Shown here: in pieces, positions 1 to 64,000 of the stretch | Numbering within the stretch: the first letter of the stretch is position 1 | Layout of the letters: every line of letters begins with the position of its first letter | NCBI GenBank assembly: GCA_037447605.1 | Contig: CM074818.1 | Span: 1,624,617-1,688,616 of the forward strand | Direction: 5' to 3' | DNA: 64,000 nucleotides | From: Zygnema circumcarinatum SAG 698-1b | Taxonomy: Eukaryota > Plantae > Zygnematophyceae | Made by a program: the position numbers and the translations under genes | The notes under the pieces: model-generated | What the model saw: only the letters and a program-made list of their open reading frames with translations | What the model was told of the DNA's origin: nothing | The model's database searches: none

Positions 1-3000
1 GGCAAAACCAACAAGAGACAGAGAGATGAGTATTTTATCAAGGCTGTTGACTTCTACAATAAAGCGTCACGCATTGACTCTCACGAGCTCACCACATGGA
101 TTGGCAAAGGTGAGGCTCTCACCGTGTAGCTTCCTCTTGTACGATAAATAATGCTATAAAGCCAAACTGGAGGCTCTGGTGAATATGATTCCGTTTGCTG
201 CACATGGAGGGTGCCCAATTTCAGTGACTTGACGAATCGAAGGAAGGGAAGCTGGTTATGAATTTGGTTAAATAGGATGTTTGAGGGTGTAACAGGACAG
301 CTGCAATTGGCAAAAGGTGATTGGGAGCAATCTGCGGAAATGTTTAACATCGTATTGCAAGAGCATCCCAATCATGTCGCTGCGCTCCTTGCTCAGGTGC
401 TTGTGTCTACCATTTACGTTCGTCAAGCACATTTGTTTTGTGATTCCGAAGCCTTTTGCCCTCTTCGATATTTTGTATCTAGTCGAATGTACTTGTTTCT
501 TGTGCATCTGAAGAAGACCCGATGTTACTATTCAATCAATGTCATATGACTGTGTTTACACCTGCCATGTACAGGCTTGTGTACTTTTCAACAAAGGAAA
601 AATACGTGAGGCACTCGCAAATTATAAGGTGATATATATTCTCTTGTTTGCGCCTTCTGGCATTGCATGAAAACTTGCAAGTGTGGTAGAACATACTAAT
701 GATTGATATTACGAGGTAGACAGTGCAGATATGTCCAGCAAGAAATAGTACGCGCCTTGTCAATTTACTTGTCTGAATCTTGCAACTATGTGTTCCTCTG
801 CGCAGAAAGTGTTGCAGGTGCATCCACGCTGCACAGCTGCAGTGCGCCTTGGTATTGGTTTGTGCCACTATCGGCTCCGTTTGAGTACTCCCGATCGCGC
901 TGATTTCCACGCTGCCAAGGCTCGCCAAGCCTTTGAACGAGTGCTGCAGGTGGAGATTGCTGTTCGATTCGACCCTTGAATGAATGAAGCTCGCTGTTTC
1001 GTGGCAGTCGTTTGCCTGAATCCATGTGTTGAAATTTGTTTCTCTGTCAAACAGCAAGACTGGAACACATGGGGCTAACACTTTAGCCTCTCATCCTCTC
1101 TGGGATGATCACTTGATGATAATGTTGATGCAAGCCTGAGAGCTCGTGTTAGGAGGGTGCAGTTGGAGCCGGACAATGTGGAGGGATTGGTGGCCCTGGC
1201 CATGTTGGATATCAACAGTGACGATGGTAAGCGTCAGCTTTTCTTTGTGGAAAACCTCTAATACCTACATAGATTCCATGTTGTGTATATTATTTATAGC
1301 GATGGCTTGCTGGGAATAAGATAGTTTGATTGAGAAGCTTTACAGAGGAGGTTCGGGCTTATATCCAGCCGGTACTGGCAAGGTAAAGGACGATCCCACT
1401 CAGCATTGTGCCATCATGTGTAGTAGGTCTGGACAAAATCAATCCCGCTTATTCAAGGAGAGGGATGACTGGCTATCCACTTCGGAGTGGTTGATTTGTG
1501 TACCATCTCGTAAACAAACAGTGTCACTATCGGGATGGATTTAGGCTGAGCGCTTAGGATGTTGTGGATGCAAGTCTATGGCACCTTCATTTCATCCTCT
1601 CTTGTGGCTTGCATTTCGGCAGTGGAGGTTGTTCAAAAGGCCATTGAGAGGATGAGGCGTGCATTTGAGGCATATCCTTACAATGCCATGGCCCTGAACC
1701 ATTTGGCAAACCACTATCTCTTCACCGGCCAACATCAGCTTGTAGAAGGCCTAATGGATGCAGCCCTGACCTGCACAAATCACAGCAACATGCGCTCTGA
1801 AAGCTACTACCACTTAGCACGTTCGTTCCATGCAAAGGTATGTCTTTGTACTCCTGGGCGATTTGTATTTACTGCACGAGGGGAGAATAAATTTTCGCCA
1901 AACGGATTGTGGACGTTGTGTGTTTGGTATTAGAGGCTGAACAACTGCATTCTCTTGGAGTTGAGGATATGGTAACTGTATAAGAGAGGAATTCCAGATT
2001 CTTGCTGGTGACCAGCCCTATTGCTTGTGGCATGAGTTTTGCTCCAAAGCTTAGTATTCTACTTACCTATGTGGAGTCACATTCTAGTGGGATTTTTTTA
2101 CACAAGTGGATGCTGCGTAGGCAATCGCACTTCTGTCCTTCAGCTACGCTGAAATTTGCAGGGGCTCTGATCTTTCATTTCAAGGGTGGTTGTTCCCGAA
2201 GACTTGACTTTCAGCTAAAGATTCGTGCAGGGGGATTATGACAAAGCATCTTTCTTTTATCGCCACTCGACTCAGGAGCTCCCACCTTCGAGCGACTTTG
2301 TACTGCCTTACTACGGTGCCTACTCTTTAACCTCATGTGTGCCATCCATTGATTCTCCCTAGCCTAGTTATCCCACATCCTCCAACCCACTCCCATCAGG
2401 AAAGGAGTCTCCTTTCGTATTTGCGTCAGCGAAAGAGTGTCATTTAGATTTAGTCTTTAATGCTATTGAGGAAATCGTAGGTGGAGTATAGGGCTGGGCC
2501 AGATCCATTTCAAACGAGGAGAATTGGACAAAGCCTTGGCTGCTGTGAAGAAAGTGCTTACAACGCAGCCGAACAATGCGGAAGCCTTGAAGGTACAAAT
2601 CAGTAACTGGTCCCGGCCTGCCTGTTTACCCAAACCCATCAACTGCTAGTCATCATTGACTTCATACGCGTCTCTCACGTCGTATTTTTGCATGATTTTG
2701 GTATCTTCATACTCATCGCATGGAACAGGAAGGACTGACAGGCAGTAGAGCGAAGTGGGTTGTAGGTGGAGGGCAGCATTCAAGCACAGCAGGGCCGACT
2801 TACGGAAGCGCTTGCCACTTTCAAGAAGGTTACTTCACTGCATCCAAATGATGCCCAGGTGTGCCCCATTTCTAATAATGGCATAGCAGGCTATATTGGA
2901 GCTGTCTGTCTCTCCTTCTCCCTCGCCTAAGTAGCGTAACTGAAGGAAGATGACAAAACACAGCTCGTTTGTCTCATTTACTGTATATTAACCTTTCATA

Positions 3001-6000
3001 TTTATAACAACCAAGAGCATAAGCCTTTTATTTACATAATATATTTGTCTGTCGAATGCAACAGTAAGATGTGTAACAAATATTCTTGGTCCTTGGGCGA
3101 TTATGTATTAATCCGATTGCGGGATGTCACAGAAGCTCTGTCTGTGATAACAAAGCTGAAGGCAATCAGTATTCCACCATGGGCCTTTCCGACCTCAATC
3201 TTAACCTGTCAAAATGAAACTTCAGTCTTCTGCTCCTAAGAACGAGTGTTTAGGCTCTTGCAGCTTATTCTCATGAAGATCTTCCACCGGAGTTTGCAGG
3301 CTTGGATTGAAACTGCGGACCTGCAGGTAGCTAACGACTTCGGAGGTGCATTGGAGGCCTTGTATAAGGTGCGCGTCTGCTCCATTTCCTCTTCCCTCTA
3401 GTTTACTCATATCCTGCCTTATCCTTCAACAAACTTTAGCCGCATAGGTCGTAGACAGTGCTCCTCTTGGGAACTCATTTCATAACAGAACATTTGTTTA
3501 GGTCGTCTAAACATTGGGATGATGATATCAGTCAAGAGCGCTGAGTCCAAGTTGACTTTAATTCAAGAAGCAGAGGTTCGTAGTCGGCCGATTCTGCTGC
3601 TATTAGATGGAAGGTGATGATTGTCAAATAGGCTGCAATAGGCTGGGGGCACCAGGAGGGCCATGGCAGGCTCAAACTTTACTGACGCAGCAACGCAAGA
3701 AGGTGCCATTGGAGCTGCTCAATGACATTTCTGTGCTTCTATTCCTCCGTCATGATTACGAGGTGAAGACCTCCACCTAAACCTATTCCCTCTTTGCCTC
3801 GTCTCCTTTTACCTGTCAGAAGTTGCGAGGAGTAGGGATAAGTGCCTGTTGGGAGAAGAGAAGAAGTGGGGGGAAGGAAGTACTCGGAGAAATAGATGGC
3901 AGATATATTGAAATGGGAAGGGATGGAGAGGGAAATGGAACTCTTCTTACATGTTCGACATATGTTGGGAGTGGGAGCAGGGGGCTCTAAAGGCACTAAA
4001 GGAGGCAATTGGTCCCGGCCCTTGGACTGCCATCATTGAAGGTCCTGCACCTGATGCTACAGTTGCCCATTTGGGCCCTTTAGAGAGGGTGGCTGACATG
4101 AATGGGACCCATGAAGAGGGCGATGAGGAAGTTAAAGAAGTATCCGTGGAGAAGGTGGCAGTCGTTTACAATCTGGCGAGGCTCCATGAGCAGTTGCATG
4201 AGACTAGTCGAGCCATTGCCCTCTATCGTCTCATCCTGCGAAAGGTTTGCTGTTTGCTTTGTCTCGACGTCCCTACATGAATTTGTTGTGACGATGTTCC
4301 CAAGGAAATGTTGTGCTACTCATTCAAAACTTCTTCAGTGTTCATGGTCTTCTTCTCCTTCAATACCTGGTCTGCCGGTCGAATTGTGATGAGGTCTGTT
4401 TGCCAACTATGTGAGGCTCACCAATGGCATCAATATGGCGGGAGAGAAGGGACAGGGAATGGGTGAGGGAGAGGCAATTCAAGTTCGCCGAGTGTTCTTT
4501 ATGCATTTTGAGCATAAGGAGGTGTTCATGATGCTTGAAGGGCTTTATGCAGTCCGTCCTGTTTTTGTTGTATGTTACTTCATAGTTGGTAAATTCACCT
4601 AGCAGCTATCCACATTGCCTAATGGAGTTTATTAGAGCTGTGCATGTTCGAGCAGCATCCTTCTTATGTGGACTGCTACCTCCGAATGGCAGTCATCGCT
4701 CAGACTCGATGTGATTGGACCAGCTGTTCAAGACTGGTAAGTAGTAGTAGTCTGCAGACTCTAAGGTCAAATGCTTCAAACCCAGCAATTCCTTGGAAGC
4801 CCTATTTGGGACTCCGCTACCTTCCACACTATAACTGCACTTTTCCTCTCTGCACTTTCCAGCTTCTAGTTTTGCTGCGTTTTCTATGAAGGACGAAATC
4901 CCCACAGTTTTACATTATGACTTTTACTGGAAAAGATGAACAGCTTAAAGTTGCTATATCAGGCTGCCAGGAGAGAATCCATATTCATGTGAATCCAGGT
5001 CCAAAGAGATTCAGAAACCATTAATGAATAATGGGGAGGTTGCATGCTATGGCCATGTCATGCAGGAAAAATGACAAAAATGACTGATTGAGATATACTT
5101 TACGATGGCTTCTTACAGTATACATAATTCCCTTGGAACTGCTGAGTGCATTGCAAGTATTTATGTTTTGTAAAGTGACATGGGCTTCGTGCAATCTTTG
5201 AACCGTTTTCATGAAGTGGGATGGTGAATCAGATAAACACAGCTCTTGAAGTGAGTCCCGGAAATGTCGACGCTTTGTTGATTCGCTCCTTGGCAGAGGA
5301 GAAGCAGGATGAGATGATGGAGGCCAAAGAGACAATCAAGCAGTGCATGGAAGGGCAGCATGAGAATCCGCCCACACCTGCTCTTCTTGCTTTGGTATGA
5401 ATGCAATGCCTTCGTACTTATGTTTGGCTTTGGGTAGAGGATAGAGGGTTGGATTGTAGAGAGTGGAAGGTGACTGAGTACAAAGTTGATCCTTCTTCTC
5501 TATTCCTTCTCCTCTCCTCTCCTCGCCTCACCCTCTCCCTCTCCCTCTCCCTCTCCCTCCCTCTCCCTCTCCTCCCTCTCCCTCTCCCTCTCCCTCTCCC
5601 TCTCCTCTCCCTCTCCCTCTCCCTCTCCTCTCCCTCTCCTCTCCCTCTCCCTCTCCCTCTCCTCTCCCTCTCCCTCTCTCTCCCTCCCTCTCCCTCTCCT
5701 CTCCCTCTCCCTCTCCTCTCCTCTCCCTCTCCCTCTCCTCTCCCTCTCCCTCTCCTCTCCCTCTCCTCTCCCACTCTCCCTTTCTCTCCCTCTCCCTCCC
5801 TCTCCCTCTCCCTCCCCTCCCCTCCCCCTCCCTCCCCTCCCCTCCCCTCCCCCTCCCCCTCCCCTCCCCCTCCCCCTCCCTCCCCTCCCCTCCCCCTCCC
5901 TCCCTCTCCCTCTCCCTCTCCTCTCCCTCTCCCTCTCCTCTCCCTCTCCCTCTCCCTCTCCCTCTCCCTCTCCCTCTCCCTCTCCCTCTCCCTCTCCCTC

Positions 6001-9000
6001 TCCCTCTCCCTCTCCCTCTCCTCTCCTCTCCCTCTCCCTCTCCTCCCTCTCCTCTCTCCTCTCCTCTCCCTCTCCCTCTCACCTCTCCTCCACTCCTCTC
6101 CTCTCCCTCTCCTCTCCCTCTCCCTCTCCTCTCCTCTCCCTCTCCTCTCCTCTCCTCTCCTACTCCCTCTCCTGCCCTCTCCTCTCCCTCTCCTCTCCTC
6201 TCCTCTCCTCTCCTCTCACTCTCCCTCTCCTCTCCCTCTCCTCTCCTCTCCTCTCCCCTCTCCACTCTCCTCTCCTCTCCTCTCCTCTCCTCTCCTCTCC
6301 TCTCCCACTCTCCTCTCCCTCTCCTCTCCTCTCCTCTCCCACTCTCCCTCTCTCCTCTCCCTCTCCCTCTCCCTCTCCTCTCCTCTCCTCTCCTCTCCTC
6401 TCCTCTCCCTCTCCCTCTCCTCTCCCTCTCCCTCTCCTCTCCTCTCCCTCTCCCTCTCCCTCTCCCTCTCCTCTCCTCTCCCTCTCCCTCTCCCTCTCCC
6501 TCTCCCTCCCTCTCCTCTCCTCTCCCTCTCCCTCTCCCTCTCTCCCTCTCCTCTCCCTCTCCTCTCCCTCTCCCTCTCCTCCTCCCTCTCCCTCTCCCTC
6601 TCCCTCTCCCTCTCCCTCTCCCTCTCCCTCTCCCTCTCCCTCTCCCTCTCCCTCTCCCTCTCCCTCTCCCACTCTCCCTCTCCCTCTCCCTCTCCTCTCC
6701 CTCTCCCTCCCTCCCTCCCTCTCCCTTTCCCTCTCCCTCTCCCTCTCCTCTCCTCTCCCTCTCCCTCTCCCTCTCCTCCTACAGGGCAATTGGAACTTAG
6801 CCATGAGCCAACGCCCTTGGAAGGAGTCAAGTGCAGAAGCCACTTATTTAGAGAAGGCTCGGGACTGCTTCCTCAAGGTAAGCCAAGACGGCCAAGTCAG
6901 AGACAGGGTCTACCCAGCTTGAGCCACCTTCCCGATTCATTTCTCAGGAAATTTTTCATTTTCAGGGTTGTCCTTAAGTCTATTCCTACCTTACAAGAGG
7001 TTTTTTGGAACATTACAGGGCCTTAAGAAGAACCACAGCAATATGTACGCAGCGAATGGCATGGGTTGCTTCTTTGGGGAGAAGGGATTGCTGGACGTGG
7101 CGAAAGAAATCTTCACACAGGTACGACTTGACCTTCTTTTGTGAGGTCTAATCCATTGAGAGGAGAGGAGGAGCTTTCGGAGCACTTGAGAGGCTGTCTT
7201 GTGAATAATAGGGACTGAAATTGTGTCTTGACGTACACTTGTCATGCAACCGTTATCCCAAGACCCGCTCATCTGTTTCATCCCAGCTTAATGGCTTCTA
7301 AACAACATCGGACCTCTATACTGTCATTCCATGCTTCCATACTACATATGTGTGCGCATTTTGTAACATGTGAAGAGCTCTAATGCACAAGAATGGAAGC
7401 GCACGAGAGAGAGAGAGAGAGAGAGAGAGAACGAGAGCGTGTGTGAGAGAGAGTGTGTAATATAGTGCATTCATATGGTGCAGGTGCAAGAGGCTGTGAC
7501 CGGAAATGCACTGATGGAAGCTCCTGACGTGTGGACCAATCTCGCTCATATTCATTTGGCCAAATCGGAGACAACGCTTGCCATTAAAATGGTGGGAGGC
7601 TCCTCACTTTCTCTTTCTTCTTCTCTCCACTTTCGATCCCCCCCTCTCGTCTCTACCTCTCCATCTGTTTATCCCTCTCCCCATCTAATGCGGACGACTT
7701 CTCAAGATGGAAATCTTTGGATCAAATTTCCAGTCCTGCACAAGCCTCTACAGGCTGCTTTGTCACATGCCTAAGATTTGGGTCCTTTCTGAAAATGCTT
7801 TTATTGCAGTACCAAAACTGTCAGAAACGATTCCACAGCGGCACAGACTCCCAAGGGTTGCTCTACTTGGCCCGGGCTCAATATGAGGCCGAACAATATG
7901 TAGAATCTCAACGGACTCTTATGCGAGCGGTTCACATAGCTCCCACAAACTACACACTCCATTTTGATGCAGCCAATGTGATGCAGAAACATGCAAATGT
8001 CACTCTGAAGAAGGAAAAGCGGACTGCGGAGCAGGTGGGTGGGGGGTTACATGTAATTCTATTTTAACTGAATTCAGTTTAGTGCCATCGCTTACCGTAG
8101 TAATTAGCTTCAATTGAGATCTCCTGGAGAGTTGGCCTCCCTGATAACCCAAATCCCGAAAAACTTAGAAATCCCGAAAAATACCTTTGTTTTTGAGGTG
8201 GTGGGATGCAGGTCCGGCATGCAGTCTTGGAGCTGAAAACAGCTGTGCGAATGTTTGCTCAGGTATTTTAAATATTCTCAAAGGAAGCGCACCATAAAAC
8301 TCAAGAACTTCTTCCTTATCTTTGTTTCTGCATTCTTCTTCGAGCCTCGTAAGGGCCATGAGAAAAATAATCTCTGCAGGAGCCATTACGGTTGTGAATA
8401 GGTTTGGATTATCCCATAAGACCCTCAACTTTTAAGGAAGCTTAAACATCCAGAAACGTGAAATCTGGTGAAACTTCTGAAGTCAGGAACCCTAATTCTT
8501 GCAATATGGAGGAGGTGGAAATCAAGGGTAAACCAGTGGACAGTTTGTAGCCCCTTACTGTAGCTTACATAAGGGCGTTGTCCAATGAAAGTTGTTGATA
8601 TTCCTGCTCCGTGTTGTACATCATCCTTTGTCATATTTTCCTTCTCTCCCTTGCTAATCTCCGCCTGAAAGTCGGTCCTATTGCAGCTGGCTGCTCTAGG
8701 CCCTCAGCCAAGCCATGGATTTGACCAAACCAAAAGTAAACTGCACATGGAGTACTGCAAGGTAATCGATTCCTTTCTGCCACAGCTCTGATTTCATTCG
8801 AGCATCTGGGTGGCTCAAAGTCTACGACTTTTATAGCTCTTGCGTATGCCATGTACAGTGCTTTGTGCTTCAAGAGCTGTGTTTCCTTTTGGTTCCATGT
8901 GTAATGTGTTTGGACCTTGATGCTGTTAAAGGGTTAGTTGAGGGTTTCAGCTGCTCCTGGATGCAGCCAAGCAGCACTTGGAGGCAGCAGAGCGAGAGGA

Positions 9001-10806
9001 GCAGCAAAACAAAGTGAGAAATACTCTCCCTCTCCCTTTTTCCCTCTCCCTCTCCCTCTCCCTCTCCCTCTCCCTCTCCCTTTCCCTCTCCCTCTCCCNN
9101 NNNNNNNNCTCTCCCTCTCCCTCTCCCTCGTCCTCTTCCCCTCTCCCCCTCCCTCTCTCCTCCGTCTCTCGCCTCCTCTTCCCCCCCCCTCTCCCTCTCT
9201 CTCTCATTCTTGACATTTCCTCTTCACGAGCCCTCACGAAGCCTCTGAAACCCTGAAAGCCCCTAAGTCTTCTAAGAATGACAAAGTTCCGGCAACCCGA
9301 AATGTTTTGAACATTGTGTAGCCACTCTGTGTCTGAATGTCAAACATGTAATTGCTCGTTTTGGGGAGGCAACAGCAAAGGCAGGAGGTGGCCCGTCAGC
9401 AGGCCCTTGCAGCTGATGCTCGGCGGAGGGCTGAGGAGGAACGAAAGCTGCAGGTGGGGGAATCCGTCACCAGCTTTACTCTTTTGTACCTATGACTTAA
9501 TGGTATCCTGGTTTTTGGTCTTCCAGACAAATCTTCAAAGCATCTGTTCATCGAGAAAAATCCTTGTCTCTTTCACTTTGTACATTTGTGGTGCTGCACC
9601 GGTTTCGGGTGAAAAGAGAGTGGTTCTGAAGGGGGCTTCTGGTCAATTCGATTGCAGGAGGAGAGGTTAAAGCGGGAGGAGGAAGACAGGAAAGCAGCAG
9701 CTGTGGAAGCAGAATTCCAGCGACGGAAGGTGCATCTTCTTTCCTCCACTTTTACATTAAAGGGTTAGAGTTATGCTTTAGCCAAAATGTGATTATAATT
9801 CGTAAAGGTTGCAATACCTCCATCTCGACCTAAAGCAAACAGGCTTACAGTGACAGGCTGCCTCCTCATTAGATTTCGGTCATTCTGCAGGCGTCTTGGA
9901 GGAAGTCGACAACGGTAGAGGAAGAGGGAGAGGGTGGAGAGAAGGAACATCGAAGCAAGAAGGAGAAGAAGAAGCGGAAGAAGAAGGCTTCTGAGGATGT
10001 TTACGAGGAGGAATATCATGAAGACTATGACTACAATAGGGGTTACGGGAGTGATCCCGCCGGCAGTCCTCCAAGGAGGCGAGAAAGCAGCGTACCGGCA
10101 GTTGCAGATATTTTGGAGGATGATGTAAACGGTGAAAGAAAGGTAAGCATCATATTACCTTAAAAACCGTAACCTGAGAAAGCCCTCAAGATTAGCAGAT
10201 CAGGCGGTATAAGTTTTGAAAGAGACGCTCATCCCTTTGTGGAGGATGTGTGCTTGCCTGCTCCCTCCCCTATCTCATTTCTTTGCTCACCTCTCCCACG
10301 TCTTCTCATTTCCTCTCTCTTCTCCTCTCTTCGGATTATGTAGAGGTGGCTGATTGTTTGGACAAGTTCAAAAAATGAAGATTATGTACTGCTGTAGTAA
10401 CAGGAACCATTGAAGCATGTGCCTACGTTTATAGCCTTACCCTCTACAACCCTCAGAACTCTCGAAACTATGAACCCTAATTCTAAACCATATCAGATCT
10501 CATGAATTATTGGGATGCTCCGCTCTCTTCTAGTATGGGCCATACCATGCATGACGATGATGATGATGCATGGGACATGCATGCGTGGAGCAGCGTGGGG
10601 ACTCGTCAAGCAAACGAAAGCGCGGTCGCGCTGTTGCGGATTCGGATGATGAAGAGGAGAAGGGGGGAAGGAGACAAAGTGACTCCCGAGGAGGGGAGGA
10701 GGAGGAGGCTCCAGGAGAGCACGTAGCCGTGGCTGAAAGGGAGGAGGGGGAGGCAGAACAATCTGTGCTCAGGGACACAGGGCTGGATGGAGATGACAGT
10801 GATTAG
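1..10806 (+). CDS. CTR9: RNA polymerase II-associated Paf1 complex subunit CTR9/VIP6 (TPR protein), 5' part outside the window
   Basis: 25 GT-AG exons join in frame: 1-109, 296-396, 575-628, 806-949, 1163-1226, 1623-1837, 2231-2315, 2492-2592, 2766-2858, 3300-3368, 3670-3762, 3981-4244, 4656-4736, 5233-5394, 6785-6877, 7019-7120, 7484-7591, 7810-8034, 8212-8262, 8687-8761, 8951-9013, 9376-9453, 9658-9729, 9891-10142, 10594-10806 (last acceptor tentative). Peptides YNKASRID..TWIGKGQL, AAVRLGIGLC, ALNHLANHYLFTGQH, YNLARLHEQ, SNMYAANG, PDVWTNLAH and LLYLARAQYEAEQ are collinear with plant VIP6/CTR9, followed by an acidic/basic tail. Confidence 0.95.
5491..6780 (+). repeat. ~1.3 kb almost purine-free (CCCTCT/CCTCT)n tract in a CTR9 intron (5395-6784)
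   Basis: Directly visible. It ends at the AG acceptor of the exon starting at 6785. Confidence 0.97.
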
Positions 10807-12128
10807 AGAGCGAGCGGGGGGAAGGGGGAGGGGGAGGGAGGGGGGGGGGGGAGGGTGAGGAGAGGAAGAGAGAGAGTGAGGGTTTTCCATCAACCCTACT
10901 TGGAGTCAAGGAGGTGCTGAAATGTAAGTTCGAGCACTTTCTCCATTGAAATGGGATTGAACACGAAGGAATAGAGCAGTGGCTGCACGCTGTCAATTTT
11001 AGAAATCAGTGACTCCTACCTCCCCCTCACCCTCCCCTCTCCATTCTCTACTGGTTGACCTTGCCTCTCTGCGGACTCGGAAAGGTCAAGTTTCGGATCT
11101 TGACCATCAACACTTTTTGAAATTTGACCGCAAACCTTTTTAGAGCTTGACCAAGTCTTACGCAAGACGTGCCCCCCAGGACCTCAAAAGGCTCCTGAAT
11201 CCGAAACCAAAACCAGATGTGAAATTTGTGTTTTGTTAGACAGAAATGTGCATCATTGAGCCCCGCACCACAGCTTGGCGCGGCATTTACGGTTGCTCCG
11301 GTAGACTGCACGGGGCCATAACACGCACTCGGACAAGATTACTTTGAATACCAAATTAGACTGCGAGCGTTTATGACTTTTGACCTGCTTTGGTCATATA
11401 TTTTGAGCCACTCGGCCTTCAGATTCAGAATTTTGTAGATGCGACAGCGGCAATAAGAATAGATAATAGCAGTGACGAAGTTGTGAAGAGAAGGCACGAG
11501 AAGGCAGGTTGTCGATGCCCTTCCAGTCCACAAGTTAGCTTGGCTGGGTTTGGTGTACTGAATGATTTGAATGGGTTCGTGTTATGTCTAATCAATCTTT
11601 TCAATTAAGTGTACATAGATAGGCCAAACAGTTCGTTCAGCGCGGCAAAGCAAGCCAAACAAGTGTAAGTGGAACGAAAAAACGTCAACAAATCGAATTC
11701 ACATCCCCATCCTCATTATCGTCCTCATCATCACCATCATCGTTATCATCAAAAGTTCACTAGTCCGCTTTGCATAGGTGATGCTGAACCCTCTTTAACT
11801 AGGAAGAGAGTTCACAGTCCTATGTCTAACCTATAAATCTACCTGTCAAACGCACAAATTATCACCAAATTGCCTCTGTACAGCCTGCCAAATACGCCCC
11901 CCCTCAAGCCTTCCCTTCCTGCATGAAAGACATGGACTCACCATACCCGGTTCTCAAACTACCCTCCAATTAGGTCCTATTCAGGAATAAGCTCCTGAGC
12001 AAGTGTATTTAACGTTCTGTTGCAGCATTTACACAGCGAGGCAAGCAGTGTCGTTTAGGAGCATTGCAGCCTTCACCTGCAGCTCCTTCCGACGAAGTAC
12101 CTAAATCGTTGAGCACGCTCAGAGCCCA

Positions 12129-15100
12129 CTATCTTCTTGCATAGGGGTTTACTCCAACCAGTGTGTCTGCCGGATCTAACATCCAGTCCTCCAGCACGCC
12201 CTGCTTCTCACAAAAGTACACATAAAGGGACTTAAATCAGGAGAGCAAAAAACCCCAAGTTGCTGAACTATGATGCGGAACCATTCAGCCCTACTGATTC
12301 TGAAATTCATACTCAACAGCTAGGGAGTGGTTCATCGTTCACTAGAATGCCCCTCTATATTTCTTTGTTTGAGAGTGGATTAAGTATAAGACAAGGAGAA
12401 AACTTTCCAATGATAGGCAAGGCTCTGATGAAGGATCTCACCTTCCCTTGTCGCAGAATCACAGGGAGGTCTCCTGTCATGTCGATCACTGTGGAGGGAT
12501 CGGCAATCCGGACACCCCCATCTACTACGAAGTCCACTCTCTGAGTAAATGCAGGGAGGGAGAAGGAGAAAAAAAGTGAATTAAGAAAAGCTGAGAAGGC
12601 ACTATGCACATTGTGAAGAAAATTCACTCTGTTAGAGAAGTGCGCTCGTGGCCTTTTTGGCTGCACTTGTGTGGCACCTTTGGCCAACGAAGAGTCAAAC
12701 ACGGAAAAGGAACAGTTTGAGAATATTGGAAGGAGGAATCAAGGATAATGAGAGAATCACCTCATTAATGTCTAAAGAATCGTAGGACTGAGCGATAACG
12801 GCAGGATCTAGAAGCCATTCGTCCTCTGCTTGCTGAGTCATACTGCACCAACAACAGCAACGAAAGTAACAGACTTGAGAACTGAGGGTAATGAGTTATG
12901 TCCTTGACAGATTGTAGAACAAGTTGTGTGCACTAAAACAAGTCCTAGTGATATCCTATTGCGAGGGCAACATTCAACAGTAGTATATTCCACAATAACT
13001 CTGAGATGAAGAACTTGAAAAATAGAACGTTGAAGTAGACGTTCACAAGCATAGATGGGAATAATAACATCCGAACACTAAAACTGCAACTGTGACTAAT
13101 CCATCGACGCAAACATCTGTCCAACCGAGAACAAAGAAAAGCACGATAATTCAAACTGTCCAACAAATTCTCCATGCAGACATCGACGTTTTCCTAACAT
13201 GCAGAGTTCAGAAAAGAAAGTCGGAGTTGGATGTTGTGCAAAGCATGGCATGTCTTCTCCCATGAAAGTACGGCCGAAGAGAACCCCAAAGGCTACCCGC
13301 TCGCAAGTTCACCGACTGTACCTGGTGCAGAGCAAGGGCTCATCAAGCTGCTGCAGCAGCGCCTGACAGATGGCGTCGTTTGGCATGCGAACGCCCACAC
13401 TCTTTCTCGGAGCACATTGCGCAGCAAGGCTTCCTCCAAAGGTGGTGCACTGCGCATGGTTTAGACAAGAAGGCTTTCAGGGGTCCATGGTTTTAAGTTG
13501 CAGGTGGCCATTGTAAGCGGCTAAGCTCAACAACTTTTACATTGTTCTCAAATTCTATATAGTGTTTGCTTACCCCCCAGCACATGAGAACGCTTGGGGA
13601 TCGTCATATCTCCACTAGGCACTCTCGGTTTTATCTCCAATAGTCCAATTAAACTATTAAGCTAAACTGCCAAAAAGGTAAAGTTGGCTCAGATCCCATA
13701 TTGTAGCGTCTCCATCAAGCGCCGCCTGTGCCAGTTTCAAGGAGGGAGAGGGTATTGAAAGGATGACCTATTTCAAGTAACTTGAAAGATTTTGAATGTA
13801 AATGATGGAATCCTTTTCTCGCTGCATTCTCTTTATCATGACGCTGCTCTTTTAACTTAGTGAGAGGCATAAGTCAAGAGGAGGATACTGTGCCTATATT
13901 AAAAAACTACCAGTTAAACTATAAGTTCTATCACTATTCTTGACTATCCTTATAACTATTTTATAACTATTCCTCTATAACTAATTGACAAAGACGAAAA
14001 TCTTGAAGTAGCATAGTTCAGTCTCATCATTGAAAAATCCTCACCTGCTTAGGCATGTCCTTGCTCGCCTTCAGAATAAATGTGTACTGCACAGCTCCCA
14101 GAATTCCTTCCCTCTTTGTCAGAATCAGAGGATATATACTAGTAAGGAGCTTCAAAGGATTGAAAATTCCTTTAAATATCATCTCACCCGGATGCGGAAG
14201 TTCAGACAGCTTCACCTTCAGACAACCGACTCAAAGGACTCGAAGTGGCTGCATTCCTCAACTCAGTCATGATACCTGGAGACAAAACAAAAAGAACTAT
14301 GCTCCCCGCTCCTCTCCTCTCCCCTCTGCCTCTCTCTCCTTCCCCTCCTCTTCGTTAAGCAAGAACTCACAGGGCCTGGGAGGCATTGCCGAGCTGCCCG
14401 AAAAGCGTTAGTCTGCCCATAGCCGTTGCCTCGAGGGAAGCCGAGTGTATATGTGTCGATGTCTTGAAAGGATCGGCAGAGGATGCTGAGGGGCTGTACA
14501 GAAGAATGGCAAGCAAAAAAGGTGCAAAAGGTACAAGAGATCATTCTTTGACGATGCGTCTCAATCTCCACTAAAGTCTCACTGTATTCTCCTCTCCCTT
14601 CCCTATAGCTTTTCTCTCTCTATTTTCTCCCTCACCATTCCTCTTCTCTCTGTCCGAGACTTCTTCGATGAAAGCAGGCATCAACTCTTTGACATGTCCA
14701 TCTCTAAGGGCTTTAGACAAAAAACAAGGGAAGAGATCAAGACCTTTTTCGGGTCCATCTTCTTTAGCCTGCATCAGCACAATACAGCAAATGCCATCGA
14801 TCAAAGCAAGAGCAGCTAGAGCCCTAAGTTGACCTATACTTACCTTTAGGCTGACTAATCTTCAAATTTGCTGGAGATAATTTGGCAGTATTTGCAGATA
14901 CGAATTACACATGAAGGAACCAGAGGATTTTAAGGCTGGGCAGCACATACCTGTATACTCTTTCCACAGCCTCTCGGTTTTTCAGGTCACAAACGATGGC
15001 ATATCTGGATGATGATAATGCAGGACAGCAAGTCAGCTCTGATTAAAGAGTAAGGTCGAACCATCGCTTCACAGCATGGGAATCAAGACAAATTGCACTC

Positions 15101-16240
15101 TATCTGGATACAATCAACAGGCTAAATCACGTCATCTAGCTCCCCCTCTCTCTCTCTCCCTCAGTCTCTTTACCTAAATATTCCATTTTGACAGTGCAAT
15201 TTGATCGCGCTGAATGAAATATGCACATTGTATGAGTAAGACAATAAGCTAAAGATCACCAAGAAACTGTAAATTCGCTCGTACGCTTCCAGCGAATGCA
15301 TTTCAGCCTAAGCGAAACTTCTCCACAACAAAACTATTGCAGTCTTCCGTTATTTCTATGTCATCTTTTGGTCAAAAGCTAACAAAAAAGTTTGGCAATA
15401 TCCTTGTATGCAACACACTCAATCGTTCTATGAGCCAATGACACCATCTCAATAAAGAACGGACAAGAAACATAATAAACGAGGTTCTCTAAGAAGTAGC
15501 TGCACACCAAGGCCAATAAAATCCCTTCGAAATTAAGGATCAGATTGCTGGCATGCGTAAGTATAGAGTGTAGAGTGAAGAAGGAAACATTGAAACAGCG
15601 AAGGAAATATATGGCATTGGCAGGCCTCACACAGTATCCGTAGGAATGACTCCGACGGCTCCATTTTTTATCATTGCAGCGATGAGGGGCAGGCGTGTTG
15701 CATCGACGCCGGAGGGATCAAGTTCAAGGTACACCAAATCACCATTCTAAAGCAACCTTCCAACAAAAATAAGTAAGCAACGCTCCACTAATATGTACAA
15801 CAATATTACAGCAATCAGAATAATGCACAACCATGTAGAATGATGTACAATGTAAGCATTCAAACTATCAATAATCTGCAAGAGACTTACAACTTATGAT
15901 ATTCCAAACGCCTAAAAGAAGAAAGACGGAGGAGATTATATAGTGAAATGTATACCTTTCTATTACCAGCTGCAGCGTACTTCAATCTTTTAGGGCTCCT
16001 CTTAACCACGGCCTGCACAGAAGTTGCAGCTCCTCCACAGGAACCTTTATCGGGTCCAAACGCACATTCCTGAGATCTCCCTACTGACCGGGATACCAAA
16101 AAATGACCTAAAAAACTGCTCCTTTTTCCATGTATTCTTCCAAAGCATGGCGCTCTAAGGTCAGCTTTCTGCGGAGCTTGCTTCCAAGAACAATCAGCTC
16201 CCGAAGGGATCCCAAACGAGAGCACCGATTTAGAAAACAT
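12129..16240 (-). CDS. YrdC/Sua5 (TsaC)-domain protein, plant plastid-type, about 341 aa
   Basis: 10 in-phase exons on the minus strand: 16240-15956, 15746-15631, 15004-14951, 14768-14744, 14493-14371, 14086-14045, 13449-13322, 12842-12761, 12540-12442, 12200-12129. Motifs KRSPKRLKY, GAVGVIPTDTVYAIVCD, KPLSILC, LPGPYTFIL, RKSVGVRMP, LLCTS and VDGGVRIADPSTVIDMT match the YrdC family. The Ser/Arg-rich N-terminus resembles a transit peptide. Confidence 0.93.
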
Positions 16241-18059
16241 TGCTCTTAGTTGAACGCGGCTCTATTTTTAAAATCTATCACTTTAGTTAGAATCTGATTA
16301 CAAACACTTTGCAAATACACACCGCTTTGATTACGACGAGACAGATGCTACTCACCCTCCCTCCCTCCCCACTCTCTGTGTGCAGGAATGGCCGCGGTCA
16401 CGGCTCCTGCGAGAGTTTCACACAGGCTGTGTCACCATTGCTGGAGCCCTGTCACGAGGTTAATGACGTGTCAATCACTGATTGGAAATATCCAGAAAGG
16501 TCAGCAAATTAATTGGTGCCCACCGGATTTAAAGTGGGAGCCGCTTCTTGACATTTAACGGATAGAAGCACGTCTTATATCTCCTTTCCGCACACCTGAT
16601 TGGTCCAAACCTCCTGTTTTATTTAAATACAGTACGTACAGTATGGAAACGTACCATAGCTGTACGGTAGGATCCATGGAGATGGCCCTCCATGAGGGAG
16701 CCGCACGCTAGGGCACAACTCTTGCAGTAAATCCACAGCTTGAGAGCTAAAAACACCACATGAAAGGTAGAGACACATCCATAGGGATTTAGCGGCACCT
16801 GCCAAGAGGTCCAAGTGCGATGTGATGGTTCATGGTTCCATCAAATAACAAATTGCGGAAAGCCCACACCTTTGTTCCGCGTCAAGTCAAGCCGAGTGAA
16901 GCCTTGGCCAAGTCTTTACAATAACTCCAATTTTGCACATCGGTCAGGCAAAACATTATCAGTCGACGGTGGAGGATAGTCCTGAACAATAACCCATTCA
17001 TGACATTGTTCTATGGCAGAAGAAAAGAATAAAAATCGAGAACCGCATTGAAAAAGTAACAAAAAAGTAATATAAAGTGGCTGAAAGGAAAGTGCGTTGT
17101 TTGCTGCAGAAACAATCGTGGAACTTTGATCGGCACGCTGGTGAGTCTCTCAAATTTTTTTTTTTTTTTTTTTTTTGGCGCCAAAAAGGACAAAGCAGCA
17201 AGTTTCTTCTAGCATATGAGTGGGACAGCCATTCTATTGTTCAAAGTTTTGTTGTAGTGCTTCTTTTGTTTTCCCTTACTTTGTCGCAGAGATTATGTGA
17301 AAGGCTTTAAATGGTGAGGCTTTTTACAACCCTAAAGCAGGTCGGACCATTGGGTAGCAATCATTGGCCCAAAAGACATTGTCTGCCAAAGGTTGGCTGG
17401 TCCATGGTTTGTCAACCACTGGTCCAATGCTTGCAACCGTTGAAAGCGGCTGGCTGGATCAGCCAATTATTGGTTGCAGCTATGGCAATGGCTGGCTTGG
17501 TCTCCCAATCAATGGTCGCAACCATTGGCAATGGGATGTTGAGTCCGCCAAGCAATGCCATTGCAACAATTGGTAACGTTTGGCTGGGTCCAATGGTTGG
17601 CTGGTTGGCCCTGCATCCACGACACGGATCCACACTGCGATTTTGGGGAATTGCAAATCGCGTGGGCCCCATTCTCCTATCAGCACCATTAAAACATGAA
17701 AGCTTAATCTTACACTCACCACAAAACATTTTCGTAAAAAATAAATTCTTTGAAGAAATCCGAAGGAAGAACACAATCATTCTTGAGTCTGATGAGTGTT
17801 TGAAAGCAAAGTTCCGTTACTGTCTGTCCCGTCTCTCTCTCTCCTCCCTGCCTACCTCCTCCGCCCTGCCCACTGTATGCTCCTGCGTCCCCAACCACAC
17901 CCTCCCTCTCTTGCTACTCCTCTCCCGCTCTCGGCCTCGGCCCATGCAAAAGACTAATCCAATATTTGAAAATAAAAAATATAAATAATCCAATATTCTC
18001 TCACTCCCTCTGTCTTTCCTTGTCGAGCACCGCGAATATCGACGGCCGACGTTTCCTTT

Positions 18060-18393
18060 TGAAGAATCGAACGGCTGTGGAAGTACTTGCCGTACTTGCT
18101 GTACTAGCCGTTACGGGCTTCAGCAAAACTCACCGAATCTTCCCGCACGTGCCGCCGTAAGAGGCGCTCGCTCGTCTTTCCTCCTCCTTGGCTCCGATAC
18201 GAAGCGATACGATACGATACTGAACGACACGGTACGATATGGTACGGTACGATACGTACGGTCCAACATAAACTCTAACATGAACTCTAACAATACCGCC
18301 CGTCTATTGGTAACACGAACCTTCTATTTGAAAAAAACAATATTTTCGCCTCATATTTGCCAAAACCATGGCGAAAATATGAGGACTGTTGAC
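18060..18393. repeat. Dispersed repeat module, homologous to 38130-38440
   Basis: Shared GTACTTGCTGTACTAGCCGTTACGGGCTT...GCCGCCGTAAGAGGCGCTCGCTC, (TACGA)n and CATGGCGAAAATATGAGGAC. The module at 16625-16820 likewise matches 38450-38615. Confidence 0.85.
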
Positions 18394-19235
18394 CAGGATT
18401 CGTCAAATAGGGGATTTCGGCTTAAGATAGGGGACTGTCCCCTAAATTGGTTTTGTAAAAACACGTAAATATGGACTGTACGGACGAAACCGTACACGTA
18501 CGGACGAGACAGGAATACAGGAAGACAAGAATTGTTTGGGAGAAAGTCAAGTTTCGAAAGAGGTTGACAGACTTTTCATTGGAAGGAATTCTTCACTGCA
18601 AACAGTTTGATAGTTTGACCGCTCTTCAAGGGTCTCTTTGAGTAGTTTGCATCACTTCTATAGCTGTCTTGTTCAGCCTAAAACTCCTAAGGGAGTGGGA
18701 CCATTTTTCATTTCATTTCTAATTTTAGTTCCTATTTCAGTTTTTCTTTTGAGACTACACCTAGAATTTCAGAGGTTATGATTTGGAATAGAGTTTTTGT
18801 GAGGAAATTTCAAGACTATGATGGATTCTAAAGTGATACTTGGAGTAATTAATGATGGATGGAAAAGGAAATAGAGAGCTTAGGATTGGATCTACAAAGT
18901 TTTCGAGCAATTGGGTTTTTGAATAAGCAACTATATGTTGTGATTGCCTAATGCACAGTTGTTCTAATTGATTGGTAAAATTTACCAATCTATAAGAGTC
19001 GAAGAGGTTGCACCAGTTTCTAAAGCCGTGTTGTTATACCAACAAGTAAAGTTCATATACATCATTGCTATCGTTGTTGCAAATGCAATTCATTTCCTTT
19101 TTTTTTTTAACCAAAAAAATGCTTTTTTGGGGCTTGTGTGGTATTTAAGTTGAAATCACGTAAACTAATCTCAAAATCTTACATAAATAAGCTATTTACG
19201 ATATTTAGGGGATCTCCCCTATTTGACGAACCCTG
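18394..19235. mobile_element. Non-autonomous hAT-type DNA transposon (842 bp)
   Basis: 21-bp TIRs CAGG(A/G)TTCGTCAAATAGGGGA at 18394-18414 and 19215-19235 (1 mismatch). Perfect 8-bp TSD CTGTTGAC at 18386-18393 and 19236-19243. Confidence 0.9.
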
Positions 19236-19934
19236 CTGTTGACTGTAGGTGTGTACGAAGTACGAACCCTAGTGAGCATGTGTACGGACAATTTGATATG
19301 TACGGTCAAGTCGATATCTGACGATATTTGTCGATAATGTGTACGGTCGTAATATATTTGTAACGCATATTCCAATACGTGGGTGGATAATATCGACATT
19401 TCGAATATATAGTAACAATCAGGGTTTTTCAACGTCATTATATCCGTAATGGCGTCACTACTGGCGCAGGATCTGCAGTGGTGCAATTCCGTTCCCGGAA
19501 AAAAAGTCAGTATATCCATGCTGTTCGTATAAACAGTGTCACTATAACGTGATAAGACTGTACATCGCCCAGGGAATCATTTCTGGAGTAGAGGATTTGG
19601 AGTTTTGGGCAGCGCATCACGACAAAGGAGATAATGTCGGGTGAACAAGGAGCCGACATATTGCCACCGATCGGAAGGCCGAGAGCGGCCCCATCGTCGC
19701 ATCGCACGGCGGTGATTCGCCGCACACCTGGCCTTGAACCCCGTCCCAGGCCCCCGTGTGGCGGGGCCCGAGGCACAGCCACTGATCGGACGGCCGAGAG
19801 TGAGTCGATCTCCGCCGCCCGCCCTCCTTGACTTGAGCCTTCCCTATGTCCAGCGGCGGTCCTTCTCCTCGCAACGGATTGGAGGGAGAGAGGGAGGGAC
19901 GGAAGGAAGGAAGGCGGGCGAAGGGGCGGCAGCC

Positions 19935-22900
19935 ATGGCCACGGCCCTCGCGAGCGCGCTCCTCCTCTGCGCTGCATTCGCGGGTGTCGCTCTCTCCGCA
20001 CGTACGGCTCCCGCCCGCCCTCTCTCGTCCTCTCCTTCCGTCTCTTGTCTCCATCTGACTGTTTTACAGATCTGTGCTTCTATCACAACACTGCTGTGAT
20101 TTTTTTTCCTCGATCGTTTCCTTTCCGATGCTTCACCATTCTTCATTCTGATGTTTTGGGAATGATTTCAAGTTGAAATTTCTCCTAGAATGCTCTTTCC
20201 AAGTGGATTGGTTTCATTCAGTACTTTCCCTTCTACCAGCTACGCAACAGATGCATTGCTCTTCCACATATTTCCGATCTTCATCTTTTTGGTGATGCAG
20301 CACTTACTCCTCCGACGGCCTTCACCTATGTGGGGTTCAACGCCAGCCAACCGCCCATCATGCAAGGCAACACACGAATCGTTGGCAGCAGCCTGCAGCT
20401 TACAGGCATGGTCCAAGCCGTATCTGGCAATGCATTCCATCCGGATCAGGTGACCTTGCTCCGAGAAACAACGACTGGAGGTTGCCAAGCAGCTTCGTTT
20501 AAGGCGAGGTTCTCATTTCTCATCTCCAACAACTTTACTTTCTGTCACGGGGATGGCCTTACTTTCAATTTTGTTGCTTCTAATGCGGACTTGAGCAAGA
20601 TTGGGTTAGACACAGGCTCGAGCCTCGGGTACTCGTACGAAGGATCGACCGAAGTTGGTTCCATAGCAGTCGCATTTGACACGGCCTCAAATCCAGAGAA
20701 CAATGATCCTGATGGAAGACATGTTGGAATACTTGAAAACCTGAATCTCACGACTATCGCATCTGGAACTACTTCCCTCCTTGACGACTTGTCGCCAACC
20801 TCGACGAAGTATGCATGGGTGCAATACAACAGCGATACCAGCAAGTGGTCCATATTTTTGAGCGATGGCGACAGCAAGCCTGCTGACCCCGTCCTCAGCT
20901 ACACCAAGTCCCTTTGCAGCATCCTTCGGCCGCCCAACTGTGCGGACTGCGCCGATGTGACGTCGGCCTTCGTTGGATTCACCGCTTCAACGGGATATTG
21001 CTATGATGCTCATCAGATTTTGTCGTGGAGCTTTGAGAGCAGCTGGACAGGTGCGCTGCCTACTCCTTCATCTCCACGAGAGATTCTTGCCATGATTGAG
21101 AACTGCGATAGAGGAAGGCTCTATGCCTTCAAGTAGTTTTCCTCTCACTTTGTTTGGTAGCATTGAAAGAAGATGATATTTTAAGACTTAGCAGTCCTGA
21201 GAGACGGGGATCAATGCATAAAAGTACTCATGAAGGCACCGTGCGTGGTTTACTCGTTATTTTTCGTGTTCAGCGTAAACTTTCAGGAATGAACTAAACA
21301 CTCGTATTATGTGTATCTAATGTGTTGATTATGAGTCATAGTATGTAGTCACTAGTCTTGAACAGCAAAAACTCATTATCTCTCTTCCACTTATTTCCGA
21401 TCTTCATCTTTTTGGTGATGCAGCACTTACTCCGACGGCCTTCACCTATGTGGGGTTCAACGCCAGTCAACCGCCCATCATGCAAGGCAACACAGGAATC
21501 GTTGGCAGCAGGCTGCAGCTTACAGACATGGTCCAAGCCGTATTTGGCAATGCATTCCATCCGGATCAGGTGACCTTGCTCCGAGAAACAACGACTGGAG
21601 GTTGCCAAGCAGCTTCGTTTAAGGCGAGGTTCTCATTTCTCATCTCCAACAACTTCACTTTCTGTGACGGGGATGGCCTTACTTTCAATTTTGTTGCATC
21701 CAATGCGGACTTGAGCAAGATTGGGTTCGTCAGAGGCTCGAGCCTCGGGTACTCGTACCCAGGATCGACCACAGTTGGTTCCATAGCAGTCGCATTTGAC
21801 ACGCTCTCAAATCCAGAGTTCAATAATCCTGATGGCAGTCATGTTGGAATACTTGAAAATCTGAATTTCACGACTATCGCATCTGGAACTACTTCCCTCC
21901 TTGCAGACTTGTCGCCAACCTCGACGAAGTATGCATGGGTGCAATACAACGGCGATACCAGCAAGTGGTCCATATTCTTGAGCGATGCCGACAGCAGGCC
22001 TGCTGACCCCGTCCTCAGCTACACCAAGTCCCTTTGCAGCATCCTTCGGCCGCCCAACTGTGCGGACTGCGCCGATGTGACGTCGGCCTTCGTTGGATTC
22101 ACCGCTTCAACGGGATATTGCTATGATGCTCATCAGATTTTGTCGTGGAGCTTTGAGAGCAGCTGGACAGGTGCGTTGCCTAATCCTTCATCTCCACGAG
22201 AGATTCTTGCCATGATTGAGAACTGAGATAGAGGAAGGCTCTCGGCCTTCAAGTAGTCTTTCTCTCACTTTGTTTGGTAGCATTGAAAGAACATGATATT
22301 TTAAGTCTTAGTAGTCCTGAGAGATGGGGATCAATGCATAAGAGTACTCATGAAGGCACCGTGCTGATATTTTAAGTCTTAGTAGTCCTGAGAGATGGGG
22401 ATCAATGCATAAAAGTACTCATGAAGGCACCGTGCGTGGTTTACTCGTTTTTTTTCGTGTTGAGCGTAAACTTTCAGGAATGAAGTAAACACTCGTATTA
22501 TGTGTATGCAATGTGTTGATTATGAGTCATAGTAGGTAGTCACTAGTCTTGAACAGCAAAAACTCATTATCTCTTCCACTTATTTCCGATCTTTATCTTT
22601 TTGGTGATGCAGCACTGACTCCGACGGTCTTCACGTATGTGGGTTTCAACGCCAGTCATCCTCCCACCATGCAAGGCAACATAGGAATTGTTGGCAGCAG
22701 GCTGCAGCTTACAGGCATGGTGCAATCCGTATCTGGCAATGCATTCCATCCGGAACAGGTGAACTTGCTCCGAGAAACAACGACTGGAGGTTGCCAAGCA
22801 GCGTCGTTCAGGGCGAGGTTCTCGTTTCTCATCTCCAACAACTTCACTTTCTGTGACGGGGATGGCCTTACTTTCACTTTTGTTGCTTCCAATGCGGACT

Positions 22901-24079
22901 TGAGCAAGATTGGGTCCGTCACAGGCGGGACCCTCGGGTACTCGTACGAAGGATCGACCACAGTTGGTTCCATAGCAGTCGCATTTGACACGGTCTCAAA
23001 TTCAGACAACAATGATCCTGATGGAAGACATGTTGGAATACTTGAGAACCTGAGTTTCACAACTATCGCATCTGAAACTACGTCCCTCCTTGACGACTCA
23101 TCGCCAACCTCGACGAAGAATGCATGGGTGCACTACAACGGCGATACCAGTCAGTGGTCCATATTCTTGAGCGATGGCGACAGCAAGCCTGCTGACCCCG
23201 TCCTCAGCTACACCAAGTCCCTTTGCAGCATCCTTCGGCCGCCCAACTGTGCGGACTGCGCCGATGTGACGTCTGCCTTCGTTGGATTCACCGCTTCAAC
23301 GGGGTACTGCTATGNNNNNNNNNNTGATGCAGCACTGACTCCGACGGTCTTCACGTATGTGGGTTTCAACGCCAGTCATCCTCCCACCATGCAAGGCAAC
23401 ATAGGAATTGTTGGCAGCAGGCTGCAGCTTACAGGCATGGTGCAATCCGTATCTGGCAATGCATTCCATCCGGCTCAGGTGACCTTGCTCCGAAATAAAA
23501 CAACTGGAGGTTGCCAAGCAGCTTCTTTAAAGGTGAGGTTCTCGTTCCTCATTTTCAACGACTTCACTTTCTGTGATGGAGATGGCCTTACTTTCACTTT
23601 TGTTGCTTCCAATGCGGACTTGAGCAAGATTGGGTCCGTCACAGGCGGGACCCTCGGGTACTCGTACGAAGGATCGACCACAGTTGGTTCCATAGCAGTC
23701 GCATTTGACACGGTCTCAAATTCAGACAACAATGATCCTGATGGAAGACATGTTGGAATACTTGAGAACCTGAATTTCACAACTATCGCATCTGAAACTA
23801 CGTCCCTCCTTGACGACTTGTCGCCAACCTCGACGAAGTATGCATGGGTGCAATACAACGGCGATACCAGCAAGTGGTCCATATTTTTGAGCGATGGCGA
23901 CAGCAAGCCTGCTGACCCCGTCCTCAGCTACACCAAGTCCCTTTGCAGCATCCTTCGGCCGCCCAACTGTGCGGACTGCGCCGATGTGACGTCTGCCTTC
24001 GTTGGATTCACCGCTTCAACGGGGTACTGCTATGATGCGCATCAGATTTTGTCGTGGAGCTTTGAGAGCAGCTGGAGAG
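19935..24079 (+). CDS. Secreted L-type lectin gene A: signal-peptide exon plus four tandem lectin-domain exons
   Basis: SP exon 19935-20001 (MATALASALLLCAAFAGVALSA, phase-1 donor). Lectin exons 20301-21050, 21424-22170, 22613-(gap at 23315) and 23333-24079, each TGATGCAG|CA...TGG-NNN-G|GTGCG. Lectin_legB-like motifs: F-Y-GF, LQLT, ASF..RFSFLI, GDGLTF, IAVAFDT, DP..HVGI, AWVQY, AFVGFTASTG, H.ILSWSF. Which exons are co-spliced is unknown. Confidence 0.8.
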
Positions 24080-24744
24080 GTGCGTTGCCTACTCCCTCAT
24101 CTCCACGAGAGATTCTTGCCATGATTGAACACTGAGGTAGAGGAAGGTTCTCGGCCTTCAAGTAGTCCTTCTCTCACTTTGTTTGGTGGCATTGAAAGAA
24201 GATGATATTCTAAGACTTAGCAGTCCTGAGAGATGGGGATCAATGAATAAAAGTACTCATAAGGGCATCGTGCGTGGTTCTCTCGTTTTTTTTCGGTTTG
24301 AGCGTAAACTTTCAGGAATGAAGTTAGCACTCGTATTTTTTGCATGCAATGTGTTGATTATGAATCATACTAGGTAGTCACTAGTCTTGAACAACAAAAA
24401 CTCATTTTTTTACGGCATAAGGGAACGTGTGATAGCGCATCGGACGGCAGTGCGTTACAGTGGGATGCTTTCCTGCTTGTTTTCTTTCACATGCGCTTGA
24501 ACTGTAGGGTTTTACGATTACATTATAAAGATTATCAAATATTTGTAAATGTACTCCTTTATTCTATTCTCTTTCCCCCTCTCATGTCATCTTCTTTTTT
24601 TTAATGTCGTTCGTAAATGTACATCCGTCACTAAGATGATCCAACCGAGCTAGGAAACTTTTGTTTTAAGCACTGAAATCTTTAACATCTTTAAGCAGGT
24701 AGTTGTATAATGGTTATAATCTTACTTAGTTTACTTTTTGTGGC

Positions 24745-24809
24745 ACCTCCTCCACCACCTTCACCGCCTCCACCTTGCCGGCCGCCTCCTCCTCCACCAC
24801 CAACTCCTC
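24745..24809 (+). pseudogene. Decayed Pro-rich linker exon of gene A
   Basis: Homologous to the gene B linker exon 34145-34261. The donor C|GTAAGAATACTTGG is kept, but the acceptor TTGCAG|CTCC reads TGTGGCACC (no AG). Confidence 0.65.
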
Positions 24810-25249
24810 GTAAGAATACTTGGTTTTTTCTACCTTTCTCCGCATATGGTTGACTGTTTTCCAAGGCTTCCAACTGCGACATGTTCACTCCGTTCTACCG
24901 ATAGAATCAGCAAATTCCTTATTTTAGGCCAAAAACTTGTCGTACATTACCAAAACTTTTAGAGTCTGTGGATTATGTAAGTTTGACGTCACACTTGTTC
25001 CTTCACGAATTACGTTCCAGCTCATGATTGATCTCAGATGTGATGCAAAAATTCTTCGCCCGCTTCTGGCCACGCATGTGATCGTGTCTACACGTTTCAA
25101 GCAATCCATGCTTGCGTTATTTGCACGCTTTGAATAGTCCACATTCACATCTCCTCATATTTAGCCACCTTGTGATGCAGCTCTCACCACCACTTTCTCC
25201 TTCTTCTTCTTTCTTTTTTTTCTTCTTTCTCCTTTTTTCTTTGCACCAG

Positions 25250-28200
25250 CAGCACCAGCAGCACCACCACCACCAGCAGCAGAAGCACCACCAGCAGCAG
25301 CAGCAGCAGCATCAACAACAGTAACAGCAACAGCACCAGCAACACCAGCAGCAGAAAATTCAGCAACAACAACACCAGCAGCAGAAGCACCAACAACAAC
25401 AACACCAGCAGCAGAAGGATCAGCAACAACAACACCAGCAGCAGAAGGATCAGCAACAGCAACACCAGCAGCAGAAGGATCAGCAACAACAACACCAGCA
25501 GCAGAAGGACCAGCAACAACAACACCAGCAGCAGAAGGATCACCAACAACAACACCAGCAGCAGAAGGATCACCAACAACAACACCAGCAGCAGAAGCAC
25601 CAACAACAACAACACCAGCAGCGAAGGATCAGCAACAGCAACACCAGCAGCAGAAGCACCAGCAACAACAACACCAGCAGCAAAAGCACCACCAGCAGCA
25701 GCAGCAGCAGTACCAATAGCAGTAACAGCAGCAGCACCAGCAGCAGTGTTAGTAGCAGCAGGAGGAGCAACAGCAGCAGCAACAGCAGCAACACCAGCAG
25801 AATCAATAGCAGTAACAGCAGCAGCACCAGCAACAGCACCAGCAACAGCAACACCAGCAGCAGAAGGATCAGCAACAACAACAACAACACCAGCAGCAGA
25901 AGGATCATCAACAACAACACCAGCAGCAGAAGCACCAACAACAACAACACCAGCAGCAGAAGCACCAACAACAACAACACCAGCAGCAGAAGGATCAGCA
26001 ACAACAACACCAGCAACAGAAGGATCAGCAACAACAACACCAGCAGCAGAAGGACCAACAACAACAACACCAGCAGCAGAAGGATCAGCAACAACAACAC
26101 CAGCAGCAGAAACACCAGCAACAACAACACCAGCAGCAGAAGGATCAGCAACAGCAACACCTACAGCAGAAGGATCAGCAACAACATTACCAGCAGCAGA
26201 AGCACCAGCAACAACAACACCAGCAGCAGAAGGATCAGCAACAACAACACCAGCAGCAGAAGGATCAGCAACAACAACACCAGCAGCAGAAGCACCAACG
26301 ACAACAACACCAGCAGCAGAAGGATCAGCAACAACAACAACAACACCAGCAGCAGAAGGATCAGCAACAGCAACACCAGCAGCAGAAGGATCAGCAACAA
26401 CAACACCAGCAACAGAAGCACCAGCAACAACAACACCAGCAGCAGAAGGACCAGCAGCACCTGAAGCAACACCAGCACCAGCAGCAGATGCAGATGCAGC
26501 ACCAAAAGTAGATGCATCAGCACCATCAGCAGAAGGACCAGCAACACCTGAAGCAGCACCAGCAGCAGAAGCACCATCAACAACAACACCAGCAGCAGAA
26601 GGATCAGCAACAACAACACCAGCAGCAGAAGGATCAGCAACAACAACACCAGCAGCAGAAGCACCAGCAACAACAATACCAGCAGCAGAAGGATCAGCAA
26701 CAACAACACCAGCAGCAGAAGGACCAGCAACACCTGAAGCAGCACCAGCACCAGCAGCAGATGCAGCACCAAAAGTAGATGCATCAGCACCATCAGCAGA
26801 AGGACCAGCAGCATCTGAAGCAGCACCAGCACCAGCAGCAGATGCAGCACCAAAAGTAGATGCATCAGCACCATCAGCAGAAGGACCAGCAACACCTGAA
26901 GCAGCACCAGCACCAGCAGCAGATGCAGCACCAAAAGTAGATGCATCAGCACCATCAGCAGAAGGACCAGCAACACCTGAAGCAGCACCAGCACCAGCAG
27001 CAGATGCAGCACCAAAAGTAGATGCATCAGCACCATCAGCAGAAGGACCAGCAACACCTGAAGCAGCACCAGCACCAGCAGCAGATGCAGCACCAAAAGT
27101 AGATGCATCAGCACCATCAGCAGAAGGACCAGCAACACCTGAAGCAGCACCAGCACCAGCAGCAGATGCAGCACCAAAAGTAGATGCATCAGCACCATCA
27201 GCAGAAGGACCAGCAGCATCTGAAGCAGCACCAGCACCAGCAGCAGATGCAGCACCAAAAGTAGATGCATCAGCACCATCAGCAGAAGGACCAGCAACAC
27301 CTGAAGCAGCACCAGCACCAGCAGCAGATGCAGCACCAAAAGTAGATGCATCAGCACCATCAGCAGAAGGACCAGCAGCATCTGAAGCAGCACCAGCACC
27401 AGCAGCAGATGCAGCACCAAAAGTAGATGCATCAGCACCATCAGCAGAAGGACCAGCAACACCTGAAGCAGCACCAAAAGTAGATGCATCAGCACCATCA
27501 GCAGAAGGACCAGCAACACCTGAAGCAGCACCAGCACCAGCAGCAGATGCAGCACCAAAAGTAGATGCATCAGCACCATCAGCAGAAGGACCAGCAACAC
27601 CTGAAGCAGCACCAGCACCAGCAGCAGATGCAGCACCAAAAGTAGATGCATCAGCACCATCAGCAGAAGGACCAGCAGCATCTGAAGCAGCACCAGCACC
27701 AGCAGCAGATGCAGCACCAAAAGTAGATGCATCAGCACCATCAGCAGAAGGACCAGCAACACCTGAAGCAGCACCAGCACCAGCAGCAGATGCAGCACCA
27801 AAAGTAGATGCATCAGCACCATCAGCAGAAGGACCAGCAGCATCTGAAGCAGCACCAGCACCAGCAGCAGATGCAGCACCAAAAGTAGATGCATCAGCAC
27901 CATCAGCAGAAGGATCAGCAACACCTGAAGCAGCACCAGCACCAGCAGCAGATGCAGCACCAAAAGTAGATGCATCAGCACCATCAGCACCAGCAGCAGG
28001 ACCAGCACAGCATGCAGCACCTGCAGCTCAAAGCAGAAGGACCAGCAACACTGAAGCAGCAGCACCAGCAGCAGATGCAGCACCAAAAGTAGATGCATCA
28101 GCACCATCAGCAGAAGGACCAGCAGCATCTGAAGCAGCACCAGCACCAGCAGCAGATGCAGCACCAAAAGTAGATGCATCAGCACCATCAGCAGAAGGAC

Positions 28201-29520
28201 CAGCAACACCTGAAGCAGCACCAGCACCAGCAGCAGATGCAGCACCAAAAGTAGATGCATCAGCACCATCAGCAGAAGGACCAGCAACACCTGAAGCAGC
28301 ACCAGCACCAGCAGCAGATGCAGCACCAAAAGCATCAGCACCATCAGCAGAAGGACCAGCAACACCTGAAGCAGCACCAGCACCAGCAGCAGATGCAGCA
28401 CCAAAAGTAGATGCATCAGCACCATCAGCAGAAGGACCAGCAACACCTGAAGCAGCACCAGCACCAGTAGATGCATCAGCACCATCAGCAGAAGGACCAG
28501 CAGCATCTGAAGCAGCACCAGCACCAGCAGCAGATGCAGCACCAAAAGTAGATGCATCAGCACCATCAGCAGAAGGACCAGCAACACCTGAAGCAGCACC
28601 AGCACCAGCAGCAGATGCAGCACCAAAAGTAGATGCATCAGCACCATCAGCAGAAGGACCAGCAGCATCTGAAGCAGCACCAGCACCACCAGCAGCAGAA
28701 GCAGCACCAGCAGCAGAAGGATCAGCAACAACAACACCAGCAGGACCAGCAACACCTGAAGCAGCACCAGCACCAGCAGCAGATGCAGCACCAAAAGTAG
28801 ATGCATCAGCACCATCAGCAGAAGGACCAGCAGCATCTGAAGCAGCACCAGCACCAGCAGCAGATGCAGCACCAAAAGTAGATGCATCAGCACCATCAGC
28901 AGAAGGACCAGCAACACCTGAAGCAGCACCAGCACCAGCAGCAGATGCAGCACCAAAAGTAGATGCATCAGCACCATCAGCAGAAGGACCAGCAGCATCT
29001 GAAGCAGCACCAGCACCAGCAGCAGATGCAGCACCAAAAGTAGATGCATCAGCACCATCAGCAGAAGGACCAGAAGGACCAGCAAGCACCTCAGCAGAAG
29101 ACCAGCACCAGCAGCACCAGCACCAGCAGCAGATGCAGCACCAAAAGTAGATGCATCAGCACCATCAGCAGAAGGACCAGCAGCATCTGAAGCAGCACCA
29201 GCACCAGCAGCAGATGCAGCACCAAAAGTAGATGCATCAGCACCATCAGCAGAAGGACCAGCAACACCTGAAGCAGCACCAGCACCAGCAGCAGATGCAG
29301 CACCAAAAGTAGATGCATCAGCACCATCAGCAGAAGGACCAGCAACACCTAAAGCAGCACCAGCACCAGCAGCAGAAGCACCAACAACAACAACACCAGC
29401 AGCAGAAGGATCAGCAACAACAACACCAGCAGCAGAAGGATCAGCAACAACAACACCAGCAGCAGAAGGATCAGCAACAGCAACACCAGCAGCAGAAGCA
29501 CCAACAACAGCACCAGACGC
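25250..29520 (+). repeat. Ala/Pro/Thr-rich coding-type tandem repeat (AGP/mucin-like); probable exon of gene A with frameshifts
   Basis: 27-bp units (TTTPAAEGS / TTTPAAEAP) and about 30 copies of an 81-bp unit (PATPEAAPAPAADAAPKVDASAPSAEG, variant PAASEA). A polypyrimidine tract 25195-25242 is followed by a phase-1 CAG at 25247-25249. The APT frame is open 25623-29090; frame breaks occur near 25622 and 29095. Confidence 0.8.
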
Positions 29521-29888
29521 ACCAGCTTGCTTTCTTACGTGCTTGCGTGCTTGTGGATTAACCTAGTTTGGTTGACATATCGTTGACTGTTTTCCAAGGC
29601 TTCCAATTTCAACATGTTCACTACGTATTTTCGATAGAATCAGCATTTTTCTTACTGTAGGCCAAAACGTTCGTACAACACCAAAGATTTTAGAGTTTGT
29701 GGATTAAGCATTTGACGTCACACATGTTCCTTCACCAAGTACGTGTCAGCTCATGATTGAACTCAGATGGGATGCACAAAGTCCTATTATAAGTGCTGAC
29801 CACGCCTGTGAACGTGGCTGCACGTTTCAAGATGTTCATGCTTGCATTATTTGTACAACTCTTGATATTCCGCCTCTTTGTGATGCAG

Positions 29889-30653
29889 CTCTCACCACCC
29901 CCGCAGCCTTCGACTACGCAAGTTTTTACGGTGTCAATCCTTTCATTCAGCAAAGCAATGCAAGAAAGGGGTTTGACGGAAGCTTGATACTAACGGATGC
30001 TGACAAAGGACAAGCGGGGGTTGCACTTTATCAGTCTCCCGTCATATTGGCACGTGAAGCGGGTGGGGGTTGCCAAGCAGCCTCCTTTGAGACTAAATTT
30101 TCGTCCGTTATCAAAGGAGGAGGATTTTTTGCATGTTATGGGGATGGTTCCACATTCACCATCGTTGCCATCAATGCGGATTTGTACAGCTTTGGAACAG
30201 GCAGTGGTTCCACCCTCGCGTTTACCTACACGGCTTCCCCGACAGTGGGCTCAATTGCCGTTAAATTTGACACTAACTCAAATGCAGAGTTACAGGATCC
30301 TCCCCCGGAAGAGGATTCTTCGGGGGAACATGTGGGCATACTCAGGGACTTCAACGCCACAACCATTACATCAAGTACAACTTCACTTGTGTCGTCTTCT
30401 GGTTCCTTTGACATACTTCCAAAATTCGCTTAGGTGAAATACAACAGTCAAATGAGCCTCTGGTCTATCTTTGTGAGTGCTTCTGATTTCAAGCCTGATT
30501 TGCCTCTCTTGACCTACACCGAGTTATTGTGCACAATTCTTCGACCCTCCAAGTGCGGGACGTGTGCGAACGTCTCCTCGGCATTCCTTGGATTCACTGC
30601 CGCGACAGGACAAGTCTGCTACAGCAGGCAATTGATTTGGTCATGGTCCTTGT
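29889..30653 (+). pseudogene. Type-B L-lectin exon of gene A with a premature stop
   Basis: Paralogous to 34583-35356. AAA TTC GCT TAG GTG (stop 30431-30433) aligns with AAA TTT GCT TGG GTG in gene B. The frame resumes after the stop and the phase-1 donor T|GTAAG is kept. Confidence 0.8.
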
Positions 30654-30893
30654 GTAAGTTACTCATCAAGAAACTTACACGAGTGACTGGGCAGTGACTG
30701 GGTTTCTCTTTCTGAGTAAATCTTGAGGTAATGTTGTAGATCCTTTGGCGTTACGAAAGCGCTACCCCCGAGATTGTCTACGTGCCTATTTCCTTTTGCA
30801 AATTCCTTTTATAGACGATGGTCGCTATTCGGAAGTCTCTTTATCTCGGTTCGGACAAAAGAGCAACATGAAGAGCGACGGTGAAACGGTCCA

Positions 30894-31159
30894 CAGGTCG
30901 GACCAGTGGATCAGCAACCATTGGACAACCATTAGATGGCAATGGTTGGATGTCTACTGGTTCGAATGGTTGTTTCAGTCCGGCGCCAATGGTTGGCAAC
31001 CAGTCTAATGGTTGCTAACCATTGGCATCCACTGCTTCCAAACCATTCGACTGGTTGCCAAACATTGGCATCCACTGGTTCCGAACCATTCGAATGGTTG
31101 TTTTGATCCGCGCCAACGGTTGGCAACCAGTCGAATGGTCGGTCTAATGGTCCGACCTG
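30894..31159. mobile_element. MITE (hAT-like), 266 bp, filled with CAACCATTGG/CCAATGGTTG repeats
   Basis: TIR CAGGTCGGACCA(G/T)T(G/A)G, 14/16 identical. Flanks ACGGTCCA and TGAGTCCA share 5 of 8 bases (possibly an eroded TSD). Related copies start at 17338 and about 57752. Confidence 0.65.
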
Positions 31160-31956
31160 TGAGTCCATTCGTCATGTACTGTTTCTAAAACAACTCGAAA
31201 TCGGGTAATGCCGGAACGCAACGGGACGGACTCGCGCGACCATGGAACGGGGCCCCTCCCTTCGTGTCCTGGCCGTACGGCGGCCCACGGCACGGGCGGA
31301 GACTCGCGGCGGCCGGGCGGGCGGACCGTACAGGCCGCGGCTCGGGAAGGCTGCGAAGGGCCGTTGACCAGTGACCGTTGACCGTCGCGCCGTCGGAGTG
31401 ACCGACAAAAAAAAGGTGAACTCGATCGCCCTCGCGAGGGCGATGCGCGCAAAAAAGGACATGGGAAAACGACACACTGAAAATCAAAATATTTGTAATA
31501 TGTTTCAAGAAGTTACACTAAAATGACAGACAAAAATGGAAAAAAAATTGTAATATCTTTAATTTTGTTTTTTTGCCCTCCTCCGGCCGTACCTCGCCCG
31601 GTCGCGCCGGTCGCTCCGGTCGCTCCGGTCGCTCCGATCGCTCCGGTCGCTCAGGTCGCCGCCGGTCCCTGCGGAGGGGGACCGTCGTCGGCCGGCACGC
31701 GGGAGGCCGCCACGTGGCGCGTGCTGCACAACACGACAAGACGGCAACCGTACGGTCAAGGACCATACGGCAATGCGTACACGTAGCCCTCCGCCGCGCG
31801 ATGCAGAGCTGCCGATCGGACGGCCGAGCGCGACTCGATCTTCGCCGCCCACCCGGCCGCGTTGACTTGAGCCTTCCCTATTTCTGGCGGCGCCCCATCT
31901 CCTCGCGGCGGAAGGGAGGGAGGGAGGGAAGGAAGGCGGGCGAAGGGGAGGCAGCC

Positions 31957-34900
31957 ATGGCCACGGCCCTCGCGAGCGCGCTCCTCCTCTGTGCTGCGTT
32001 AGCGAGCGTGGCCGCTCTCTCCACGCGTACGTATCTCGCCCGCCCTCTCTCGCACGTGCCGCAATGCATGGCCGCCTTCTTACTGCCTTGCTGCAACGCC
32101 TGCGAATGCAGAAGGAGGGTCTCAATGTCACAGCATTGGGCCAGCAGATGTGTTAGAGATTGCTGTGCGGATTTTTCTGCTTCCGAGCTCGTAGTGAGGC
32201 GATGGAGGCAAGGGAGGTCGCAAGGCTGGAAGGAGTGTGCAATGGGAGTTCGGAGTGCTCGTAGAAGTGCTGTTGTCAGTCCTTCTGGCATAGTAAATAC
32301 GGTGTGAGCGATAGTCTCTTGGATCAATTTACTGTCTACCGCTCTCTCCCTTCCTCCATCTGCCGCCCTTTTCCTTCCTCTATCTTGTCTCTATCTGACT
32401 GCTCTACAGAACTTTGCTGCTAAAGCAACACTGCTGTGCTGTTTTTTTCTCCTCGACCGTTTCCTTTCCGAATGCTTCACCAATCGTCATTCGGATTTTT
32501 GGGAATGATTCCAAGTTTGAATTTCTCACAGAAAGCTCTGCCCAAGTGGATTAGTTCTATTCAGTACTCTCCCTTCTACCAGCTACGAAACAGATGCATT
32601 GCTCTTCCACTTATTTCCGGTATTCTACATATTTTTGGTGATTCAGCACTTACTCCTCCAACGGTCTTCACTTATGCGGGTTTCAACGGCAGCCAACCGC
32701 CCATCACGCAAGGCAACACAACAATCGTTGGCAGCAGGCTGCAGCTTACAGACGAATTCCAAGCCGTATCTGGCAATGCATTCCATCCGGATCAGGTGAC
32801 CTTGCTCCGAAAAAAAACGACTGGAGGTTGCCAAGCAGCTTCGTTTAAGTCGAGGTTCTCGTTTCTCATTTCCAACAACTTCACTTTCTGTGACGGAGAT
32901 GGTCTTACTTTCACTTTTGTTGCTTCCAATGCGAACTTAAGCAACATTGGGTTAGTCCTTGGCGGGAGCCTCGGGTACTCGTACGAAGGATCGGCCAAAG
33001 TTGGTTCCATAGCCGTTGCATTCGACACGTTCCCCAATTCTGAGTTAAATGACCCTGATGGAAGACATGTTGGAATACTTGAAAATTTGAACTTTACGAC
33101 TGTTAAAGCAAAAACTACGTCCCTCCTTGACGACTTGTCGCCAACCTCGACGAAGTATGCGTGGGTGCAATACAACGGCGATACCAGCAAGTGGTCCATA
33201 TTTTTGAGCGATGGCGACAGCAGGCCTGCTGACCCCGTCCTCAGCTACACCAAGTCCCTTTGCAGCATCCTTCGGCCGCCCAACTGTACGGACTGCGCCA
33301 ATGTGACGTCGGCCTTCGTTGGATTCACCGCTTCAACGGGGTACTGCTATGATGCTCATCAGATTTTGTCGTGGAGCTTTGAGAGCAGCTGGACGGGTGC
33401 GTTCCCTCCTCCCTCATCTCCACGAGAGCCGTCAGAGTCCGTTTGATGCTTGCCATGATTGAGCACTGATCTTGAGGAAGGCTCTCCGCCTTTAAGAAGA
33501 CTTTCTCTCACTTTACGTGTGGTTTGGTGGCAAGGAAGCAAGATTATAGTTTAAGACTTAGCAGTCCTGAGAGATGGGCATGAATGCGTAAAATTACCTG
33601 TTAAAGCACCGTGAGTGGTTCTTTCGTTATTGTTCGTGTTATGCGTGGACTTTCAAGAATTAAGTAAATACTCGTATTATGCGTATGCAATGTGTTGATT
33701 ATGAGTCATAGGAAGTAGTCACTGAACTTGAACAGTAAACGTGCATGGCACAAGCAAAAGTGTGAAAGCGTATCTGACGGCAGTGCGTTACGGTCGGATG
33801 TTTTCCTGCTAGTACTGCAGGGTTACATAATCGCATTTAAAGGAACATCTCATATTTGTAAAGGTTCTCCTTTGTTTTAAACTGTTGCCACGACTTTTCG
33901 TGTGCAGCATTCAAGTCGCCCCCCCCCGCTCCACCTTCGCCACCTCCGCGCCGTAAGTGGAACTATTCTCTTTCCCCCTCGTCATGTCATCTCCTTTTTT
34001 TTAATGTCGTTTGTAAATACACCATTTCCGTCTCTAACACGTCACAATCGAGCTAAAAACTTCGATTCTACGCAATGAAATCTTTTTTATCTTCGAGCAG
34101 CTGCTTGCTTTATGAGCTTATATCAAGTTTAATTTTTGTTGCAGCTCCGCCACCTTCCCCACCTCCTCCACCCCCCCCACCACCTTCACCACCTCCTCCG
34201 CCACCTTCACCACCTTCACCGCCTCCACCTCCCCGGCCGCCTTCTCCACCCCCAACTCCGCGTAAGAATACTTGGTTTCTTCTCCCTTTCTCTGCATATG
34301 GTCGGCTTTTTTCCAAGACTTCCAATTGCAACACGTTCACGACGTATTAATGTTAGAACCAGCAATTTCCTTACTGTAGGCCGAAAACGTTCGTACAGCA
34401 CCAAAGCTTTTAGAGTTTGTGGATTAAGCAAATTTGACGTCACAAATGTTCCTTCACCTATTACGTGCTGATCACGCCTGTGAATGTGTCTATACGTTTC
34501 AGGCTGTTCATGCTTGCGTTATCTGCACGCCTTGAATATTCCACATTCACAACTCTTGATATTCCGCCACTTTGTGATGCAGCTCTCACCACCCCCGCAG
34601 CCTTCGCCTTCTCAAGTTTTGTTTCGAGCACTCCACTCATTCTGAAAGGCAATGCGACAATTGCGTCTGATGCAAGCTTGGTACTTACGGATGCTGGACA
34701 AGGACTAGCGGGGGTGGCACTTTATCGGTCTCCCGTCACATTGACGCGAAAAGCGGGTGGGGGTTGCCAAGCAGCCTCTTTTAAGACTTCATTTTCGTTC
34801 ATTGTCGAAGAGAACGGTTTTGGATGTAATGGGGACGGCTTCACATTCAGCATCGTTGCCTCCAATGCGGATTTGTACAGCTTTGGAACAGGCAGTGGTT

Positions 34901-35839
34901 CCACACTCGCGTTTACCTACACGGCTTCTCCGACAGTGGGCTCAATTGCCGTTAAATTTGACACTTTCCAAAATGAAGAGTTTAAGGATCCTCCGGGGGA
35001 ACACGTGGGCATACTCAGGGACTTTAACGCCACTACCATTAAATCGCAAATTACTTCAATTGTGTCCAATCCTGACTACTACCAAGGCTACGACGGTTAC
35101 CATTACTATCCGAAATTTGCTTGGGTGGAATACAACAGTCCAACGAGCCTCTGGTCTATCTTTGTGAGTGATTTTGATTCAAAGCCCGCTTCGCCTCTCT
35201 TGACCTACACCAAGTCCCTGTGCACAATTCTTCGACCCTCCAAGTGCGGGACGTGTGCGAAGGTCGACTCGGCATTCCTTGGCTTCACTGCCGCGACAGG
35301 AGCGTGCTACAACAGGCAATCGATTTTGTCGTGGAACTTTGCGAGCTCGTGGCCCGGTAAGCTTCTTTATCAAGAACATGTGACTGGATTGGATTCAGTT
35401 CATTGGATCAGGGGGTATGACGGACGGACTTGAAAAGTGCTTGGTTTTTGAATAGCTTTAATCCGGTCCAACGTCCTTGAAATGTACTCACAATACAGAC
35501 CACCTGGGGCACACCAACCTTCGACCAGACCAGCATGTCATTTTTCAAAAATACTCAAGTTCAATCGTTTCTTGTTTGCTGTCGATGTTGCGATATCAAA
35601 AAGTTGAAATTACCAAAGGAGGGCGTTTTGCATGATTTGAACCTGCTATTCCTCCAGAACTGTGCCATTGCCAATTTATTCTGTAACAGTGCTCTGATAC
35701 TCTACTTTGAGATCGTGCAGCGACTGCGCCTCCCCCTCCCCGCCGCCCTCCCCCTTCCCGGCGCCCTCCTCCTCGCCGCCCTCCCCCTGCACGGCCGCCT
35801 CCACGCCGCCCGAACCCTCCGCCTGCGAGAGCTCCTTAG
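31957..35839 (+). CDS. Secreted di-lectin / extensin-like chimeric glycoprotein (gene B), about 609 aa
   Basis: All introns are phase 1. Exons: 31957-32026 (signal peptide), 32647-33396 (lectin A), 34145-34261 (APPPSPPPPPPPPSPPP...), 34583-35356 (lectin B), 35721-35839 (ATAPPPPRRPPPSRRPPPRRPPPARPPPRRPNPPPARAP-stop). No stops in the joined frame. Confidence 0.82.
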
Positions 35840-36939
35840 ACCAACCTGGATGGATGGCTCAGATTGGTTGGTTGGCCCGTTTGCTTAGTTGGTTGGTTGG
35901 TTGGTTGGCTCGTTAGTTGGTTGGTTGACATGGGAGTTCATTTTGGGCCGTTATGAGGAGGATTCAGTGCAACTTTCGTGAACTGAGGGTCTCTAAGTCA
36001 TATGACGACAGTAGTGATCTTTGATTGCAGTAGGTTTTTATGATGGTGGGAAACTGAGTATTAAGCGTTGGAGGTAGAGTGCTGGCTCTGGGCGGAGTGA
36101 TGGAACCGCTCGTGTGTCAGCCTCAATTATGTGTCTGCATGGCGGGTTTGTGTTCAATAATGACGTTTTCTAGTATCCCCTTCACGTTAAACGGTAGCTA
36201 AGCTTGCGCTTTTATGTTTCAGAACCTAGTTTGCAATATGAAATGCAGAGTTGAAACTGATGATCCTCATCTTTTTTAGAAAGAAAAAACGAAAAGATCT
36301 GTGATACTCTCTTGACCTTGTACACACTTTACAGCATGCATCTATTCTACGCCACTGATCTTTACAATGCGGATATGGTTGTGGCTGATCGTCAACTCAC
36401 CACACGCTCTCTCCAATCAGTGGCGGGTCTACGGTCTTCTTTGTGAGAGCGTAACCTCCCCTCAGAATTTGAAACGCTCGTCGGCACTGAACGCCCTTGA
36501 TGTGGCATTAGGGCGTGTCGAGTTATTAGTAGTGCTAAAAACGAGGTTACTAAGTACTAAAATTCATGGCGATCTCAAACCTAAGCCGACCCGACCCGAA
36601 GTCAAGTGTTGGTCAGTCCGCGGGTCAATGTTGCGGCGATTGACCTGCACGGTTTACTCCAAAAGGGCACTTCTTCGAACGATGTTGTTCGCACCCGAAA
36701 GCGGCGCCGACCAGGGAATGGCGAAAATCGCGTCATCGTTGGATCTTTTCTGCACACGTGGCGAGCCGTAATTGGTGGCGAATGTTGAAAGTTTTTTTTA
36801 GCATAACCGCACCACGAACGGAGGGCGGCCCTCACTTTGAGTTTGTCGCAACTTCGCCCTCGCGCGGGCCGTGACATGACATGACGTGACACACCCCAAA
36901 TCTCGTTTCGACACGTGATTTGGTCGAGACATTTCGTAC

Positions 36940-54496: not shown

Positions 54497-55599
54497 ACCA
54501 GCTAGAGGGCACAGTGAAAGAAGGCGAGGAAAATTTGGTGTGCAGGCTGGTGAAAAGCCTGTATGGGCTTAAGCAAGCTCCTCCCATCTGGTACGAGAAG
54601 ATTGACCAGCTCTTGCAGGAGAATGGCTTCACCACGTTTCAGACAGACCATTTAGTTTACCGCAAAGGAGAAGGGGACGAGCTGATGTATGTGGGGATAT
54701 ACGTGGACGACCTCATCATCATTAACCCTTCTATGATTGGAATCCAAGACCTCAAGGATCTCCTCAAGTCTAACTTTCAGATGTCAAACTTAGGAGAGGC
54801 AGAATATCTGTTGGGGATCCAGCTCAAGAGGGGGCAAGAAGGGAGCCTATTTCTCTTGTAGGAGAAATATGCAAAGGACATCCTTCTCAAGTTTGGGATG
54901 CAAGATTCGAGCCCTGTTACCAGTCCCATGGACCCCTCCATCCACCTCACACGTGCGATGTTGCCTAGGACGGAGAAGGAGGCAAAGGAGATGGCTCGGA
55001 TTCCGTACAGGTCCGCGATCGGAAGTCTCATGTACCTGATGGTCGGCAGGCGGCTTGACTTGGCCAAGGCGGTTAGCACGGCCTCAAAGTACATAGAGAA
55101 TCCAAGCTGTACGCATTGGGAGGCGATCAAACGAGTCTTTTTTTATGTGAGAGGTACAGCAAATTTTGGGATCAATTATGAAGGAGGAAGAGCGAACCAA
55201 GTGTACGGATACACAGATGTGGACTTGGGCAGCAATTTTGATACTTCCAAGTCAACCTCAAGATACGCGTTCTTTAACGCGGGCGGCGCAGTGACGTGGA
55301 GCTCTAAGCTCCAAGATACAGTTGCGCTTTCAAGTACAGAGGCTGAGTACATTGCAGCCTGCCACGCGTCCATGTCTGAGAGTGGAGCCAGTGAGAGAGA
55401 CCAAGCTTTAGTTTCCAACAGACTTAATTGTGAAAGGACCCCCTTTGTATAACTTTGTTATAAACTAAACATTATAGTCATCTTAAAAGACTTGCCTTAT
55501 AAACTTCCTTGCCTTGCTTGAGTCTAAGCAATAACCCAAAGTGAGCAATCTTAATAAACCCTATTTTTTTTTTTTTTTTCCTTCATTAAGATATTTTCA

Positions 55600-57303
55600 A
55601 GATAAGATATCGACAACCAATAGTTCATCTACTTGAGATGCAAGGACCAATGCTGCTGAAAAATCGTTTGCAAACAGTCTACTTGTTAATGCTTTGATTG
55701 TCATTGCCCGTTGTGATAACAATGATCCAACTTCAGCAATTGTGGTTACTTCTTGAACTTGAATAAAATCCTGGTCTAAATGGATATCTACAAGTAAAAT
55801 TTTCCCCCCTCGTTCCAAGATTGCTGAAATACGATGCTTACAAGGGAGCCCCTAAGTAGAAGTAAATACTCCACTTCAAGGTTATAGTGTTGTCGCTTTC
55901 ACTGCAGTTTCTCCTTCATTATGCAACTTCTACAAAGCAAACTTTGAAACTAACTCATGCAGCCTTTGCAAATACGGCTTATTGTGATGATGAGCAATCA
56001 AAACCTTATTGGCTTTAATCATTTGCTTGAGCTCGACAAATTGGGTTTGGAACATGAGGTTTAGCCATTGGAAAACCGTAAGCAAATCAAGAGTTAGAAT
56101 TCGGATGTGCCGCTTTAGGAGGTGATGGTTTCACTCCCCGCAAGATCTAAAACTTGTTCCAAGTGCAAGTTCTTGTCAACAAAGCATCTAACGAATTTGT
56201 CTCAGTGCTTTAAGCACCATCTAGACACATAATGAAAGGCACTTGTCTATCCATCTATCGAGCCACGAGAACTCTCCATCGTTGCCCAATTATCATTGAA
56301 AGTTTCTTCTTTACTAGAAAAAACGCACGTATTCTACATTTTCATAAACGTCTCAAACTCACGGTTGTCCTTGAAATGCTTCTTAGTATTTGCAAGCACG
56401 TTCTTATTAACATGCCAAATACATAAAATGTTTACAGTGCTAGGAAAGACTTCTAAGATTGTGTTAATCAATGCTAATTCACGATAAGTGGCAATAAGCT
56501 TGGGCGTTACCACAAAATGGAATGCTTATAAGGCCCAAATATACACATCCTTAGTTTTTTCCCATTAAAACGCAAATCTTGCGTTAAAACTTGAATAAGT
56601 GATAGTAATCTCGACAATATTTAGCAAAGGCATTCCAAATCACTTTGTCTTGTAAGTCGCATCCATTAGAAAGACATTGTTGTATTAATTTGCAAGCTTG
56701 GCTGAGTCTAGTAAAGAATAGACCTCTCATAGCGTCGTCAATCCCAATATTAACTTTAAAGATGAAATTGGAAGCGCTTAGGGTTTCAATTAAGGCCACA
56801 ATGGGGGTTCGACCAGCCAAGAAATCTGTCCTCATTACTACCACCTCATTGTACACTACCTTTTTAGTCATATGCTTGTTTATAAACAAGGATTGGAGGG
56901 TAGACATTATGGATGAAACGGTAGCGCCGTTTCGTGCCATCTCTCGAACACATTCTTTCGTGCGAGTATCCAAGCGCTTGTCCTTGGCGTACCCAATAGA
57001 AATGACGTGATTGTGCTCTTTAACAACGGATTTTACAACCCAAATGTCCTTCTTCTTGGAAAACGTTGCCCTGATCTCAAAAGGGCAAGTTTTCAAGCGG
57101 CTAGAGGTATGTCTCTTCTTGTTACTCCCTTTCTGACCTCTATTCACGTAGGTCCCCCGGCTGAGGCATTGCAAGTGGAGTCGGCCGCTGTCGCTATGCC
57201 TCCTGATCTTGATGTGAACTCCTTCGTGCTTGTAGTGCTCGGTGACGACTTGTACGAGCTCATCGCGTGTCTCATACTCAGTTGGTAGCATTTTTATGGA
57301 CAT
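55600..57303 (-). pseudogene. Mutator-like (MULE) transposase pseudogene
   Basis: FAR1/WRKY-type zinc domain (QC..RGTY...SRLKTCPFEI...W.V....HNH), then after a frameshift FLMDATYKT*FGMPLLNI (first catalytic D), CIWHVNKNVL (CxxH) and SWIM-like GLPCKHRI. Several stops and frameshifts; TIRs not located. Confidence 0.85.
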
Positions 57304-57906
57304 TGCAAACCGAGAAGAGGAGAGAAGAGGAGGGGAGGGCAAGGGNNNNNNNNNNGGGAGGGGAGGGGAGGGGAGCGGCCGGGAGGGGAGGGCGAGGGAG
57401 GACAGGGCAAGGGAGGGGAGGGGAGGGGAGCGGGCGGGAGGGGAGGGCGGGGGAGGACAGGGCAGGGGAGGGTGGGGAGGGGAGGGGAGGGGACGGGAGG
57501 GGCAGGAAAAAGATTTCCTCCCGAAATATTCAAAACAGGGGGGGTAACCAAAACGGGCAGCCAAATTTTTCAAAAGGGGGGGTGCAAAAGCCAAAATGGG
57601 GGACTGCAGTAGAATTATCCAATTATTAGGGTGGAAAATATTAAGGGGGGAAAACTTTCATTAAGGGGGGGTACTGTATGGCTATTGTACTACTCCAAAT
57701 ACTGTGCTACCGTCATGGCAAACACAGGCTATCGTGGTACGCGGTTTTTGTTGGTCGGACCATTGGATCGGCAACCATTGGACAACCACTGAATGGCAAT
57801 GGTTGGACGATCCAATGGCTCGCAACCATTGCAATGGTTGGCAATAACTAGGTGCAACCAATGTTGAATCCAATGGTTGGCAACCATTGCAATGGTTGAT
57901 CCGTTC

Positions 57907-58045
57907 TAGGGCCACATCCGATAGGGCCACAGCCGACAGGGCCACAGCCGAAAGGACCACAGCCAATAGGGCCACATCCAATTGGCCGATAGGGCCGCAA
58001 CTACTAGGGCCACAGCTGATAGGGCCACACAGCCAATAGGGCCGC
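57907..58045. repeat. Tandem ~15-bp repeat TAGGGCCACAGCCGA, probably a transposon subterminal repeat
   Basis: About 9 degenerate copies next to the CAACCATTGG repeat block 57750-57900. Confidence 0.8.
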
Positions 58046-60104
58046 TGCGTACGAACCTCCTAAGCGCACCCCCTAAGGCATAATCCAATCAAACCTGGCC
58101 ACGTCAGCGACTGACTATCTGGCAACCATTGTTGAAGTATGTGCTTTTAACGTCTCCAGAATCAAATTGCAGGTGCAGACGTGCCACGTGGCAAATTGCG
58201 CCGTGGCACCACCCCCTCATTGGCCCGTTCTGTCCAATTTGTTTTGTGTCCCTATGCCCAGAGTCCAAAGTTTCCGGAACCGCAAGGCCACGTGGCAACT
58301 TTTCCCACGTTTCTATCTCTCATTGGCCCATTTTCGTATGTGCCCCCACCGTCGCTAGAATCTCAACCGTGAATTCCAAGGTTAAATGTGGCCTGATACG
58401 TGGCATGTGGTGCCATGCGGCGCACCTCCATTGCTCCATACCCTCCAAATGTATGTGTTCCCACCGCGACCGTGTCCAGCTTGTCCCTACGGTCAAGTGC
58501 AGCCCTGCCACGTGACACATATTGTCACGTGGCATCCCACCATTCGCCCACTTCACTCAAACAAAAAAAATTTGCCTGTGCCCCTTCCGTTCCCTTGTCC
58601 AGCTCGGATCCATGTAGTCCAGTGCGGCATTGAAACGTGTCCATGTCACCATGTGGCAGTTCCCCATTGGCCCGTTTCCTCCCATGCCTGTGTCCCCACC
58701 GCCTTCACTGTCCAGCTCGGACGAGTGCGGTGGCCGCCAGGCGCCGCGCGGCGCCGCCTGAGGGAGGCGGCCGCCGCGCTGCCATGGCCAGGGCGGGGCC
58801 ATGGCGGGGGGAGGGCCATGGACAGGGACAGGGCAGGGGCCATGGCCATGTGCCGGCACAAGGCCTGGGAAGGGGGCTGAAAGGAGAGGGAGCAGGGAGG
58901 GGCAGAAGAGCTTGCAAGAGCTTGGCGGCGAGTCGGAGGGTGTTGCAAGAAGGCTTGCAGAGGTTGGATTTTGGGGACCTTTAGGGTTGTGTGGGGCTGT
59001 GAGAAGGCGGTTTGAGGCGGTTGTAAGGTAGGGGAGGGAGTGTGGAGATGTCTGCGGGAGCAATGGAGCATAATGGAGCGGCTTTTGGGGCCAGGTTCGG
59101 TGCAATATGAAGCATGGAGTTCGTATTTTAAGGTTGATGCTCGAGAGGGTCTGGGAGGGATGCTGTTTTTGACTCGTATGTGCTGACTGGCTACTACTGT
59201 AGCTGACCAGCCTGGTTAAATAAAAAGGCTGACTACAAGCCGTGGTCAGCCCTCTTTCAGGAGCTTATAGGTTTCAAGCTTTGTCAGTTGGCCGGACTGT
59301 CTTGGTGTGTTGGAAGGAAAATTTTGAATGTGAGAAGCTGTAAATGCAGAAGATAAACATTTATTTAGGATAAATACAGAAGATTTACATTCAATATGTA
59401 AGTAGACAGATTCTTTGATAAGTTAAAGGTGAAGCAATTAGGGTACATTGTTGCCTGCACCCGTCCTCGCCTCGCTTTCCAGCGCAAGTGAACCCTAATC
59501 GTGCTTAATCTTCACGTCAAGTTGGAAAACATCCGCAACATCTGGAATCAAGGAATTGGAAGTACTGTATGCTTTATTCTATGATATGCGGAGTATAGTA
59601 GTCTGCAGGCTAAGGTATGCACGTATGTATATACAGCATGTATAGTATATATTGATGGATTGTTTTAAACTGCGGGAAGGAATCACAGTACGCATGTTTA
59701 CTCCCTACAGTGCTTTAAGCAGAAAAGAGAAGCTCATTTCTTCTTTCTCAAAGCGATGGACAGAACGTGGTTGAAAAGTTAATCTGAATTTTGTTACTAC
59801 CTTTTACTGGATTTATCAATTCCCTCAGTGTTTGCCGAAAAAAGGACGAATCCCTAACATATGACCTTTTCCGTGGTGTGCTGCTTTTTCAGGTGTTCAG
59901 CTCAAGAGTATGTCTCCACCACTTCAATCAATTTCATTACCTGCTCTTGCCGGCTTTAACCTATTTGGCGGCGGCAAGCTCTCCGGAAAATGAGCTTTCC
60001 AGACTCCTTGTTAAAAGCTTAATCTAAAAAAGGGTTGTAATTTAAACCTCCATAGATTAGGTCTGCCTGCGGAGTACAGTAGTAGTAATAGCATTTCAGG
60101 CCCT

Positions 60105-60343
60105 ATGGCGTCCGAAACCAAACGACTCATTTACAGCTTTGTGTACCGCAAGAAGAATGTCCTGGTAGAGTGTTCCTCCTCTATGGGCAACTTCCGATCT
60201 GTGGCGCAAATGTGCTTGGAAACTTTGCCGCAAAATAACAACCGATTCAGTCTGTCTCAACAAGGATATACTCTCAACTATCTCCTAGAGGATGGTTTTG
60301 GTAAGAGCCGTCTTGCATATCTCGCCCTCTCTCCCTGTCTCTT

Positions 60344-60439
<96 letters not shown>

Positions 60440-60911
60440 GCGACCACCCTCTCTTTTGCTTCATTGTGACTTTGTTATCTTTGACTGTTTAAGTAATCCC
60501 TCTGTTTTCAAGGTAGACTCGCAAAAGACCCTCTTGAAATCGAGAATTCATAACTTGTCTTCACTCTGCAGTGTTTATGGTATTGTGTGATAAGAGCTTC
60601 CCAAAAGAAGAGGCGTTTGTGTACTTGGAAAACGTAAAGATCGTGTTCATGAAGGAGTACAAAAAGGCGAATACCAAAGAGAAGAAAGCAATTCTTCAAA
60701 CAAACTTCAAGTAAGTTCCCTCTTCAAATTGCTATACCATATGCTAATTCAGTTCTGATTCTTATAGAGTGGAGTTCAGAAACAGATTTTGTTCTATACG
60801 CAGCTTCAGTGGACACAGACTCTTTCTCTGGAGAATTGTACTCGTGATTGGAATTTCCCTCATATGTCTACTCAAATAAGAGTCATCAGTGATGCCAAAA
60901 TGAGACTTCGA

Positions 60912-60961
<50 letters not shown>

Positions 60962-62320
60962 TTCGCTCTTAAAGAGTGACGGGAAATGCTTGACTTCATG
61001 TGTCCGCAGGGAGGGTCTCCTCCTCTGGTTTGCAAGTCAGCTGCTGTGTCTGCTGTGAAGAAAGAATACATTTTGCTTTTGTCATCCCGGCAGAGGCTTG
61101 TGGGTTGCAGGACCACTCTCGAAAAGCTTATGGAGGATGCAGAGATAATGGGCGAGAAAGCGATCCAAGATGCTTTAGCAGACAAGGAGGAGGCGGCATC
61201 AGGACCAACGAAAGCTGTCGAAGGAAGCACCTCACAGGTTTGTTTCACATATTGCTTTTGTCAAGTGCTTCAATAATGGCTAAACCCAGTAGTCTATAGT
61301 TTCTTATCCTTATATACAACTTCTTTGGGTATCAAAATATGAAATTTTTTTATCGACTATACGAGTCGATGAACGTGAACTGACTTCTTACATATACTTA
61401 AAAATCTGTGAAGTGGAGTTGAGATACCCCAGAGAGAGTAGCATTAGCCTTTAGGCATTTGGCACCCTCCTGGCTGCCTGACAAGCTGGCAGAAGTCACC
61501 ATACGGATCTGAAGTGTTTATCGACGAATGCATATTTTTTTTCACTTCTTTGCTGATGAATAGAACATGACGGGTGCTGTAACAGGGAATATGCTGACTC
61601 CATTGCGTCGATTCAGCCCTGCATTTGCATTCAGAAACCCTTTGAGACGTGGGCATCAAGCTAGACCAGTGTTCAGATTCCAGGAAATTCCAGGAAAAGT
61701 TCAAAATTCTTGCATTCTTCTCGAATTCTTGTTAATGCAGTCATTCTGGAGGCGACAAGTTTCCTACACCAAGATTATGACTCTCTTCTGACCAGGGATC
61801 CTGCATCCCCAGACTTTCTGTCTCACATACTTTCTCTCTCTCTCTCTCTCTTTCTCCCTCTCTCTCTCTCCTCCTCTCCTTTCTCTCTCTTGCTCCCACT
61901 CTCTCTCCCCTCTCTCTCTCTCCTACGATAACCACTATGGTCGATCGCCCTGGCCTGGGTATCGGCAGCCGTCAGCATGTTGCTTCCCTCCTTGCCCTTC
62001 CCTTGCACCTCTCTCTTCCAATATTTTCATTCCTCGTCTCATGCCCCTCCTCCTTCCGCGTCTCCTTTCTCTCTTTCCACTATCTTGCACTCCATGTTGC
62101 CTTTCTACAATCATTATTTCTCGTAATTTTATACCTCCTGTACTGTACTTCCTCATCCAAGCTTTCTCCACACTCCACGTCTTCCTTCCAGGACTTCAGT
62201 TTAGCTGAGATACCTTACTGTGCTGTGCTTTGTCTGCCCCACTCTTACTGACTAAGCGCTGCCATAACAGTGCAACACTTCCTCCCTTTCTCATCTGTAC
62301 CCCCTTTCCCCTTCCCCTTC

Positions 62321-62400
<80 letters not shown>

Positions 62401-62893
62401 GTCTGTCTCTCAACCGCCGATCTCCCCATCGCCATGTGACTGGATTGACCGTCGTTTGCGCGTTCTGTGTCTCACTGCTCTCGTGCCAGACGGAGAAGCA
62501 GAAGAAACAGTGGAAGGAGCTCGAGATGAAGGTGGAGAAGGTGCGTTCTCTCTCACACTTGAAGTGTGTGTGTACGCCTCCCTCCCTCCCTCCCTCCCTC
62601 CCTCTCTCAGAAAGTACCTTCTATCACTTACCTTCGCCCTGCAGCTAAGCAGGGAGACATGCTGTCTAAATGCTGAATGTCTCGACCCTTCCTTTCCGCT
62701 TTTTCTGCTTCGTGATCGGCTTCAGGCGAAGGACTTCAAGGAGCGCAGTAAGGAGATTCGCCAGAAGCTTTGGTGGGATCGCTGCGCCGCCCTCCTCATT
62801 TCCATCGTCTTCATCACCATCGCCATCGTCATATGGGTCTCGCTCTGTCACGGCTTCAAATGCAATATCGACTGGCACAGCTTCAAATTCTAA
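60105..62893 (+). CDS. VAMP72-like longin-domain tail-anchored protein with a degenerate R-SNARE motif, about 226 aa
   Basis: Exons 60105-60300, 60572-60710, 61111-61237, 62490-62540 and 62726-62893 join in phase. The N-terminus LIYSFV....VLVE.....[19 protein letters not shown]......TLNYL.EDGF and C-terminus AKDFKE....[18 protein letters not shown] are VAMP72-like. The middle exons are assigned from splice signals and phase only. Confidence 0.8.
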
Positions 62894-64000
62894 ATGGAAG
62901 GAGGGCTTCAGTCGGATAGGAGTAGAGAGAAAGATAGATAGCGAGAGAGAGAGAGAGACAGCGAGATAGGGAGAGACAGGGAGAGAGAGAGAGAGAGATC
63001 TAACTTCGGCCCAAAGAGATCCTTTTCCTTTTCCTTTTCCTTTTCTAGGACTGGTCAAGGTGAGACGCATTATACCATTGATCGCTGCCCCAACGGAACA
63101 TTGTTAGCACTTTCGACAACATTATGTTGTCTGTGTACACAGTCTAGCTTTAGCCTTTTGTAGCCTACGGCTCCACCCTGAGCCCTACTTTTAATCCCCA
63201 CCATTGTTACTTTATACAGCACTTTACTTAGGAAGAAGAGCCAAGTACATAGATAGGGCATATGGCCCTGCAGGCAACGCTTTAAAGGGGAAGAGGATCA
63301 TCATTTTTTTAGGGTTTGTAAGCAAATGTACAGGCTCGTCAAGGAATACATCATTCTTTTTTCGCCTCCCTCCATATGCTGAGGAGGTGTACTCTCTAAG
63401 CAATCAAAGACTGTCCTTGAACCACCGTCTCTATGGATTAGGCAGCTCTCTCTCTTTTGCTCTCTCGCTCTCTCTCTCTCTAACTCTGAAGAACTTAAAG
63501 CAGCTCTTCTGCGTATTGAAAGACTGTCTTTCCCTCCGCCTCCCTCCCTCGCTCCCCCTCTTCCTCTCCAACCCCCACTCGCACTCTCTCACTCTCTCCC
63601 TCTCTCCCTCTCGCTCTCTCTCCGTCCTCAAAAGCAATGCAGACCGACCCAGCGATCCATCCAGGCTTCCCAGAAAGAGAGGCAGCTCGGGAACCTTTAG
63701 GGACCGGGGCCTTTAGGGACTTTCAAACTTCATGTTGTAAGAATGAGGTTTAGCAAACAATGTAGCCAAAATGTGGTCAAAAATTTCGCCGTAGTCTTAA
63801 AAGCAGAAATGTGGCCAAAATTCAAAAGCGTAAAAAAGCGCGGGAACCGGCTCGAACGCGCGGGCCGGGGAACCGCGACGTCGACAGACGTCACAGACGT
63901 CACAGCCTTCAACTGAAACCGACCTATCGGAACACCAGTGCCACTCAACCGATGACACGTGGACCCTAAGTGCCGACAAACGCTCAAGGTGACGGCTGGG

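Follow-up and report, generated by a model that had tools for sequence, protein, structure and literature searches.

Modular extracellular proteins are extended by symmetric exons of phase 1-1, according to the phase rule of exon shuffling. Lectins are joined to hydroxyproline-rich sequence in chimeric wall proteins such as the Solanaceae lectins and the volvocine pherophorin-like proteins, which have a globule-rod-globule layout. Gene 2 of the present window, a 64,000-nucleotide stretch of the genome of Zygnema circumcarinatum SAG 698-1b, shares the layout of such proteins, with a signal peptide (SP), a globular lectin, an SPPP-type rod and a second globular lectin. Its neighbor, gene 1, differs from them: the rod is unused (dead acceptor), and the lectins are chained directly and then followed by a mucin-like repeat. 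Gene 1 instead resembles known cases of tandem exon duplication (reviewed in PMC9013439), since its unit is a whole-domain exon with pieces of the flanking introns, of phase 1-1, a multiple of 3 in length and included serially. It departs from those cases in that its exon was amplified very recently (dS 0.045-0.16), in a streptophyte alga, and, unlike the small EGF- or Ig-type modules, the amplified unit is a lectin domain of 250 residues. The exon clusters of Drosophila Dscam1 (PMC9013439, PMC6071210) are similar to the array: homologous exons stand in tandem, share their length and phase, and vary at binding surfaces.

Gene 1 probably encodes a chain of at least four lectin domains with a mucin-like tail, generated by tandem exon duplication (Table 1). 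The original prediction had placed four tandem duplicated units behind one SP exon, with no copy of that exon or of a promoter between them, and this anatomy was borne out. The region that holds the SP exon (19766-20027, 80% identical to 31796-32052 of gene 2) occurs once within gene 1, no second SP exon or promoter was found within the array, and the four units are 1.1-1.2 kb each, with exon identities of 92-96%. In A1, A2 and A4 the acceptor reads ...tgatgcag before an exonic CAC, the donor reads (C/G)AG before an intronic gtgcg, and all three exons are phase 1-1. These three also have the full length of 747-750 nt that had been claimed for every copy; A3 does not, as its assembled sequence stops at exon nt 702.

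Table 1. Features of gene 1 and its surroundings (positions within the window)
Feature	Position	Strand	Description and evidence
Upstream region and 5' UTR, common to paralog gene 2	19766-19934	+	Nucleotide alignment
Signal-peptide exon	19935-20001	+	67 nt (22 codons + 1 nt); phase-1 donor GTACGG; sequence and RNA joint
Lectin exon A1	20301-21050	+	750 nt, phase 1-1; PF00139 E 7e-36; RNA joint with SP exon
Intron A1-A2	21051-21423	+	Composite: ~330 nt from the 5' part of the ancestral downstream intron, ~41 nt from the 3' end of intron 1
Lectin exon A2	21424-22170	+	747 nt, phase 1-1; Pfam E 1e-33
Intron A2-A3	22171-22612	+	Holds a 71-bp tandem duplication (22294-22435); TRF 2.0 copies, 98%
Lectin exon A3	22613-23314	+	First 702 nt assembled; Pfam E 8e-29, profile positions 4-221 of 250
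Assembly gap	23315-23324		10-N placeholder; flanks are exon position 702 (A3) and acceptor position -8 (A4)
Lectin exon A4	23333-24079	+	747 nt; Pfam E 4e-33; first ~125 nt doubtful
Intron after A4	24080-25249	+	Unique RNA loose end 24079 to 25250-25279
Relic Pro-rich linker exon	24747-24809	+	Acceptor AC instead of AG; homologous to gene 2 exon 34145-34261
Thr/Pro/Ala-rich repeat exon	25250-29563	+	4.3 kb; PAAEGSATTT plus 27-aa unit; TRF, translation; RNA splice to A4 (X2)
Relic type-B lectin exon	29889-30653	+	TAG (30431-30433) at family-invariant Trp; tblastn 49% to A1
Paralog gene 2	31957-35840	+	~12 kb downstream; SP, lectin A, two Pro-rich exons, lectin B, Pro/Arg tail

The RNA evidence for the chain consists of assembled contigs of 100-360 nt, rather than single molecules, from four runs (X1, X2, X3 and X6) in three studies, and contigs from paralogs cross-map onto the window. 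Joints with GT..AG ends connect the SP exon to A1 (20001>20301; X1, X2 and X3) and A1 to A2 (21050>21424; X2 and X6). A joint into the A3 acceptor is placed as 22170>22613 in X3 and X6; in X1 and X2 the contig in question is aligned as 21050>22613. On the donor side of the joints between lectin exons only 23-24 nt are present, and these are identical in A1 and A2; thus, skipping from A1 to A3 is indistinguishable from splicing of A2 to A3. The array continues into further gene 1 sequence, as the A4 donor (24079) carries a loose end that matches 25250-25279, a sequence unique within the window (joint in run X2). Contigs indicate transcription of all four units, including unit-specific RNA for A2 (21668-21802, 0 mismatches) and for A3 (22610-22793 and 23025-23216). 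Among the joints listed in the original prediction, 20001>20301 and 21050>21424 were recovered, and none was seen in the contigs of the four runs from the SP exon to A2 (21424), A3 (22613) or A4 (23333), although rare isoforms could escape contigs. Of the outputs that had been proposed, the multi-lectin chain is the one that agrees with these joints: an A1/A2-type donor is joined to the A2 and A3 acceptors and the A4 donor to 25250, and the same donor serves gene 2 for splicing to its downstream exons. All units probably lie on one molecule, whose protein would be secreted and could bind glycans multivalently in the wall or matrix through domains that differ in specificity.

Other candidate joints were set aside. 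The joint 20501>21905 (AG..GC ends, one run) falls out of register and does not resemble a splice, and 19975>24749 carries 28 foreign letters and represents the SP exon of a paralog joined to a linker exon. Two further loose-end or insert sequences in the RNA were searched for and are absent from the window, and so come from paralogs elsewhere. Word-indexed protein searches with the A1 domain and with the open frame across A3, the gap and A4 gave no match and retrieved no annotated or transcript-derived full-length product.

Homology to a gene 2 intron, divergence at about the synonymous rate and RNA depth near zero together identify the spacers as introns. The spacer between A1 and A2 has its homolog in a gene 2 intron (33397-33739), and spacer p-distances are 0.046-0.117 versus an exon dS of 0.045-0.156. 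RNA depth is 0, 0.43, 0 and 0 in the four runs at 21092-21265, and 0-0.4 in the first bins of the spacers that follow A1 and A2. Introns between lectin exons measure 373-442 nt and have ordinary GT..AG signals. As expected for tandem exon duplication, each unit consists of the exon plus pieces of both flanking introns (the unit junction reads ...AAAAACTCATTAT joined to CTCTTCCAC...), and in gene 2 the A exon is present once, between colinear introns.

These features are consistent with a two-step origin. Gene 1 was probably born by whole-gene duplication of a gene for a secreted, two-lectin protein of the wall type, whose ancestral form (SP, lectin A, Pro-rich rod, lectin B) would be retained in gene 2. 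Within gene 1, there would then have followed at least three tandem duplications of a 1.12-kb segment in which the complete lectin-A exon is flanked by ~41 nt from the 3' end of intron 1 and ~330 nt from the 5' end of the following intron. Because every copy would carry along an acceptor, a branch region and a donor for a symmetric exon (747-750 nt, phase 1-1), the spliceosome would include the copies serially. The predicted product is SP-A1-A2-A3-(gap)-A4, in which the domains would abut through a junction of a few residues (...ESSWT-A-LTPT...), and the A4 donor would skip the dead Pro-rich linker exon in favor of the long, mucin-like Thr/Pro/Ala-rich exon. The locus would represent an early stage of domain-repeat growth through exon duplication, with the single-copy ancestral state adjoining it in gene 2. 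The outcome would be a polyvalent lectin of the legume type, whose copies differ mainly in two putative sugar-binding loops, and it bears on how streptophyte algae assemble extracellular glycan-binding proteins out of symmetric phase-1 exons.

Among the alternatives, the one that survives best has about an even chance of being correct, and it is compatible with a chain. It holds that the assembled array is partly wrong: the true count of units would be other than four, and the mosaic of A3 and A4 would stem from a collapse or chimera at the gap, which sits within the array. Because the right flank of the gap begins 8 nt before an acceptor and the left flank ends at exon nt 702, the flanks are not continuous. 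The gap hides either the end of A3 and a spacer (~410-480 nt in all, of which at least 45 nt would be exon and ~365-435 nt spacer) or at least one whole extra unit; it also covers the donor of A3 and the true acceptor of A4. An ORF of 528 residues through the gap (22549-24135) is an artefact of the 10-N placeholder. Over the first 149 nt past the gap (23325-23473) the assembly repeats the start of A3 without a difference, and an alignment of A3 with A4 shows alternating blocks of 0 and 16-18 differences. A contig present in all four runs (23410-23610) matches the A4-specific sequence at 23459-23610 and differs from the assembly at 10 positions, all within 23410-23458. Since contigs and assembly disagree at 23441-23458 in all four runs, the 5' end of A4 is doubtful. 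However, A1, A2, A3 and A4 each have unit-specific contigs with 0-1 mismatches, which indicates at least four distinct exon sequences, and gene conversion is an alternative source of the mosaic. The unit count was not taken from read depth, because the word depth of contigs is not a copy number. The gap, together with ORF-based or automated annotation, causes gene 1 to be misread.

It is unlikely that the chain is real but also subject to exon skipping (for example, A1 to A3), which would yield isoforms with varying numbers and combinations of lectin domains. Symmetric exons make every skip frame-neutral, and one joint was indeed placed as a skip in X1 and X2; the short donor side of that contig, however, fits sequential splicing of A2 to A3 equally well. 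A broader proposal, likewise unlikely, is that the array is a fast-evolving module of variable copy number, with more units in the gap, positively selected loops and regulated skipping that together give a combinatorial repertoire. If true, it would provide chains with different sets of lectins, and with them a repertoire for glycan recognition in an alga that is a near relative of land plants.

Quite improbable is the use of the lectin exons as alternative last exons, another suggestion of the original prediction, in which read-through of a donor to an in-frame stop and polyadenylation in the spacer would give proteins with 1, 2 or 3 and more lectins. Such a stop is present 54-84 nt past each visible donor (A1, A2 and A4), as claimed, but the tail is not uniform: A1 ends in ...MIENCDRGRLYAFK, A2 in ...MIEN and A4 in ...MIEH. 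Given that the spacers are introns, the read-through stop is intron sequence. As a conserved C-terminus the tail was rejected, for it diverges at the rate of the remaining spacer, and in the homologous gene 2 intron a 17-nt insertion breaks its frame. Unspliced contigs do extend over the A4 donor (24047-24649 and 24136-24900) at a depth of ~8, versus ~5-106 in exon bins of the same runs; a similarly low unspliced background is present in intron 1, however, and there is almost no RNA in the first spacer bins after A1 and A2, although contigs cannot reveal poly(A) ends.

Least probable is a Dscam-like array of interchangeable cassettes, with the SP exon spliced to one lectin exon per transcript in a mutually exclusive manner to give a repertoire of single-lectin proteins: the tandem homologous exons do have the same length and phase (747-750 nt, phase 1-1, 92-96% identity) and differ mainly in the sugar-binding loops, but unlike in Drosophila Dscam1 (PMC9013439, PMC6071210), neighboring exons are spliced together (21050>21424 and 22170>22613), the SP exon is not seen joined to A2, A3 or A4, the introns between the exons (373-442 nt) carry ordinary signals, and lengths that are multiples of 3 make joint inclusion frame-neutral. 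No mechanism that would enforce exclusivity (steric hindrance, competition between RNA pairings, spliceosomal incompatibility or loss of frame on double inclusion) was found; an inverted-repeat search for docking/selector-type complementarity returned only a short palindrome within the exons. Gene 1 is thus no plant-lineage analogue of Dscam.

The domains that make up the proposed chain belong to the Pfam family Lectin_legB (PF00139), with E values on the order of 1e-29 to 1e-36, scores of 101-124 bits versus a cut-off of 26.3, and coverage of profile positions 3-237 of 250. Pea lectin (2BQP) is matched over the full-length domain (E 1e-10, ~26% identity). An AF2 model of A1 (pLDDT 94, pTM 0.92) has the same jelly-roll beta-sandwich fold, and the top 50 Foldseek matches to it are all legume lectins (TM 0.74-0.81). 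Alignment to 2BQP shows that A1 retains the sugar-binding residues Asp84 and Asn130 (A1 numbering) as well as Asp126, Asp135 and His140 as metal ligands; the Mn ligand Glu is replaced by Ala124 in all copies, and Asp135 by Asn in A2. Unlike pea lectin, the gene 1 domains have extra Cys pairs and are chained in one polypeptide rather than associating as separate subunits. The best-scoring relatives of A1 in a public protein library (HMMER) are proteins with 2-6 legume-lectin domains. Gene 1 is like P0001 (4 domains), P0006 (6) and P0002 (2 plus a kinase) in having several PF00139 domains per chain, but identity to A1 is at most 40%, and the partner domains in the library proteins are DUF4347, Calx-beta, GSDH, TSP3 and kinase; none of these three combines an SP, a lectin chain and a Thr/Pro/Ala tail.

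The lectin copies appear to be functional, judging from their sequences: all keep open frames, and pN/pS outside loops B and C, the putative sugar-binding loops, is 0.28-0.49. Inside these loops, whose boundaries were chosen after viewing the alignment, pN/pS is 4-6.6 (Fisher p 0.0014-0.0026 in 4 of 5 pairs and 0.06 for A1-A2), and variable residues are enriched (13/35 versus 32/214, p = 0.003).

Downstream of the array, the assembly contains two breaks in the frame of the Thr/Pro/Ala-rich exon, near 25623 (stop at 25717) and near 29100, and thus does not fix the C-terminus. The splice 24079>25250 skips the relic rod exon, and the mature gene 1 transcript therefore lacks the SPPP-type rod that accompanies the SP in HRGP-type wall proteins and in gene 2. 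The relic B exon is 77% identical in nucleotides to the gene 2 B exon, and the Trp at the site of its TAG is invariant in the family alignment. Gene 2 contains lectin A at 32647-33396 and lectin B at 34583-35356, its internal exons are all phase 1-1, and its spliced model is a single open frame of 624 residues. The sequence of its junction between linker and lectin B was found in RNA as a loose end at 24771.

The array gene (gene 1) begins with a 67-nt exon that encodes a typical signal peptide (SP) and has a phase-1 GTACGG donor. Behind it come four tandem units, each composed of an acceptor (tgatgcag before exonic CAC), an open exon of 747-750 nt, and a donor ((C/G)AG before gtgcg), positions that make each lectin exon phase 1-1. 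All four unit translations match Pfam Lectin_legB (E 1e-29 to 1e-36), and exon identity between units is 92-96%, far above chance. A second copy of the upstream region or of the SP exon was looked for in the array interior and none is present. The original prediction of one SP exon with a phase-1 donor, followed by four duplicated lectin units with no SP exon copy between them, was largely right. The complete lectin exon it assigned to each unit is found except in A3, which is assembled only to nt 702 at a gap. The unit that holds the A2-A3 intron is longer (1.19 kb) because this intron contains an exact-looking (98%) 71-bp tandem duplication at 22294-22435.

The gap consists of 10 N (23315-23324). 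Its left flank is nt 702 of exon A3 (23314) and its right flank starts 8 nt ahead of an acceptor; therefore, the two sides are discontinuous. The missing sequence amounts to at least 45 nt of exon and some 365-435 nt of spacer (approximately 410-480 nt in all), with or without additional whole units. The 10-N placeholder artificially creates a 528-aa ORF across the gap. The 149 nt following the gap match the beginning of A3 exactly. The only RNA contig over 23410-23610, present in all four runs, matches A4-specific sequence from 23459 but has 10 mismatches within 23410-23458. Hence, A4 is misassembled at its 5' end or an expressed unit is absent from the assembly.

Splicing was read from Logan contigs of four RNA runs, from three studies, mapped onto 19700-24900. 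Exons are covered (bins mostly between 5 and 170) and spacers scarcely so (depths in the four runs of 0/0.43/0/0 at 21092-21265 and 0/5.3/0/0 at 22310-22483), showing that the contigs are RNA; intron 1 and the intron that follows A4 have unspliced contigs of low depth (4-8). Each of A1 to A4 has unit-specific contigs with 0-1 mismatches. The proposed junctions 20001>20301 (three runs; SP/5' UTR side of 76 nt with zero mismatches) and 21050>21424 (two runs) were both seen as GT..AG joints, and all four runs also have a GT..AG joint into the A3 acceptor. For this last joint, two runs give 22170>22613 and the remaining two 21050>22613; the donor side spans only 23-24 nt, with letters identical in A1 and A2, and therefore the second placement is no proof of A2 skipping. 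At the A4 donor (24079), the first 30-mer of a 143-nt loose end is unique in the window, at 25250, which is preceded by a long pyrimidine tract and ccag. The joints between neighbouring A exons and A4>25250 support a multi-lectin chain. The other reading offered, in which the SP exon is joined to alternative lectin exons, is not supported: contigs of the four runs over this region contain no SP>A2, SP>A3, or SP>A4 joint.

A tblastn search of the window with A1 finds three more lectin exons downstream, and reading 29100-36600 revealed a complete paralog, gene 2, whose internal exons are all phase 1-1 and whose spliced model is one 624-aa open frame.

Features of gene 1 and its paralog, gene 2 (window positions)
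Feature	Position	Strand	Remarks
Gene 1 SP exon	19935-20001		
Gene 1 A-type lectin exon A1	20301-21050		
Gene 1 A-type lectin exon A2	21424-22170		
Gene 1 A-type lectin exon A3	22613-23314		as assembled
Gene 1 A-type lectin exon A4	23333-24079		
Relic proline-rich linker exon	24747-24809	+	acceptor AC where gene 2 has AG
Thr/Pro/Ala-rich coding-like repeat	25250-29563	+	4.3 kb; 10-aa PAAEGSATTT units, then ~27-aa APKVDASAPSAEGPATPEAAPAPAADA units
Gene 1 B-type lectin exon	29889-30653	+	TAG (30431-30433) replaces Trp invariant in family alignment
Gene 2, complete paralog	31957-35840	+	SP exon, lectin A, two SPPP-type proline-rich exons, lectin B, Pro/Arg-rich last exon
Gene 2 A-type lectin exon	32647-33396	+	86% aa identity to A1
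Gene 2 proline-rich exons		+	two, 45 and 117 nt
Gene 2 B-type lectin exon	34583-35356	+	

Gene 1 is colinear with gene 2, starting at the upstream region. Each gene 1 A exon is followed by sequence homologous to the intron at 33397-33739 in gene 2, and the ~41 nt preceding each acceptor derive from the end of intron 1. These spacer homologies define the repeat unit as intron-1 tail, exon, and 5' part of the next intron, the make-up characteristic of tandem exon duplication. Spacer divergence follows exon dS, both within the array (p 0.046-0.117; dS 0.045-0.156) and versus gene 2 (p 0.15-0.175; dS 0.19-0.24). The original prediction also had each lectin exon reading through its donor to a nearby stop, so that it could serve as an alternative last exon. 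The tail exists, but its conservation is no higher than that of the remaining spacer and a 17-nt insertion disrupts it in gene 2; the tail is intron sequence.

The suggested likeness to a Dscam-type exon array fails, since the locus lacks the defining features of such clusters (PMC9013439, PMC6071210): adjacent lectin copies are spliced to each other, the introns are ordinary, frame is retained on double inclusion, and competing-pairing elements of the Dscam type, looked for at the locus, were not found. The description that fits the locus best is of a symmetric domain exon recently duplicated in tandem within the gene for a predicted secreted chimeric lectin. It is a clear, expressed, very young case of an already known mechanism, with a hint of loop diversification.

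The A4>25250 joint leaves out the relic linker exon, and the first gene 2 linker exon (33908-33952) is deleted in gene 1. Phase-1 entry at 25250 reads AAPAAPPPP and then PAAEGSATTT repeats for about 125 aa, until the loss of 1 nt near 25623 moves the reading into a frame that stops at 25717. The repeat runs on in another frame to 29147 and in the third as far as a stop at 29564, the second of its two frame breaks lying at ~29100. The explanation is either a pair of assembly indels in the 4.3-kb repeat exon or an early end of the protein. A ~340-nt duplication of the pre-lectin-B intron (24850-25191 and 29576-29888) flanks the repeat. The gene 1 B-type exon, downstream of the present stop, is probably a relic.

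The open frame is kept in every visible A copy. A1 is confidently predicted to fold as a legume-lectin sandwich (pLDDT 94), with TM 0.74-0.81 to legume lectins, that of pea included. In an alignment to pea lectin, the sugar-binding Asp and Asn and four of the metal ligands are conserved; a metal-ligand Glu is Ala in all copies, and one Asp is Asn in A2. Among A1-A4, 45 of 249 residues vary, with an excess in the counterparts of loops B and C (13/35 vs 32/214, p = 0.003) and near-identity over the C-terminal third. With loop limits set after the alignment was seen, pN/pS (Nei-Gojobori counts) is 4-6.6 in the 35 loop codons versus 0.28-0.49 elsewhere (Fisher p 0.0014-0.0026 in four of five pairs, 0.06 for A1-A2). 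These values suggest, but do not prove, a scaffold under purifying selection and a diversifying binding site. Between A3 and A4, blocks of 0 differences alternate with blocks of 16-18, and gene conversion may thus have blurred the history of the copies.

An exhaustive HMMER search found no protein with >40% identity. The best-scoring relatives are themselves multi-legume-lectin proteins: two of bacterial-type architecture, with 4 and 6 domains, and a eukaryotic transcript with 2 legume-lectin domains and a kinase. In a feature-based atlas search, the domain falls among legume lectins of streptophytes.

One RNA loose end reproduces the linker>lectin-B junction expected for gene 2; loose ends other than this and the one at the A4 donor, and one joint with 28 foreign letters, were not found in the window and so derive from further paralogs. 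Gene 2 contigs cross-map onto the array (e.g., variants at 21495-21496, 23971, and 23983). Loose ends at 21048, 22168, and 19975 indicate at least one further expressed paralog outside the window, in which a lectin A exon is spliced to a linker starting GCATACAAGGTGCCCCC. In another, an SP-exon variant is spliced straight to a PPSPP linker exon, with a high depth (153 in RNA run X1). Between the two genes, a ~20-nt motif (CCATTGG / GGTTGCCAAC-type) recurs at 30880-31150 as a cluster of direct and inverted copies, which may be a small transposon or MITE remnant; a GGTCGCTCC-type minisatellite lies upstream of gene 2 (31600-31660).
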